Positions 1 to 64,000 of a stretch of DNA of 64,000 nucleotides are shown here, in pieces. The first letter of the stretch is position 1. Each line of letters starts with the position of its first letter. The position numbers were made by a program, and so were the translations under genes. The stretch lies in the IMG/VR virus record IMGVR_UViG_3300044510_000078. One strand, 5' to 3'. This DNA is from a virus. The notes under the pieces are model-generated. The model ran no database searches. It saw only the letters and a program-made list of their open reading frames with translations, and had not been told where the DNA came from.

Positions 1-556
1 GAAAAATAGCAACAATGACATGAACTAATCCATTCAATGCCCAAACCGTATGAGTATAGGGTCTGTATAGCCACTTATACCACCACTTAGACTGCCTTTC
101 GATAAAGGGACGAATTTTCTTTTGTAATTTTTTAATAGCTTCTTTTCTTGGGCCGCTTTCCATTTTTAGCTCTTTTTCTAAGGTAATTTCGTGAAGTTGC
201 CCCTTCAGGAAGACGGCTTTAAATTCAAGTATAAAATCTTCCTCTTCCCCGTCAATGATAAATATATCTCCGAAATAGATTTCTCCTGTAAAGTCCTCTA
301 TTTTTTCTATTTTTAGGTTTTTAGAATCCACCCTAACTCCAAACGGCGATTCTGAGTCTTTGACGAGAACTCTGTCGTGAATTTCTTTATACAGTCCCGC
401 CTCGGATAATGTATAAATATTCGAAGTTTCCGAGTGGGGAAATCCTGTGCAAATAAATGTATGATTGTCTAATGTTTTTTTGAGGATTTTTCGAGTCTCT
501 TCTGAGACGGGTAAGGGAAGTTCACAGGTTAGTTCGCTGTATGCTTGGAAGTTCAT
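1..556 (-). CDS. hypothetical protein, runs off the left edge (partial)
   Basis: Read manually: ATG at 556, open to position 1 (MNFQAYSELTCELPLPVS...KWWYKWLYRPYTHTVWALNGLVHVIVAIF). Not in the ORF track because no stop codon lies in the window. TTGACT-17-AATGAT upstream. Confidence 0.7.
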   Translation of the reverse strand, partial: MNFQAYSELTCELPLPVSEETRKILKKTLDNHTFICTGFPHSETSNIYTLSEAGLYKEIHDRVLVKDSESPFGVRVDSKNLKIEKIEDFTGEIYFGDIFIIDGEEEDFILEFKAVFLKGQLHEITLEKELKMESGPRKEAIKKLQKKIRPFIERQSKWWYKWLYRPYTHTVWALNGLVHVIVAIF

Positions 557-605
557 TTTGTTCAGCTTATCATTGCGTGACTTTACCCAAAAGTCAAACG
601 AAATA

Positions 606-678
606 TGCTCCATGAGGGAATCGAACCCTACCTTAATCCCTTGAGAGGAGACTGTCCTGACCGATAGACGAATGGAGC
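606..678 (-). tRNA. tRNA-Glu (anticodon CTC), no encoded CCA
   Basis: Minus strand GCTCCAT-TC-GTCTATCGGTCAGGAC-A-GTCTC-CTCTCAA-GGGAT-TAAGG-TAGGG-TTCGATT-CCCTC-ATGGAGC-A: 7-bp acceptor stem, TTCGA T-loop, anticodon loop CT-CTC-AA. Confidence 0.85.
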
Positions 679-718
679 GGGTATATTAATTTAATTTTTA
701 TTTGCATATTTAAAATAA

Positions 719-1105
719 TGGAGGCGGGTGGAGTTGAACCACCGTCCTAAACAAACTATATTAAATATACTACACGTTTAGTTGAGTTTTAACCACTCTC
801 GAAGAATTAAATAAAATTTATCAACAAACATTTCAATTCTTCTATCGCTTGGTCTTAACGAACGTTAAGCGAACTTACGCTCGTCCAGCCTGTGATTACG
901 CCATTTTAACATACAGACTTTTGTTAAATGACGGGTAGCTATTAAGCTACAGCGAGCTTGCGAGAGGCACGGATTACTCCCTTGCCTACCGCAGCGAATA
1001 ATGCTTTTTTATTAGCAGTTATTTTGGTGACTATTTATAAGCGGCCATAGTCTCCGCTACGTGCATACCTAATTTCGTCTATTCAGTCGAAACCATTACG
1101 CCCCC
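719..1105 (-). ncRNA. ssrA: tmRNA (transfer-messenger RNA), 387 nt, tag ANKKALFAAVGKGVIRASRKLAVA
   Basis: 5' GGGGGCGTAATGGTTTCGAC; 3' GACGGTGGTTCAACTCCACCCGCCTCCA; acceptor stem with G3:U alanine determinant; resume context AAAATAACT-GCT-AAT; tag ORF 1016..942 ending TAA TAG. Confidence 0.95.
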
Positions 1106-1113
1106 GAAAAGAA

Positions 1114-1242
1114 CTATTTCTTCACAGCGTCAATAACGCCGTCAATTTTTGCATTAAGTTTCAGATTATTTTTACGCACAAGATAACCCAAAACAAACCC
1201 AATGCTCAAAACTAAAAAATTAATAACAATAAATAATGTCAT
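1114..1242 (-). CDS. 42-aa small membrane protein (N-terminal hydrophobic helix, basic C-terminus)
   Basis: MTLFIVINFLVLSIGFVLGYLVRKNNLKLNAKIDGVIDAVKK; fills the gap between the kinase and tmRNA; AGTGTAAT motif 8 nt upstream of ATG. Confidence 0.6.
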   Translation of the reverse strand: MTLFIVINFLVLSIGFVLGYLVRKNNLKLNAKIDGVIDAVKK

Positions 1243-1250
1243 ATACTTAT

Positions 1251-1258
1251 ATTACACT
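1251..1258 (-). promoter_or_regulatory. AGTGTAAT motif, candidate phage late promoter
   Basis: Same 8-mer recurs in short intergenic gaps at 19027, 48705 and 60585, with variants at 36023 and 62629. Confidence 0.5.
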
Positions 1259-2111
1259 ATTCTTGTGCGTTTGTCAATTCGGGTTTTGTTTGTATTAAAT
1301 CATATTTAGATTCTAGGTCGGCTTTTGTGACTGCAACAACTCCACGATGAGAAACGGCAATAGAGGCGGCAAGGTTTGCTTTAAATAGGGCTTTGGCGAT
1401 GTTTTTGTCTTTTAGGTAAGTTAAAATAAAAGCCGCAAAAAAGGTATCTCCTGCGCCACTCACCTCTCTGACTTCGGAAGCTATACCTTCGCACCAAGCT
1501 GATGTGTCGCCAGTATTTGTGAGCATTTTACATCCCTTTGCTCCTAATGTAATAATCAAATTTTTACAGAATTTTTCTGGTGTGCTATTTGTTTTTAAAT
1601 TATCAGAATATTCTTTTTCATTAATTTTGACAAAATCTATATTTTCTGACCATTTTCCGAGAATTTTTTTAGTGTCCATGAAAACGACCCCACCCGCCTT
1701 GTGACAGGATTCAGAAATTTTATTTATATCTTCTTCTATAAGAAGACCCTTACAATAGTCTGAAAAGATTACAGCGTCATGCTGCATTTCTTCTATAACG
1801 GTTAAGAGGTCTTCTATTTGAAGCCTCGCGCAACTATCGTTTTCGTCAACTCTTATAATTTGTTGTCCGGATTTTTCGTCAACATATCTAATTTTTTTTA
1901 TTGGAGTTTCGTTTTTAACATAGTCTATAACTATTTTTTTTGAATCTCCACCTAAAGACCATAAATTTGCAAAGGTATTCCCAGCCATGCCAGAGTTTGT
2001 TTTTATTTTAATTGGGTTGAAAACTGGAACTGGAGCCTCTGGACAGAGCCTTTTACACTCCCCGTAAATAAAAACGTCTAAACACTCTTCGCCTATTAAA
2101 AGTATTTTCAT
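1257..2111 (-). CDS. rfaE: RfaE/HldE domain-I type D-glycero-D-manno-heptose-7-phosphate kinase (PfkB family)
   Basis: N-terminal LDVFIYGECKRLCPEAPVPV, IFSDYCKG, FMDTKK, KINEKE and PfkB signature VSGAGDT. Confidence 0.85.
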   Translation of the reverse strand: MKILLIGEECLDVFIYGECKRLCPEAPVPVFNPIKIKTNSGMAGNTFANLWSLGGDSKKIVIDYVKNETPIKKIRYVDEKSGQQIIRVDENDSCARLQIEDLLTVIEEMQHDAVIFSDYCKGLLIEEDINKISESCHKAGGVVFMDTKKILGKWSENIDFVKINEKEYSDNLKTNSTPEKFCKNLIITLGAKGCKMLTNTGDTSAWCEGIASEVREVSGAGDTFFAAFILTYLKDKNIAKALFKANLAASIAVSHRGVVAVTKADLESKYDLIQTKPELTNAQE

Positions 2112-2114
2112 TTA

Positions 2115-4238
2115 TTATTGGACGAATGACAGGTCGCATTTATTCCCGGCACAACTAGATTCTTCTAATAAATGAGTTTCGTCGTCAGATTCTTCCAGCT
2201 TAGAGTAATCTACGGTGTGAAAATCTTTCACCAGCTTTTCAAAAAGGACTATTTCTTCTGGAGACGAGACAGTTTCGTTTGGTGCTTGCTTGTATTTTTT
2301 TTCTCCGTCATCGGGGAGAAATGACACCGCAGCAAACATATTATTGTTATTAAATATAAAATTTATTACGTCCACCCATTCAGAATCTTTTACGATAACC
2401 GTGCAGGACACGTTATGGGTTATGTCTTTTTTATTTGTTGATGTTGTGCCGGGAAGCACCCAGTTTTCTTGCGTAGATTTTATAATTTCAAGGTGTTGAA
2501 TTGCAGTCAGGTCTTTTTTAACTAAACATCCTTTCGGGTTTTGAACTGGAAAGGTGATAACGTCTGTAGCTTTATTTTGACACCAAACGCTTTCTTCACA
2601 AACGTCTGGATTATACATTTTGAAGAATTTATAAACGTTTTCGTCTTTATTTGCTTGAATTCTTAGCAATTGCTTCTCAGAATGGACTGGGTGTATTCCA
2701 GACGCCAAGCTTCCAAGAGCCTTTGTTCCTGTTCCCTCTGGTTTAACGCAAGTAACGCGGGCGGCAGGATTTATTCCTAGAATTTTCGCCCAACGTATGT
2801 TGGTGTTTACAGCTAATTCTGCCATTTCTTTTTGAATTTGGGGATTTAATAAAAGTTCCCTGTTGGCCATGATTCCCGTCATTGACACTCCAAGGAGCGA
2901 TTCTTCTTCTGTAAGTTCTTTCGACGCCTTTGTTAGATATGGAAAATTAGTATATGACGCCTGTAACGTTCCAATAATAACCTGAGCTGTAATTGCTTCC
3001 TTCAGCAGTTCTAGGCTTTTGATTTTTTGCCCGTTGAGAGTGGTTAGATTACAAAACTGAACTCCGCACCGGCCATCTTTAGTAATTGGAATAAATCCTA
3101 TTTCTCCACATGGATTAAAGAGCGCATATTCGTCATTAGCCCAAATAAAGCCGGGTTCTCCAAACATTTTGGTTCTTTCAATAATCTCCGCAAATTGTTC
3201 TTTTGTCGTTTTTCCCCTAAGTAATAAAACAGAGTTATTGCTTCTTGCCCTTTGTGGTTCGAGTTTTGTCCAATCTACTTGATTGTTTTTCTTTAAGCTT
3301 TCTACTTCCCAATCGCTAATAGTTATATAATGTCTTTGGCCTTTGTAATTGACCCATATTTCATTTTTATTTTCTTCTGTTTTGTGTGGAACGCCATGTT
3401 TTTCAATCCGTAGCATGGTTTTTGAATTAATCATTTCCTCGTCGTCCTGTTGAAAGATTGCTATGGTCGCAGACCTTCTCACTCCGCCAGACAATACTGC
3501 GTCTGCCGCGTGCATTAAAATGTCATATATGTCAATGTGTTTTAATCTGGTTTGTCCATTATTTTCAATTATATAATCAAGAAGGTTTTTAATTTTCACA
3601 TGAGCATTTTTAAGCCCCTTGTAACCGGGAGCTTTTCCACCTCCAGTTTTTAGCTTGGTCCCCTTTTTTCTGATTTTAGAATAATCAAAAACAATTTTTC
3701 TTCCAGTTAGAGCTGTGTTTTTACAATAACAATTTAAAAGAGCTTCTAAAGAATCTGCCCAGCCTTCTATGGTGTCCTCAATAACATATGTAATCACGGT
3801 GCCAGTTTTATCTTGGGCTCCAACTAAGTCTGGAATTCTGGCGCTTAAATTCTTATGAAGACCAATGCCTACACCGCAGCCGCATAATAATAAAAAGAAA
3901 ACTTCAGAAAAGGCCCGAATAGAATCAACGTGTCTAACAGAACAATTGTAGATTCTTTCGTTCTTAGCTTCAATTGCCTTTCCTCCAAATTGCATAGAAC
4001 GCATTGACGGGCAAACTATTTTTTCTCTTACGAGGTCAAAGGAAGCATGAATTTGTTTTTTTTCTTCTTCTGGCAGGTGACTGAAGCGCTTCAAATGCAT
4101 TAGCTCGACACGCTTCACGGCCTCTTCCCAAGTCTCTCTTCGTTTTAGTTTTTCGTTGTATCTTGCGTATTTGCTGGTAAATACGTAATTTGAAATTTCC
4201 GAAAAAATATCCACATCCTTCGTTGCGCTTTTGTCCAT
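2115..4238 (-). CDS. nrdJ: class II (adenosylcobalamin-dependent) ribonucleotide reductase, monomeric RTPR type
   Basis: PSMRSMQFGG, IYNCS, GCGVG, VLSGGVRRSA, SNNS, NPCGEI (thiyl-radical Cys), QFCNL, TCVKPEGTG and C-terminal CAGNKC redox pair; no small-subunit gene nearby. Confidence 0.93.
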   Translation of the reverse strand: MDKSATKDVDIFSEISNYVFTSKYARYNEKLKRRETWEEAVKRVELMHLKRFSHLPEEEKKQIHASFDLVREKIVCPSMRSMQFGGKAIEAKNERIYNCSVRHVDSIRAFSEVFFLLLCGCGVGIGLHKNLSARIPDLVGAQDKTGTVITYVIEDTIEGWADSLEALLNCYCKNTALTGRKIVFDYSKIRKKGTKLKTGGGKAPGYKGLKNAHVKIKNLLDYIIENNGQTRLKHIDIYDILMHAADAVLSGGVRRSATIAIFQQDDEEMINSKTMLRIEKHGVPHKTEENKNEIWVNYKGQRHYITISDWEVESLKKNNQVDWTKLEPQRARSNNSVLLLRGKTTKEQFAEIIERTKMFGEPGFIWANDEYALFNPCGEIGFIPITKDGRCGVQFCNLTTLNGQKIKSLELLKEAITAQVIIGTLQASYTNFPYLTKASKELTEEESLLGVSMTGIMANRELLLNPQIQKEMAELAVNTNIRWAKILGINPAARVTCVKPEGTGTKALGSLASGIHPVHSEKQLLRIQANKDENVYKFFKMYNPDVCEESVWCQNKATDVITFPVQNPKGCLVKKDLTAIQHLEIIKSTQENWVLPGTTSTNKKDITHNVSCTVIVKDSEWVDVINFIFNNNNMFAAVSFLPDDGEKKYKQAPNETVSSPEEIVLFEKLVKDFHTVDYSKLEESDDETHLLEESSCAGNKCDLSFVQ

Positions 4239-4335
4239 AACATCTGTAGTATTGTATATTACAGTGGCTTTGCTGCAAAGGAAAGTTAAAACCTAAAAAA
4301 TATTTTTTTTGCTAAAATTGAAAATTACAAGTGTA

Positions 4336-4821
4336 TTAAGCCCTCAAAAAAACCTCATCAAATTTACAAAAATCTACGCTCTTAACTCTGAGGGTTTCTT
4401 TTATTTTGGGAATAATGTCGGTATTTTGATTTTGGATAAAAAAAGCCTTGTAATATTCATTCGCAAGCTCTTTTCTTTTATCTTGGCGACAATTACATCC
4501 CATATAAATAGCGTCTCTAGCCTTGACGAGCGAATCAAGAGCCTCTTTTTGGGGGGGTAAAAACGCTTCTTTCTCTGAAAAATACCAAGAACAAAAATGC
4601 TCTAAGTCTTTAAATATAAACGCGCCTTCATCTTCTTTTTGTTTTTCTTCTAGCCCGTAGTGAAGGTCGAGCGTCCTTTTAATTACTTCTGGAGGGACCG
4701 GCTTTGCTTCTGCGTCTTCTTTATCTTGCGAGCCTTCTGTTATCTGGGCTGTTGCCGAAAAATTCGACGAGGTCCAAAAGTTTTTTTGTTTTTCAATTCT
4801 ATTTTTTATTATTTGGTTCAT
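4336..4821 (-). CDS. hypothetical protein (C-terminal CNC, helical)
   Basis: 161-aa ORF in operon-like arrangement; no recognised family. Confidence 0.6.
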   Translation of the reverse strand: MNQIIKNRIEKQKNFWTSSNFSATAQITEGSQDKEDAEAKPVPPEVIKRTLDLHYGLEEKQKEDEGAFIFKDLEHFCSWYFSEKEAFLPPQKEALDSLVKARDAIYMGCNCRQDKRKELANEYYKAFFIQNQNTDIIPKIKETLRVKSVDFCKFDEVFLRA

Positions 4822-5167
4822 TTGCCAATCTTATTAAAATAAAATACAAAACCCAAGAAATGAAAATACTGACCCCAAAACCTAAATCTATCTTTCCACC
4901 AAAAACAAGTTTCCCAAAAAAATTAAAACAAAATCCTAGCCACGTTCCTAAACAAATAGGGCAGGTTAAGAGATTGGTGAAAAAATTAGCATAACGAGTA
5001 TGGAGATAGTCTAAAAAGAAAAATTTATTACTTTCATTAAATTTTTTGAAATCTTTTATGATTTGAAATTTAAAAAGAAAATCTAAATATTCAAACACCG
5101 CATTGGTATTTAAAATAATATAAACCACCACAGCGGACAAAACTCCAGCTTGAATATCTGTTATCAT
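4799..5167 (-). CDS. membrane protein with L-T-C-P-x-C-x-x-x-W motif (DUF1360-like)
   Basis: Hydrophobic segments at both ends plus LLTCPICLGTW. Confidence 0.55.
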   Translation of the reverse strand: MITDIQAGVLSAVVVYIILNTNAVFEYLDFLFKFQIIKDFKKFNESNKFFFLDYLHTRYANFFTNLLTCPICLGTWLGFCFNFFGKLVFGGKIDLGFGVSIFISWVLYFILIRLANEPNNKK

Positions 5168-5179
5168 GGTTATATTAAT

Positions 5180-5287
5180 TTAATATCCTTTAATTTTCCA
5201 CCAAATATTTCTTTCTCCGCTAAATAGCTGACGGACAAAGATAAAGGAAAAAATTCCCACCAAAATGAATAAAAGAATAACTCCCAT
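5180..5287 (-). CDS. 35-aa small membrane protein
   Basis: MGVILLFILVGIFSFIFVRQLFSGERNIWWKIKGY, directly downstream of a good sigma70 promoter; read manually. Confidence 0.5.
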   Translation of the reverse strand: MGVILLFILVGIFSFIFVRQLFSGERNIWWKIKGY

Positions 5288-5298
5288 AATAGTCCACT

Positions 5299-5327
5299 AT
5301 TTTAGCACAGCGGTCTTCATCAGTCAA
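5299..5327 (-). promoter_or_regulatory. sigma70-type promoter (leftward)
   Basis: TTGACT-17 bp-TAAAAT with extended TGn. Confidence 0.7.
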
Positions 5328-5337
5328 GAAATTTGAT

Positions 5338-5366
5338 TTGACAAACGCATGAAGTTTTGCTACTAT
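5338..5366 (+). promoter_or_regulatory. sigma70-type promoter (rightward), back-to-back with 5299-5327
   Basis: TTGACA-17 bp-TACTAT with extended TGn. Confidence 0.75.
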
Positions 5367-5373
5367 GATAGAA

Positions 5374-5741
5374 ATGGTATCCAATCCATTTTTGACTGCC
5401 GGGAAAAAACGGCAAGTTTTCTTGAGCTATTCCATCGAGGACGTGCTGGTGCCATCAGACATAGCGAAAAGTTGGCTTTCTGTAAATAAAACAGAAATAA
5501 CAAAAAGGTGTGAATAAAAATCACAAGTTACCCGCTGCGATGCTTTAAAAGGCATGGATAAAGATTCGTAATGAAGTTCTAGCGCCCTTCTTCGACCACT
5601 GGCAACAATGGTAGAGTCTTCCTGAAAAGGTGTATATCGTCGTGTTTTGGCTGTGACACATAAAATCTTTCAGCCCTCAAGAAATTTTGCATATACTTTT
5701 TTATCCTCTTAGAGAGATTTTGTAAATCTTTCTAGGGGATA
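5374..5741 (+). ncRNA. candidate structured non-coding RNA or long structured leader (~370 nt)
   Basis: Long-range 15-nt helix 5412-5426/5676-5690, several internal hairpins with A-rich loops, and an 18-bp hairpin 5702-5741. Follows a consensus promoter and matches no family I recognise. Confidence 0.45.
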
Positions 5742-5779
5742 TGCGTCTCATATTTGGCTAAGAAATTTCACATATTCAC

Positions 5780-6409
5780 ATGATGACTGATTCAAAAAAC
5801 ACACACTGCTCGCTCCTCGGTTTAACGGGTTTAGCTGGGGCTGGTAAAGACCTTTTGTTTAGCGAGATAGCGAAATTCACCACCGCTAAACGACTTGCGT
5901 TGGCCGACAATCTTAAAATGGAAATGCAAGAATATCTCTTGAAGTGTTTTGGGATAGATATTTTACACGCGACAAGAGAGCAGAAGGAGTCTGTGAGGGA
6001 TTTACTTGTTGCTCATGGGAAAGTCCGCCGCAAAATTTCAAAAGGGAGGTATTGGACTAGCTTGATTACTAAAGAGACAATAAAATACCGCAAAGAATGC
6101 TTAACAGTTATAACAGATATACGATACGCAAAATATCCCGAAGACGAACACTTCTGGCTTAAAAAAATGGGAGGAAAGCTCATTCATCTTAAAAAATTCA
6201 TCATAAATGAAAACGAAGACCTTATCCCATTAAAATACCCAAATATAGATGAAGCTGAAAACGACCCAATTTTACTCTCTTTATCTGATTACCAGATTGA
6301 ATGGCCAGATATGCAGACCTGTCCAATTCAATATAAAACAAAATATGAAGAAAAATACCAAAAAGAACTTGAAAAATTCTTCTACTGGCTCAAATTCGGC
6401 TCAAAATGA
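5780..6409 (+). CDS. deoxynucleoside monophosphate kinase (phage dNMP kinase family)
   Basis: P-loop GLTGLAGAGKD, ALADNLK, RDLLVAHG, VITDIRY. Confidence 0.8.
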   Translation: MMTDSKNTHCSLLGLTGLAGAGKDLLFSEIAKFTTAKRLALADNLKMEMQEYLLKCFGIDILHATREQKESVRDLLVAHGKVRRKISKGRYWTSLITKETIKYRKECLTVITDIRYAKYPEDEHFWLKKMGGKLIHLKKFIINENEDLIPLKYPNIDEAENDPILLSLSDYQIEWPDMQTCPIQYKTKYEEKYQKELEKFFYWLKFGSK

Positions 6410-6983
6410 ATCAGACTTAAAACTTGTTCTTGCCGTTAAGAACGACCAGTGCGAAAAGAGTTTTTTAGAGTTATCTGAAAAATATTCAAACGTCTTTTAT
6501 AAGATATGCCAAAAATATACCCCCGCCCTAGTAGTGTCTGGCGTATGTCCAGACGATATTTACAAGGAAAAAACATTTATTCTTTATAAATGCGCTCTCT
6601 CTTTTGACCCGTCAAGAAATACAAAATTTTCCACTTGGCTAGGGAACTATGCAAGATATATATGCTTGCACGCAATTAATGCAAAAAAATTTATTCTACC
6701 CTCTACAGATGAAGAAATTTCTCAATTTATTGAAGATAAACAGCAACAAATTAATTACAATTTTTCAAAGAGGGAGGAAGACTACGAGCTTGTGACCTCT
6801 TTGTTATCAAAAATAAACGACGAACGCTTTAGAAAAGTATTAACGCTCAGATACTTAGCTGACACAAAGAAAACTTGGAAACAAATTGCAGAAGATATGG
6901 ATGTTTCAGTCCAAACAGTTATAACAATTCACAACAGAGCTTTACAGTTTTTAAAAAACAAAATAATAAAACTTGAAAAATAA
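6345..6983 (+). CDS. RNA polymerase sigma factor (sigma70 family, regions 2 and 4 only)
   Basis: Region 2 SFDPSRNTKFSTWLGNYARY; region 4 HTH VLTLRY...TWKQIAEDMDVSVQTVITIHNRALQFLK. Start moved to the internal ATG at 6345; the ORF track starts at 6249. Confidence 0.85.
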   Translation: MKKNTKKNLKNSSTGSNSAQNESDLKLVLAVKNDQCEKSFLELSEKYSNVFYKICQKYTPALVVSGVCPDDIYKEKTFILYKCALSFDPSRNTKFSTWLGNYARYICLHAINAKKFILPSTDEEISQFIEDKQQQINYNFSKREEDYELVTSLLSKINDERFRKVLTLRYLADTKKTWKQIAEDMDVSVQTVITIHNRALQFLKNKIIKLEK

Positions 6984-6984
6984 T

Positions 6985-8076
6985 ATGCCAAAATATTTAC
7001 TAAATTTACCAGTAAACGGGGTGTCGTTCGGACAAACATCTATATTGTTACTAAGAACAATTTTCGACAATAAATATGAACAACCAGAGGGACTGTTTCC
7101 TATTGGTAATATTGACCTTTCTACAACAAACTGTCCCCATGATTTTAAACAGTGGATAGATAATTTAATAAAAAAAGCATTTACCAATCACAACAGAGAC
7201 ATTCCGTGTTTTAAATTATGGCACCTTAATCCAGACTCTCTACAATCCGTAAGCGACAGAACCTTACTCATGTCATTTTATGAACTAGACGCTCCCACCC
7301 CATTAGAATTAAATGTAGCGAAAAATAACGAAACCATCTTTACGTCAGAATATACATCTAAAATTTTCCAAAATCATAATATAGAGAGCCAATATATGCC
7401 ACTTGGCTTTGATTCATACCACTTTAGCAGACTAAATAAAAAATACTTTGATGATGGCCGAATCGTTTTTAACGTAGTTGGTAAGTTCGAGAAACGTAAA
7501 CATCACGCAAAAGTTATTTCTGCATGGATAAAAAAATATGGGGGTAATCCAAAATATTTTCTACAATGTGCTGTTTTTAATCCGTTTTTTGAAAACGCAG
7601 ACAAACAATATAAACATATCGTCAACCAACTAACGAGGGGGCAACGCATTTTTAACGTCAACTTCCTCGGACACATGGTTCAAAATTCATTGTATAACGA
7701 CTTTCTAAACTCTGCCGATATTGTTATAGGCATGAGTGGAGGAGAAGGATGGGGTCTTCCAGAGTTTCAGTCCGTAGCAATCGGCAAACATTCGGTTATT
7801 ATGGACGCTCATGGATACAAAGGTTGGGCGACCAAAGAAAATTCAGTTTTAGTTTCTCCGTGCGGGAAAATAGACGCAACTGACGGATTTTTCTTCCAGA
7901 AAGGGGCTATGTCCAACCAAGGGAACATCTTTGACTTTAACGAAGAAGAGTTTCTCTCCGCCTGCGACAAAGCTATTGAGAGGGTAAACTTATCAAGAGT
8001 TAACACAGAGGGATTAAAACTCCAAGAAAAGTTCTCAAAAGAAAAATTCGTAGAAAATATTTTATTAAAGATATGA
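6985..8076 (+). CDS. glycosyltransferase, GT-B fold (family 4-like)
   Basis: FNVVGKFEKRKHH, LNSADIVIGMSGGEGWGLPEFQSVAIGK (E-x7-E type motif). ATG at 6985 preferred to TTG at 6973. Confidence 0.85.
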   Translation: MPKYLLNLPVNGVSFGQTSILLLRTIFDNKYEQPEGLFPIGNIDLSTTNCPHDFKQWIDNLIKKAFTNHNRDIPCFKLWHLNPDSLQSVSDRTLLMSFYELDAPTPLELNVAKNNETIFTSEYTSKIFQNHNIESQYMPLGFDSYHFSRLNKKYFDDGRIVFNVVGKFEKRKHHAKVISAWIKKYGGNPKYFLQCAVFNPFFENADKQYKHIVNQLTRGQRIFNVNFLGHMVQNSLYNDFLNSADIVIGMSGGEGWGLPEFQSVAIGKHSVIMDAHGYKGWATKENSVLVSPCGKIDATDGFFFQKGAMSNQGNIFDFNEEEFLSACDKAIERVNLSRVNTEGLKLQEKFSKEKFVENILLKI

Positions 8077-8741
8077 ATACACCTCCCCAAATTAACCTAA
8101 GAACCTTCACAAACGACCAGTGGGTTTTAGATAAAGTTCTTTATGGAAATTTTTACAAAATTAAGGGACTACCTAACGACAAAGCTGTTATGGATATAGG
8201 GGCTCATATTGGGTATTTTTCAATCCTTTCTGTGCTTAAAGGGGCGGGAAAAGTTTACGCATATGAACCATTTGTAGAAAATTACGAACTACTAATTAAC
8301 AACATCAAAGATTATAAAAAACAAATAATCCCATATTCTATAGGAGTCTATCCCACAGAATCTAATATTAAAATAAACTATCCAGTGTTTAACAAAGAAA
8401 ATTACTACGACTTTAACAATCTTCCAATAGAGCAATCCCAAGATTTTTATAGGACGCTATGCCTTCCCCTCGATAAAATATTACAACAATACGACGACTC
8501 TTTTTCTTTACTTAAAATAAGTTTAGGATATGCGGAAAATGAGATTATAAGAACCTGTGAAAATATTAACAAATTTGAGAATATCTGCTGCGAAACTCAA
8601 TGCGAACCGCAAGAAGTTCAAAAAACTCTTGAATATCTTGGGTCTAAAGGTTTAAAAGACTCTTGGTTTACACAAACCGACGAAGAAACGTTCGTCTTTA
8701 TGGCGTCAAAAGATAAAAAAAACAGTGTTTTTGAACTATAA
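8073..8741 (+). CDS. FkbM-family SAM methyltransferase
   Basis: VMDIGAHIGYFS, VYAYEPFVENY, LLKISLGYAENEII. Confidence 0.8.
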   Translation: MNTPPQINLRTFTNDQWVLDKVLYGNFYKIKGLPNDKAVMDIGAHIGYFSILSVLKGAGKVYAYEPFVENYELLINNIKDYKKQIIPYSIGVYPTESNIKINYPVFNKENYYDFNNLPIEQSQDFYRTLCLPLDKILQQYDDSFSLLKISLGYAENEIIRTCENINKFENICCETQCEPQEVQKTLEYLGSKGLKDSWFTQTDEETFVFMASKDKKNSVFEL

Positions 8742-8746
8742 TAAAA

Positions 8747-9094
8747 ATGCCACAATATATATACTCCCACCCAGAAACGAGCGAAACAATAGAAGTCTTT
8801 CAATCTATGAAAGACGTGCATGAATATATAGACGGCAAAGGAACTAAATGGAACCGAGTGTTTTTAGCTCCAACTGCATCAATAGACACAAAAATAGACT
8901 GTGATTCTTTTTCTGACTTCTCTAGGAAAACAGAAAACAAAAATATGAAACTCGGAGATATGTGGGATTTATCTGGAGAACTAAGTGACAAAAGAATTAA
9001 AAGAAAAGGTCACGACCCAATCAAAGAAAATGCAATAAAAAACTATAGCAAAAAATGCAAAGGAAAACCACACCCACAAGCGTATGAAAACTAA
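8747..9094 (+). CDS. conserved phage protein with FmdB-like N-terminus lacking Zn-ligand cysteines
   Basis: MPQYIYSHPETSETIEVFQSM...WNRVFLAP resembles the FmdB start MP-x-Y-x-Y. Confidence 0.55.
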   Translation: MPQYIYSHPETSETIEVFQSMKDVHEYIDGKGTKWNRVFLAPTASIDTKIDCDSFSDFSRKTENKNMKLGDMWDLSGELSDKRIKRKGHDPIKENAIKNYSKKCKGKPHPQAYEN

Positions 9095-9923
9095 ACTTCA
9101 CAATTGCGGCAGGCTTGAAGTAAGACAATCCTCAATAGAAGGATATGGAGTCTTTGCGACAGAAGAGATAAAACAAGGAGAAATTCTTGAGGAGATTCCT
9201 TTCATTTTATTCCCGCAATATACAGCTTTAGGTAAAAACTTCTACGAATACTTGGACGCAAGCAATTTACTTAAAGAAAACGTCAAAACGACTGAATTTC
9301 TAAGAAAAAATCTTAAATTCAAAGAGCCAGAAAAATACTACTTTAAATGGAGTCCGCCAGAACCAAATATTAATGGAGAGAACATTACATACTGCGTATT
9401 ACCTCTGGGGTTTGGTCCAATATATAATTCTTCAAACACAGAAAACAACGCTGGCTGGCAAATTGACGACAATCTTTTTACATTTATAGCAGAAAAAGAC
9501 ATACAAAAAGACGAAGAAGTTCGAACCTTTTATGGATATTTCTTAGGAGATGATGGGTCAATCTGGAATGCGGACCAAGTTTTTTTCTTTGGGATGGACA
9601 AAGACGGAGAAGGAAAAGTTAGACTTAAAAGCTTGAGATTCAACAGTCAAGAGGCAGTAGAAAAATCAAAAAAAGACACGGGTTTTTCTATGCTTCAATC
9701 AATACTTGCGGAAAATAACAAAGGAGTCGTCCTTAAAAAAATAAACGGAATAACAACTACCGGAGAGAAGAAGTTTTCGTTTGAATTTCCAGAATACTAC
9801 CCATTAAGGTTTTTTTACGCAAAGATAAACGAATTTAAAAGGTCAACGCTCCCAATGGTTGAATTCTCAATCGAAAACCCAAAAGAAAAAACAATTCAAT
9901 CAATTGTAATTAAAAATGGATAA
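9084..9923 (+). CDS. SET-domain protein (putative protein-lysine methyltransferase) with C-terminal extension
   Basis: LEVRQSSIEGYGVFATEEIKQGEILE, LGFGPIYNSS (NHS-like), FIAEKDIQKDEEVRTFYG (ELxFDY-like). Confidence 0.8.
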   Translation: MKTKLHNCGRLEVRQSSIEGYGVFATEEIKQGEILEEIPFILFPQYTALGKNFYEYLDASNLLKENVKTTEFLRKNLKFKEPEKYYFKWSPPEPNINGENITYCVLPLGFGPIYNSSNTENNAGWQIDDNLFTFIAEKDIQKDEEVRTFYGYFLGDDGSIWNADQVFFFGMDKDGEGKVRLKSLRFNSQEAVEKSKKDTGFSMLQSILAENNKGVVLKKINGITTTGEKKFSFEFPEYYPLRFFYAKINEFKRSTLPMVEFSIENPKEKTIQSIVIKNG

Positions 9924-10860
9924 TTTTAAGAATATTTCTGTTAGACTTGAAGGTGGCATGGGGGATTGTTTACTAGGAAACAGATTTATCCCAGCGATAA
10001 AAGAAGCGTATCCAAACTCTGAAATTACAGCATTTATAGATTCAGAGGGAAAAACATTTCAAAAAGAAATTTTGGACTGCTGTTATCCATCATTCTACAA
10101 AGAAATAAAGATAATTCCAAACAAAAAATATAAAGATTTTTGGGTAGATTGTCAATTCGGAACAGACAATTACTATGGGGCGTTAGAAAACGTTCCAGAC
10201 AAAATACTATCAGAGATGTTATCTTATGACAAGTTTTACGACTTACACATTGACTCTCTTAAATGGACTAAGAATAAAACTTGGATAAAATATCATAGAT
10301 TTTTTCCAAAGCCCCATGTGGAACCACTACAGACCCCAAACAGATATATTGTGCTCCACCTAGTTTCTTCAACGTCAGTTGGACACAGAATGGAAGAATG
10401 GTATATCGTAAGACTTATTAAGGAGCTTTTAGAGAGAGGGAACTTTAACATAAAAATAATATCAACCCCAGACACAAATCATTTTTACCAAAACTTAGAA
10501 TCTAAAAGGGTAGAAATCATAAACGCCAATATAAAAACCATTGTTTCGATTATAGGAGGTGCGGCGGGAATGATTTCTACTGATAGCGGATTCCGCTACC
10601 TTGCTTATGGATATAGTATCCCAACCCTCATATTCTCCAAACAAAGTGTCCAGCCATTTTCAGCAATTCCTAGTCACCAGATAAGATGGCTCATTTTTCC
10701 AGAAACGTGTTTTCCGCTACATTACGACGCAACAAGGGTTTCGGAGACATTGCTAAACTGTATAAAAAATCCGGCGCAAATTTTAGTTCCGTATGTTTCA
10801 GATTTTAATAGTCAGTGTGTTTATAGGAATTATATAATAAATACCGAAAGGACAAAATAA
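9916..10860 (+). CDS. glycosyltransferase family 9-like (heptosyltransferase fold)
   Basis: RLEGGMGDCLL at the N-terminus; MISTDSGFRYLAYGYSIPT at the C-terminus. Confidence 0.7.
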   Translation: MDNFKNISVRLEGGMGDCLLGNRFIPAIKEAYPNSEITAFIDSEGKTFQKEILDCCYPSFYKEIKIIPNKKYKDFWVDCQFGTDNYYGALENVPDKILSEMLSYDKFYDLHIDSLKWTKNKTWIKYHRFFPKPHVEPLQTPNRYIVLHLVSSTSVGHRMEEWYIVRLIKELLERGNFNIKIISTPDTNHFYQNLESKRVEIINANIKTIVSIIGGAAGMISTDSGFRYLAYGYSIPTLIFSKQSVQPFSAIPSHQIRWLIFPETCFPLHYDATRVSETLLNCIKNPAQILVPYVSDFNSQCVYRNYIINTERTK

Positions 10861-11447
10861 TGAAAAAAATCATTACAGCAAGCGAATATTTTTACCATCC
10901 ATACAACGGAACGGTAAACAACGAAAGATGTATCGAAATCCCACTCGCGGAACGATATATCAAAACTCTCGAAGACGATATTATTGAAATTGGAGCCGTT
11001 TCCCCATATTACAGAGAGAATAAACACAAAGTTTATGACCCATACGACACGCACCCGAAATCAACAAAACTACACGCAGAAGCTCTAAATATAAAAAGCA
11101 AGAATATTCTCTCCATATCAACGATAGAGCATTTTGGAAATACAAGAGGCTTTGGTTGTAATTTTATTACAGATGAAAAATTCGCCTCTCAAAACTTCCT
11201 TGAGAAACTTGTTGAAGAAGCGGCGTCGTTTTTTGTCAGTGTGCCAATACACGCACACCCAATATTTGACATTTACATCAAACAAAATCTTAAAAAATTT
11301 AATTGGTTTTCTTATGTAAAGCGGCAACAATTCCCTCCGATTTGGGAACTCTGTGAAAACGAAAGCTGTTTTAATCACAAATATGCCAGCCCGTTTGAGT
11401 GCGCCAATGCGGTAATTTTCTTAACAAAAGGGGTGGCGCTTGAATAA
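10860..11447 (+). CDS. SAM-dependent methyltransferase-like protein
   Basis: IIEIGAV glycine motif, YDPYD, ILSISTIEHFG typical of small Rossmann methyltransferase-like proteins in glycan loci. Confidence 0.5.
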   Translation: MKKIITASEYFYHPYNGTVNNERCIEIPLAERYIKTLEDDIIEIGAVSPYYRENKHKVYDPYDTHPKSTKLHAEALNIKSKNILSISTIEHFGNTRGFGCNFITDEKFASQNFLEKLVEEAASFFVSVPIHAHPIFDIYIKQNLKKFNWFSYVKRQQFPPIWELCENESCFNHKYASPFECANAVIFLTKGVALE

Positions 11448-12207
11448 CCTTATAGTAGGTTCAAGATGCGGAGGAATAGGTGATAATCTTGTTTTTACAC
11501 CAATATTCAAGGTATATAAGGACGCAACGATACAATTATTGGAACATCCCAAAAGCCATATAGTCGCACCCATTTTTGATAATATCTGTAATGTAAAATT
11601 TACAAACGAACCAACTAACTGTCCAGAATCATCGCACCCACACACCGCGCAAAAGAAAATAGAAGGAACCGGGATTTCTCATTTGGTGAATTGTATTCCA
11701 TTTATTATTCTAACAGAAAAAGAAATATCTTGGGCTCAAAATTTTTTATCAAACTATACAAACAACCTAGATAATCTACTAGCCGTTTCAGCAGATAATA
11801 ATGGAAGTAAAAACCCAAACGACCTGCACGCACATTACAGGCTACTTCCCAAAGAAAAAATACAGAAAGTTATTGATTTTTATTCCAAAAAATATACGGT
11901 ATTCCAGTTCGCAATGAGTGATAACTATACAAACCTACAGAACTGTATTCCAATCTTGGATTTAACAATAAGAGAAATGGCCGCGTGTTTCGCCATAATT
12001 AAAAGATACACAGGGATTGACACCGGACACTATCATTTGATGCTAGCAGCAGGAGGTGATGCGGTAGTTTTTGTCCCCAACCCATCCTATTTTTACAGCC
12101 ATAAAGAATGGCACTACACGCCCGAGCTTTGGAAAAATGAAATTCCCAGAGTAGAATATATAAACTTCAACAAACTACATGAGCATATTTCTACAATCCA
12201 GAATTAA
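11440..12207 (+). CDS. glycosyltransferase family 9-like
   Basis: GGIGDNLVF; YTGIDTGHYHLMLAAG; TTG start overlapping the upstream stop. Confidence 0.7.
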   Translation: MNNLIVGSRCGGIGDNLVFTPIFKVYKDATIQLLEHPKSHIVAPIFDNICNVKFTNEPTNCPESSHPHTAQKKIEGTGISHLVNCIPFIILTEKEISWAQNFLSNYTNNLDNLLAVSADNNGSKNPNDLHAHYRLLPKEKIQKVIDFYSKKYTVFQFAMSDNYTNLQNCIPILDLTIREMAACFAIIKRYTGIDTGHYHLMLAAGGDAVVFVPNPSYFYSHKEWHYTPELWKNEIPRVEYINFNKLHEHISTIQN

Positions 12208-12820
12208 CCTTAAAGATTTCTGTTCATTTTTTCCGTATAAATGGAAAAACGTAATGGAAATAGGAGTAGGTTCTTGGGACATGAGCCGCGCAAAATATTT
12301 TCTAAATAACGAAGACTGCAAAGTTACGCTCATTGAGCCAAACAAGAATTTTTACAACACGTTAAATAAACATAGGAACGAACATAAAAACCTTGAAATT
12401 AAAAACTTAGCTATTGGAGATAGCGTTACGTGTCTAAAATTTTACGACTATGGGCAGGAATCATATCTGGAAGGAGTTATTCCCCCATTAAGTAAGTTCG
12501 GCCCAGCACCAACGGACAACGCTGCGCCCGTAAATGTCGTAACGATGAAAGAAATTGACGACGGCGCAATAGATATTCTCCTCGCCGACGTAGAAGGTTC
12601 TGAATGGTTTATTCTTAAAAATCTAATAAGCAGACCAAGAATCATAGCCCTAGAAACTCATTGCGAAGCAGAATACACAAATCCCAATATAGAAAAAATC
12701 TGGGACTGGATGAATAAAAATACATACAAGGTCTTATTTAAGAATACAACCGACTCTTTCTATATCCGAGGAGACGATTACGGATGGGGTAAAGGAGGAA
12801 ACACCAATTGGCGCTGTTAA
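12179..12820 (+). CDS. FkbM-family SAM methyltransferase
   Basis: VMEIGVG, LIEPN, NLAIGD, IDILLADVEGSEWFIL, IALETH. Confidence 0.8.
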   Translation: MSIFLQSRINLKDFCSFFPYKWKNVMEIGVGSWDMSRAKYFLNNEDCKVTLIEPNKNFYNTLNKHRNEHKNLEIKNLAIGDSVTCLKFYDYGQESYLEGVIPPLSKFGPAPTDNAAPVNVVTMKEIDDGAIDILLADVEGSEWFILKNLISRPRIIALETHCEAEYTNPNIEKIWDWMNKNTYKVLFKNTTDSFYIRGDDYGWGKGGNTNWRC

Positions 12821-12825
12821 ACCCA

Positions 12826-13632
12826 ATGAAAGCTTTAGGATTTAATCAAGGACAGTATGGGGATATTGTTATGGGGATTGTAGCAGCAAAACAATTTAAA
12901 AAGACATACCCAGACAGCTCATTAACGCTTTCCGTAAATAAAAAATATTCAGATATTTTGCCTCTTTTTTTAAATAACGAATATTTTAATAAATACATCA
13001 TTTGGGAAAACTATAATGATTGGCCATCTGCAAATGATTTAAAACTTTTAGAAGAGGAGGGTTTTAATGTAGTATTTAACCCAATGCCCAAACACGCGAG
13101 AGAAGACTGGTATCTTTTTAGACACCAGACTGATGAATTGTGCTTGATGCACGGATTACAAAGTCCAACAGACTCACAAATAGAATTAAAAACACACTTC
13201 AAAAGACAGCAAAAAGCAAAAAAAATCTGCCTCACCCTATCTGGAGAGACAAGGGGAAGCTGTAAATCTCTCAGTGGCGAACAGAAAATAAATCTTTGTA
13301 ATAGATTAAGAAAAGAAGGATTCACATTAATACAAATCGGAGCAAAAAATGAAGAAAAATACGGAGACATTCAAATTTCTGATTTTTTTATCGGAGCAAA
13401 AACGCTAGTAGAAACAGGACTGCTACTGACCGTTGACACCTGTTGGGCGTGGATAGCGTCTGGATACAAAGTTCCAACCGTCGGACTTTACGGATTCTCA
13501 TACTATCCAAACGCAAAAACAGCAAAAAACTGGATGCCAATTAACCCAAATGCAGAATATTTAGAGTCCACAAACGTCTCAAATATACAAATAGACGAAA
13601 TAATTACTTCAATTAAAAAACTTTATGATTAA
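12826..13632 (+). CDS. glycosyltransferase family 9-like
   Basis: NQGQYGDIVM; IQIGA; LLTVDTCWAWIASGYKVPTVGLYG. Alternative TTG start at 12808. Confidence 0.72.
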   Translation: MKALGFNQGQYGDIVMGIVAAKQFKKTYPDSSLTLSVNKKYSDILPLFLNNEYFNKYIIWENYNDWPSANDLKLLEEEGFNVVFNPMPKHAREDWYLFRHQTDELCLMHGLQSPTDSQIELKTHFKRQQKAKKICLTLSGETRGSCKSLSGEQKINLCNRLRKEGFTLIQIGAKNEEKYGDIQISDFFIGAKTLVETGLLLTVDTCWAWIASGYKVPTVGLYGFSYYPNAKTAKNWMPINPNAEYLESTNVSNIQIDEIITSIKKLYD

Positions 13633-13975
13633 AATATCAGTAGATGAAGGGTATGCGTTTGATTTTTTATCAATCTTAACAATTAAAAAAGACAAAACAA
13701 ACAACAGACAAGCTGGAGTTTACGCCTTCGACACCGCGCTTTCCATTATTGAGCAACTTGGTGTTACAAGGTATTCGGAGATAATAGCTTCACGAGAATA
13801 CAAAAATCTGAATAAAGCAAACGAATTAGTTTTTGACCTAATTAACAAAATAAGAGACGGCGACGACTCTATATCAGCAAATCAAGTTGATACGGCAAAT
13901 AATTTGCGTTTTGAATGTAAAAAAGACCTGCAAAAAAGATTTTTTAATACTGAAACTAAAGAAATAAAAATATGA
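13625..13975 (+). CDS. small helical hypothetical protein (DUF6165-like)
   Basis: MIKISVDEGYAFDFLSILTIK...LNKANELVFDLI...NNLRFECKKDL pattern; family assignment from memory. Confidence 0.5.
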   Translation: MIKISVDEGYAFDFLSILTIKKDKTNNRQAGVYAFDTALSIIEQLGVTRYSEIIASREYKNLNKANELVFDLINKIRDGDDSISANQVDTANNLRFECKKDLQKRFFNTETKEIKI

Positions 13976-14634
13976 AACAATTTGGTATAAGAATGGACGG
14001 ATGCGAAGAGCCAATTGAACAGTTAATAAAAGAACGGTTATCGAACACCGAAAAAGAATTTAATTATCTCGAAATAGGCGTCGCAGAATGCAAAACGCTA
14101 TTAGCCGTCACGCAAATTATTTTAGAAAATAAATTTAATAAAAATTTTACAGTGATTGGATTAGACCTACCAACCTGCGGCTACGTTATGGACAATTTAA
14201 CAAATATTTCAAAAAAATTTCAAGAAATAGCCGATTTCTCCATTCTTTTTGATAACTCAAACGTTCAACCAGACACAGTATCTTTAATTTTAAATAAAAA
14301 CCCAAGAGAAGAAATAATCCCAAAATTAAACTGTGACCTAGACTTTGTGTTTATAGATGGATGCCACGGACGGAATTGTGTCGTTAGTGACTTTTTAGCG
14401 ATAGAAAAAAAAGTAAAACAAAACGGAATAGTCCTGTTCCACGATGTAGGATTAGAAGAGCAAGGAACAGACTGGCAAGACCATTGCAAGGAAAACATAA
14501 ACGTCAGACAAGCCGTGATTGATTTGGGACTTTGGGACGAAACGCGGGTTGGTTGGAAAATTTTAAAATATATAAACGGAACAAGAACAACTGGCGGATA
14601 TGGGAACAGTTGCGCCGCCTTCGTGAAGGATTAA
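13972..14634 (+). CDS. class I SAM methyltransferase (Methyltransf_24-like)
   Basis: YLEIGV, LDFVFIDGCH, GIVLFHD. Confidence 0.8.
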   Translation: MKQFGIRMDGCEEPIEQLIKERLSNTEKEFNYLEIGVAECKTLLAVTQIILENKFNKNFTVIGLDLPTCGYVMDNLTNISKKFQEIADFSILFDNSNVQPDTVSLILNKNPREEIIPKLNCDLDFVFIDGCHGRNCVVSDFLAIEKKVKQNGIVLFHDVGLEEQGTDWQDHCKENINVRQAVIDLGLWDETRVGWKILKYINGTRTTGGYGNSCAAFVKD

Positions 14635-14635
14635 C

Positions 14636-15232
14636 ATGGGGTCACTCAATAAACTTTGTCACTTGCTAGAGGAATTCGCCCCACGAAACCCTATATTTAT
14701 AGAAACCGGGACACACATGGGAAACGGAGTGCTTGAAGCTCAAAAATACCCATTCAAAAAAATAGCTTCCATCGAAATAATTCAAGGACAAGTTCTAAAA
14801 CTCAAAAATTTGTTTAAAACAGACATAAGAGTAGAAATTATATGTGATAACAGCCACCACGGACTTAAAAATTTGCTTCCTCAAATTACCGATAATGCTG
14901 TTTTTTGGCTAGACGCCCACTTCCCCGGCGCAGACTTAAACGTTGCGTCTTACACATCTGAAAAAGACAACGACATAAGACTACCGCTCGAAAAAGAACT
15001 AACGCTGATTAAAAATCTACGGAAAGAATTCAAAGATTTAATTTTATTTGATGACTTGTTTTTATACAAGGATAACGGAGCGCACGTAATGAAGGTTTGG
15101 GGAAACCGGCCAGAAATAATGCCCAAGCAAAGGTTTTCTGCTAACGAATTTTACAAAGATATTTTTAAGGAGACGCACGACTTCGAAGAACTAGACCAAC
15201 ACGAAGGCTACGGAATCCTTAGACCTAAATAA
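14636..15232 (+). CDS. SAM methyltransferase-like protein
   Basis: IFIETGTHMGNG, SIEI, AVFWLDAH, LILFDD. Confidence 0.65.
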   Translation: MGSLNKLCHLLEEFAPRNPIFIETGTHMGNGVLEAQKYPFKKIASIEIIQGQVLKLKNLFKTDIRVEIICDNSHHGLKNLLPQITDNAVFWLDAHFPGADLNVASYTSEKDNDIRLPLEKELTLIKNLRKEFKDLILFDDLFLYKDNGAHVMKVWGNRPEIMPKQRFSANEFYKDIFKETHDFEELDQHEGYGILRPK

Positions 15233-15235
15233 GAT

Positions 15236-16069
15236 ATGCTAATTGACGCATTTCCATTTTGTAACGAATTAGACGTTTTAGATATTAGATTAAATACGTT
15301 AGATGCGTATGTTGACTATTTTATCCTTGTAGAAAGCGAAAAAACACAAACACTAAAAGACAAACCTCTCTATTTCGACAAAAATAAAGAAAGATACGCT
15401 CAATTTCTCAAAAAAATTGTTCATGTCAAAGTTTTGGGAAATGAGTGTTCTGGCCTAGACCCGACAACGTGGCAAATGGAACACTTTCAAAGAAATTGTA
15501 TCCAAAAAGGAATAAATACCATCCAAACAAAGCTCAATCTCACTGCACATGGAGAACATTATGTAATGATTTCCGATGCAGACGAAATTCCAAATTTAGA
15601 AATCTTATACAAAGCAACAAGTAGATGGGACTTGACTAAACCAATTAGCTTTGATATGACATATCATACATTTTATCTAAATCTTCTGACGAAAAACAAA
15701 AGATGGATTGGAACGGTTTTAGCACCGTTAAATACTATTGTCAATGCGACCCCACAAGGAGTAAGAAACTCAAAAGACAACATCGCTCAACAGATAAAAG
15801 GCGGCTGGCATCTGGGATATATGGGCGGAAAAGAGATGGTTTATAAAAAATTCTTTAACTGCGTAGAACCAATGGATAAAAGTCTTATTCCACCCTTTGA
15901 AGTTTTCTCCAAAGAATTTGACAGAAAAATTAAAAATACAGGTTCATTTTTATTTTCTGACAAAAAAGATGACTCCATTACCCTTGAAGAACATCCGGTA
16001 GAATACCCAACCCTACCTCAATACGTAATAGAAAACAAAGAAAAACTAAATCACCTAATTTTCAAATAG
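15236..16069 (+). CDS. glycosyltransferase family 17 (GnT-III-like)
   Basis: FPFCNELDVLDIRLNTLDAYVDYFILVES, EHFQRN, MISDADEIP (DxD), GGWHLGYMGG. Confidence 0.85.
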   Translation: MLIDAFPFCNELDVLDIRLNTLDAYVDYFILVESEKTQTLKDKPLYFDKNKERYAQFLKKIVHVKVLGNECSGLDPTTWQMEHFQRNCIQKGINTIQTKLNLTAHGEHYVMISDADEIPNLEILYKATSRWDLTKPISFDMTYHTFYLNLLTKNKRWIGTVLAPLNTIVNATPQGVRNSKDNIAQQIKGGWHLGYMGGKEMVYKKFFNCVEPMDKSLIPPFEVFSKEFDRKIKNTGSFLFSDKKDDSITLEEHPVEYPTLPQYVIENKEKLNHLIFK

Positions 16070-16079
16070 TCTAACCTAC

Positions 16080-17180
16080 ATGAAAGAAAAGGTTATTGTA
16101 ATTACTGGCATTCTAGGCATGGATGGCTCAAACATGGCGGAATATCTGCTTAAAAATGAACCAGATTTTAAAATAGTTGGAGTTCATCGTCGCTCTGCAA
16201 ATGCAAATTTTAAAAATATAAAAGCTTTTGACAATAACCCTAAATTTTCTTTAGACTACTTGGACCTAGCGGACAGCGTAAGCATAGAAACAGTTATCCG
16301 AAAATACTCTCCAATGTATTTTTTAAATTTTGGTGCTAATTCGTTTGTAGGTTGTAGTTGGGATATGCCGCTGCAAGTTATAGATGTAAACGCATTAGGG
16401 GTATTAAGATGCCTAGAGGCTATAAAACAACACTGCCCAACTTGTAGATTTTATTCAGCAGGAAGTTCCGAAGAGTTTGGGAACGTGGACTATTCGCCAC
16501 AAGACATAAAACACCCAATAAAACCAAGAAGCCCATACGGAGTATCAAAAGCTACAGCAAGACACATCGTTAAGGTTTATAGAGAGTCTTATGGACTATA
16601 TGCAGTGCATGGAATATTATTCAACCACGAAGGAAGTCGTCGTGGAATAGAATTCGTGACAAAAAAAATAACAAACGGCGCTGCAAGAATAGTTCAATCT
16701 ATTAAAAATAATCAAAAATTCGAGCCCATACAACTCGGAAACGTAGATGCAAAACGCGACTGGTCAGACTCTCGTGATTTTGTAGATGGCATCTGGAGAA
16801 TGATTAACCAAGAAAAATATCGCAAACCCAATTGCGGTATCTTTTTCCCAAAAGATTATGTCCTCGCTTCAGGACGAACTAACAGCGTCAGAAAATTTGT
16901 AGAAGTGGCGTTTGAAAAACTAAATTTTTTCCAAAATTTAAGATGGCAAGGAACTGGTCTTACAGAACAATTCACGGGAGATTTCATAAATAATACCGGC
17001 GAACCTTGGAGAGTTCCATTAGTCATTATCAATGAGAAGTTTTACCGACCAAACGAAGTAGAGCTTTTACTGGGGGATTCAACACCAGCAAGAGAAGAGT
17101 TACAGTGGAGTCCACAGATTTCGTTTGACAAACTTGTAGAAGATATGGTAAAATCAGACCTAGATGAAATCTCCAAATAA
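16080..17180 (+). CDS. gmd: GDP-mannose 4,6-dehydratase
   Basis: ITGILGMDGS, NFGANSFVGCSW, FYSAGSSEEF, PRSPYGVSK, LFNHEG, GNVDAKRDWSDSRDFV, YRPNEVELLLGD. Confidence 0.93.
   Translation: MKEKVIVITGILGMDGSNMAEYLLKNEPDFKIVGVHRRSANANFKNIKAFDNNPKFSLDYLDLADSVSIETVIRKYSPMYFLNFGANSFVGCSWDMPLQVIDVNALGVLRCLEAIKQHCPTCRFYSAGSSEEFGNVDYSPQDIKHPIKPRSPYGVSKATARHIVKVYRESYGLYAVHGILFNHEGSRRGIEFVTKKITNGAARIVQSIKNNQKFEPIQLGNVDAKRDWSDSRDFVDGIWRMINQEKYRKPNCGIFFPKDYVLASGRTNSVRKFVEVAFEKLNFFQNLRWQGTGLTEQFTGDFINNTGEPWRVPLVIINEKFYRPNEVELLLGDSTPAREELQWSPQISFDKLVEDMVKSDLDEISK
17125..17154 (+). promoter_or_regulatory. sigma70-type promoter inside the gmd 3' end, ahead of the recA block
   Basis: TTGACA-18 bp-TAAAAT with extended TGn; ATG at 17164. 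Confidence 0.5.
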
Positions 17181-17511
17181 ATACCAAAAATTAATTTTAA
17201 GATTTCTTAAAGACACAAAATATTTTAAACAAACCGAATGGAAAAGAGAAACCGCGCTGGCAAAAAAACTATTACTAGAAAATTCAATAGATTTTTGGAT
17301 GTCAGTTTCGCTGCCCTTTGAACTTAATTCTTTAGCTTGGTTTCTTACGCCAGAAGGCAAGACTCACGTAGCGGTTACAGAAAAGAAGCTTGTCCTAGAT
17401 TTGAAAAAAGAAGCTACATTCTCTATTATAGAAGAACCAAAACAAAGCGAAAATACAGAAGTTAAAAAACCTCAAACAATATTAGATTTTTTAAAACATG
17501 GCAAAACATAA
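17164..17511 (+). CDS. hypothetical protein
   Basis: 115-aa ORF overlapping gmd stop and recA start; no recognised motif. Confidence 0.65.
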   Translation: MKSPNKYQKLILRFLKDTKYFKQTEWKRETALAKKLLLENSIDFWMSVSLPFELNSLAWFLTPEGKTHVAVTEKKLVLDLKKEATFSIIEEPKQSENTEVKKPQTILDFLKHGKT

Positions 17512-18610
17512 ACAGACCGAAGAAGAAGAAAAGCCAAAAGAACTTTCTTCAGAACAACAAATAGATTCCTTTTTAAAGGATAATGAAGAGTTCCATTATA
17601 ATAATGTAATCCAACAAGACTACGCTGTTTCAAGCGGAAGCCTTAAAATGGACATAGAAATGGGAGGAGGATTACGCCCCGGCATAGTAAGATTCAGTGG
17701 AGTTACAGAGGGGGGTAAAACCTCCTGCGCTCTTTCATTTGCCCGCTCTTTTCAAAAGAATATACCAAATTCCAAAGTCGTTTACATTAAAGCAGAGGGT
17801 CGGCTATCTGAAGATATAATTTCAAGAGCAGGCATTAACACAGACAAAGACAAATGGTTTGTATTTAAATGCAATATTTACGAAACATCCGTGCAGCTTA
17901 TTAATGAGCTAATACATAATAATCCCACTAACAGAAAATATTTTTTTATAATTGATTCAATGGACTCTCTTAATTTAAAAGAGGACATGAATAGGGTGTT
18001 CGGAACCGCAAACAAAGTAGCAGGCGCAGCATACTTAACGGCAGATTTTTTAAAGAAAATGGCATTACCGCTTTCTTCTTTAGGACACACCTGTATAATG
18101 ATTTCGCAAATACGAACGGCGGTATCAATTAATCCATACGAAAAGAAAGACCCAAGAGTAACCAATGCGTCTGGGGGTAACGCGATGCTGCATTATAGTG
18201 ACTGGATTTTAGAATTCCAAACTAGGTATCGCTCTGACCTAATAACGTCACTCCCAGAGTTGAAAGGAGAAGTTTTAGGACATTTTTGTAAGATTATCTT
18301 TAGAAAATCCCCAAACGAAAAAACATACAAAGAAATATCATATCCGATTAAATACGGAAGAACGGGTGGCACAAGTATTTGGGTTGAATACGAAATAGCA
18401 GACCTGATGATAATGTTTGAAATGGTAAAGGTAAAAACCGCATGGATTACTGTAGAACCAGAAATCTTAGAAGAACTCAAAAAACAAAAATTTGAAATTC
18501 CAGAAAAAATTCAGGGACTTGATAACTTTAGGAAACTTTTAGAAACTAATGAAAACCTAACAAAATACCTATACCAAAAATTTGAAAAAGTTTTAAAGAA
18601 AAATACATGA
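17498..18610 (+). CDS. recA: RecA/UvsX-family recombinase
   Basis: SSGSLKMDIEMGGGL, Walker A GVTEGGKT, YIKAEG, Walker B IIDS, MISQIR, SGGNAMLHYS. Confidence 0.9.
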   Translation: MAKHKQTEEEEKPKELSSEQQIDSFLKDNEEFHYNNVIQQDYAVSSGSLKMDIEMGGGLRPGIVRFSGVTEGGKTSCALSFARSFQKNIPNSKVVYIKAEGRLSEDIISRAGINTDKDKWFVFKCNIYETSVQLINELIHNNPTNRKYFFIIDSMDSLNLKEDMNRVFGTANKVAGAAYLTADFLKKMALPLSSLGHTCIMISQIRTAVSINPYEKKDPRVTNASGGNAMLHYSDWILEFQTRYRSDLITSLPELKGEVLGHFCKIIFRKSPNEKTYKEISYPIKYGRTGGTSIWVEYEIADLMIMFEMVKVKTAWITVEPEILEELKKQKFEIPEKIQGLDNFRKLLETNENLTKYLYQKFEKVLKKNT

Positions 18611-19023
18611 GACTAAAAAATACCTTTGGCAAATTGGTCTATAAAAACGTTTCAAAGCATATTATTGATTGGGAGGGAAAGTCGCGCTCCCTTCTTCAAT
18701 TTAAAACAAAACAATTTTTAAAACCATACTGGTGCGGACAAATCGTTTATGAAGAGTTTCCCGTGTATGGGACCAAAATGAAAGTTGACATTCTCAACGC
18801 TACAAAAAAAATAGCAATAGAAGTCAACGGCCCACAGCATAATTCATTTAATAAATTTTTTCACCAAAACTCACCAGAGAGATATTTAAAATCCATTAAA
18901 AGAGATTATTCCAAACGGCAATGGCTGGAGCTTAACGATTTTACACTTATAGAAATAGAAGAAGAAGAAATTGAATTACTCTCGGAGAATTTCTTTTTTA
19001 AGAAATTTAATGTCACACTATAA
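18607..19023 (+). CDS. Vsr/DUF559-like endonuclease
   Basis: KVDIL...IAIEVNGPQH...KRDYSKRQWLELNDFTLIEI. Confidence 0.75.
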   Translation: MRLKNTFGKLVYKNVSKHIIDWEGKSRSLLQFKTKQFLKPYWCGQIVYEEFPVYGTKMKVDILNATKKIAIEVNGPQHNSFNKFFHQNSPERYLKSIKRDYSKRQWLELNDFTLIEIEEEEIELLSENFFFKKFNVTL

Positions 19024-19026
19024 TTT

Positions 19027-19034
19027 AGTGTAAT
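19027..19034 (+). promoter_or_regulatory. AGTGTAAT motif, candidate phage late promoter
   Basis: Sits in the gap after the endonuclease, 8 nt before ATG 19043, the same spacing as at 1251. Confidence 0.45.
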
Positions 19035-19042
19035 TATATTTA

Positions 19043-19321
19043 ATGAATCTTATGCCAAAACACAAAGACTTCAAATTTCCGGAAAAACTTTTGTCTCAAA
19101 TTAATGAATGTTCTGGAGGAGGGTTTTGTATTTTTACCTTTGATGAATATGGTAAGCCTCAAGTTTACAGCCAATTTGATAATCCAATTTATGCAATGGC
19201 AATGCAATATTATATAGAGAATTGGACGGCAGCGGTTTCTAATGTTCAATTAAATACATTTTCAAATGCAGTTGACAGAGCTATCAATCCAGAATCAGGA
19301 GACGGTTCCGAAAAAGCATAG
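19043..19321 (+). CDS. hypothetical protein
   Basis: 92-aa ORF (FKFPEKLLSQINECSGGGFCIFTFDEYGKP). Confidence 0.65.
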   Translation: MNLMPKHKDFKFPEKLLSQINECSGGGFCIFTFDEYGKPQVYSQFDNPIYAMAMQYYIENWTAAVSNVQLNTFSNAVDRAINPESGDGSEKA

Positions 19322-19326
19322 CAGAC

Positions 19327-19354
19327 TTGACAAAGCTTCAAACATCGCTATAAT
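19327..19354 (+). promoter_or_regulatory. sigma70-type promoter for dnaB, probably leaderless
   Basis: TTGACA-16 bp-TATAAT; ATG 6 nt after the -10 hexamer. Confidence 0.75.
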
Positions 19355-19360
19355 ACCATT

Positions 19361-20848
19361 ATGGCGAATAATTTAGTTTCCCTTCAAGTAGAAAAGCACG
19401 TATTAGGCGGTATAATTAAAAACCCAGATGTCTTCGCAGATATAGAGAGATTCGTTCAAGATTCTGATTTTTTTAACAGAGTCCATTCTGTATTATTCTC
19501 AATAATTAAACAGACCCTTTCTAAGCAAGAAAAAATAGACAAAATTATTCTCGCTCAAAAAATTAAAAATCTTGGAATTGTTTTTAAAGACGATATAGAT
19601 ATTTTCGACTATGTAGATTCAATTGCTTTCACACAAATTACGCCTACGGCGACAATAGACGCGGCCAAGGAGCTTGTAAAGCTAAGAGTATTAAGAGAGG
19701 TCTGCTCTACAAGCTCAGAAATAGAAAAATACGTCAGAGAAAACGCCAACGAACCGATAGAAAAACTCATAGCAAACGTAGATAGCATATATTCCAAAAA
19801 AATAGAATCTTATTCTTTTAACGACGAACCAGAAAATGTATTCGATAACCTAGCCGCTAGCGTGTTAGAAACTGGGAAAAACCCCAAAGACGAAACTGGA
19901 TTTAAAACGCCATTTAGTGAATTCAACAGATTATATGGCGGGTTGCGCCCAGCGAACATCTACGCTATCGCATCAAGGCCGGGACAGGGTAAAACAACAT
20001 TTCTTAACTACATAGCGTATAAAACAAGCATCATTAATAAAATCCCTGTTCTTGTTTTAGACACGGAAATGATGACTAAAGAAATACAATTCAGAAAAGC
20101 CGCCGCCCTCACCGGAGTCCCACTTTGGTATCTTGAAACGGGTAACTGGAACAGAAATGTAGAGCTTCGAGACAAAGTAACAAACGGACTCAACAAAATA
20201 GAAAAAACCCCATATTACCACCATCACATAGGTAACAGAAATATAGACGAAGTTTGCGCCATCATCCGAAGGTGGTATTGGAGCAGAGTTGGTAGGGGAA
20301 ACCCATGTTTAGTGGTATATGACTATTTAAAACTTACCGGAGAAAAAGTTGGCGCAAACTGGGCCGAACACCAAGCAATAGGAGAAAAAGTTGATAAGCT
20401 CAAGAAAATTTCAGAAGAAATCAATTGTCCAATTTTTACAGCTATTCAAATTAACAGAACTGGAGAAAATTTTAATAGAAGCGCCGACTCTGTTGTTGAC
20501 GACAGTTCTGTTCTCGCACTATCAGACAGGCTTCAATGGTTTGCGTCGTTCGTCTCTATTTTTAGAAGAAAAACCATAGACGAAATTGCCCTTGACGGAA
20601 CAGAGTTTGGAACACACAAGCTTGTTCCGCTAAAAACTAGATTTCAAGGAAAAGACGCCGCAGGACATCAAGACTTGGTGAGGAGAAGGCTTCCAGATGG
20701 CTCGCAAAGCTATGTTCAGAATTATCTAAGTTTTGATGTAAATAACTTTGCATTAACAGAACGTGGCTCGCTTAATGATATTATAGAACACCAAAGAGCA
20801 CAAATAACACCCGACGATGGAAGCCAAAACGACGGAGAAACTCTTTGA
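19361..20848 (+). CDS. dnaB: replicative DNA helicase DnaB
   Basis: N-terminal VEKHVLGGII...DFFNRVH, Walker A ASRPGQGKT, LDTEM, VVYDYLKL, AIQINR. Confidence 0.92.
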   Translation: MANNLVSLQVEKHVLGGIIKNPDVFADIERFVQDSDFFNRVHSVLFSIIKQTLSKQEKIDKIILAQKIKNLGIVFKDDIDIFDYVDSIAFTQITPTATIDAAKELVKLRVLREVCSTSSEIEKYVRENANEPIEKLIANVDSIYSKKIESYSFNDEPENVFDNLAASVLETGKNPKDETGFKTPFSEFNRLYGGLRPANIYAIASRPGQGKTTFLNYIAYKTSIINKIPVLVLDTEMMTKEIQFRKAAALTGVPLWYLETGNWNRNVELRDKVTNGLNKIEKTPYYHHHIGNRNIDEVCAIIRRWYWSRVGRGNPCLVVYDYLKLTGEKVGANWAEHQAIGEKVDKLKKISEEINCPIFTAIQINRTGENFNRSADSVVDDSSVLALSDRLQWFASFVSIFRRKTIDEIALDGTEFGTHKLVPLKTRFQGKDAAGHQDLVRRRLPDGSQSYVQNYLSFDVNNFALTERGSLNDIIEHQRAQITPDDGSQNDGETL

Positions 20849-21771
20849 ATAATTCAAACGTAAAAGACATACTACAAACGATAGGCTATACACCAAACGA
20901 ATTTGGTAGGTCGTTTAGATGCAAGCCCCTGTATAGGGATTCCGACAATGCCACAGTCCTTTGTGTTGACAAATCTACAGGCTGTTGGTATGATTTTAAA
21001 GAAGGAATTGGAGGCTCCCTAAATCAGCTTGTCAAGCTTACGCTTAAACTAAAATCAGACCAAGAAGCAGAAGATTTTTTATCTGAAAAAAAATATATTC
21101 AAGCTATAGAACCTCAAGAAGAACCGCTTATAACGCTTCCTAAAATCTTTCCACAAGAACAGCTTAAAAAGCTCGAACCAGAAACATCATACTGGAACAA
21201 ACGAGGGATTTCAAACGAAACGTTGTCAATATTTAAAGGCGGCATTGCTCTCGACGGAAGAATGTGTAATAGATATGTCTTCCCTATCCCAAATTCAAAG
21301 GGCGAAACCGTTGGATACTCAGGAAGAGATTTAACAAATAGCGATAAAAGACCAAAATGGAAACATATAGGGCATAAAAAAGAATGGTGTTATCCTCTTT
21401 TTTTTAATAAACAATTTATTGCTGACGGGAAAGAAGCGGTCATGGTAGAGAGTATAGGAGATATGCTTGCGCTTTGGGAGGCTGGAGTTAAGAATTCTAT
21501 TGTTACATTTGGGCTCAAAATTAATCCTAAAATTATTTCTTATCTTATTAAAATAGATATTTCTAAGATAATAATAGCCCTCAATAACGATAATCAAAAA
21601 AATTTTGCAGGAAATAAAGCCTCGAATGAAATGGAAGAACAACTGTCTAATCATTTTGACAGAAACCAACTATGTATAGCGCTGCCGTCTAAAAAAGACT
21701 TTGGAGAAATGGAGAAAGAAGAAATAAAAACATGGAAACAGAACCTAAAGTCCTCTCAGCTTCAAAAATAA
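20845..21771 (+). CDS. dnaG: DNA primase (DnaG-like TOPRIM)
   Basis: RYVFPIPNSKGETVGYSGR, PKWKH, VMVESIGDMLAL, IIALNND, KDFGEM. The N-terminal domain lacks a complete Zn-ligand set. Confidence 0.85.
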   Translation: MNNSNVKDILQTIGYTPNEFGRSFRCKPLYRDSDNATVLCVDKSTGCWYDFKEGIGGSLNQLVKLTLKLKSDQEAEDFLSEKKYIQAIEPQEEPLITLPKIFPQEQLKKLEPETSYWNKRGISNETLSIFKGGIALDGRMCNRYVFPIPNSKGETVGYSGRDLTNSDKRPKWKHIGHKKEWCYPLFFNKQFIADGKEAVMVESIGDMLALWEAGVKNSIVTFGLKINPKIISYLIKIDISKIIIALNNDNQKNFAGNKASNEMEEQLSNHFDRNQLCIALPSKKDFGEMEKEEIKTWKQNLKSSQLQK

Positions 21772-22721
21772 AAACTTTTGAAAACTGTTCATGGTTGTAT
21801 TGGGGAAACTACCACCTCAAACTGCCTCAAAAGTCAAACGAAGGAGCGCAAAGAGGAACCATTTGTCATTTAATTTTTGAAATTCTTTTAAATCCAAAAC
21901 ATAAACTCCATTTTAAAAAAATCAAAAAAGCAGAGACAATAACAAGTTCTCCACCAATTCGACGGCTAGTAATCAAGCATTTAAAGAAAATGCAAATCAA
22001 TACAGATAAAAATTTTAAACTAATTGATGAAATGATTTTAGTTGGTATTAATAATGATTTTTTTATTCGTGGTGCAATATTATTAGACCCAGAATACGAA
22101 TTCAACCTTACAAACGAGACGCCCAAATATTCACTAACTGGGTTCATAGACAAAGCCGCAGAAAACACTAAAAACGGGACGTTTATTATTACAGACTATA
22201 AATCTAGTAAATTTAAATTTGACGAAAACGACTTAGAATCAAACATCCAAGCGATGATATACAGTTTAGTAGCAAAAAAAATCAAACCAGAATTAACACC
22301 CATAGTCAAATTTATATTTTTAAGATATGGTAAAGACCCTATCCAAACAGTTCAATTCAACGACGTAACACTTAAAGGATTCGAGCATTATCTACAAAAA
22401 ATAAACGAAACCCTAAATAATTTTTCCGAAGAACAAGCGGTGCAAAATTTTGCGGCGGATAAAAAACCCAAAGGAGGCGGATTCAACGGCTCTCTTCTTT
22501 GTGGGCTTGCAAAATCTCCAAATGAAAAGAAAAAAGACGGACAACCCATGTGGGCGTGTCCATATAAATTTTCTTTTAAATATTTCATTTTAAAAGATAA
22601 AAATGGCAAAATATTAAAATCAGATTTTAACAATTCATTTACACCCAAAGAAGAGGAAACGGTAGAAGAATTGACATATCAAGGGTGTCCACGGCATAAA
22701 GCTACAAGCCCAGAATTCTAA
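21732..22721 (+). CDS. PD-(D/E)XK (RecB-like) exonuclease
   Basis: LSASKIKTFENCS, GTICHLIFE, EYEF, GFIDK, ITDYKS, QAMIY; four Cys (C12, LLCG, WACP, QGCP). Confidence 0.8.
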   Translation: METEPKVLSASKIKTFENCSWLYWGNYHLKLPQKSNEGAQRGTICHLIFEILLNPKHKLHFKKIKKAETITSSPPIRRLVIKHLKKMQINTDKNFKLIDEMILVGINNDFFIRGAILLDPEYEFNLTNETPKYSLTGFIDKAAENTKNGTFIITDYKSSKFKFDENDLESNIQAMIYSLVAKKIKPELTPIVKFIFLRYGKDPIQTVQFNDVTLKGFEHYLQKINETLNNFSEEQAVQNFAADKKPKGGGFNGSLLCGLAKSPNEKKKDGQPMWACPYKFSFKYFILKDKNGKILKSDFNNSFTPKEEETVEELTYQGCPRHKATSPEF

Positions 22722-22750
22722 TTGACAAAACACGAAACAAAGGCTATGAT
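22722..22750 (+). promoter_or_regulatory. sigma70-type promoter for the Pol III block, probably leaderless
   Basis: TTGACA-17 bp-TATGAT; ATG 6 nt after the -10 hexamer. Confidence 0.75.
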
Positions 22751-22756
22751 AGAACT

Positions 22757-23536
22757 ATGCAAAGCTTGCCATTATGGAAGTCTCATTTTTCAATAGGAAA
22801 ATCCATTTTGACCTTAGCTAAAGCTGGCGAAACAGACAATTCTTGTCCTGATTCTATTTTTGATTTAGCCGAAAGCGCAGGGCTCAAAGAGATTATCCTA
22901 GTAGAAGACTCGATTAGCGGCTTTTTGGAGGCTTTTACCAACTCAAAGAAAAGTAAGAAAAAATTAATCTTTGGACTTAGACTGTCTGTTGTAGAAAACA
23001 TGGAAGAAAAAACAGAACAGTCGCTAGACAAAGTATGTAAATATGTAATTTTTGCCAAAGATACAATTGGCTACGAAACTCTAATTAAAGTCTCTTCGCT
23101 TGCAGCAAAGAACGGTTTTTATTATGAGCCCAAAATAGATTTTAAAAATCTTAAAGATGTGTGGAGCGAACATTTGCAGCTTGCCGTTCCATTTTATGAT
23201 TCATTTATTCATAAAAACGTATTGGAATGCGGTGCCTGTGTGCCAGATTTTTCTTTTACAACTCCAGTCTTCTTCATGGAAGATAACGATGTGCCTTTCG
23301 ACGAAATACTTTCGACCCAAGTGACCGACTTTTGTTCAAAAAACAAATTTGAATCTGTCAAGACAAAAAGCATTTACTATAATCTCAACAAAGATTTTAT
23401 TACATATCTAACCTTTAGATGTATAAATGCGAGGACTTCTCTGGAAAGGCCAGAATTACCGCATATGTGCAGTCAAGAATTTTCCTTTGAATCATGGAAA
23501 AAACAAAATCAAATTTCAAATTTAACACCCAACTAA
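22757..23536 (+). CDS. stand-alone PHP domain of DNA polymerase III alpha (split dnaE N-terminus)
   Basis: KSHFSIGKSIL, IILVEDSISGF, LIFGLRL, VIFAKDTIGYETLIKVSS, YYEPKID. Confidence 0.85.
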   Translation: MQSLPLWKSHFSIGKSILTLAKAGETDNSCPDSIFDLAESAGLKEIILVEDSISGFLEAFTNSKKSKKKLIFGLRLSVVENMEEKTEQSLDKVCKYVIFAKDTIGYETLIKVSSLAAKNGFYYEPKIDFKNLKDVWSEHLQLAVPFYDSFIHKNVLECGACVPDFSFTTPVFFMEDNDVPFDEILSTQVTDFCSKNKFESVKTKSIYYNLNKDFITYLTFRCINARTSLERPELPHMCSQEFSFESWKKQNQISNLTPN

Positions 23537-23964
23537 AAATTGGAAAATCTGGAGAAGACCTGTTTAAAAAACATTATGGGCCGATTTACGGCATACGTCC
23601 AGACTCCGAAAGTATGGAATATGATTTCATTTTAGAAAATGGGGCCAAAGTAGAGCTTAAAACAGACACTTACGCAATGAGCGATACGCCAAATTTTTTC
23701 TTTGAAAGATTTAGCGATATTAATACAAAAAAACTCGGTGGCCCTTGGAGGGCAAAAAAAGATGAAGTAGATTATTTCGTTTATCTTTACGTCAAAGACA
23801 AAATGTTTTACTGGTTTAACCCAATTCTCCTTTGCGCCGAGCTTGACAAAATTACAAAAAAGATGCAAACTAAGCATATTAGAAATATAGCTTGGACAAC
23901 CAGCGGATTTGCAGTTCCACGAGAGCTTTGCTTACACGTTTGCCTAAGACAAGAAAAGATATAA
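23494..23964 (+). CDS. PD-(D/E)XK-type endonuclease
   Basis: GKSGEDLF...YDFIL...KVELKTD, NFFFE, VDYFVYL. Confidence 0.6.
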   Translation: MEKTKSNFKFNTQLKIGKSGEDLFKKHYGPIYGIRPDSESMEYDFILENGAKVELKTDTYAMSDTPNFFFERFSDINTKKLGGPWRAKKDEVDYFVYLYVKDKMFYWFNPILLCAELDKITKKMQTKHIRNIAWTTSGFAVPRELCLHVCLRQEKI

Positions 23965-23965
23965 C

Positions 23966-24610
23966 ATGGATGGACACCTTTTAAGATTTGACAAGCAAAA
24001 AAAGCTCACATTTATAGACTGCGAGACATACAACCTATGCCTCTCTTTTGTTAAGAACAGGCCTTGGCAAATAGCCTTAATTGATGTCATTGGTAACGAA
24101 ATCATAAAAGAAACAGATTTACTAATAAATTGGCCCAAAGAAAAAAATCTCGGAATCAGCGTCAAAGCCGCGCAAATGACAAGACACGACCCATCTAAGG
24201 TAGAAAGCTTAGGGATTTCACCAGAAGAAGCTTTTGATATTTTAGATGAAAAACTTAAAACAGCAGACTACATATTAGGCCACAATATTTTGGGATTTGA
24301 CGTTTACCTAATTAGAGAATATTATAGACTAATGGGCTTTAAGACAGACTTTTTTTTAAAAAAAATCATTGACACAAAATGTCTAGCTCAAGGAATAAAA
24401 CTTTCTACGCCATTCAACGGAACCGAAAATTTACTTAATTATCAATATCGAATGTATAATTGCCCAGTAAAAGGCGTTAAAACAAACCTAGCCTTGCTTG
24501 GGAAGGAATACGAAATAGAGCATGATTACAAAAATCTGCACGACGCCCTAACCGACCTTCAGTTAAACGTAAAAATTTGGAACAAAATTAAATGGCAGGT
24601 TTCAATTTAA
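23966..24610 (+). CDS. DEDDh 3'-5' exonuclease (DnaQ/epsilon-like proofreader)
   Basis: FIDCET, GHNILGFD, IIDT, HDALTD. Confidence 0.88.
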   Translation: MDGHLLRFDKQKKLTFIDCETYNLCLSFVKNRPWQIALIDVIGNEIIKETDLLINWPKEKNLGISVKAAQMTRHDPSKVESLGISPEEAFDILDEKLKTADYILGHNILGFDVYLIREYYRLMGFKTDFFLKKIIDTKCLAQGIKLSTPFNGTENLLNYQYRMYNCPVKGVKTNLALLGKEYEIEHDYKNLHDALTDLQLNVKIWNKIKWQVSI

Positions 24611-27171
24611 TGAATACAGAACTCTTTTTAGAAAAATTTAAAGAAATTGAACTACCTTTGCACGGAGTCAGACTTCCAAGGTTTGAGGTTAGCGAATCAG
24701 ACAAGGCCAAGCTGAAACTGAAAAAAAACGCCGATAACTATGCGTTTTTAAGAGAACTTTGCGTTGAATCCTTTAAGGGTCTAAAACTCTCAAAAGATTC
24801 ACAAGCCCATAAAGAATATGGAGAAAGAGTAAAATACGAGCTTGAAATTTTAAAAGAGCTTGGGTTTGTGGATTATGTTTTAATGGTATGGGATGTCATT
24901 AATTACTGTCGAACACACGGTATTCCAACTGGATTAGGTAGGGGAAGTGCTGCGGGTAGCTTGGTCTTGTTTTTGATAGGCGTGACAAAGATAGACCCAA
25001 TCAAGCACAAATTATATTTTGAAAGATTTGTTTCTAAAATTAGAGCCAAAAAACAGGTCATAGACGGAATTACTTACCTAGATGGCTCGCTAATGTGTGA
25101 CGTTGATTTGGATATATGCTACTACAGAAGAGGCGAAGTGATTAAATACCTAGAAAACAAATACTCTGGGAAAGTTTCAAAAATCTTGACGTTTAATACT
25201 TTGAGTGGTAAATTACTAATGAAAGAGTGCGGCAAAGTAGTGGGAAGTAAAAGCGAACAAGAAATGAACGAAATCAGCCATTTGATACCCCGGCTGCACG
25301 GTGTAGTAAGCGACATTTCAGAAGCTTATGAAGATGTTTCAGAGTTTAAGAAATGGTGCGACGAAAATGAGCAAATATACCAAATAGCCCTTAAACTAAG
25401 AGACTTAAACAAAAACAAAGGGGTTCACCCGTCGGGAATTTTGATTTCATTTGATGAACTTGAGAAAACTTGCCCAACCGAACTATCCTCAGATAAGGAT
25501 AGCGTATCATCTTATGATATGAATTGGATTTCAATGTTCAATATTAAATTAGACGTATTAGGACTTAGAGGCGTTTCTGTTGTTGATGACGTATGCAAAT
25601 CTGTTGGTATCGAGGCAAATGACATCAACTTAGACGACCCCGCAATTTATCAAAATTTACAAAACCTAAAAGCAAGACATGGCCTATTCCAAATCGAGGC
25701 CGACCTAGCTTACAAAGTTGTTCAGAAAGTCAAACCCAAAAACCTAGAAGAACTTAGTGGCGTGTTGGCCCTAGCCAGACCGGGAGCTATGGCGTTTGTT
25801 GACCAATACTCTTTATATACAAACCATCAAACCTATCAACCTATTCACCCCTTCTTTGATGAGATTTTGAAAGAAACTGGTGGCGTTGTTCTTTATCAAG
25901 AACAGCTAATGAAAATGGCAAATAAAATTGGTTTTACTTTAGATGAATCAGAAATCATTCGCCGCGTAGTCGGCAAAAAGAAAATAGAAGAAATGAAGCA
26001 ATGGGAACAAAAAGTCAAAGACAAAATCTCAGAAAATAAATTAGAAGAAGAAATAGGAAAAATTTTCTGGAAAATTTTAGACGCGAGTAAAAATTATTCG
26101 TTCAACCGGTCACATTCGCTGGCTTATTCGTCTCTTTCAGCAATTACAATTTATCTAAAATTTAAATACCCACAGCAATTTTATCTGTCTTTGTTGAAGA
26201 TGACCAAACATGAACCAGACCCAATTGGAGAAATTTCCAAAACTCACAAAGAAATGGCGCAGTTTAACATCAAGCTACTACCACCACACCTGCTCATGTC
26301 CGACATGGACTTTAAAGTAGAAAGCAAAGATATAAGATTCGGACTATTATCCGTAAAAGGAATTTCAAACAAATCAATCTCCAAGCTTAATAAATTCAAA
26401 AACGAATACTCGAATAAATTTGAAGTATTTGAAGCCGCAAGTGAAGCGGAATTAAATATCGGAGCGCTTTCAGCTCTTATTCAAGCGGGAGCTTTCGATA
26501 ACAATTTAAGACAGTCTCGAAGCTATATTGTATATGAAGCTCAATTATGGAATCTTCTTACCACCAAAGAAAAGAAAACCGCCCTATTACTTGGTAAAGA
26601 AAACGACTTTTCGTTGGTGAAAATTTTAAATACTCTTATGTCGCTAAAAGACGAAAAGGGTAAGCCAATCATTAAGCCGTCCCGCTGTGAAACCATTAAG
26701 AAAAACTCAGACCCCTATAAGAAAATCTACGAACAAAATAAATCGTCGGAAAAGTTTGCTAACTGGTGGTATGAAAATAAGCTACTTGGATATAGTTGCA
26801 CAGTTAATTTGATTGACATTTTTAAAGAAAAAATGCAGTCCCTAGTTCCCATAAAAGACATTTTAGACGCCACAAGTGGATTAGGAGTCGCTTTCGTCGG
26901 GACAATAACAGACCAACCAAAAACCGGCAAATCTAAAGCGAAGGGTGCAAAATACGCTAAAATGAACGTTTCAGACGAAACCGGAACAATAACTACTTTG
27001 ATTTTTAACAATAATCTAAATGAGTGCGAAACGCTTAATGGCAAACTACCAGAAGAAGGGGATATTGTTATTGTCAAAGGCTCAAAAAAAGAAGACGCTG
27101 TTTTTGCAAACCTGATTGCAGTTCAACAGTCAAAGATATATACAAAACTTTCAGAATTAAAAAATTCCTGA
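24610..27171 (+). CDS. dnaE: DNA polymerase III alpha catalytic core (no PHP domain)
   Basis: GRGSAAGSLV, LYFERF, DVDLD, GVHPSG, KLDVLGL, GLFQIE, LYQEQ, YSFNRSH, C-terminal OB fold. ATG 24610 overlaps the exonuclease stop (TAATG). Confidence 0.93.
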   Translation: MNTELFLEKFKEIELPLHGVRLPRFEVSESDKAKLKLKKNADNYAFLRELCVESFKGLKLSKDSQAHKEYGERVKYELEILKELGFVDYVLMVWDVINYCRTHGIPTGLGRGSAAGSLVLFLIGVTKIDPIKHKLYFERFVSKIRAKKQVIDGITYLDGSLMCDVDLDICYYRRGEVIKYLENKYSGKVSKILTFNTLSGKLLMKECGKVVGSKSEQEMNEISHLIPRLHGVVSDISEAYEDVSEFKKWCDENEQIYQIALKLRDLNKNKGVHPSGILISFDELEKTCPTELSSDKDSVSSYDMNWISMFNIKLDVLGLRGVSVVDDVCKSVGIEANDINLDDPAIYQNLQNLKARHGLFQIEADLAYKVVQKVKPKNLEELSGVLALARPGAMAFVDQYSLYTNHQTYQPIHPFFDEILKETGGVVLYQEQLMKMANKIGFTLDESEIIRRVVGKKKIEEMKQWEQKVKDKISENKLEEEIGKIFWKILDASKNYSFNRSHSLAYSSLSAITIYLKFKYPQQFYLSLLKMTKHEPDPIGEISKTHKEMAQFNIKLLPPHLLMSDMDFKVESKDIRFGLLSVKGISNKSISKLNKFKNEYSNKFEVFEAASEAELNIGALSALIQAGAFDNNLRQSRSYIVYEAQLWNLLTTKEKKTALLLGKENDFSLVKILNTLMSLKDEKGKPIIKPSRCETIKKNSDPYKKIYEQNKSSEKFANWWYENKLLGYSCTVNLIDIFKEKMQSLVPIKDILDATSGLGVAFVGTITDQPKTGKSKAKGAKYAKMNVSDETGTITTLIFNNNLNECETLNGKLPEEGDIVIVKGSKKEDAVFANLIAVQQSKIYTKLSELKNS

Positions 27172-30100
27172 TTTAATATCTAAAATAGTTGCCCCTCTTG
27201 CTGCAAGATAAAAGCCATCTTTTTCTTCAAACTCAGAGATTGGCATTTTTGATGTCATCAAAGTTCCTGAGTTGTAAATAGCGTCCCCCATTATACTATC
27301 GTAAAACTGATTTTGCCGTATGACTTTATATTTTTTTCTGTAATTTGGATTATTTGTTCCGTCTGCAAGTCTTTGTCCACGGTCTGAACTTGTCAACATA
27401 GTAGTATTTGGGAAAATCAATCCATCGTCTTCTGGAACAGATTCGTAAGAAATATGACCGTTCAACATTGCGAAATCACTTATTGCAGGGACAATGTATT
27501 TGTTGTAATTATCTGGAGAGTAATATCTCTCAAAAATCCAGTCTGGATTTTTAAAACCAGAGACGTTGCGCCTAGAAATCATTTTTGATGGAAATTCGAC
27601 TAAAGACCTATTAATAGGAGTCTCTATTAAGATTCCGCTTCTTTTCATTACTTCTGATGCATAATTTTTTGTATAAATTTCGCTCACTGGGTCGTTTGTG
27701 ATGTCCTCAAGAATACATCCCTCGCTATAAACAGACGCCTCTCCTTGCTCTAAATATTTAAATTCTCCATTTATAATACAATTTCCAGTTGATTCGCAAA
27801 GATGTTCCACGTCGAAAGGTAAAGCTACATAATCTGTAAAGATTAATGGAGAAATAGTTACGACTAATTTTGACTGCTCTCTCCATCCAGAAATGACCCC
27901 AGAACGGGTTGACCAAAACCCAGTAATGGTTGGCCAATCTACGTTACCATAGCAATCTTTAACGCCTAACCATCCATTTCCACTAGGAATATCAAATAAT
28001 TGACCGCGACGCTCTTTATTTAAAAACGTATAAGTATCCCCAAAAGCAAAATTAGAAATATCTAAATGGATTCCAGAAACAAACGTCCCCAAACCTATAT
28101 CGTTATTATCTTGTCTTCCTGTATTTGGGAAATATTTTAACGCTCTATAATGAATGTCAAGTCCACTAGACGTTATTGCAGGCAAAAAAACCCTGTCATC
28201 TTTCATTGGGTTTCGGAAAAGAACTCCACCAAGGCCAGTAGCTATTCCAAGATGCCCAGCTGCCAAACCTAACCACTGGTCGCCAACTATTCCAAATTGA
28301 TGCAGGCCACCTTGCTCTTCCGTATTTCCAGCTACGGACAAAAGATATAATGGGTCCGAGGCTGGAAGATAAACTGGATTTGCACAAACTACCTCCATAA
28401 TCGGGAAAGCTTTATAAGCGTATTCAGAATGAAAACTGCTATCACTTAAAGTCCAAGCTGGCCTTGTGTATAGGGCTTCTACATCAAATTGATATTCGGC
28501 ATATTTTGTGTATAGCCCAACCGGAGAAGTATTATTTTGCCTTTGGAGCGCGATAGCGGGGTTAGAACAATCCTTTCCAGTATAAAAAATGTTATCCCAG
28601 AAAGTCCTATAAGCTTGTGGGTCAGCAGACATATCCTCATCGTTTATGAAGCCCTGAATAAAACTTGGAGCGCTATTATAAATTAGAGGATTTCTACCGC
28701 TTGTAAAAGACGTGTCGTTAAGACCCATCCCAGCCAATAAATCTATTTCCGCATAGTTAGAATCTACTTTATTAGTTTTAGAAAAAGTGTTTTTCTTTTT
28801 AAAACCAATCGGGTCATAATTGAATTCTGTTTTACCAAGAAGCCCATCTGGATTATATTGCGCTCCAGAAAAAAACTCTTTCGTAGCATATTCTTCGATA
28901 GAAAGATTAAATTTGATTTTTTCAGCAAATCCTATTGACGGCACAAAAAATAAATCATGCCAACGTTGAGCGTTGGGATAAAGGAACTTTTTATGAGCCG
29001 TGGCGAACGGCCCCTTAAAATATCTGGGAAAGAAATTCTCAGTTCTTTGTTCTCCCAAAACTGGCCTCCATTCGCTTAATTCGTCAACCGGCTTGACGCA
29101 AAACTTATTTTGAGGATAAATAATTTTAGGAAACGAACTTGGAGTTATCCTATTGTCGAAATATTCATATGTGTATTTGGTTCTATCCCCATTATAGGCA
29201 TACATTATAGAAGTATTAGACTGAGTTCCGGCACCAGCCCCACTGTTACTTATATATCCTTTAATATATTTAACATTCTGTCGCCCGTCTCCAATTACAA
29301 AACTAGGACTATATTTTTTCCATAGAAAATAATTTCCAGACACAAACTCTCCGGTTATATTGTATAGATTTCCAGAATACTCATAACCAGCATTATTTCT
29401 TATATATCCAGTGAATAAACCGCCATCAATAGAATTACCCATTCCAAATGTCTTTTCGGTAATAAATTTGTCTTCATCCTCTTTTGGGGAAAAATTACTT
29501 TGAATTATAGCGTTAATCTTAGCTTTTGGCTGATGAGCTTCAACCGGGTCATAATAGTATGTGTCACTCCATCCACCCATAAAAAAATCAGACTCTTCTG
29601 CGTTTTGGAAGTATCCAAGAATAGGGTCGTATTCTATACGAGTCAACCCACACCCCATTTTCACAAAGGCCGGACGTTTATATGTTTCACTGCTAAAATT
29701 TTGATAAAAAATAAAACTTGGTAAATCACAGTATAAGCCTCTTTGGGGTCTGCCCGCTATATTTCCGTCTTCGCCAATCATATAACCGGAATGGACATTT
29801 AATCCAAGTTTAAAAATTCTTCCAGAATCTATATGAGGAGAATATTTGACATCTTTGTATTTCCCAGCCCAAAGTGGACGGCTCAATTCAAGTGGAATAT
29901 ATTTAAAACCAGTAACACCGGTATATGCTAATGCAAATCTTTCCTTTCCGTATTCATCGAAGCCGCTCTCTGCAAATCCCCATTTAACGCCCGTAAAACC
30001 CATATGATTCAATTCGTAAATTAGATTTCCTTCCGAATCATAACTAGAAGGCATATTATATTGCTCTCGCGCCAATGGATACTGATACTCGCCGAACATT

Positions 30101-31101
30101 GCGTCAACGGGGACGGACTTACCTATAAGTTGTCCAGAAAAATTTGTCAAATGATGAACGTTTGTATTAAACCGAACGGAAGGCTGGAGCTTTATTTTAT
30201 CTACATCATTTAAAGCAGACTTAACTGTTTCGGTCCAAATGCCAGATGAATATGGGCCATCACAAAACACTCGATTAAATATAACGCCGGTAGCTGGACA
30301 ATATGCGTTTTGTTCATCTATGCAAGGGGTGTTTGCTGGCCCAACAACTCTTTCTCCAGTTACTATTCCATAAGAGTCTTTTAATGGAATAACTATCTCC
30401 TCACAATAAGGAAGGGTTTCCCAAAAAACCGGGTCATAATTTAATTTTCCACTTAATTGATAATACTGAACCTCAGAATCTTTCATCAATTTTAGATTAA
30501 CAGGCGTAGAAAACAAATCCTCAACATCTAAGTATCCAAACCCAATTAAATCAACGTCTTGGTTTTTTTCAGATTGTGAAATTTCAAGAACCGTTTGTCC
30601 CCAATCCTTGTCGAAATAATATTTAAGTTCAGTATTTGAAAAATCGCCATACGGGACTCCACATCCTGCACCAGAATATGTCGCGCCTAAACATATATTT
30701 ATTATTTTGTTTAAATCTCCGGTGGAGATATTTGAAATCCTAGATGCAAAAAATAAACCAGCAGAAAGAGTGCTCAAAAAAGTTCTACACGGGTCAGTTG
30801 TATATCCAAAATGACCAGTGGCCAATTCTTTTTGGACATTATCGAAAAAGCTGCCGTTTGAAAATCCAATCGCAGAATTTAATCCCGTATTATTGTTGAT
30901 TCCATAGTCAAAAATTGCCTGCGCTATATCTGGCTCTTTTCCTATGCCAGAGCATACGACGTTACAAATCAACCACTCGTAAAATGGGTCAGTCAAGGAC
31001 GAATAACGAATCCTACGAACAGCGCTTGTAATAGCATGAGAAGCAAAAATCCTGAATAATGGATTTTGCTCTTCTCCCCAAAAATTACCCTCTGATGGCA
31101 T
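27157..31101 (-). CDS. large putative virion/tail-associated protein (1314 aa), Ser/Thr-Gly rich
   Basis: Long ORF, aromatic and Gly rich, co-oriented with the tail block; function not recognised. Confidence 0.7.
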   Translation of the reverse strand: MPSEGNFWGEEQNPLFRIFASHAITSAVRRIRYSSLTDPFYEWLICNVVCSGIGKEPDIAQAIFDYGINNNTGLNSAIGFSNGSFFDNVQKELATGHFGYTTDPCRTFLSTLSAGLFFASRISNISTGDLNKIINICLGATYSGAGCGVPYGDFSNTELKYYFDKDWGQTVLEISQSEKNQDVDLIGFGYLDVEDLFSTPVNLKLMKDSEVQYYQLSGKLNYDPVFWETLPYCEEIVIPLKDSYGIVTGERVVGPANTPCIDEQNAYCPATGVIFNRVFCDGPYSSGIWTETVKSALNDVDKIKLQPSVRFNTNVHHLTNFSGQLIGKSVPVDAMFGEYQYPLAREQYNMPSSYDSEGNLIYELNHMGFTGVKWGFAESGFDEYGKERFALAYTGVTGFKYIPLELSRPLWAGKYKDVKYSPHIDSGRIFKLGLNVHSGYMIGEDGNIAGRPQRGLYCDLPSFIFYQNFSSETYKRPAFVKMGCGLTRIEYDPILGYFQNAEESDFFMGGWSDTYYYDPVEAHQPKAKINAIIQSNFSPKEDEDKFITEKTFGMGNSIDGGLFTGYIRNNAGYEYSGNLYNITGEFVSGNYFLWKKYSPSFVIGDGRQNVKYIKGYISNSGAGAGTQSNTSIMYAYNGDRTKYTYEYFDNRITPSSFPKIIYPQNKFCVKPVDELSEWRPVLGEQRTENFFPRYFKGPFATAHKKFLYPNAQRWHDLFFVPSIGFAEKIKFNLSIEEYATKEFFSGAQYNPDGLLGKTEFNYDPIGFKKKNTFSKTNKVDSNYAEIDLLAGMGLNDTSFTSGRNPLIYNSAPSFIQGFINDEDMSADPQAYRTFWDNIFYTGKDCSNPAIALQRQNNTSPVGLYTKYAEYQFDVEALYTRPAWTLSDSSFHSEYAYKAFPIMEVVCANPVYLPASDPLYLLSVAGNTEEQGGLHQFGIVGDQWLGLAAGHLGIATGLGGVLFRNPMKDDRVFLPAITSSGLDIHYRALKYFPNTGRQDNNDIGLGTFVSGIHLDISNFAFGDTYTFLNKERRGQLFDIPSGNGWLGVKDCYGNVDWPTITGFWSTRSGVISGWREQSKLVVTISPLIFTDYVALPFDVEHLCESTGNCIINGEFKYLEQGEASVYSEGCILEDITNDPVSEIYTKNYASEVMKRSGILIETPINRSLVEFPSKMISRRNVSGFKNPDWIFERYYSPDNYNKYIVPAISDFAMLNGHISYESVPEDDGLIFPNTTMLTSSDRGQRLADGTNNPNYRKKYKVIRQNQFYDSIMGDAIYNSGTLMTSKMPISEFEEKDGFYLAARGATILDIKSGIF

Positions 31102-31121
31102 TTTTATTATAATCTAATAAA

Positions 31122-34100
31122 TCAAGAATTTGGTATCAAATTTCTTATATTTAAAAGTGTAGCTTGATAACCATTGTTTTGACCAATTAAAAATGATTCT
31201 TCTCCAATATGAATGGTTGGAGTAATAAAATTACAATGTTCTGCGCCGCCAGCCTTACAAGGGCTTATTGTCAAGTCTTGCGGGGTGCCAGAGGCGTTTT
31301 TACGTTCCTCCTCATATGGAGACATCCCCGGTCCACGTAAACGTTGCTGTGGGCTGGTTGAGGATGAAGGGGAGACGTTTCTATCGGTGTCTGAGGCGTT
31401 ATTCGTAATTCTTGTGATAGCTTTCATTGAAACGCCAGCTAATCCATCCTGTCCATTAGCGGTCATCATATCCAGTAATTTACCACCGGGGAAAAATCCA
31501 TGACTATAACGCATACTCAAACAAGGGTCAAAACAAACGCCGTCTTTTAGATTTCTTTGAGAGCAATAATACTCATCATAAATAAATAAATTAGATTGTG
31601 CTATTTTTAAATATTTGCATTTCGCTTCATTACTGCCATTTGAATAGTCGTTCGGGTCTTCGCTAGTCAAGTCGTAATCGTTACAATTAATTCTAATATC
31701 TCCATATCCATAGCCCTCCCCCGGCCCACCACGTTTGCCAAAATATTTACCTCTTAATACAGCGGGGTTTTCATTAGGAAAAGCTTTTTCCCGCCAAGTC
31801 TTCATCAATGCTATTAAGGCGTTGCGAGCTGAATTACCGTTGATGGGACTACTTAGGCTCAAATTTTTAGTTTTAAGGTAAAGACCGTAAGCGGCTGGCG
31901 AATCATACATTAAAGAATACTTGCTTCCATAACTCATTGAATACAAACCCTCCGTGACTCCGTTTCCATTTCTATCTCTATTATGTCTATTAACCTTCCA
32001 CTGATAAGCGTATGGCCCATACATCGGATGACGTTTAACGAAAGTGTCAGATGGTTGTCCAAGCCAAAAATACTGCATACCAGCATTACCAAACCTTAAA
32101 CCGGGAGCGACAAAGTTAAAATTAGGAACCCTTACTTTTCCTTTATCGTCACACAAAATGTAATATCTATCAAAAGCCTCTACAAAATATAATTGATTTC
32201 TTCCCAATGACGGAGTTGTATATCCACAATTTGTTCCCGCTAAGTCTGTAGGTTTCAATACTTTAGTTTTAACATGAAGGTATGCCTCTTGTTTTTCGGT
32301 CAAGTTATAAACGCTTGGGATAAAAATAAAATCTTTATTTTCATCTTGAAGGGTTGAAGCTTTACCAAATCTTTTTATTAGTCCTAAATTATTATGAAAT
32401 TGCCATTGACTTATACCAAGATACGGTTGTTCTCCCCTAGATAATATCGGAGGATAAAGTTCTCCAATATGATTCAATTTAGAATATAGAACCGCAGGAG
32501 GGTTTCTCATCCCAAAAACGGCGGGTTGCTCGACGAATTGATGTCTAATCTCTTTGCCTCCAAGAGTTGCATTTATTTTAACACCTTTTCCGCCAATTGG
32601 CATTGCGTAATTAGAACAAGTTGGTAAATGTTTATAACCATAGAGAAGAGCGCCCTTTTCGTCATCAAGGTCAATTTTAAATCTGACCAATGCTCCATAT
32701 TCTATTGGCCTTGCCATTTCTCCTCTTTGTCCCCGATTATCTATTGTTGTAGCTGGTGCATAAGAACGAGTTTGACCCCGTTTTCCAATTAATCCTTTTA
32801 TTTTTGTTCCTATTGCCGTTTCGCCCAATCTAATAAATCTTTTCTTTTCTATAGTTTCTTCTATTACGGCTCCAACATCAGTTTCATATCCGTCATAAGA
32901 AACGGAAACCGCATCGGAAACTGGGGTCGCAGCAACAGTTTTCTTATCTCCAGACTTGTCTTCTATCTCGAATTTAATATCCAATTGAGCCCCAGCATAT
33001 CCACCACCATTTTTAAAAGATACATCAAACAGTGTAAAATTTTCTGCCTTTATCTCAAATGGGTCACTGGCCCTTACCCCAAATCGTCCCGACGCCAAAC
33101 AGTAATAGTAGTAGTTAGAAGCGTCTGAGTTTTTGACGCCCTCTAAAAACAAATAACTGTCTCTGTTTACAGATTTTAACGAACTCCAAACTGGGGAACA
33201 TCCAGTTGGATGTATGAAAGAACATTCAGGTCCGTCGGTTCCCTCCAAACAACTCCAAACGCCAGTTGGGTCTGCCGCTTGAATATTTTGATGCCAATAG
33301 TTTCCACGTAAAACCTCGTTGATGTCTGCTTTCCTAACTCTATGCCAAGAGTATTTCATAGGATAGAGATAACGGCCCTTCGAGTCTGTAAGCTTCAATC
33401 TATCAGTCCAATATTTGACTTCTGGATACCTTTTGTTGATTTTGTCTTCTGGAATTGTGTGATAGTCAACCGCTAAAGCTCTAAAAGTTGGTGACTGGCC
33501 CAATTTACAATAAACGCTTTGTGGATTTTGAATAAAAATTGGAGTAAAACAAGAAAAATTATAATCCAATTTACCTATTTCACTGACTCCAACCCCTAAC
33601 CACCCACTTGTCCTATATTTTTGAGGTGGCGAAACTTGTGGATTTGGGTTTATTTCACCATCAATTACTGGATGATAACTTTTGTTAGGTAAAGTTCTTC
33701 CGCAAGCAGGATTGTTAAAAGCGCCGGGATAAAAATAATTAGAACCAACCGAAAGACCATTTACAATAGAAACAACATCTATTAAATTTTTGCCGGTATT
33801 AGCGAATGCCCCCTCAAAATAACGGCGCGGAATATCCGGTAAAATAGAATTCTTTCCCCAAGTCGCAAACCTTCTCCCCCAGCGCTCATGCTGTTCATAA
33901 TCTATCGCATTGTCAAAAGAATAATAAATATCATTCAATGGAAATAAATCAATAGGATAACCCTTTGAAAAATTTTCCAAATATCTAGTCCTTAATCGCT
34001 CTTCCCTACCAGATATACCGCTTTGATAATAGTCATATCTTGGAGAACCATCACTATTCGCAACAAAACTACCCCAACTAGATAAAAGCCAATTAAAATC

Positions 34101-35981
34101 AACTTTATTTTCTACACCAGTGAACAATTTATTAAGTCTATTTTCAAAAAGATTATAAGTTTTTGAATCATGTAAAATATCAGCTCCATATCCACGTTGC
34201 AAAATTATATTTAAATGCTCATGTCCCTGCTCCTGATAAGATGGTTTGATTACAATTGAAGGCTTGGCAGTTCTACTGATTAAATTTGGAATGTTCTTTA
34301 AACTATAAGAATACAAATTCAGTAAAGTAATAAAATCAGCAGCAAATTCTTTATTTGAGGCTAGCCTTTGATATTCTTGGCTGCCTGAAAAATAAGGGAA
34401 GTTCGCCCACAAATAAAACCCGCGATTGCCGACTGCATGATTATTAAAGTATTCTTCTGCTTTTGCCGTAAGAAGTAAATTGTTATAAACCGCGTCCGAA
34501 TACAAACCATTAGATTCATAAGGCGGGTCAAAATTTCTTTCTGAATCGTCTAGGCTTAAAGGTTGCGGCACTTCATAAACTGGCACGCCACTTTTTATTC
34601 CGCTTTTGTCAAAACTAATTTCTCTATTTAATTTTTTACAAGTATTAAAAAATCTAGTTCCAAAAAAACCAAATTTTTTAATTGCGCTATAATAAGGAAC
34701 TTCAAAATAATCACTTGGACAAGCCTTAATAGCGCCACCAAAAGAATAAGGAAGAAAATCAACAATATCCTGACACTGCCTATTGTCCCACCAATAATTT
34801 ACATCAGAAAGTCTAGCGTCAAATAGTTGAGTCCCTTTACTACTAGCCCTTGCAAAAGCCCTATTTGGGTCAGCCCCCTCTGGAAGACTTGCCGTAAGAA
34901 AACTATTATAAAATGGAAGCGTATCGGCATTTTCTTTAAAAACCCATTCCCAATAATCCCACGGGTCGTAATTAAACGTCACATCTGAATCGTGGAAATA
35001 CTGAACTAATTGTCCGTTGTTACCTATCCCAGCGCTAACCTTCGTTTCCATCGTAGAGGCGCGACACAGGTTGTTGTTTATTTTGCTATGGTTTCCTATA
35101 GAGCCTGAATTTGTGGTCCAACTGTATGATGTATAGTTTGAAATTGTTTCGTCATCTTCGTTTACATCTCCAGTAATTTTATAAGTTGAAGGGAGCCCTT
35201 GTCCATTGTAAATTTTTTCGAGTTTATATCTTGCGCCTAAATTTAATTCGTCAATATCGAGAGATGTAGGAACCGGATTGTTGTTATAGCAATTACCACC
35301 CAGCCCACCAGAGAAAGTTCCAGCAATAAATGTATAATTTAATTCTTCAAAATAAAATGGTTGCGTTAAAACAGGAGGGCATTCTTCGTAAGGTCCATGA
35401 ATCGGTAAAAGCTGGTCCCGAACCATTGTCGGGTCAATGACGTGATTAGTCACGTTTTTAGAAACAATACCAATAAGTTCATTGTATTCTTTAACGTTTA
35501 TTTTTGCACACCCGCCGTTTTCCAACTGTTCTGTGAAAGAGTAAGCATCGCCCAGCGCCTCGGCCATTGAAATCGTTTGTCCATGAGGAGGCTCGAAAAA
35601 ACCCATCGGATAAAAGCCTTGATAAAAATTGAATCTATGCTTTTTATCAACTTCTCGACCACGGCAAGTTTCAAATAAAAGAGAATTTCCAGAAACAATT
35701 AAAAATCCAGATATGTCACTACCAATTAAGTCGTTTGGATGGACTATATTTCCATAACCAGCAATAGCCCCACCAAAAAGATAATTGTTTGATAAAGAAT
35801 TATCTGGTTTAATAACAAAAGCGTCGAAATCTTTAGAAGACGTTTGCGGGTCAGATTTGTATATATTAAATTTTCTATTTAAAATACCAGTTTGACGAAA
35901 ACTTATTGACCCCAAAAATAGGTTAGAATTATAATTTTCACTATAATTCCTTACCACTCCACCTGTAATACGCAACTTCAT
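31122..35981 (-). CDS. large putative virion protein (1619 aa) with an Ig-like (I-set-like) domain
   Basis: Start reassigned to MKLRITGG (ATG 35981). PIFIQNPQSV..LGQSPTF...YSW...YYYCLASGRFGVRAS Ig pattern at about 33050-33545. Confidence 0.72.
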   Translation of the reverse strand: MKLRITGGVVRNYSENYNSNLFLGSISFRQTGILNRKFNIYKSDPQTSSKDFDAFVIKPDNSLSNNYLFGGAIAGYGNIVHPNDLIGSDISGFLIVSGNSLLFETCRGREVDKKHRFNFYQGFYPMGFFEPPHGQTISMAEALGDAYSFTEQLENGGCAKINVKEYNELIGIVSKNVTNHVIDPTMVRDQLLPIHGPYEECPPVLTQPFYFEELNYTFIAGTFSGGLGGNCYNNNPVPTSLDIDELNLGARYKLEKIYNGQGLPSTYKITGDVNEDDETISNYTSYSWTTNSGSIGNHSKINNNLCRASTMETKVSAGIGNNGQLVQYFHDSDVTFNYDPWDYWEWVFKENADTLPFYNSFLTASLPEGADPNRAFARASSKGTQLFDARLSDVNYWWDNRQCQDIVDFLPYSFGGAIKACPSDYFEVPYYSAIKKFGFFGTRFFNTCKKLNREISFDKSGIKSGVPVYEVPQPLSLDDSERNFDPPYESNGLYSDAVYNNLLLTAKAEEYFNNHAVGNRGFYLWANFPYFSGSQEYQRLASNKEFAADFITLLNLYSYSLKNIPNLISRTAKPSIVIKPSYQEQGHEHLNIILQRGYGADILHDSKTYNLFENRLNKLFTGVENKVDFNWLLSSWGSFVANSDGSPRYDYYQSGISGREERLRTRYLENFSKGYPIDLFPLNDIYYSFDNAIDYEQHERWGRRFATWGKNSILPDIPRRYFEGAFANTGKNLIDVVSIVNGLSVGSNYFYPGAFNNPACGRTLPNKSYHPVIDGEINPNPQVSPPQKYRTSGWLGVGVSEIGKLDYNFSCFTPIFIQNPQSVYCKLGQSPTFRALAVDYHTIPEDKINKRYPEVKYWTDRLKLTDSKGRYLYPMKYSWHRVRKADINEVLRGNYWHQNIQAADPTGVWSCLEGTDGPECSFIHPTGCSPVWSSLKSVNRDSYLFLEGVKNSDASNYYYYCLASGRFGVRASDPFEIKAENFTLFDVSFKNGGGYAGAQLDIKFEIEDKSGDKKTVAATPVSDAVSVSYDGYETDVGAVIEETIEKKRFIRLGETAIGTKIKGLIGKRGQTRSYAPATTIDNRGQRGEMARPIEYGALVRFKIDLDDEKGALLYGYKHLPTCSNYAMPIGGKGVKINATLGGKEIRHQFVEQPAVFGMRNPPAVLYSKLNHIGELYPPILSRGEQPYLGISQWQFHNNLGLIKRFGKASTLQDENKDFIFIPSVYNLTEKQEAYLHVKTKVLKPTDLAGTNCGYTTPSLGRNQLYFVEAFDRYYILCDDKGKVRVPNFNFVAPGLRFGNAGMQYFWLGQPSDTFVKRHPMYGPYAYQWKVNRHNRDRNGNGVTEGLYSMSYGSKYSLMYDSPAAYGLYLKTKNLSLSSPINGNSARNALIALMKTWREKAFPNENPAVLRGKYFGKRGGPGEGYGYGDIRINCNDYDLTSEDPNDYSNGSNEAKCKYLKIAQSNLFIYDEYYCSQRNLKDGVCFDPCLSMRYSHGFFPGGKLLDMMTANGQDGLAGVSMKAITRITNNASDTDRNVSPSSSTSPQQRLRGPGMSPYEEERKNASGTPQDLTISPCKAGGAEHCNFITPTIHIGEESFLIGQNNGYQATLLNIRNLIPNS

Positions 35982-35993
35982 GTGTTTTATGTC

Positions 35994-36022
35994 TTGACAA
36001 ACGCCTAAATCCTTCGTAATAT
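35994..36022 (+). promoter_or_regulatory. sigma70-type promoter for the plus-strand island
   Basis: TTGACA-17 bp-TAATAT; ATG at 36033. Confidence 0.7.
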
Positions 36023-36031
36023 ATATACACT
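36023..36031 (-). promoter_or_regulatory. AGTGTATAT, variant of the candidate late promoter, upstream of the 1619-aa gene
   Basis: One mismatch to AGTGTAAT; about 40 nt upstream of ATG 35981. Confidence 0.35.
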
Positions 36032-36032
36032 T

Positions 36033-36575
36033 ATGATACAACTTTATAAACCCAATTCTAGGGTAACAGGAGCAGCGTGCGGCATATGGTTTAGCACAAC
36101 CGAACAGGCGTTTTTCTTTCAAATTATCAAACAGGCTAGCTGGAATGAAAAAACAAAAACCGGTTCTTTTGCAGAAAATAGAACTAACCAAGATAAAAAA
36201 GTCGTAGTCAAATTCAGCGTATTTGAAATAGGAGGATTTCTTAATGCGATTGACAACAATACGCAACTAAGCAAATATCACAAAACCGCCAATCATAGCA
36301 CCCAAATTAGATTTGGCCCATACATGGATAAAGTTGACCCAAGTAAACAACTTGGATTTTCACTATCAGTCATTAAAGAAAAGAAAGAAGATTCAGTAAA
36401 TAAAATCTCATTCCTAATCGGAATTACGCCAGACGAAGCAAGGGTCATTAAAGAATATTTAACATTTGGAATAAATGCCATCCTTAATGCCCCAAGAGAA
36501 AAAGAGCCCGCAAAAGAACCCATCCAAGAACAGGAACAGCAAGAGGCTCCTAATTCTCCTGAACCAGCCTTCTAA
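36033..36575 (+). CDS. putative Whirly-fold single-stranded DNA-binding protein with acidic/Gln C-terminal tail ending in Phe
   Basis: LYK...GAAC, KVVVKFSVFEIGGFL, GFSLSV and GITPDEARVI parallel plant Whirly motifs YKGKAAL, FSLSVTEIG, FFNLSV and PITKAEF; tail EQEQQEAPNSPEPAF. Confidence 0.55.
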   Translation: MIQLYKPNSRVTGAACGIWFSTTEQAFFFQIIKQASWNEKTKTGSFAENRTNQDKKVVVKFSVFEIGGFLNAIDNNTQLSKYHKTANHSTQIRFGPYMDKVDPSKQLGFSLSVIKEKKEDSVNKISFLIGITPDEARVIKEYLTFGINAILNAPREKEPAKEPIQEQEQQEAPNSPEPAF

Positions 36576-38500
36576 TGAAGAAAAAAAAGATTTTATTCCA
36601 ATCAGATTTTAGTTTAGCGAAAACTGGTTTCGGCAGAAATGCAAAAGCTTTGCTTGAATATCTTTATAAAACAAATAAATATGAAATTATTCACTATTGC
36701 GTTGGTATAAACTATTCTAATCCAGAATTAGAAAGAACTCCTTGGAAGTCTGTCGGTTGTCTGCCAGACAGCCAACAGGAGCTTCAAGAACTAAACCGCG
36801 ACCCACATATAGCCAGACAAGCCGGATACGGGGCGCACTTTTTAGATAAAGTAATCTACGAAAATAAACCAGACGTTTATCTAGCTGTCCAAGACATATG
36901 GGGCGTAGATTTCGCAATTGGAAGAAAATGGTTCAATAAAATTAATTCAGTAATTTGGACTACGCTAGACTCTTTACCGATACTACCAAGCGCCATTGAC
37001 GCAGCGAAAAAAACAAAAAATTATTGGGTGTGGAGCAATTTCGCAACCAAAGCTCTACATGAAAAGGGGTTAAATCATGTCAAAACGCTACATGGAGCCA
37101 TAGATGATAAGTTTTTTTATAAACTTTTAGACTCTCAAAAGCAATCTCTCAGACAAAAGTTTAATATTCAAGATTCATTCGTTGTTGGATTTGTATTTAG
37201 AAACCAACTAAGAAAATCCGTTCCCAATCTTCTCGAAGGATATGCTCTTTTTAAGAAACAAAACCCAGAACTTAAAAATGCAAAACTATTATTACATACA
37301 CATTTTGGAGAGGGATGGAAAATTCACAAATTAGCAGAAGAATATCAAATTCCAAAATCCGACATTTTAACAACATACGTCTGTAAAAATTGCGCCCAGT
37401 ATCAGGTTAAAGAATTTTCCGGACAAGACATAAAATGTCCATATTGTAATGATGAAAAAGGACAGGTGACTACACAGCCGGGTATAGGCGTTTCAGAAGC
37501 CCAGTTAAATGAGATATACAATCTTATGAACGTATATTGCCACCCATTTACGTCAGGAGGGCAAGAAATTCCCATTCAAGAAGCTAAACTCTGTGAGCTT
37601 GTCACGCTCGTAACTAACTATAGCTGCGGAGAAGAGATGTGCGAACAAGAAGCTCACTCACTTGCACTAGACTATGCCAAGTATAGAGAGCATGAAACCG
37701 AGTTTATCAAAGCCTCTACGTCCCCAAATTCAATAGCAAAACAGTTAAGTAAGGTTTATGAACTTAACAAAAAAAATAACAGCATATTAAAACAAATGGG
37801 TAAGTCTGCAAGAGATTGGGTTTTGAAAAACTTTAGCATCTCTGTCATTGGTAAAAAAATAGAAGATTTTATTGACAACTCTCCAGAGGTTGAATTTTCT
37901 TTCTCTCAAGAGGAGGAACAAAAAAACCCTTTCGCAGAAATTAATTCATCTCTCCCCGATGAGGAATGGGTGCTTTCTTTATATAAATCAATCCTAAAAA
38001 TGTCAGACATTACAAAAGAGGATGAAGGATTTAAGTATTGGATACAGGAATTATCTAGGGGTGCGTCCAGACAAGAAATAGAAAAATTCTTCCGCACCGA
38101 AGCCATGAAGAAAAATCAACAAAATAAAACTCATAATTTTGAAGATTTGCTTGGGCGAGAAGGTAAAGACAAAAGAATACTCTATGTTATGCCAGAATCC
38201 ATTGGGGATGTGTTTCTATCAACGGCTCTTTTTAAATCTTTAAAAGAGTCTTACCCAGAACACAATCTGTATGTCGCCACAAAACCAGAAAACTTTGAAA
38301 TACTCGAAGGAAACCCAAGCGTTTTTAAAATTCTCTCTTATTCTCCGGTAATGGACAACTTACTTTGGCTTGAGGGGCATGGAAAACATCAAGGATTTTT
38401 CAAAGCGGCTTTTCTGGCCCATTTAGGGACTCAAAGAATTTTAAACTACATTCATAATGGAGAAGATAGAAGCCCAATCGAATTGAACTACAACAGGTAA
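36575..38500 (+). CDS. multidomain glycosyltransferase: GT4-like GT-B with CxxC/CxxC insert, DUF4214-like domain and GT9 N-terminal half
   Basis: TGFGR, GFVFRNQLRKS, EGWK, CKNC..CPYC, GGQEIPIQEA; then WVLSLYKSIL...GFKYWIQELSRGASRQEI; then RILYVMPESIGDVFLSTALFKSLKESYPE. Confidence 0.8.
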   Translation: MKKKKILFQSDFSLAKTGFGRNAKALLEYLYKTNKYEIIHYCVGINYSNPELERTPWKSVGCLPDSQQELQELNRDPHIARQAGYGAHFLDKVIYENKPDVYLAVQDIWGVDFAIGRKWFNKINSVIWTTLDSLPILPSAIDAAKKTKNYWVWSNFATKALHEKGLNHVKTLHGAIDDKFFYKLLDSQKQSLRQKFNIQDSFVVGFVFRNQLRKSVPNLLEGYALFKKQNPELKNAKLLLHTHFGEGWKIHKLAEEYQIPKSDILTTYVCKNCAQYQVKEFSGQDIKCPYCNDEKGQVTTQPGIGVSEAQLNEIYNLMNVYCHPFTSGGQEIPIQEAKLCELVTLVTNYSCGEEMCEQEAHSLALDYAKYREHETEFIKASTSPNSIAKQLSKVYELNKKNNSILKQMGKSARDWVLKNFSISVIGKKIEDFIDNSPEVEFSFSQEEEQKNPFAEINSSLPDEEWVLSLYKSILKMSDITKEDEGFKYWIQELSRGASRQEIEKFFRTEAMKKNQQNKTHNFEDLLGREGKDKRILYVMPESIGDVFLSTALFKSLKESYPEHNLYVATKPENFEILEGNPSVFKILSYSPVMDNLLWLEGHGKHQGFFKAAFLAHLGTQRILNYIHNGEDRSPIELNYNR

Positions 38501-39675
38501 TGCATTTACTGAAAACATATTCATTAGCCAGCGGAGCCATGATAGACAAGCCATTTATCTATCAGAAATTTTTTCCATTACCATTTAGTGATTTTATTAC
38601 ATTTCATCCATGCTCTAAAAATTCTAAAACCTATGATTATTGGCAAGATGTCATTGATGAAATTTTTCCAGTATTAAATAATTTAAATATCAAAATAATA
38701 CAAATTGGCGCATCTGGGGAACATTCTTATAAAAACTGCATTAACATACAAGGCGGGACGGGTTTGGGACAAGTGGCGTATCTTTTAAACAAGGCGCGAC
38801 TGCACTTAGGCGCTGATAGTTTTCCAGTTCACATGGCGTCTTCAATGTCAAAAAAGATAGTCGCGCTTTATGCAAATAATTTTATATCAAACGTTTCTCC
38901 ATATTGGAGTAGGCCAGAAGACGTTGCCCTTTTAGAACCAAACAGAGGGAAAGACAATCCCAATTTCGTATTAGACGAAAATCCAAAAACAATAAATAAA
39001 ATTCCAACAGAGGATATTGTTAATTCTGTATTCAAGCTGCTTGAAATAAATTCAAAAAGCCAAAACAAAACAATATTTGTTGGTTCTAGGTATTCAAACA
39101 CAAATCTTATAATGGATTTTGTTCCAAATCAAGTTGTCAACTTTGCAGGGCAAAAAATGCCGACAATCGAACTGAGAATGGACTTAGAGTTTAATGAAGA
39201 AATCCTTAAAAAACAACTTTCTACCTCAAAGTGCTCCATTATTACAAACAGGCCAATAAGTAAAGATATTCTTGTTTATTTTAAGAAAAATGTCGTGGCT
39301 GTTTTTTATATTGTAGAACAGTCTGACAACCCAGAGTTTATTAGATTACTTAAAAATCTCGGAATTAAAACCGCGCTGATTTCCTATCTAAGCGAGGAAG
39401 AGCTTTCTACTAAAAAAATAAACTACTACGAACTTGGAAAAATCAATAGGATTCCAGCCACAAATAAAGAAATTTTAGATTTATTGAATAAAGAGTCCAA
39501 TCTTTATTATAAATCAAACAAATTAATCCACAGTAACAAAAACATATTCTTTAGCGTTGCAGACTTCAAAAATAATCTACCAGCAAGCATAAATCAATAC
39601 GTAAAAATTAACAAATTAAATGAAGATTTTGCTTCTGAAATTGAACATTTCAAAATCGTAAAAAAGCTTGACTAA
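38500..39675 (+). CDS. GT9 C-terminal half plus uncharacterised C-terminal domain
   Basis: FITFHP, YDYWQDVI, IIQIG, LGQVAYLLNKARLHLGADSFPVHMASSMSKKIVALY; TAATG coupling to the upstream gene. Confidence 0.75.
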   Translation: MHLLKTYSLASGAMIDKPFIYQKFFPLPFSDFITFHPCSKNSKTYDYWQDVIDEIFPVLNNLNIKIIQIGASGEHSYKNCINIQGGTGLGQVAYLLNKARLHLGADSFPVHMASSMSKKIVALYANNFISNVSPYWSRPEDVALLEPNRGKDNPNFVLDENPKTINKIPTEDIVNSVFKLLEINSKSQNKTIFVGSRYSNTNLIMDFVPNQVVNFAGQKMPTIELRMDLEFNEEILKKQLSTSKCSIITNRPISKDILVYFKKNVVAVFYIVEQSDNPEFIRLLKNLGIKTALISYLSEEELSTKKINYYELGKINRIPATNKEILDLLNKESNLYYKSNKLIHSNKNIFFSVADFKNNLPASINQYVKINKLNEDFASEIEHFKIVKKLD

Positions 39676-39696
39676 TCAACAGGAACAGGGTAATCT
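39668..39696 (+). promoter_or_regulatory. sigma70-type promoter, probably leaderless
   Basis: TTGACT-17 bp-TAATCT; ATG 6 nt after the -10 hexamer. Confidence 0.6.
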
Positions 39697-39702
39697 ATCA
39701 AG

Positions 39703-40437
39703 ATGAGCGAAAACACTCCAAAACTAACTACGCGTAATGAACTTGGCCTCATAGACACGGTAACTTATGCATTTAACGAAGATGGCTCAATTGATTGGCG
39801 CAAAATGATTAACCCCAAATACCTTGTCCCGAACAAACAAGTTTTTGATAAAAGAAAAAAAGAAATCCCCCAATCAATAGAGGGTCTTGAAGATAAAGAA
39901 TTGTTAATTCTGCTCCACGGCTTAAAAGAACTTGCAAAAATTAGGGGCTTTTCCTCTGTCGAATATAAGGTTTCTGCGCCATCTGACTCTTGTATTTTGG
40001 CGGTCTGTTCAATATCTTGGATTCCTAATTACGAAACAGAAAACAGACCCGTCCTTTTTTCTGCCATCGGAGACGCGACGCCATTTAACACTAATGGATT
40101 TGGTAGAACATTTTTAGGACCAATAGCAGAAAATAGGTCTTTCGTTCGGTGCGTTAGAAACTTTTTGAGAATTAATATCACCGGACAAGACGAAATCGGT
40201 GGACAAAACCCTTCAGAAGAACCCTCTCAGGAGTCTTCTCAAAAGGAAACGATAGTCACCCCAGCCTCTTTATTAAACGAGGTAATGAAAGGAAAAAAAA
40301 TAACATTTGAACAAGTAAAATCCAAACTTAAAAAAGAAGGATTTAAGGATGCAGACGTTCTTTCTTCGTTAGAAGAAATTCCCAAGGTTAAAATTTTTGA
40401 ACTTATAGAAAGAATCAAAAACTACTCTCAATGCTAA
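39703..40437 (+). CDS. putative single-strand annealing protein (Rad52/Sak-like)
   Basis: LHGLKELA..., AVCSISW, FSAIGDA, IAENRSFVRCVRNFLRI resembles the Rad52-fold A-E-x-R-A-x-x-R-A-L-R motif; flexible linker and small C-terminal helical domain. Confidence 0.5.
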   Translation: MSENTPKLTTRNELGLIDTVTYAFNEDGSIDWRKMINPKYLVPNKQVFDKRKKEIPQSIEGLEDKELLILLHGLKELAKIRGFSSVEYKVSAPSDSCILAVCSISWIPNYETENRPVLFSAIGDATPFNTNGFGRTFLGPIAENRSFVRCVRNFLRINITGQDEIGGQNPSEEPSQESSQKETIVTPASLLNEVMKGKKITFEQVKSKLKKEGFKDADVLSSLEEIPKVKIFELIERIKNYSQC

Positions 40438-41474
40438 GAGACTATAATTGGAGAATAGGTCGGATTATAGATTATCGTTCCCGCTTGCCTTACTTGGGGT
40501 GTTGGGAACGAATTAGGAGTAGTAACTATTAAGGGTTGACATTCGTTGTTTATTTCTCTAACTTTATTGTCTTCATTTATATCTTCGTAAGCTACATTTG
40601 TGAAGAATATATTTTGAAATACTCTAAAAACATATGGATTATTTTTGATGTTTGTGGCTCCCGCAAAATTAAAAGTATTTAATAAAATCTTATCATATTT
40701 ACAAATTTCACTTGAATGAATATATCTCCAAAATAAAGCAAAAGCATATCTATTGAGCAAAAACCAATAGGTGTTGCCGTCAATGGTTCCAGCAACTTTA
40801 GTCACGCCTATTGGAAAGGATGGCATATATCCACTAAAAAGATTATTGTAATTATTTGCTGTGTTTGGACTAGCCAAACACTTTTTCTTCGCTTCTGTAA
40901 ATCGAGCGTTTTGCGGTGGGTTTGTTCCATATATTTGAAATCCAGTAGAGCAAGCGGTGTCGGGCGTAGGGTCTGTGGCGATATATGCGGCGTTCATATC
41001 ATAATCCGCACCAGTCAATGTTGAGTTACCGAACTCTGATTTGAAAATCGCGTCCGAAACAGGAATTGGAGTTTTGAATTTTTTTATTTTTAATGTCTCT
41101 CCAATTTGATAAGGCTTGTTAATTTTCGGAATATTGCTAAGTGAATAGTTTTGAATTGAGCCTATATTTATGTTCCCAACCGCATCTGAGCGTCTCTGGT
41201 TTGCTTGAGAACCAGAGACACCACCATCTACATTAATCCAGAGATGTTGTGGGCGCAAAACAACGCCAAACATTGACCTGTATTGGGTTGACGTAGGAAT
41301 TCTATCGCACGATTCAAGCATCACAATAACAAACCTACTTAAAATATCAAAATGTTTGTCTTCTGTAATGCCGGGGTCGCCATAATTAGCCACAACCCTA
41401 GCAGTAAGAATTTCCTCTTCGGTATTCTTTTTTGTTATTTGTCGCTGATTTAAATTTTGTTTATTTTGTGACAT
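40434..41474 (-). CDS. putative tail/baseplate-associated protein
   Basis: 346-aa ORF, last gene of the minus-strand tail operon. Confidence 0.6.
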   Translation of the reverse strand: MSQNKQNLNQRQITKKNTEEEILTARVVANYGDPGITEDKHFDILSRFVIVMLESCDRIPTSTQYRSMFGVVLRPQHLWINVDGGVSGSQANQRRSDAVGNINIGSIQNYSLSNIPKINKPYQIGETLKIKKFKTPIPVSDAIFKSEFGNSTLTGADYDMNAAYIATDPTPDTACSTGFQIYGTNPPQNARFTEAKKKCLASPNTANNYNNLFSGYMPSFPIGVTKVAGTIDGNTYWFLLNRYAFALFWRYIHSSEICKYDKILLNTFNFAGATNIKNNPYVFRVFQNIFFTNVAYEDINEDNKVREINNECQPLIVTTPNSFPTPQVRQAGTIIYNPTYSPIIVS

Positions 41475-43367
41475 TTAATTGAAAAAGTCTATGTCTCCAG
41501 CGTCTCCACTCGGTTCTTGAATTACTTTTAAATATCCAGTTTCTTTATTAAATATATTTACACCCCGCAGCATACACGAAAAAAGAGAATTATCTTGTAA
41601 AAGCAAAGACAACTTTGACTGGATTGGATTATTGTTTGTTGTTTGAATATAAAACGTCCTAAATAATACCGAATTCGACGTAGAAGAAAGAAGGGCTTCT
41701 CCGCTATATCCAGTTCCTTGATAAAAGGGAACGTCCGTCAAGGAATCAACATTTTCCCCCGTGCATAATCTCCAAATTCCAGAAAATTGCACTGTTTGTC
41801 CACTGGCATTTAAATAAAACTGACCAGAAGCATTAAGCCCAGAGTCAATGGCGATTGAATTAAATATATCGTCAGACTTACGATGAAAAACCATCTTAGG
41901 CAAGTAAACCGAATTATACCCAGAACCAATGTTAGTTATTTCTATTCCGGTAGCTTGGATGTAAACGTATTCAACGCCAGTGACGAACCCGGTCACGCCC
42001 GTATTGTAAAAAGCTTCAGCAAATAAATAAGAAGCCAAAGGATTCATTATTGCAGAGCCGGAAAAGGGAGCGTATATATATTGATTGCCGCTAACCGCTG
42101 AGACATCAAAACAGTCGCTCGCAATACTGCCCGTATTTAGAACAACAGATGGAGCGTAGTTATATCCAGTTCCGCCAGAAAACATATTAATTCCAGTTAT
42201 GGTATAAAACGTATTATTACCGTAGATGTTCAATGAAACAGGCTTTAATAAAGCCTCTCCACTAGCCCCAGTTCCCAAACCGCTACTGACTAAAAATGAA
42301 ATCGGAATTGCAGCGCCCCGACATCCACTAGAAAACAAATTATTGATGGCAAAATCAATATTTTTTATAGAATAGTAGCTTATAAACTCCAAGTCTGGAA
42401 ATTGTTGATAAATTCCAGAATTTGTCACTCTAGCGCCAGTGATAAAATCTCCAGTAAATGTCGCCGAATATCCAGAGGGGAAAATCGGAGATAGTTGGCA
42501 TTTAAATGTTTTGGAAATTTCAGAGCCATTTGAATTATAAGCTTCATACACAATTTGTTGGTCTTCAAATAGTTCGCTATTCTTGACGAAAAGGAATTGA
42601 CAATTTTGAGCGCCACCAGTTAATAAGCCAGTAAAAGGCGTCAAAACATCCGTATTGATGAAATCAAATATCCCGCTAATTAAGAAATTACCAGTTACTC
42701 CAGAAACTCTATTTAATACAAAATCAGAAGTAAGTCCTCCATAAGAAGTTTCCAAATTAAACGTAAATGGAACTGGCCCGTCTAAAGCTCCACTCGTTAT
42801 GTCTGGCAATTGAAATCCAAAAGACGCATTCCCGCTTACTGCACCTGAGATTCGTTTATTAAAGCTTGGTTTATCACCATTCTTAAAAATATAAGATGAG
42901 TCAAAAATCTGAAAAGAAATGTCTGAATTATTTACCACCCGTCCAGTTGCAAAAGTCCCGGCACGGAATTCATTTTCAAATTGTATTGATACATTTGGTT
43001 GTGGAGCATAAAGGTAAGGATTAACAGACAAACTACATCCGGTTACATTCACAAAAAAATATTTATAAACAATAGAATTTTTGCTTTCCCCATCGCAGAA
43101 TAGTCCGCTGTCTATATAATACCTATAAACATTGTCCGAAAGCTCTGCTCTAATAGAGGTTTCTTCATCTGGCCTATATGAACCTATAAATCTTTTTTGC
43201 GGGTCCAAAATTCTTCCAGAAACAAAAGAAAAACATAACATCTGCCCCTGACCAGAAACGCCTATTTCGGCGACGCCGGTCGAGTTGTTAAGATAAAGAT
43301 TCTGTAAATCGAATACTACGTATTTCGATTGTGGGATTAATCTAAATTTATTCTCGTTAAATATCAT
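41475..43367 (-). CDS. putative tail protein, Ser/Thr-Gly rich
   Basis: 630-aa beta-rich ORF; includes the GSGY/GTGY motif seen in phage tail/baseplate beta-domains. Confidence 0.65.
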   Translation of the reverse strand: MIFNENKFRLIPQSKYVVFDLQNLYLNNSTGVAEIGVSGQGQMLCFSFVSGRILDPQKRFIGSYRPDEETSIRAELSDNVYRYYIDSGLFCDGESKNSIVYKYFFVNVTGCSLSVNPYLYAPQPNVSIQFENEFRAGTFATGRVVNNSDISFQIFDSSYIFKNGDKPSFNKRISGAVSGNASFGFQLPDITSGALDGPVPFTFNLETSYGGLTSDFVLNRVSGVTGNFLISGIFDFINTDVLTPFTGLLTGGAQNCQFLFVKNSELFEDQQIVYEAYNSNGSEISKTFKCQLSPIFPSGYSATFTGDFITGARVTNSGIYQQFPDLEFISYYSIKNIDFAINNLFSSGCRGAAIPISFLVSSGLGTGASGEALLKPVSLNIYGNNTFYTITGINMFSGGTGYNYAPSVVLNTGSIASDCFDVSAVSGNQYIYAPFSGSAIMNPLASYLFAEAFYNTGVTGFVTGVEYVYIQATGIEITNIGSGYNSVYLPKMVFHRKSDDIFNSIAIDSGLNASGQFYLNASGQTVQFSGIWRLCTGENVDSLTDVPFYQGTGYSGEALLSSTSNSVLFRTFYIQTTNNNPIQSKLSLLLQDNSLFSCMLRGVNIFNKETGYLKVIQEPSGDAGDIDFFN

Positions 43368-46300
43368 TATCTTATAAGTCTTGGGCCTATTTTATTTAAT
43401 ATTGATTCTTGATTTGGTAAAGTCGGTGGACGGCTGGAAAAAGACAGGTCGGTAGAAACTCCATTATCATCAAGAGTAATGTTGAAATTTGTAAGGCCGG
43501 ATAATGGATTTATCGCAGATAAAAAGCTTCCAAACATATCTGGCGAGCCGATTAATTTTACATCAACGGTTTGTTTTATGTCTGGGCTTTCGTTTCTGTT
43601 CAATGCAGAAATTACCGAATGATATTCGGAAACCGTCGTAATCGCATTATTTGCGCCAGTTAAAAGGGTTGTAAAATGTAAGAATCCCTTTCCATTTATC
43701 GAAAGATATGGATTCAAGTCTGGGTCAATCGTGTTATTGATTATTTTTAACCTAGACGTGTTATTATTTTTCTTATTTGGTGGTTCCCCATAAATCTCAG
43801 TAACTTCTGGAACTCTAAGCTCTGTTTCTATATGGGTCGTCATTATTCCCGAATACATTTGTGTATTTGCTGGACTTTGTCCACTTAGCATTGATAAAGA
43901 TGCAAAATATGGATTACAATTAACTGGATAAATAATTGCTGCATTTCTATAAGCTGCTGGATAAGTTAATAATGATTCACTTAAATCAGAAACATAAAAA
44001 TATCCAAGCTCGTCCGTTGGGGCAAATTGATTGTTTGGGCTTATTCTTGTATTTCTTCCAACGCTCACTACTAAGCCTCTCGAATTTGGAGAGTCCAACA
44101 TTTCTCTTGAAAAACCAGCCCTGTATATGCCAGTAGGATTTGGGTCGCAACTATAATCATGTAAATCCTTATTTTGCGCTGTGGCGGCTTTGAATTTTAA
44201 CCCATCATTGCAAATTTCGTCCAAAGGATGTAAGTCACAAATAGAGGGTTTCTTTTCTTGAGTCCTGCGTTTCAAAGCCTCTTTCTCGTCTTCCAAGAAT
44301 TTTTCCCACATCACAGGATTCTTAGTTTTGAACCCAGACACTTCAAAAACAACCGTGCAATTCGGGTGGCGACTGGCCCTGACATCTGGGATAATACAAA
44401 CGTGAAGTTTGGGGCAAATATTTTTATAGATTCCTTGATAATTGTAGTAAACGGTAGATATTTGGTCAGCGCTTAATGCCCCATTTGTTGTCGCCGCTAT
44501 TTCCTCAATCTGAGATTGGAATTCCCTATAGAACTCATCCAAATCTGGATGAAAAGAAGGCTTAAAATTATCCAAATCCCACTGTTGCTCCGTGAATCCG
44601 TCCAAATCTTGCAACTGATTTATTGCCGAAGCCGTTGTGTATGACTGACAACTTTGGTCATTAAATTCAAGAGCCTTGTTAAAATTGTCCGGAGTTGTTC
44701 CCCATGCATTATCAATAGAAGCATAGTAAAATCCAGTTGGCCCAACAATCGGAACATATCCAGTATATCCAATGTCTTTAAATAAAACTTTTTCTGCAAG
44801 ACCAGTATAAGGAATTAAATCAACAAAAGGCGCAAATCGAACGCTCGGATATTGTTGTGCAGAGGGCTCAAATTCATTTTTGTAAGTTGTAAAAGAAAGT
44901 CCGCTGCTTCCGTATTCAAATCCGCCAGCGGGAGACGCGTCGTATAAAATGTCACTAGGAACATACGGCGTTCCTTGTAGGGTTCCCTGTTGAACTCTGA
45001 CGAATTTATACATATTTTCGGCACAACTGTTCTCCCAAGATATAACTTCTTCATGGAAATCAGAATAATAATACCCAAGAAATATCTGATAAAATGATTG
45101 GTCCAATACTATACTTTGAGTTGCGGCGTCATTTCCGCCGCCTTTGAATTTTGATATGAGATAAGATTTTATTTCTTCATTTTCGAGCCGGACAATTGGC
45201 GCAAACCCTAAAGCTTTAAAGTTTGAGTCGAAATCTTTTTTTGCATTTCTGGTGGATTCAATTGTGTTTGACGCAGATACATCAAGGATGGCTAATGACT
45301 CTAATATTCTTTCCCCAACAAATATATCTCTCAAAGTTTTATTAAACTTCGATAAAGCCATACAGGTATCAATGTCTCCAAAAGTTCTATTTGTGAATTT
45401 TTGGAAGCGTTGAGCCCTATCAGAGCCCTTTGTAAAAGAAGCCGCTTGAACCCCACCAATTGACCCGTTATATGTGATTATGCTCCCAAGAGTATCGAAA
45501 TCCCACTGATACACATAATCAAGATACCCAAATCCAAATATGTCGTTCCTTACCACTTGGTTCGACATATTAAAATAATTCAAATCAATTGGATGCAAAG
45601 GATACATTCCTACATATCTTTTTACGTCTTTTGATTCTGTTTTATGTTCGATTGCTCTTATATTTGCAGTAATGATTCCTTGACTATATGCGTCCTCCAA
45701 AGATGCGGCTTCACTATATGTATTTATCGCAGCCGCATTAGCAATAAATGGCCGTGAAATATCTTTTGCTGAGTCAGGCAAGTCGAACAACCCCTTAACA
45801 TTAATAGATTTTGAAATGTCCAGTCCAATAAAAGTTCTTCCAGAGCAATAATAATCCATCGCAAAATCTGAACACCAATTTCCGAGAACTTCTCTTAATG
45901 TTCCAATATAGTTTTGCCTGTAGCCATAAATTCTTTCCGAATAACCAGTTGGGAAAACTCCATCAAATTTAAGTCCTCTTAATTTTAACGAAGCAATCAG
46001 TTCCGCAAAACTATATTTGACTTCTGGCAATGCGCCGCAATTTTCTTCAGGCATTTCTTCGGTGCCAAGCATTAAATAGCCACCATTTAAATCAAATTTA
46101 TTTGAATAAGAGAAGTTCTGAGATTTTTCAATAAAGTTTGTCCAGTTTTTGAAAATATTTTCCAGCGCAGAATTAGTGACGCTGGAGAAATTATCTTCTG
46201 TTTTTTCGTTAAGTCCAACATATGAACCATAGGCTAATTCTCTAACAAGTTGACCTGTATATGGAAAAAATCCACCAGTCAAAGTGCAGTCTGGACATTT

Positions 46301-46807
46301 TGCCGGTATTTGTCCAGAAGCAAAGGAAGAATGTAAAAATTTATTTCCTTGTCTTTTTATAAGCCCCACGTAAATTTTATCTAGCAAAACTGAATAATCT
46401 TTAAAAACTACTGATAAGATTTTTCTATTTGATTGAATATCCTTCTTGTAAGAGAATAAAACCATATCAGAGTAGAATACGCCATTAAAATTTATATCGT
46501 ATAAGTTTTCGTTAATGGGTCCACCATCGCCAGCATCGCATCTTAAATCTGTATCTAAAATATCAAAATTTGCCGCTTTTTGGGATAGCGAAGACGGGCT
46601 TTCTAAGGTCATGTATAAAGTGATTTCAGTTGGCTTTTGCCCGAATCCTATCGAGCAATTGGCTGAGTAAATCCATCCACCAAAAGCGTATGAGGTTGGC
46701 CAAGGCCACAATCTTACCGGACTTACACCAGCAGAAGCCGAAAACCTCCCTAGAATAGAGCCTTGTTTGGGCGTAACCGTAATACCATTGAGAATCTGTA
46801 TAGACAT
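43367..46807 (-). CDS. putative tail tip/hub protein (1146 aa)
   Basis: Position downstream of the tape measure; CPDC motif; no closer family recognised. Confidence 0.6.
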   Translation of the reverse strand: MSIQILNGITVTPKQGSILGRFSASAGVSPVRLWPWPTSYAFGGWIYSANCSIGFGQKPTEITLYMTLESPSSLSQKAANFDILDTDLRCDAGDGGPINENLYDINFNGVFYSDMVLFSYKKDIQSNRKILSVVFKDYSVLLDKIYVGLIKRQGNKFLHSSFASGQIPAKCPDCTLTGGFFPYTGQLVRELAYGSYVGLNEKTEDNFSSVTNSALENIFKNWTNFIEKSQNFSYSNKFDLNGGYLMLGTEEMPEENCGALPEVKYSFAELIASLKLRGLKFDGVFPTGYSERIYGYRQNYIGTLREVLGNWCSDFAMDYYCSGRTFIGLDISKSINVKGLFDLPDSAKDISRPFIANAAAINTYSEAASLEDAYSQGIITANIRAIEHKTESKDVKRYVGMYPLHPIDLNYFNMSNQVVRNDIFGFGYLDYVYQWDFDTLGSIITYNGSIGGVQAASFTKGSDRAQRFQKFTNRTFGDIDTCMALSKFNKTLRDIFVGERILESLAILDVSASNTIESTRNAKKDFDSNFKALGFAPIVRLENEEIKSYLISKFKGGGNDAATQSIVLDQSFYQIFLGYYYSDFHEEVISWENSCAENMYKFVRVQQGTLQGTPYVPSDILYDASPAGGFEYGSSGLSFTTYKNEFEPSAQQYPSVRFAPFVDLIPYTGLAEKVLFKDIGYTGYVPIVGPTGFYYASIDNAWGTTPDNFNKALEFNDQSCQSYTTASAINQLQDLDGFTEQQWDLDNFKPSFHPDLDEFYREFQSQIEEIAATTNGALSADQISTVYYNYQGIYKNICPKLHVCIIPDVRASRHPNCTVVFEVSGFKTKNPVMWEKFLEDEKEALKRRTQEKKPSICDLHPLDEICNDGLKFKAATAQNKDLHDYSCDPNPTGIYRAGFSREMLDSPNSRGLVVSVGRNTRISPNNQFAPTDELGYFYVSDLSESLLTYPAAYRNAAIIYPVNCNPYFASLSMLSGQSPANTQMYSGIMTTHIETELRVPEVTEIYGEPPNKKNNNTSRLKIINNTIDPDLNPYLSINGKGFLHFTTLLTGANNAITTVSEYHSVISALNRNESPDIKQTVDVKLIGSPDMFGSFLSAINPLSGLTNFNITLDDNGVSTDLSFSSRPPTLPNQESILNKIGPRLIR

Positions 46808-48687
46808 TAATTTATGTTAAAAAATGAGTCATTATTGTTAAAAAATAGATAATTTGCCTCTGTAAAAGAAGAAAAATCAGAGATGAGACTACAAGGAGTT
46901 GTTTTAATATAATTGGTTTTTTCAAATTGTCTTACGCCGTTTATCCATATTTGCTCTGAAAAGCCAGTAATATAAATATTGGGAACACTTTCTCCAGCGC
47001 CCAAATACCTTACATACCTTCTGCGAGATTCTCCAGTTATCCTTTCCAAGAACGACAGTAAAGAATATTGTATATTTGTAATTGTATTGACGTTTCCATT
47101 GGGAAGATAAGTAACGTCGGCGGTGAAATCTGGAAGCTCTTCCGCGTAAATCATTACGTATGGATAACTGCCAGAAATGCCAGTTTCATAGTCGTAGTCT
47201 TGAATTAGTTTTTGACCATTTAAAAATAAATCATATCCTGTCAAATTAATTCCAGATATGCCAGTAATTATAATATTCAGACCGCTCTCGATATACTGGG
47301 CTCCAGATGGAAAATAAAGAGGCCCACCATCTTCTATTTGAGTTCCTGAATTGATTAAGATTTTCGACCTACTCCACAAACCGCTATAATTAGTAATCAA
47401 AACATTTTCATTTAGTCTATCGTAAAATAAAAACTCATCATCGTCATAACCAGAAAGTTTGTTAGAGATTAAATTGTAGTCCAAACCACTAATATTGTAA
47501 AGCCCATTGTCGAATACATTAACTCTCTTATATCCAGAAGTATATGCGGAAAAATCTTGCGGGACTTTGATGTTTAAATTATTGACCGGCCTTCTGTATG
47601 TGTATATTTCTAATAAATCTCCTTCTCTCAACTCATTATAAAATGAAAGAAAAATATTAGAATAACTTTCTTTCGTAACATAATCAAAATAAAAATTAAT
47701 TCCTGTGACGGACGGCGCGGTAAATGTATTGCTGCCAGTCAATAGACTTACTCTTTCTTCTACGGAAGAGACTCCAGTTACACCCGAATAAATCCAAACA
47801 GTAGAGTATCCGCCTGTAGGATGCGGAACCTGCTGCTGAACATAGGAATATCCAGTGACGCCACTTATATTAACTGTATCAAATAAATAACCGGTCACTA
47901 TTGGCACAGCGATATTGTCCCCAGAAAAAACAACGTTCTCGTATCCAGAGCAAAAAAGACACTCAATACATCTTTCTTGACCAGTGATTTCTACCGTATC
48001 ATTGAACAAAACAAAATTTTCTATTTCACCAAATAAACCAGTATATCTTTTGTCTGCGTTGTTGTAAAATCCTCCGATATACCATGTATCAGATTTTTTA
48101 TAATTTACTAAAGGGACATTGATATTTTTCAGAACATTTTTTGAGTAGTCGAAAATTCCTACATTAGCTAGATTATCATTAAAAACAGAAAGGGCAACCG
48201 TATTCTTCTCTCTAAGAAGCGTTGAAAAAGAATAAGAGGTCTTGATGCCTCCGGTATTTATATACTCTAAATATAGGTGATTTGCCTGATTCATCCCTAA
48301 ACTAAATCCGCTTAAACCAGTTGGCGACTGCATTGTAGAAAGGATTACCGAAGATTGATTATTTCCAGTAAGATTACAAAAAGAATTATTAAAATCAATA
48401 ACAACGGTAAAATTACTTAAACTGTTATCGTAACCAATCCTTACTATATCTCTACCAGAAAAAATACCAGAATTTATGACCCTAGAAAGATTATAGTCGA
48501 GCGTTTGGACAACGACGCCGGGATTTTTTTCTGAATTAAAAATGCCATTGATTATTTGCTCGCCAGTTGAAAAAAGTTTATTATATACAAATTCTTCCCT
48601 TCCACTTGTGAAATCGTAAATTACAGACAACAGCCCAGTATTGATGGTCTTTATATCTATACAGGTTTTGTAAGTGTCTATATTCAT
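46807..48687 (-). CDS. tail protein with LamG/ConA-like lectin domain, Ser/Thr-Gly rich
   Basis: FTVVIDF...GFSLGMNQANHLYLEY...WYIGGF...GEIENFVLFN is a LamG-like pattern. Confidence 0.65.
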   Translation of the reverse strand: MNIDTYKTCIDIKTINTGLLSVIYDFTSGREEFVYNKLFSTGEQIINGIFNSEKNPGVVVQTLDYNLSRVINSGIFSGRDIVRIGYDNSLSNFTVVIDFNNSFCNLTGNNQSSVILSTMQSPTGLSGFSLGMNQANHLYLEYINTGGIKTSYSFSTLLREKNTVALSVFNDNLANVGIFDYSKNVLKNINVPLVNYKKSDTWYIGGFYNNADKRYTGLFGEIENFVLFNDTVEITGQERCIECLFCSGYENVVFSGDNIAVPIVTGYLFDTVNISGVTGYSYVQQQVPHPTGGYSTVWIYSGVTGVSSVEERVSLLTGSNTFTAPSVTGINFYFDYVTKESYSNIFLSFYNELREGDLLEIYTYRRPVNNLNIKVPQDFSAYTSGYKRVNVFDNGLYNISGLDYNLISNKLSGYDDDEFLFYDRLNENVLITNYSGLWSRSKILINSGTQIEDGGPLYFPSGAQYIESGLNIIITGISGINLTGYDLFLNGQKLIQDYDYETGISGSYPYVMIYAEELPDFTADVTYLPNGNVNTITNIQYSLLSFLERITGESRRRYVRYLGAGESVPNIYITGFSEQIWINGVRQFEKTNYIKTTPCSLISDFSSFTEANYLFFNNNDSFFNIN

Positions 48688-48704
48688 CCTTATTCCTTTA
48701 AGGT

Positions 48705-48712
48705 ATTACACT
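48705..48712 (-). promoter_or_regulatory. AGTGTAAT motif, candidate phage late promoter
   Basis: In the 26-nt gap upstream of the 626-aa gene, followed by SD-like AAGGA. Confidence 0.5.
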
Positions 48713-48713
48713 A

Positions 48714-50372
48714 TTAATAACCAAATTGATGTCCCGGCGCTCTAGTAAAAGTAGGAACAGAAACAATAGAACTTGCAAATTTATTATTCGCTCCTTCAAG
48801 CAAAGAAGAAGAAAGACAATTTTCAGACATGACCTCTCTACTAACTTCAAGTGAAAAATTGCCAGAATTTATTCCCGAAGCTGTAAAATAATAAGGCGAA
48901 GCGTTACTTAGGGTGTTTGTCAGTAGATTATTAATTAGTCCATTTAGCCCAGTATAGCATACCACAAAATTGCCTGTATTTTGGGCGTTTGTTTGGATTT
49001 TGATTTTTTCTCTTGTCTTACACTGTAGGTCTTGGACAACAAAATGGCCTTCAATGTTTGCGGCCGGATATAAATTAAACAACCAGCGCTCAGGCGTAAC
49101 CGAAACAGAATAATCAACGCTATGGGCATAGTCGGCGAAGTCTCTATCGCTAAACGAAGCGCTCATTGAAAACGTAGCCTGACCGGTGTTTTCTGATATT
49201 GAAAAAGAAATTGGCAAAGGATTTATAACCCTCGCACCCGTGTTCAATACGTTCGCAACTTGGCTCCCAATTATAAAAGAATACAAATAAGAATGAAATT
49301 GCCCACTAGATAATACTTGATTTTTAAATGCAGTAATTCTTTCTCTTCTATATTTAACTGGACCCCTTACAATGAACTGGCCGTTTAAATTATAAGTTTT
49401 TAGGTCGTTGATTTCATCCCAATTGACGCTTATTTGGGCGTCGAAATAACCAGCAAAATCTCCAGAATTTCCAGATAAAAAAGAAGCTTTCAATGAAGCG
49501 CTATTTTTGCCGCTATCTTCATTGATGGACATTGTATTTAAGTAGCAGTTACCACTACTTATGCCATATTCGGCAAGTTTTTCATAGGGATTGTAAGAAG
49601 ATAGACTTGTTCTTAATTTTTGCAAATTAGAATCTATGGGAGAGCCCAAAAATTCAACATTCAAATCATAAGAATCGAAATCCTGAGTTCTTCCTTCTGT
49701 TACGCTTAGAGTTGCAGTCTCTACGTATGTGTTTGGAGAATTTGAGCCAGTAACAGGATTGTATCTATAAGTTTCATTGATTGAAACAGACCCGGCGAGT
49801 CTATCAATGTTCTCTGTTATTGAAAGCATTATACCGCTACCTACGCCGACAAATACGGGTAAACAACTAGAGTAGGGGTTTTTACCTGTAAACATTTTTA
49901 CAAATTCGATGGCGTTTTCTATTGCCAAAGAATTATTTCTTACACCCTTCGCGGCGATTTTATGAGAAACGGTTATTGTATTGTCTGTATTTTCTAAGAA
50001 AGAATATTCATTCGATACATCTAAAACGCCACTGGGAATATCAAAAGCTTTTATTTTTACAGAATATGGTATGCCCCCAAATCCAATCAAATTATAAGCG
50101 TTGCTTTGTAAGGAAACTTCCTCGACATGACAGCATGGAATTGAAAGATACTCGTGATTCTCGCCGCTAACCAAAAGCTCTTTAAAGTTTTGCTTAAATA
50201 TATCAAGGATGGAATACAAGACTCCCGTTCCAGTTATGTCGCCAGTTATCCATCCGTTCAAATCAACCGACTGAGTAAAACCCCACCTGTTACCATAGTT
50301 GACAGGCTCAAATTGCCTAGAAACAAATGGGGGTGGATTTATTGCTTGATTGTTATACTTTACTATGGCCAT
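48714..50372 (-). CDS. putative distal-tail-type structural protein, paralog of 50372-52114
   Basis: 552 aa; repeated beta-hairpin modules (SFLENTDNTITVSHKIAAKG; TENIDRLAGSVSINETY). Confidence 0.6.
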   Translation of the reverse strand: MAIVKYNNQAINPPPFVSRQFEPVNYGNRWGFTQSVDLNGWITGDITGTGVLYSILDIFKQNFKELLVSGENHEYLSIPCCHVEEVSLQSNAYNLIGFGGIPYSVKIKAFDIPSGVLDVSNEYSFLENTDNTITVSHKIAAKGVRNNSLAIENAIEFVKMFTGKNPYSSCLPVFVGVGSGIMLSITENIDRLAGSVSINETYRYNPVTGSNSPNTYVETATLSVTEGRTQDFDSYDLNVEFLGSPIDSNLQKLRTSLSSYNPYEKLAEYGISSGNCYLNTMSINEDSGKNSASLKASFLSGNSGDFAGYFDAQISVNWDEINDLKTYNLNGQFIVRGPVKYRRERITAFKNQVLSSGQFHSYLYSFIIGSQVANVLNTGARVINPLPISFSISENTGQATFSMSASFSDRDFADYAHSVDYSVSVTPERWLFNLYPAANIEGHFVVQDLQCKTREKIKIQTNAQNTGNFVVCYTGLNGLINNLLTNTLSNASPYYFTASGINSGNFSLEVSREVMSENCLSSSLLEGANNKFASSIVSVPTFTRAPGHQFGY

Positions 50373-52114
50373 TAAGGAATAGGTGTTTTTTTATTAGTAT
50401 ATGTTATCTCTAAACCCATATTTATAGTATTTTTAGAAGAAAACGAATACTCAAAATTAGACAAAAACCAAGTTGTTTTAAATCCATTTAAATTTAATAA
50501 ACGATTTAGCGCCAATTTTTTTGCTAGTTTTTTAAGAGCTACGAGTTTCGATACTGGAACGGCATATGGAGAAAGTAGGTTATTGGCATTTGGCCTCTCA
50601 ATAGTCGCATCCAAAGAGACGTTTATTTTGCCCTCGGTGCTTTGATAGGCATAATCTATGACGCTTTTATTAGTTGGGCGGTTAATAATTTTTATTTCAT
50701 TAAAAATATCGGCCGGTTTTGTCTCTGATATTTTTGCGTCAATAATTCTAAACCCATCTACACCATCAAGAGAAACTTGATAAATTGGATTCGTAGTGTA
50801 TTTAAATGTCGCAGAAAAAGCCTTTCCTCTAGTTGGGAATTCGTAATCGGAAGATAAGCATACAATGTTGGTCTTAAAAGATGGATTATAATATCCATAA
50901 TTCGCATACAAATTCTGGCAACGGGTTCTTGAATCTGAACGCTCTCCAGCAACTATTTGTGGCATTGTTTGGCCGTTTTCAATTATTAAATTCAGATAAT
51001 CAGCCTGCTTTGGTTGTAGCGCGGCATATCTAATTGAGTCTGTAATGTCCACGTAGCTTGCCTCATTTCTATCCAGAGTCGTATTGATTTCTTTACGAAA
51101 TTTCGTTGACCAACTTTTATCATTTGAAAATTTAATTGTAGAATTTATTGTAAGAGCTGGCTTGTTTAGTGTTTTTGATACATCTACTGGCTGATTCATT
51201 AGGGCGTCTATTGACGTATAACCGAATTGATTTACCCAAGACTGTAGAGCGTCATTGCATCTATTAAAACTTTGTCCATAGAGTGTCGAGAATCCGGCTT
51301 CTGCCTGTGCAAAAGAAAACCTACCAACCACAGTAATGTTTTCAGTAACATTGACTATACCATCTTCGCCCATGTCCAAAGAGCGGGCGACATTATGAGT
51401 AGATGTGCCGAGATTGCTCGGAGCCAACTCTTTCTTTTTCTCAAAACTGAAAGTGTTTTTGAACAGGTCGTAATTTTCGGTGAAATAATTTTTGCTTGTG
51501 GAATAATCGGCATAATCGAGGAGCGCTCCAGTAAATCCGTAAAAACTAAATCCACTGATTAAATTATCTGTTGTGAAAAGTCCAGACGCGACCTCTTGGG
51601 CTAAAGTTTTTGTAGATTTCTGCGAGTCTCCAGAGCGTAAGGTAAGGTTGAGAACGTGGGAATAACTTTTGCCGCCGTCTTCTTTCGTTTCAAAATTAAA
51701 TGATTCCGAAAATTCATCTAGGTATTTATAATAACCAGTTATTGTGCTCTTTATTCCGGCGTAATATTTGTTTTCGCTGAATTCGCCCGTGTGAGAACCT
51801 AAAAAATCGCCGGTTTTCCTCACTTCTACAGTGGTTATGTATTTGCAGAATCTTATATTGTCTTCTTTGGTTTCTTGGGAGATAGGCGCAGAAAGGGAGA
51901 CGATATTAATATCTCCTGAAAAAGCTCCGATTGCTTGGGAAATTGTTGATTTTAAATATGAGCTTAAATTCGCAGTATTAAATAGGTCTGTTCCATAAAT
52001 TTCAAGGGTGAGGGTTTCTATTTCTCGATGTTGTAATGCGTTTCCAAGATATTCTTTTTTTGAAGAGTATCCTAATAATCCAGTATAGATTCCTTGATTT
52101 AGATTAAGTGGCAT
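50372..52114 (-). CDS. putative distal-tail-type structural protein immediately after the tape measure
   Basis: 580 aa; modules FNFETKEDGGKSYSHVL, LDMGEDGIVNVTENITVVG, TENYDLFKNTFSF. Confidence 0.6.
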   Translation of the reverse strand: MPLNLNQGIYTGLLGYSSKKEYLGNALQHREIETLTLEIYGTDLFNTANLSSYLKSTISQAIGAFSGDINIVSLSAPISQETKEDNIRFCKYITTVEVRKTGDFLGSHTGEFSENKYYAGIKSTITGYYKYLDEFSESFNFETKEDGGKSYSHVLNLTLRSGDSQKSTKTLAQEVASGLFTTDNLISGFSFYGFTGALLDYADYSTSKNYFTENYDLFKNTFSFEKKKELAPSNLGTSTHNVARSLDMGEDGIVNVTENITVVGRFSFAQAEAGFSTLYGQSFNRCNDALQSWVNQFGYTSIDALMNQPVDVSKTLNKPALTINSTIKFSNDKSWSTKFRKEINTTLDRNEASYVDITDSIRYAALQPKQADYLNLIIENGQTMPQIVAGERSDSRTRCQNLYANYGYYNPSFKTNIVCLSSDYEFPTRGKAFSATFKYTTNPIYQVSLDGVDGFRIIDAKISETKPADIFNEIKIINRPTNKSVIDYAYQSTEGKINVSLDATIERPNANNLLSPYAVPVSKLVALKKLAKKLALNRLLNLNGFKTTWFLSNFEYSFSSKNTINMGLEITYTNKKTPIP

Positions 52115-52122
52115 TTTTTATT

Positions 52123-55100
52123 TTATGCTGTAACTGTTGCTGGAGTTGGTTCTCCGAACTTAGAAGAAAACTTACTATAAAGCTGATTATAAATCATTTC
52201 TCCAAATTCTTCTTTATTATCTTCAAATTTTTCTGACAATAAAGAAACCAAAGCTTCATCTCCAGTTAGATTAAATCCAATATCTAAAAATAACTTTGTG
52301 TCTGGTTGAACAGCGCTCAAGTTAGGATTACCACTGTCATTGGTGCTCGGAGTAGGATTACCACTGTCATTGGTGCTCGGAGATTTTCTATTTTTATTAA
52401 GGATTTCCTTAATGTAGCCGTTTATTTCTTTTAGTTGCGTATTTAGAGAATCTCGTTCTGTGGAATTAGAAGATACGTTTACCTTTCTGTAAAGTATGTC
52501 TCTACGTTTTTCTAACCTTTGTAAAGCGATATTGTCTTCTTCAGTAAGTCCGGCCCGACCTAGGGCTACGCCTCTAAGCGCATTAATGCTTTTTATTTCT
52601 TTTTCAGTTCCTGTCATTTTTTGATATGCAACATCAGCCGGTGTAGGGACTCCTTCTGGTAAAAACGAAGGAAAAAGTGAAGAAATTATCATGCCCCCCA
52701 GCGAGGAATGAGCAGCAGCAATACGCGCGTAGTCCATCTTTGAAAATTCCCTTTTTCCATCATCTTCTGGAAGACTGTTTGCAAAATTTTCTGCTTCTTT
52801 AAGTTTTGGATTTGGTTTATTTTCACCACCCCTTAACGCGGCCGATTTTATTTCATTTATCAACTTAATTTGATTTTCTAAAGATTTATTATGAGCATTC
52901 CAAAGCGCAACTGTTTGTGCGGCAGCCGTTCTTAAATCTGTGAAATTAGTTTTCAATCCTTGCGATTCATTCGCTATTTCCCTAAAACGCGCAAGTGCAT
53001 CGGCTATATTTGTGTCTAATTGTTGTTTTGCAAATTTTGGAGAAAGGACTTTTTCAAGCTCGTTTGCAATAGCAGAAGGCAAAACCTGTATTCCCTTTGC
53101 TATTGAAGATATATCATCCGGCATTTTATCTGATTTTAGTTCTTTGTTAATTTGCTCTTTCGCAATAAGCCCAGTCTTTGATTTTGCAGACATAAGTTCT
53201 TCTATGGCTCCGAGAATAGCCCCCCTCTTTTGCGGGTCTTTCGTGCGAGATAAAGCTCTTTCTAATGAAAGGACTTGAGTCCTAATATCTTTATTTAGCG
53301 ATTTTTCAAGGCCAACAGCCGCGATTTGCCTCAAACCTGCGCCTGACTTTCCTCCCAAATAATCGGTGCCAAGCATTTTTTGTAAATTTTGTCCAAGCTT
53401 TAAGGCTCCACGTCCACTACGAATGTCATTATTTCCTAAAATGAAAGAGCTTGCTCCACGGGCTATATTTGTATTTAATTCTCTTGCCTCGTCAGGGTTT
53501 GAGAAAGAAGAAGCTCCACCTCTAAAAGCGAGTCTTTGATTTTTGTCATATGAAAAATTTGAAATTTTAATTGCGTCAGCAGCCTTTCTGAATTCGTCTC
53601 TCATTTCGTCATTGTTTATTTTTTCTAAGATTTTATTTGCATAAATTCTTTCTTCTTTAGATATTTGATTCCCCCTCATCAAGTCATCTAAACTTCGTTT
53701 CATAATGTTTGTTGAATTCATTATTTCTGTTGTGTTGCCTCTTTTCATTATCCCTTGAAACATATTTGACACTATATCAGTTATATGGGTTTTATCTGTA
53801 TTTATGGATACCTCTTCTTCTTTTCCGGTTTTTGGATTTTTTCTTTTGGTTTTTGTTTCTGATTCAATATCTAAACTAGAAACAGCCTCGCTCAATGTTT
53901 TTTTAAACATTTGTCCAATATTGTTGATTGCCGTTTCTTTAGTTTCAAATTCTCTTACGAACCTTTCTCCAGTAAATGATGAAGCATAATCTATCCCAAT
54001 ACGTCTGTCAGTGAGAGAGGAGTCTATCTTTCGTAAAAATCCAGCTTTTATAGAAGAACGATAGTCTTTAATTGCTTTAGTAAGCAGTTCTTGTTCTGCG
54101 TTTACTAGAGATTTTTTTATTCTATTCTTTTTTATTTCTTCTGTTTCATTAGCTAATGATTCATTAACATTTCTTGCTGTGATTGCTAGAGCTTTTATCG
54201 CTGAAGTAAGAATAGAAAATTGTAGTGGGTCATTCCCCCCCAATTGAGAAAGAAATATGGCATGAGCTTTTCCAAAAATAGATTCTAATTTTTTTAAACT
54301 TTCTGTTCGTTGTCCTTCTGTTTCGAAATTTAAAGAATCAGAAGTAAAACTATCAAGCTTTCCTTTTTGCTCTTCATCCATAGACAGCAAAACTCCTTTT
54401 GCGTATGAATTAACATTTAATTCTGCCGCACTCCTACCACGACCAGAGTCAAAAAATATATTTTTATTATTTTTATAAATCTCCGCATATTTCGAAGCCG
54501 TCTCAAATTGCGAACGTTCTTTGTCAGACTTTTCTCGAAATTCTTCTATAACTTTTACTTTTTCTTTTTCTGATGTTGTATCTTGTAATTTTTTAGCTAA
54601 GCCTGCCCCACCAAGAGTAATCATATCCCTGAGCGTCGCTGAAAGTTTGCGTTTCACATTGTTTAAACTCTCCGCATCTGCATTATCTGAAGATAGAATT
54701 TCATTTTGTTTAGAAAGCAACTGAAGATATTTATCACCTTCTTGTGAAATTTTCTTATCGGTTTCGATTTTTGATTCAAGAGTTTTTATTTTGTAAGTTG
54801 CATCTCTTAGGCTTTTTTGATAAATTTCATAAACATTTATTATACCTATTGTTAAACCAGCTAATATCCCAATTGGCCCCGGCAAAGCCATCATAACTTG
54901 CGCCGAAGTCATCATTGCATTTCCAAGTTCTTGTGTCCTTTCTTTAAGAGGATTTGTATTATCCATTAAAGAAGAAGCCATTGAGACAGCGCTTGATGCG
55001 GCAAACCCGCCTCCAGTTGCATAACTTTTCCATTTTTCTACCGCCCCCTTTCTTGAAAGACTTTTTTCAACATCTCTAACTTGAGTTCTAGTTTCTACTA

Positions 55101-58100
55101 TCTCTTTTCTTTTTGCTACCATTTTCGCTTCTGCTAATTGTCTTTGACTTTCTGCATTGTTAAAATCTGCGCGAGTAACTGATGCTGCTCTGGCTTGTAA
55201 AGCTGCATGGCGCTCATCTTTAGCTTTATGAAAGGCTCCCCTACTTTCTATAACTTTTTTATTTAACATTTCTAAACTGTCTTTTAATTTTTGAGTGCCA
55301 TCAAGTAGCCCTTTTACGTTCCCTAAAGAATTGACAAACATAGTCAAACCAAACAAACCAGACGCTCCAACGCCCCCAATTAACCCATCATCTGCGAAAT
55401 TCGGAATAAAACCTTTTGCCCTTCCAGCATTTCTTGGGTCAAGACCCTTGCTTAAATAACGATTTATTCCTTGATATCCACCAATGGGTTCGTCCCTTTT
55501 ATTGGCGACTCCAATTCCGAGTGGATTACCAGTTGAAATTAATTTCTTATTAGAGAATGCATAAATTTGAGAATATGGGAGTCCAGATTGTTTTTTCTCT
55601 CTGTTTATCGCTTCAGAAACTCCGAAGCTTGGGATATAACCAAAACTTAAAGATGGAACATTTTTTATTCCAGCAATTTGAGCAAGAGTAAACCTATGAT
55701 TTCCGTCGGAAATTTCTCTATGATTTTCTGGAAAATCTCGCACGGAAATAGGATTCTTTTTTAAAAATTGATAAAGCTTTTTTTTGTTTGTTTTAGAAGA
55801 AAATAATTCTCCAATGCCAGATTTTGTAATCTCACCATCATAATCAAAGCCTATATAAGATAACAAGTTTTTCAAACCTTCAGTATGTGGACGATTAGCT
55901 TGAGATAGTGTTCCTCCAGACTCAAGGAGCTTTTTTATATTAAAAACTTTTGAAAAACTAGGAATAAATCCACGAGAAAAAGGAATAAACAAAGAGCCAG
56001 ATAATCCCCTCGTCTTAAATAAATTACCGTCTCCTTCAGCAAATGGAGCCTTGATTCCAGTAAATTTTTGGGCTCTTAAAATATTAGTTAATTCGCGGCC
56101 CGCCAGTTGGATAAGTTGTAATTGTTCCTCGCCAGAAGCATTTTTAATTTTTGCTGCCAGACCTTTTGGTAACATATGTTCGTATTTTTTATATAAACGA
56201 ACAATATCAGAGTATTTCCCTAGTTCAAGAATTTTATCTGTCTCAGACAGTTTTTGAGAAATGACATTTTTGTTATAAAGTTTGGCGATTTTTTCATTAT
56301 CAGTAAAATTACCTTGTCCTATGACGGCGACCAATTTATTAGCGACTCCAATAGAATTTCTTCCCAGATTTTCAGGAAGAGTTGGGCGACCAGAGCGAGT
56401 TCCTCTAAAAACTGTTGGGCCGCTTGTATCAGGGGTAAAACCACCCGCCAAACTTAATAACCCTTGATTATGGCCGTATTTTTTCGCAAACTTTTTGGCG
56501 GACTTAACGAATTGTTCCATATACTGTGGGTCCGATTCTTTAACGCCTTTCTTCGCTAAAACCTCTTTCAGCCAACGGCTTTGAAAGACGTTTCTTCCCT
56601 TGAAGATTAAATCTTGAGCAAAATTTGGAATATAGCCCAAAGATTTCATTATTCCTCCACGATGGGAGTCGGCGTGGATTAGCGTAGCAGTAATTTCAGA
56701 TTTACCTAACCTAGCAATTGCTTGGATATTTGCAATGGCGTCGTCATTTAAGTGATATTCGCCGCCCTGCTTTTCTTGTAGTCTTTTTAATAATAGGGCT
56801 TTTTTTTGTGCTGAATTTAATTTTGTATAACCGGGAGAATTTTTCCCTCCAGTATTTTTAATACGACCAATAGAGTTTATTCTAAGGTCATTAAACATAT
56901 CTCCAACGCCGATTACCTTCTTAGGGAATAGACCAAGTTTAGTAAGACGATTAACAATTGCGGCCCTGTTTTCTTTTGAGCTTCTTGCTGTTAGGACTTC
57001 TACTTGTTTTCCAATCAAGCCCTCTCCATGAGGTGTTAGTTTAGAGCTAGGATGAAATATAGATTTTTCAGGAGTAAATGTGTCCGCATAGCCGACTTCT
57101 GGCCCATAGGTTAAAAGAGTTTCGTCCAAGTCCTGAAATACTCTTTGAGCAAAATTCGGGATATGACCCAAAGAAGCTAACCCAATTCTAAAATTTGTAT
57201 AGTTTCCATAGGCTCCTGCATTTTCTGAACTTTTCTCGAAAGATTTTGTATTGAAGCCATGTTTATCAAGAAAGCTCCTTACGAATTTTATACTGCCAAA
57301 TTGCGCCCTGCTATTTAATTCTTCGTCGGCGTTGAAACTCGGCATATCAATACGGATTTGCTTGTAGCCCATTTTCTTGAGCATACCCATATTCACTTTG
57401 AAAGCTTGATAAGCGTCTTTTGCGTTTCTAATGGTTCTTAGGTCTATATAAGCTGGCCTGTTAGCGGCACTTGTCTCTCTTGAACCGAACTTTGTTTGTC
57501 CGTAAACGGCTTTGAGCCCAGAGACTAACTTGGAGTTTATTTTTGTTCCAAAGTCTGCGGTTAGCTTTGTAGAATAAGAGTATGCGCTAACTCCTCTGTT
57601 TGCTATGCCTCCACCAGCTTGAAAAAACATACTACCTAAGCTTTGGTCAATTCCAGATTCTACATTTGACAAATTAGGATTTGTATATGAACGAACTATA
57701 TTTGGGCGGCGCTGCGCTTGTCTGATAAAATTAGATAGCTCATCTGCACCTAAAGTTCCCCTGCGGCCTATTGTTGGAACTCTCACTCCTAATTTAGATG
57801 CTGCGTATAAGAACAACTCGTCCGATAAGCCAATTCCTTCTTTTAATTTTTCGAGAATACTTTGTCCATTTGGCAAATTAGCACAGGCTTGTGTTACTTT
57901 TTCTATAGTTTTTTGAGAAGCGAAATTAGGGATATAACCGCTTGCTGCGAGCATTGGCGCTCTTGAAGATTTATTTAACAAACTAAGACTCGATACTCCC
58001 AGTCTGTCTTTTAGAATTTTAGCCGCCATGCTTTTTCTTGCGTCGTCAGAGTCGGAAGATTTGAACTCGGCTTTTCTTCCAATAGGCAAAGGAAGACCTA

Positions 58101-60558
58101 ATGGACTTTTAAAAATCTTTGATAGTTGAGCGGGGATAGCCGCTATATCAAAATCCCCCCCGCTTGTAGTTCCGGCCACTTTTTCTCCAAATGCCAATCT
58201 CATCCCTGACTCGAAAACACCACCAACAACTGACTGGACCGCACCGAGAAGTCCCTTAGACTCGTTCATAGCTCTATGCATGGCTTTTGAAGCCGTAGCT
58301 TGGGATATGGCGGGACCAAAAGTGCCAGCAAATCCAGCAACTTGATTTATTAAAAATTCATTAATATTTTTATTTAAATCAATAGGAGGATATACCGAAT
58401 CTGGACTAAATCCAAATACCCCGAATGGTAATAAATGGCCACCAAGCCTTTTGATTCTCCTTCCTTGAATTGGGATTCGAGGTTTTGAATAAGAAAGCAA
58501 AGAATAATCGGAAACACTTAATGTCCTTATCGCCTCTGGAATATTTACTGATGATTTAGATAAATCTTTCTCTGTTTGTTTTTCTTTCGTGCTTACGTAT
58601 CCAGCTTGCGCTGCCTGTTCTGGTGTTATTTTTCCAATTCTTATTTGATGAGGAATTTGAAATTGATTAAATGTTTGTCCATTAATAGTATAAACATCTT
58701 TCGCAAAATTAGGAACCCACCCCCTCATGTATTTAGGAATAACCATCGAATCCCCACTACGAGTAGGCATACCCATCGCTCTAAATTGAGCGCCGGTGAT
58801 TTCCTTTTCGTGATTATTCATTATGAATGGGCGACCACCAATTGTTCCTTTACCCCATTGTGCCCTGACAGAAGAAGGAGCGCCCAATCTTCTAGCCGAA
58901 GCTTCTTCTATTGCAAAAGCTGGAACGTGACCAGCGGCAGAAGTTTTAGGAGCGCCAAATAAATTTGTTACCGAAGTTCTAACTCCAGACTTAACCATTT
59001 GTAGAGCTATATCCTGCGCGACTTTTGCCTGAAAAGCTAAAAGAGAATTTTCATCTCTTATACTCTGTAGAATTCTTTGATGCGCCTGTTCTACTGTCAC
59101 AGTTCCTCGATTTATTTCTTTGAGAATTTCTGGATTCTTCTGAAGATAAAGAAGGACTTGTTGTTGTATTAATTGATAATCTTTTGCGGATTGATTGATT
59201 CCCATGAATTCTCTAAAAGAATCGCCAGCAAATCTTGTCAATTTTTCAAAAAGCTTCAACACTGTAAAAGTCAACAATTGGACGCCGGGACCGCTCAATA
59301 ATTGCCCAAAAGATTTTAGAAATCCTTGAAAGATTTTGTCTCCAATTCCTTCTCCAATGGCAGAGTCTCCTATATTTTTCGCTAAATCTCCAAATGTATC
59401 CAAACCCCCTTTAAGGGTCGGAGAAAGGGTAATATTTCCCACGTTTGCCGCTGCTCTTGTAAAGTTATTTAATGTTTGAGTGAGTTTGGCGGAAATTGTT
59501 TGATTTAACTTATTATTTCTGTCTATCGCGTCATCAACTGTATTATTGGCGGTTTTAAGAGCTGAATCGTAAACGCTTACTCCATTGCCTAAGTCTTGCA
59601 GAACAGCTTTCAAAATGTTAATTTGATAAACCCCACCAACAGTTTCAGCAATTGAAGACCTTTGAGAACCGCTTAGATTGTCATATTGTCTAGCTAGACT
59701 TTTTAGAACATCAATTAACGGCAGCGCATTTCCAGAAGCGTCTTTAGTAGCTATTCCAACTTCTTGTAATTGAGAAATCACCTCTGGACGTTGCAAACGA
59801 GTAAAAATAGTCTTAAAAGAGTTACCAATAACAGCACCACCGCGAGCCGTAGTCTGTTGCGCTGTAGTAATTAAGGCAATAGTTTCATTTAGCGAAATGT
59901 TCGCTTCACTGGCCGAACTACCCACGCGTTTTATACCTTCCGCTAAATCTCCAGCGCTTACAGAAAATCTAGCGTCAACAGTTGCCAATCTATTAACAAG
60001 TTCGATAGCTGTTAAGGACTCTGTATTAAAAGAGTTAAGTGCGGCAGTAATAGAAGCAACGGCATCTGCATAATCAACGCCAGATAATCTACTTAAAATC
60101 AAAGAAGCCCTAGTCCTTTCCAATGTTTCAGCAGCAGACAAGCCCTGTCTCGAAAATTCTTGAGCAGCTTTCGCCGCGTTCCCAAATGATGTAGCGGTAT
60201 TGTTAGCTACTTCAAAAAGCCCAGTAGAGAATCTACTTAGTTCTTTCTGTGACAAATTAAGAATGGCATTGATGTCTGAAAGACTTTTTTCTACTTCAAT
60301 TGTAGAACCAAGCAACTTATCAAATGCAATTTTTACAGCGGCAATTGCTCCAGCAGAAGCTCCGAACGCGATAACACGAGCGTTAGACGCTTCAAGAGAT
60401 TTTGAGAACTCAGAGGCTTTTCCAGTGATTTTTCCTAGAGGCTGGTCAATTCCAGCGACATTCAATGAGCCAAGTCTCCTTGGCCTATTTAAAGCCCTAT
60501 CTATGACCTGTTCCAGCGGCCTTGGGTCACCACCCACTGTAAGAATAATATCTGGCAT
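52123..60558 (-). CDS. tail tape measure protein (TP901/PhageMin_Tail type), 2811 aa, with an internal cassette array
   Basis: VEKSLSDINAIL...AKAAQEFSRQGLSAAETLERT...IVNRLATVDARFSVSAGDLAEGIKR...GAVIGNSFKTIFTRL; long Ala/Gly/Lys helical tracts; located between chaperone-like genes and tail-tip genes. Confidence 0.92.
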   Translation of the reverse strand: MPDIILTVGGDPRPLEQVIDRALNRPRRLGSLNVAGIDQPLGKITGKASEFSKSLEASNARVIAFGASAGAIAAVKIAFDKLLGSTIEVEKSLSDINAILNLSQKELSRFSTGLFEVANNTATSFGNAAKAAQEFSRQGLSAAETLERTRASLILSRLSGVDYADAVASITAALNSFNTESLTAIELVNRLATVDARFSVSAGDLAEGIKRVGSSASEANISLNETIALITTAQQTTARGGAVIGNSFKTIFTRLQRPEVISQLQEVGIATKDASGNALPLIDVLKSLARQYDNLSGSQRSSIAETVGGVYQINILKAVLQDLGNGVSVYDSALKTANNTVDDAIDRNNKLNQTISAKLTQTLNNFTRAAANVGNITLSPTLKGGLDTFGDLAKNIGDSAIGEGIGDKIFQGFLKSFGQLLSGPGVQLLTFTVLKLFEKLTRFAGDSFREFMGINQSAKDYQLIQQQVLLYLQKNPEILKEINRGTVTVEQAHQRILQSIRDENSLLAFQAKVAQDIALQMVKSGVRTSVTNLFGAPKTSAAGHVPAFAIEEASARRLGAPSSVRAQWGKGTIGGRPFIMNNHEKEITGAQFRAMGMPTRSGDSMVIPKYMRGWVPNFAKDVYTINGQTFNQFQIPHQIRIGKITPEQAAQAGYVSTKEKQTEKDLSKSSVNIPEAIRTLSVSDYSLLSYSKPRIPIQGRRIKRLGGHLLPFGVFGFSPDSVYPPIDLNKNINEFLINQVAGFAGTFGPAISQATASKAMHRAMNESKGLLGAVQSVVGGVFESGMRLAFGEKVAGTTSGGDFDIAAIPAQLSKIFKSPLGLPLPIGRKAEFKSSDSDDARKSMAAKILKDRLGVSSLSLLNKSSRAPMLAASGYIPNFASQKTIEKVTQACANLPNGQSILEKLKEGIGLSDELFLYAASKLGVRVPTIGRRGTLGADELSNFIRQAQRRPNIVRSYTNPNLSNVESGIDQSLGSMFFQAGGGIANRGVSAYSYSTKLTADFGTKINSKLVSGLKAVYGQTKFGSRETSAANRPAYIDLRTIRNAKDAYQAFKVNMGMLKKMGYKQIRIDMPSFNADEELNSRAQFGSIKFVRSFLDKHGFNTKSFEKSSENAGAYGNYTNFRIGLASLGHIPNFAQRVFQDLDETLLTYGPEVGYADTFTPEKSIFHPSSKLTPHGEGLIGKQVEVLTARSSKENRAAIVNRLTKLGLFPKKVIGVGDMFNDLRINSIGRIKNTGGKNSPGYTKLNSAQKKALLLKRLQEKQGGEYHLNDDAIANIQAIARLGKSEITATLIHADSHRGGIMKSLGYIPNFAQDLIFKGRNVFQSRWLKEVLAKKGVKESDPQYMEQFVKSAKKFAKKYGHNQGLLSLAGGFTPDTSGPTVFRGTRSGRPTLPENLGRNSIGVANKLVAVIGQGNFTDNEKIAKLYNKNVISQKLSETDKILELGKYSDIVRLYKKYEHMLPKGLAAKIKNASGEEQLQLIQLAGRELTNILRAQKFTGIKAPFAEGDGNLFKTRGLSGSLFIPFSRGFIPSFSKVFNIKKLLESGGTLSQANRPHTEGLKNLLSYIGFDYDGEITKSGIGELFSSKTNKKKLYQFLKKNPISVRDFPENHREISDGNHRFTLAQIAGIKNVPSLSFGYIPSFGVSEAINREKKQSGLPYSQIYAFSNKKLISTGNPLGIGVANKRDEPIGGYQGINRYLSKGLDPRNAGRAKGFIPNFADDGLIGGVGASGLFGLTMFVNSLGNVKGLLDGTQKLKDSLEMLNKKVIESRGAFHKAKDERHAALQARAASVTRADFNNAESQRQLAEAKMVAKRKEIVETRTQVRDVEKSLSRKGAVEKWKSYATGGGFAASSAVSMASSLMDNTNPLKERTQELGNAMMTSAQVMMALPGPIGILAGLTIGIINVYEIYQKSLRDATYKIKTLESKIETDKKISQEGDKYLQLLSKQNEILSSDNADAESLNNVKRKLSATLRDMITLGGAGLAKKLQDTTSEKEKVKVIEEFREKSDKERSQFETASKYAEIYKNNKNIFFDSGRGRSAAELNVNSYAKGVLLSMDEEQKGKLDSFTSDSLNFETEGQRTESLKKLESIFGKAHAIFLSQLGGNDPLQFSILTSAIKALAITARNVNESLANETEEIKKNRIKKSLVNAEQELLTKAIKDYRSSIKAGFLRKIDSSLTDRRIGIDYASSFTGERFVREFETKETAINNIGQMFKKTLSEAVSSLDIESETKTKRKNPKTGKEEEVSINTDKTHITDIVSNMFQGIMKRGNTTEIMNSTNIMKRSLDDLMRGNQISKEERIYANKILEKINNDEMRDEFRKAADAIKISNFSYDKNQRLAFRGGASSFSNPDEARELNTNIARGASSFILGNNDIRSGRGALKLGQNLQKMLGTDYLGGKSGAGLRQIAAVGLEKSLNKDIRTQVLSLERALSRTKDPQKRGAILGAIEELMSAKSKTGLIAKEQINKELKSDKMPDDISSIAKGIQVLPSAIANELEKVLSPKFAKQQLDTNIADALARFREIANESQGLKTNFTDLRTAAAQTVALWNAHNKSLENQIKLINEIKSAALRGGENKPNPKLKEAENFANSLPEDDGKREFSKMDYARIAAAHSSLGGMIISSLFPSFLPEGVPTPADVAYQKMTGTEKEIKSINALRGVALGRAGLTEEDNIALQRLEKRRDILYRKVNVSSNSTERDSLNTQLKEINGYIKEILNKNRKSPSTNDSGNPTPSTNDSGNPNLSAVQPDTKLFLDIGFNLTGDEALVSLLSEKFEDNKEEFGEMIYNQLYSKFSSKFGEPTPATVTA
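52323..52382. repeat. perfect 2 x 30-bp in-frame tandem duplication in the tape measure 3' end
   Basis: TAGGATTACCACTGTCATTGGTGCTCGGAG twice; encodes PSTNDSGNP(T/N) twice. Confidence 0.95.
55393..58932 (-). repeat. dispersed peptide repeat G-[YFHW]-[IV]-P-[NSA]-F-[AGS], 8 copies plus 1 degenerate, inside the tape measure
   Basis: GHVPAFA 58912-58932, GWVPNFA 58702-58722, GYIPNFA 57919-57939, GHIPNFA 57148-57168, GYIPNFA 56617-56637, GFTPDT 56425-56442, GFIPSFS 55951-55971, GYIPSFG 55621-55641, GFIPNFA 55393-55413. Confidence 0.9.
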
Positions 60559-60584
60559 AAACCTATCCTAGTTCCTATTAAAAT

Positions 60585-60592
60585 ATTACACT
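60585..60592 (-). promoter_or_regulatory. AGTGTAAT motif, candidate phage late promoter for the tape measure operon
   Basis: In the 37-nt gap upstream of the tape measure ATG. Confidence 0.5.
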
Positions 60593-60595
60593 TAA

Positions 60596-61480
60596 TTAGC
60601 GAGTAACGTAATTCGTTTTTTTATAAATGCCGTCAGGTTGATTATTTTTATTCTTATTTTGGTAAATGGAGTGTTCAGTGTCATACCAGTCCACCAACTC
60701 TTTTACAGTAGTATCTTCGTGAATATCTGGCGGATTATTTTCTGAATTTTCTATTATTCTGATATTTCTTACTGTCTTGGAAAAAAGATTCAACTGATAA
60801 TCAGAAAAAGCTATAATTGGTTTCCCAAAAAACTCATATGGCCTATCTTTACAAAAGCTAATTTGGTTTATGACAAATGGAAGCGCCGCTAAAGACCCGA
60901 GACTTGTTTCTGAAAATTTAGAAAATGCCCTATTTTGTTCTTCTATTAAATTGTCTAGCTCAGACTCCTCTACGGCATCAAATTCATCACTAGAAAAAGC
61001 CTTTATTTTTAATTGTTCATCTTTATAGAACCCATGAAATACAAATAAAGAAAGCAAATATTTTTGAGCCAAAATATCAGCGGTAGGATTTAGTGCGGAA
61101 TACCTTTCCATTAACAAGCTGTTGAGTTCTTGTTTTTTTTCGGTAATTACTTTTTCTATAACTTTTCTTTGCTCTAGGAGTGGCATATTGGCCACGACTT
61201 TTGAGTTGTCAGAAATTAAGTATTTTAATTCTAGGATTTTTTCTTCTTTTTCGGGAAGCCAAACTCCTTGTTCGGCTAGGATTTTAAGTTTTTCCGATTC
61301 AGTTGGAACACCCTCTGAGTTTTTTAACTTTATATAGGCTGATTTTTTTTCAGCAAAGAATGAGTTATCTAATTCTGAAAAATGCTTTATATACCAACTC
61401 GTTTTTTCGCTAAAAGAATAGCCATTTACTATTTCCTTAAATAAGGAGCGAAAATTTTCATATTCATCATAGACTAACAC
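60596..61480 (-). CDS. putative tail assembly chaperone (second)
   Basis: 294-aa helical, charged protein immediately upstream of the tape measure; GTG start. Confidence 0.55.
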   Translation of the reverse strand: MLVYDEYENFRSLFKEIVNGYSFSEKTSWYIKHFSELDNSFFAEKKSAYIKLKNSEGVPTESEKLKILAEQGVWLPEKEEKILELKYLISDNSKVVANMPLLEQRKVIEKVITEKKQELNSLLMERYSALNPTADILAQKYLLSLFVFHGFYKDEQLKIKAFSSDEFDAVEESELDNLIEEQNRAFSKFSETSLGSLAALPFVINQISFCKDRPYEFFGKPIIAFSDYQLNLFSKTVRNIRIIENSENNPPDIHEDTTVKELVDWYDTEHSIYQNKNKNNQPDGIYKKTNYVTR

Positions 61481-61492
61481 ATGATGATAAAA

Positions 61493-62272
61493 TTATACCG
61501 GCTCTTCCACTACGACATAATCATCAAATTCATTACTATATAAGTCTTCCAAATTCTTAACGTCGTTTTGTGACAAAGACCCAGTTGTTGACCAATAGCT
61601 GACAAAATATGCAAGTTTCCTCATTACTTCATTAAGAAAAGCGTCGCCATTTTCTTCTGCTTTGTCGTATGAATCTAATTTCTGTTCATAAGAATCGCCC
61701 GTAAAGATAGGGACAAATTCTCCTTTTTCATTTTCAATTACGCCTAAGTGTAGCGTCCACCAAAAGACCGCTTTGTTTCTTGCTTTGACTTCCGCCGTTT
61801 GATTAAAGATAGAGTAATACGGACTCTGGATAGAATCAATCTGTTGTTGAGTTTCTTGCAGTTGTAATAGAGTATCGTTTTGTTTTTTTTCTTGTTCTGG
61901 AGTTTTAGGAGTAATAGCTGCCGACTCTAATAGCTGCCTGTTGAGGTCTTTTCTTTTTACGTCCAGAAGTTCTATGGTCTTTTTTTCGTCATCATTTAAT
62001 GCGCCGCCATCGTTGTCATATCTTTTCGCAATCATATGAAGACTTAACAACCCTTCTTTCATAAGTTGCGAAAGGGTTTTAGCATAGAAAGTTTCTGCGC
62101 CTTCTCTAAGTTTGCGCGTTGGTTTGATAAGTTTGACCTTGACAGGCTTGGCTTTTTTGATAGACTTTGTTACTTCGACTTCTTTCCCTTCGTCTATCTT
62201 TTTTTCTGTAACTTTGTCTTCAATTTGTTTTTTGACAACGAATTCGCAAAGATATTTGTTGACTACTTCCAT
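61493..62272 (-). CDS. putative tail assembly chaperone (first)
   Basis: 259-aa coiled-coil-rich protein between the tail tube candidate and the tape measure. Confidence 0.55.
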   Translation of the reverse strand: MEVVNKYLCEFVVKKQIEDKVTEKKIDEGKEVEVTKSIKKAKPVKVKLIKPTRKLREGAETFYAKTLSQLMKEGLLSLHMIAKRYDNDGGALNDDEKKTIELLDVKRKDLNRQLLESAAITPKTPEQEKKQNDTLLQLQETQQQIDSIQSPYYSIFNQTAEVKARNKAVFWWTLHLGVIENEKGEFVPIFTGDSYEQKLDSYDKAEENGDAFLNEVMRKLAYFVSYWSTTGSLSQNDVKNLEDLYSNEFDDYVVVEEPV

Positions 62273-62291
62273 AGATTTCCCCTTTACCTGA

Positions 62292-62612
62292 TTATTCTAT
62301 TGTTAGGACGGCGTTTGATACAGTTTTTTTAATAATCTTACGTTGTTCTTGCGCGGTTTTTAATCTTTCTGGATTGATATAAAAATCAAACACATCCAAT
62401 AAATTTGTAATTTCCCTAGAACACTCATTTCCAGAATCAAGTATTTTTTTTCTTAGTTGTTCTGATTTTTCTGCGGAAATTTTATTTTCTTTTTTTAAAT
62501 CGTCAAGAACATTTAAATAATACTTAAACAGTCTTGTGATTGATTGGTGGACTTGAAGATTAACAAAGTCCTTGTTATGAACGCCCTGTTCCTCAGTTGT
62601 GTAGTTTTGCAT
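62292..62612 (-). CDS. hypothetical helical protein
   Basis: 106-aa ORF (LFKYYLNVLDDL...LRKKILDSGNE). Confidence 0.65.
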   Translation of the reverse strand: MQNYTTEEQGVHNKDFVNLQVHQSITRLFKYYLNVLDDLKKENKISAEKSEQLRKKILDSGNECSREITNLLDVFDFYINPERLKTAQEQRKIIKKTVSNAVLTIE

Positions 62613-62628
62613 ACCTTATACCAAAGGT

Positions 62629-62637
62629 ATTTACACA
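62629..62637 (-). promoter_or_regulatory. TGTGTAAAT, variant of the candidate late promoter
   Basis: Directly after the terminator U-tract and 16 nt before ATG 62612. Confidence 0.4.
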
Positions 62638-62670
62638 AAAAATCCCGCACTGGACTTCTCCAACACGGGA
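62637..62670 (-). terminator. rho-independent terminator after the tail tube gene
   Basis: Minus strand TCCCG-TGT-TGGA-GAAG-TCCA-GTG-CGGGA followed by TTTTTTG. Confidence 0.7.
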
Positions 62671-62691
62671 AATTTGGACTCTTATAACTGA

Positions 62692-63519
62692 TTACAGGCT
62701 TGTTTGGTCAGAGAAGGTTACGTCAACGCCTTCTGAATTAAAGTTATACGTTGCGCCGACTTCTCCAGCGCCTTGATTGAAATTACGACTTACAAGTTTA
62801 GCATCATTAATTTGACATTTCAAGTGACCAAATTGAACAGCATTTGCTTGTTCGGCGGAAGTTCCTTCAATTGCGATTGTCCCCTTAAACGGAGGCTTTG
62901 CGACTTGAACGTTTGTTCCAGTTACTAAACTTTGCGCTCCGCTAATAACAGAATTGATGCATGAAATAACTTCATTTGGCATATCAAAAGAAAACTTCGC
63001 AGAACGAGGGCAAGTGTCAAACGAACCATCTGGTGTAGTCAAACTGATTTGATTAATAATAGGGGTCACAGCGGCCAAAGCGCTCGCGTGTTGTCCTCCG
63101 CCGATTGTAGTAGGAACTGCATCATAAGCAGGTTCTCCAACGCCAACGAATGACATATCAACCATTACGAAGTTACCTTTGGAAGCGTCAATACTTAGAC
63201 TTGACAAAATGCCCGACATTCCAAATCCATTTGGAACTACGCGAATATCAGAAACAGTCCCGGCCATAGAGTTGCCAGTCAATGTATTAATTATAGAAGC
63301 GGTAAGCGTGTGAGCATTGCCAGTGCCGCTGGCCAAGAAAATTTTAATATCAGATTTACAAGTTGCAACTTCCTTCTGGAAGCGTCCTGCTGACCCTAAT
63401 TTTCCTAAAATAACAATGTCTTCCACTGGAATAGTCGTTTCGCATGATGCGGATTGCACTGGAAATTGTTTTCCATCTATCGTTGCAATTTGGCTTGAGT
63501 AAAGAGTTCTTGCTGGCAT
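62692..63519 (-). CDS. putative major tail (tube) protein
   Basis: 275 aa, beta-rich and Ser/Gly/Ala rich; VQSASCETTIPVEDIVILGKLG pattern; has its own terminator (highly expressed gene); canonical tube-chaperone-TMP order. Confidence 0.65.
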   Translation of the reverse strand: MPARTLYSSQIATIDGKQFPVQSASCETTIPVEDIVILGKLGSAGRFQKEVATCKSDIKIFLASGTGNAHTLTASIINTLTGNSMAGTVSDIRVVPNGFGMSGILSSLSIDASKGNFVMVDMSFVGVGEPAYDAVPTTIGGGQHASALAAVTPIINQISLTTPDGSFDTCPRSAKFSFDMPNEVISCINSVISGAQSLVTGTNVQVAKPPFKGTIAIEGTSAEQANAVQFGHLKCQINDAKLVSRNFNQGAGEVGATYNFNSEGVDVTFSDQTSL

Positions 63520-63601
63520 AGTTTTTTCCTATTTTGTTAAAAGTGTCCAATATGTTTTACAGATAAAAGCCTCTTCTGTGAAATTAAAAGTCCTATTTTT
63601 T

Positions 63602-64000
63602 TTACCCATGTGACCTTAATGTAGAGACTTCGAAATCAATAAAAGAGACATACAAATTATCTCCGATATTTTTAATCTGAGAATTTGGCAAAACTTTTGA
63701 TTCAGAGACTTTCCAAATGGTAGATTTTTGCCCAGTTGCATAAGTTTCATAATTATATTGAGTCCCCGTGTATGCTCCGCGAGCGTCAAAAGGCGGAGCG
63801 TCAACGAAATTCATTGTTTTTAAATTTGTATCTTTTAAAATGCCAGCGACAGCATCCAAAACGTAGGTATTGTCACTAACAATTATAGCCCGAATGTCGG
63901 TAGATGTATTGTCCACGCCGCCCAAGGCGAAGGGCTTATTTTCACCACCCCTTTTTTTAATAAAAACTGCTGGAATGATATACGTATCTGGAGCCAATCC
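63602..64000 (-). CDS. putative tail terminator/completion protein, partial (start outside the window)
   Basis: Frame open to the right edge; LGGVDNTSTDIRAIIVSDNTYVLDAV; position upstream of the tube gene. Confidence 0.55.
   Translation of the reverse strand, partial: GLAPDTYIIPAVFIKKRGGENKPFALGGVDNTSTDIRAIIVSDNTYVLDAVAGILKDTNLKTMNFVDAPPFDARGAYTGTQYNYETYATGQKSTIWKVSESKVLPNSQIKNIGDNLYVSFIDFEVSTLRSHG

Follow-up and report, generated by a model that had tools for sequence, protein, structure and literature searches.

The tape measure gene and its junction peptide

The analysed window is a 64,000-nucleotide stretch of DNA from an uncultured phage with a genome of 164,097 bp (IMG/VR record IMGVR_UViG_3300044510_000078). 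An intact ORF on its minus strand (52123–60558; all features below are on this strand) encodes a protein of 2811 aa (P0001). Its N-terminal domain (aa 1–542; 58933–60558) is strongly conserved in the family consensus and contains a match to PhageMin_Tail (PF10145; aa 117–309, E-value of 5e-31, 108.5 bits vs. a cut-off of 33.2), which was the sole match in a Pfam scan of the whole protein, remote versions of other domains being possible. Thirteen PHROG families of tape measure proteins (TMPs) were matched as well (best E-value of 4e-49), and the gene order around the ORF matched that of the L001 tail module. Family-profile matches to the solved TMP 9l9p_B (E-value of 2e-6) and to coiled-coil proteins identified the C-terminal region (aa 1723–2811; 52126–55392) as helical tape, in which a hydropathy peak marks a hydrophobic segment (aa 1886–1910; 54829–54903). 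Judged by these family matches and by synteny, P0001 is a TMP of the TP901/PhageMin_Tail type. The ten genes neighbouring it gave almost no matches in Pfam or PHROG and carry no annotation.

The middle of the protein is punctuated by a short repeated peptide. Eight copies follow the strict pattern G[YFHW][IV]P[NSA]F[AGS], i.e., GHVPAFA (aa 543–549; 58912–58932), GWVPNFA (aa 613–619; 58702–58722), GYIPNFA (aa 874–880; 57919–57939), GHIPNFA (aa 1131–1137; 57148–57168), GYIPNFA (aa 1308–1314; 56617–56637), GFIPSFS (aa 1530–1536; 55951–55971), GYIPSFG (aa 1640–1646; 55621–55641), and GFIPNFA (aa 1716–1722; 55393–55413). A degenerate ninth copy, GFTPDTS (aa 1373–1379; 56422–56442), lies between the fifth and sixth of these, and free-standing homologs of the domain that follows it start just past this position. 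Together, the nine copies span aa 543–1722 (55393–58932) and delimit eight segments of 58–254 aa (S1 to S7, with S5a and S5b on either side of the degenerate copy), exactly as a sequence-only reading of this DNA had described. Given the composition of the TMP, the strict pattern would be expected by chance 0.0002 times in the protein and 0.02 times in the six frames of the genome, whereas all eight observed copies fell within the TMP ORF and none occurred in any other frame of the genome.

In two AlphaFold models, each motif copy was located in, or at most about 2 residues away from, a stretch with a pLDDT below 50, while the domains between these stretches reached a pLDDT of 70–97. In model 2, which also covers the seventh copy, the fifth copy had a pLDDT below 50 and the sixth coincided exactly with the low-confidence stretch at model residues 223–229. 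The models thereby portray the middle region as a chain of independent globular domains rather than one continuous domain, in agreement with the earlier view that it is not helical tape, and place the motif in flexible linkers between separately folding domains.

Across the family, the consensus of the peptide was A-x-G-[FY]-[IV]-P-N-F-A. In a logo of 626 unique instances, in which G, P, and F are invariant by construction since they were fixed in the search pattern, N reached 97% and A 82%, and conservation was absent beyond positions –3 to +6. The back-translated motif occurred nine times in four other records (4.3 Mb) vs. zero times for a reversed control, and its four occurrences in G001 were all within the TMP gene. 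At the DNA level, synonymous codons varied among the copies (GGT/GGG/GGC/GGA, CCA/CCT/CCG, TTT/TTC, and GCA/GCG/GCT), and the exact runs common to them were only about 8 nt. The peptide is thus conserved family-wide as protein and not as DNA, which sets it apart from demarcation motifs of the polymorphic-toxin type (VENN, PxxxxDPxGL), where the motif is also conserved as DNA. Within P0001, three of the nine copies have A or S instead of the near-invariant N and one further copy is degenerate, so that the same function cannot be required at every junction.

Core modules and accessory cassettes

As the sequence-only reading had stated, the segments are mutually unrelated, with no detectable pairwise similarity. 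Pfam and PHROG searches with seven of them gave almost no matches, and sequence searches of the middle region alone and of the profiles A1, A5, and A6 against solved structures returned only coiled-coil or chance matches. The proposal that all segments are swappable cassettes could be upheld in part: S3, S4, S5b, and S6 are accessory, whereas S1, S2, and S7 are found in most family members and constitute a conserved core rather than exchangeable cargo. Likewise, the catalytic-type motifs pointed out earlier (DLDET, DGNHR, and E..D..ExK) are all present, the first in the HAD-like S4, the second in the ParB/Srx-fold S6, and the third in S2, for which fold searches retrieved no nuclease.

Among the core modules, the small S1 (aa 550–612; 58723–58911; cluster c2) had phmmer matches in 90 TMP-sized relatives and matched no known family in Pfam or PHROG; a homologous module was modelled as a helix plus four strands (pLDDT of 85–92). 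S7 (aa 1647–1715; 55414–55620; cluster c0) is the most conserved small module, with phmmer matches in 135 TMP-sized relatives, a conserved pattern of A..RE..AG.P..IYV..NP.G..V.N.RDEP, and a pLDDT of 88–93 for a homologous module. The larger S2 (aa 620–873; 57940–58701) is a core domain of about 250 aa whose family clusters c1, c4, c5, c9, c12, and c32 were largely linked by hhalign (c4 vs. the other five at 77–98% probability). Its residues E784, D804, and E831-x-K833 correspond to an FE, FD, DFK pattern that is conserved across 61 sequences and fits E ... D ... (D/E)xK, and it is solely this pattern that would suggest a PD-(D/E)xK reading. A domain homologous to S2 was modelled at a pLDDT of about 70–89, and no nuclease was retrieved for the S2-type fold via Foldseek against the PDB, a wide VIA search (best Z of 4.2, to an unrelated fold), or BFVD, where a three-domain model was used and a miss is possible. 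This core model (S1-like, S2-like, and S7-like) gave no credible match in the fold searches, and the cut-out core modules gave almost none in Pfam or PHROG.

The remaining segments differ in how much can be said about them. The accessory S3 (aa 881–1130; 57169–57918) is nearly unique, with only two partial relatives and no lead from Pfam, PHROG, or the ESM Atlas, and S5a (aa 1315–1372; 56443–56616) is a helical segment of 58 aa in AlphaFold model 2. S4 (aa 1138–1307; 56638–57147) carries DLDET (aa 1143–1147; 57118–57132) as motif I, and the ten members of its family conserve motifs I–IV in order (FyDFDETL, iLTAR, SAqKKA, and nLiDD). Its look-alikes in the ESM Atlas were viral HAD families (Phage_T5_dNMPase, HAD_SAK_1, and HAD_PNKP; scores of 0.90–0.93), and a free-standing homolog (P0162) matched PHROG 415, polynucleotide kinase (E-value of 1e-5). 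Pfam itself gave no match for S4. The motifs and look-alike families point to a HAD-like, possibly phosphatase-like, cassette.

S5b (aa 1380–1529; 55972–56421), overlooked by the sequence-only reading, is predicted to have an ADP-ribosyltransferase (ART) fold. Its model, with a pLDDT of 88–97 across most of the domain, aligned by VIA-align with the diphtheria toxin catalytic domain (Z of 6.3–6.5, rmsd of 3.5, 110 aa, 17% identity), and further matches were ParT, MbcT, RES, cholix, exotoxin A, PARP, and the anti-CRISPR protein 6kyf. These Z values are middling and the matched fold family is consistent. An [YF]RG site (56401–56412) and a Ser are invariant in the S5b family and an Asp is conserved near the expected strand. 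The family alignment contains no conserved catalytic Glu, so S5b may not be a transferase.

For S6 (aa 1537–1639; 55642–55950), the models favour a ParB/sulfiredoxin (Srx) fold: with a pLDDT of 88–97, Foldseek returned ParB, KorB, Noc, SbnI, and Srx (probability of 0.80–0.99), and the VIA matches (Z of 5.0–6.1 over 76–83 residues) were all of one fold family. Its DGNHR (aa 1618–1622; 55693–55707) is invariant in 15 members and the flanking residues are conserved too; Pfam ParB_N was matched at an E-value of 0.006 and 17 bits, below the cut-off of 26.3. Overall, the fold-match Z scores of S5b and S6 were middling (5–6.6). S4, S5b, and S6 all have free-standing homologs (eight for S5b, one of which is fused to NUDIX), and those checked for S5b and S6 end at the domain end without the motif and lie within arrays of small phage-like genes.

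Cassette exchange among relatives

The motif was carried by 171 of 184 TMP-sized relatives, all from uncultured phages, in 1–11 copies each. The middle region was matched by 393 sequence clusters, again all uncultured, and had no tblastn match among 50,697 cultured-phage records. The N-terminal domain matched only Bacillus and Lactococcus TMPs among cultured phages, at 25–30% identity, and with these distant matches as the only ones, no cultured model was found. The MAG bins that contained relatives did not agree in their taxonomic labels, with Flavobacteriales occurring twice and each other label once.

Comparison of the relatives revealed that the number and identity of the cassettes vary while the motif and its flanks stay fixed, which had been put forward earlier as the check on a modular arrangement. 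Specifically, TMP pairs with 91–99.8% identical N-termini differed in their cassettes, and two of these pairs had clean breakpoints, which lay at motif copies: P0060 has one extra insert of 234 aa between duplicated motifs compared with P0042, and the identity between P0018 and P0027 stops at motif 2. Moreover, the syntenic TMP of L001 is without S3–S5 and its junction lies at the motif, and module ends coincided with motif-like peptides far above the background of 4.8%. At the level of sequence, these alignments demonstrate gain, loss, and exchange of cassettes with breakpoints at the peptide.

As to cargo elsewhere in the family, the relatives P0009 and P0055 contain a VanY peptidase domain, and the cassettes of four other giant TMPs gave almost nothing in Pfam/PHROG searches, with no Pfam match at all. 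The short motif-bearing proteins P0214 and P0180 were considered as genes split at the motif and rejected, being fragments on contigs of 1.5–1.7 kb.

Interpretation and comparison with known systems

On balance, we lean towards reading the gene as a modular, cargo-carrying TMP in which cassettes are inserted between motif copies of a conserved frame. This frame, shared by numerous TMPs of uncultured phages, starts with the N-terminal TMP domain, continues with S1 and S2, each bounded by motif copies, and ends with S7, a motif copy, the hydrophobic segment, and the long helical ruler. Each insertion would add one independently folding domain and one further copy of the junction peptide, and the inserts in P0001 would be the 250-aa S3, the HAD phosphatase-like S4, the ART-fold S5b, and the ParB/Srx-fold S6. 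Because TMPs exit the tail before the DNA and pass into the host envelope, the cassettes would be enzymes carried by the virion. By analogy with other TMPs they may be delivered into the host, and their targets could be host nucleotides, NAD or proteins, or DNA at the first moments of infection. Counted against this cargo-carrying reading are the lack of a protease (none was found in the TMP or its neighbours by Pfam/PHROG), the S5b family without its Glu, the middling Z scores, and S2 and S3 without an assigned function; furthermore, the tail tube would have to accommodate several TMP chains with folded domains as large as 250 aa.

The peptide itself would act as a short linear motif recognised in trans. 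Its most likely reader would be a site-specific protease, liberating the modules in the style of a viral polyprotein, and the alternative a docking partner for threading or loading the bead chain. Cleavage at the motif is a tentative proposal. Going further, the TMP could be a true virion polyprotein, with a phage or host protease cutting every junction during or after ejection and thereby releasing, ahead of the DNA, a phage-specific and rapidly exchangeable cocktail of phosphatase, ADP-ribosyltransferase-like, ParB/Srx-like, and other enzymes; this full version is somewhat doubtful. Self-cleavage of intein type was set aside, there being no nucleophile after the Asn and no conserved structure around the 10-residue motif.

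A comparable degree of doubt attaches to the alternative that the peptide serves assembly or docking and is never cut, each copy binding the lumen of the tail tube, a chaperone of tail assembly, or other TMP chains. The bead chain would then be kept in register within the tube, and the cassettes would stay tethered, so that any activity of theirs would be exerted at the envelope from within the uncut TMP. The sharp limits of the peptide and its place in flexible linkers fit docking as well as cleavage, and the failure to find a protease is in favour of docking, as is the size of most inter-motif segments (55–320 aa), expected if beads must fit a narrow lumen. In some TMPs, such as P0044 and P0008, moreover, two motif copies can also enclose a small conserved module or a long helical stretch close to the C-terminus, suggesting a role in the TMP frame and not only in cargo release. 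On the other hand, the copy number of 1–11 follows cassette number rather than tail length, no docking partner was identified, and the same 7–10 residues between unrelated domains are a classic signature of polyprotein processing.

The inserts might also be structural filler or degenerate relics with inactive enzyme folds, which lengthen or stiffen the ruler or aid envelope penetration. The absent Glu of the S5b family, the lack of a recognisable enzymatic family for S1, S2, S3, and S7, and the empty Pfam searches on the four other large TMPs fit this view. We nevertheless consider it improbable, as the S4 family keeps its four HAD motifs and the S6 family its DGNHR with flanking residues, free-standing homologs occur (once fused to NUDIX, and within phage-like arrays of small genes in the contexts inspected), and the fast turnover among near-identical TMPs looks like conflict-driven cargo. 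Finally, the motif could mainly be a DNA recombination anchor for cassette swapping, a role that the sequence-only reading had also raised, with no protein function of its own and in the manner of CdiA/Rhs proteins, in which a conserved sequence precedes variable toxin tips; although breakpoints between related TMPs do lie at the motif, selection for folded products would also leave breakpoints in linkers, and with synonymous codon differences, exact runs too short for homologous recombination, and nearly invariant amino acids, this is very improbable.

TMPs are known as rulers that sometimes carry lysins, and polyvalent effector proteins have been described in phage heads and conjugative elements. 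The cargo-carrying TMP would join the two: in a widespread family, the ruler itself would house cytoplasm-type enzyme domains as an exchangeable array. If the cassettes are delivered, TMPs would be a major unrecognised injection route for anti-host or anti-defence enzymes, and the motif would offer a simple sequence handle for discovering cargo and domain boundaries in viromes. Whatever recognises the peptide, by cutting it or by docking to it, would add a new component to tail assembly or ejection, and if the polyprotein reading is true, siphophage-type tails would provide a general, programmable route for protein delivery. The segments also yield new protein families, among the accessory ones S5b and S3 and among the core ones the S2 domain and the small modules S1 and S7. 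Literature searches gave no description of motif-delimited TMP cassettes and no IPNFA or VPNFA in a phage context, in keeping with the earlier remark that no characterised system with this motif was known.

Cell-wall hydrolase domains acting during entry are reportedly embedded in the TMPs of mycobacteriophage TM4 (Tmp), SPbeta (CwlP), and T5 (Pb2). Those proteins carry one or two envelope-directed lytic domains and no repeated delimiter, whereas in the P0001 family as many as ten cassettes, with folds of the cytoplasmic type (HAD, ART, and ParB/Srx), are exchanged at a fixed peptide. In viral polyproteins (cf. the potyvirus NIa sites), the flexible linkers between unrelated folded domains repeat one sharply delimited peptide of about 7 residues. 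The repeated short peptide in the P0001 linkers resembles such processed polyproteins, but P0001 is a structural protein of a dsDNA phage for which no protease was found.

T4 Alt and P1 Dar are virion-packaged host-modifying or anti-restriction proteins delivered at infection (PMC7824862, PMC5512222); they are separate head proteins and not TMP domains, and S5b shares the predicted ART fold without a conserved Glu. Sle1 of Streptomyces lividans (PMC13277306) and a TMP-related effector of S. davawensis (PMC11126660) are described as TMP-like scaffolds with an exchangeable functional domain that are tube-loaded and ejected. As described, such effectors differ from P0001 in having a single C-terminal domain, belonging to intracellular actinobacterial contractile systems (CIS), and bearing no repeated junction motif. 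P0001 also resembles polyvalent proteins (Iyer, Burroughs, Anand, de Souza, Aravind 2017, PMC5512222), giant mobile-element polypeptides in which numerous conflict-type domains of unrelated families, ParB-like and ART among them, are joined, and for which mosaic shuffling was described, delivery with the DNA predicted, and processing into units proposed. P0001 similarly combines several unrelated effector-type domains (HAD-like, ART, and ParB/Srx) in one phage polypeptide. Polyvalent proteins, however, are head-packaged or delivered by conjugation and have a zincin-like metallopeptidase among their hallmark domains, while in P0001 the carrier is a TMP with no peptidase detected; and whereas that study mentions neither TMPs nor a junction motif, the P0001 family has the same peptide at its junctions.

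A repeated junction peptide in the tape measure protein

The tape measure protein (TMP) of the 164 kb virus genome is encoded by an intact ORF of 2811 codons (52123-60558, minus strand), the product of which matches Pfam PhageMin_Tail (108 bits) and thirteen PHROG TMP families in its N-terminal part, and a solved TMP and coiled-coil proteins (via a family profile) in the helical tape formed by its C-terminal 1,089 residues. The genes flanking it yielded no Pfam or PHROG annotation, but they show synteny (26-38% identity) with the genes next to a 2,209-aa TMP on another IMG/VR contig (L001). The two genes immediately upstream (60596-61480 and 61493-62272, minus strand; 294 and 259 aa), likewise without Pfam or PHROG match, are kept in the same order on L001 (30% and 38% identity) and, judged by position, may encode tail assembly chaperones.

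A regular-expression scan for G-[YFHW]-[IV]-P-[NSA]-F-[AGS] returned eight strict copies (starting at aa 543, 613, 874, 1131, 1308, 1530, 1640, and 1716), which together with a degenerate ninth (GFTPDTS, aa 1373-1379) reproduced the motif count of nine and the eight intervening segments (58-254 aa) proposed in the sequence-only reading, including their exact extent (55393-58932). All eight strict copies lie inside the TMP ORF and the remaining reading frames of the genome (164,097 bp) contain none, compared to 0.0002 copies expected by chance in the protein and 0.02 across six genome frames (based on the protein's composition). Only two strongly hydrophobic stretches occur in this TMP, i.e., one beginning near aa 60 and one ca. 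160 aa past the last motif (aa 1886-1910; 54829-54903, minus strand), where the family consensus retains a GPxGAxxGxxxG pattern and which resembles a membrane-spanning or glycine-zipper segment. Near the C-terminus, in a region expected to take a tail-tip position, there is a tandem direct duplication (PSTNDSGNP-T-PSTNDSGNP, aa 2727-2745; 52324-52380, minus strand).

Searches with the middle region retrieved 99 related TMPs (word-indexed search) and 393 clusters (exhaustive HMMER search), and 171 of 184 fetched TMP-sized proteins contained 1-11 copies of the strict motif, which is thus a family trait. A logo drawn from 626 unique instances gives [AKFY]-A-[SGK]-G-[FY]-[IV]-P-N-F-A, in which G, P, and F are imposed by the search pattern, N and A reach 97% and 82%, and information is practically confined to positions -3 to +6. 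Variants such as GFVPNYA exist as well. Moreover, the back-translated motif occurred nine times in four further records (4.3 Mb) vs. zero times for a reversed control, and all four occurrences on L001 were inside the TMP gene.

Conserved frame, accessory modules, and exchange at the motif

Cutting the 99 TMPs at the motif and clustering the pieces yielded 89 clusters (54 of them singletons) and a common order of N-domain, small module, ~250-aa domain, ~65-aa module (cluster c0), and helical region, each separated from the next by a motif. The ~250-aa clusters (c1, c4, c5, c9, c12, and c32) were largely linked by hhalign, with probabilities of 77-98% between c4 and every one of the other five, and conserve FE, FD, and DFK in common. 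In the window TMP, the second segment (S2) belongs to c4 and the seventh (S7) to c0, with phmmer matches to S7 in 135 and to S1 in 90 TMP-sized relatives. Because S1, S2, and S7 recur family-wide, they form a conserved frame, and the proposal of eight interchangeable cassettes therefore needs correcting for these three. S3, S4, S5a/S5b, and S6 are accessory modules. They were present in 2 (S3), 10 (S4), 4 (S5a), 5 (S5b), and 9 (S6) TMP-sized relatives, in differing combinations and positions. In two relatives (P0009 and P0055), the N-terminal part is extended and includes a VanY D-Ala-D-Ala carboxypeptidase domain (PF02557), so classical cell-wall-directed TMP domains are also found in this family.

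Comparison of TMP homologs revealed that cassettes vary while motif and flanks stay, as the sequence-only reading had anticipated. Despite N-terminal 540 residues that are 91-99.8% identical, cassette strings differed between P0018 and P0027, P0003 and P0013, and P0009 and P0010. Breaks at motif copies were derived from the two pairs with clean breakpoints, i.e., P0018/P0027, with ca. 90% identity extending to the very end of motif 2 and divergence beyond it, and P0060 vs. P0042, differing by a single 234-aa insert bounded by two motif copies. Alignment of the L001 TMP with the window TMP extends up to and including S2 and resumes at S6, with S3-S5 being absent from the L001 TMP. In other TMPs, the ends of modules resembling S4, S5b, S6, and S7 matched motif-like peptides far above the 4.8% background. 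S6 itself (55642-55950) has a GC content of 0.30 (GC3 0.17) vs. 0.37-0.41 for neighbouring cassettes and 0.377 for the genome, which could mark a more recent acquisition.

Stand-alone homologs were found for S5b (eight, 111-299 aa), S6 (five), and S4 (one, P0162), and the two free-standing homologs whose surroundings were inspected are flanked by small co-directional ORFs, as in phage accessory regions. Those of S5b and S6 that were checked stop at the domain end and are devoid of the motif, which is therefore tied to the TMP context and not to the domains.

Predicted folds of the modules

An AlphaFold prediction of window aa 1308-1646 (mean pLDDT 83) yielded S5b and S6 as confident domains (pLDDT 88-97 for S6, and across most of S5b). 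Structural matches to S6 were all of the ParB/Srx type (i.e., ParB, KorB, Noc, SbnI, free serine kinase, and sulfiredoxin; Foldseek probability 0.80-0.99, modest VIA Z scores of 5-6.1), its Pfam ParB_N match was below threshold, and DGNHR is invariant in its family. Although the Z scores are middling, the consistency of the matched family persuades us that S6 likely adopts the ParB/Srx fold, in agreement with the DGNHR cassette noted earlier.

By the same consistency, and with similarly middling Z scores, S5b is predicted to adopt an ADP-ribosyltransferase fold, to which nearly all of its matches belong, namely the diphtheria toxin catalytic domain (Z 6.5, rmsd 3.5, 110 aa), related toxins, ParT, MbcT/RES, cholix, PARP, and the anti-CRISPR protein 6kyf. 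One exception was the top match (Z 6.6), residues 1418-1597 of a cyanophage A4 pre-ejectosome/ejection protein (PDB 9k3a chain B), to which the cyanophage A4 paper assigns no function. Across the S5b family, [YF]RG and one Ser are retained whereas no Glu is conserved, and its members may therefore not act as transferases. One stand-alone homolog (P0125, 299 aa, metagenomic) bears an N-terminal NUDIX hydrolase fusion (E 1e-16), which points to possible NAD or ADP-ribose chemistry for this family.

The HAD signature (DxDxT) first spotted in one cassette proved to be part of a full set, as all four HAD motifs are conserved in the S4 family. Language-model look-alikes of S4 were viral HAD families (T5 dNMPase, HAD_SAK_1, and PNKP phosphatase) and P0162 matched a polynucleotide kinase PHROG; S4 thus appears HAD phosphatase-like. 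In the other AlphaFold prediction, made for the frame of a 33%-identical homolog (P0007; 40-sequence alignment), the S1-, S2-, and S7-like modules were folded (pLDDT 70-93), and fold searches returned no relatives for them. A nuclease function of S2 is therefore a tentative reading, drawn from the conserved FE/FD/DFK sequence pattern.

Role of the motif and relation to known systems

The above comparisons establish the architecture, the independence of the domains, the constraint that acts on the junction as a peptide, and the turnover of cassettes there. From established TMP biology, the TMP would leave the tail first and get to the envelope, so that its cassettes would be carried into the host. 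In both models, all motif copies fell within or directly adjoined (to within ca. 2 residues) a stretch with pLDDT<50 separating domains (1-16, 78-92, 324-343, and 411-426 in the P0007 model; 1-18, 55-68, 223-229, and 333-339 in the window model), with 223-229 being precisely the seven motif residues at the S5b-S6 boundary. A peptide that is near-invariant, sharply bounded, and placed in predicted flexible linkers has the character of a short linear motif recognised by another molecule.

Cleavage at the motif is a tentative reading, suggested by the same peptide sitting between unrelated domains, which is a signature of polyprotein processing. The missing Asn in three window copies speaks against it, as does the outcome that no protease was found in the window TMP or its neighbours. 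A docking or assembly peptide that is not cleaved is an alternative that we consider only slightly less probable; the polyprotein-like signature speaks against it, but motif pairs also flank frame modules and helical stretches of other TMPs, with which such a role would agree equally well. A role purely at the DNA level, including the homology anchor originally suggested, is not supported, as the window copies differ at synonymous codons and selection therefore acts on the peptide and not on the DNA.

No cultured relative was found among the cultured-phage records searched. The nearest concepts are polyvalent proteins (PMC5512222, in which the word "tape" has zero occurrences), TMPs in which lysins are embedded, and CIS effectors related to TMPs (PMC13277306). 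The motif was not found in a phage context in the literature searched. The window TMP would thus combine an injected multi-domain effector protein with a TMP-embedded enzyme, each of a kind already known, and it is the junction motif that we rate as new and widespread.
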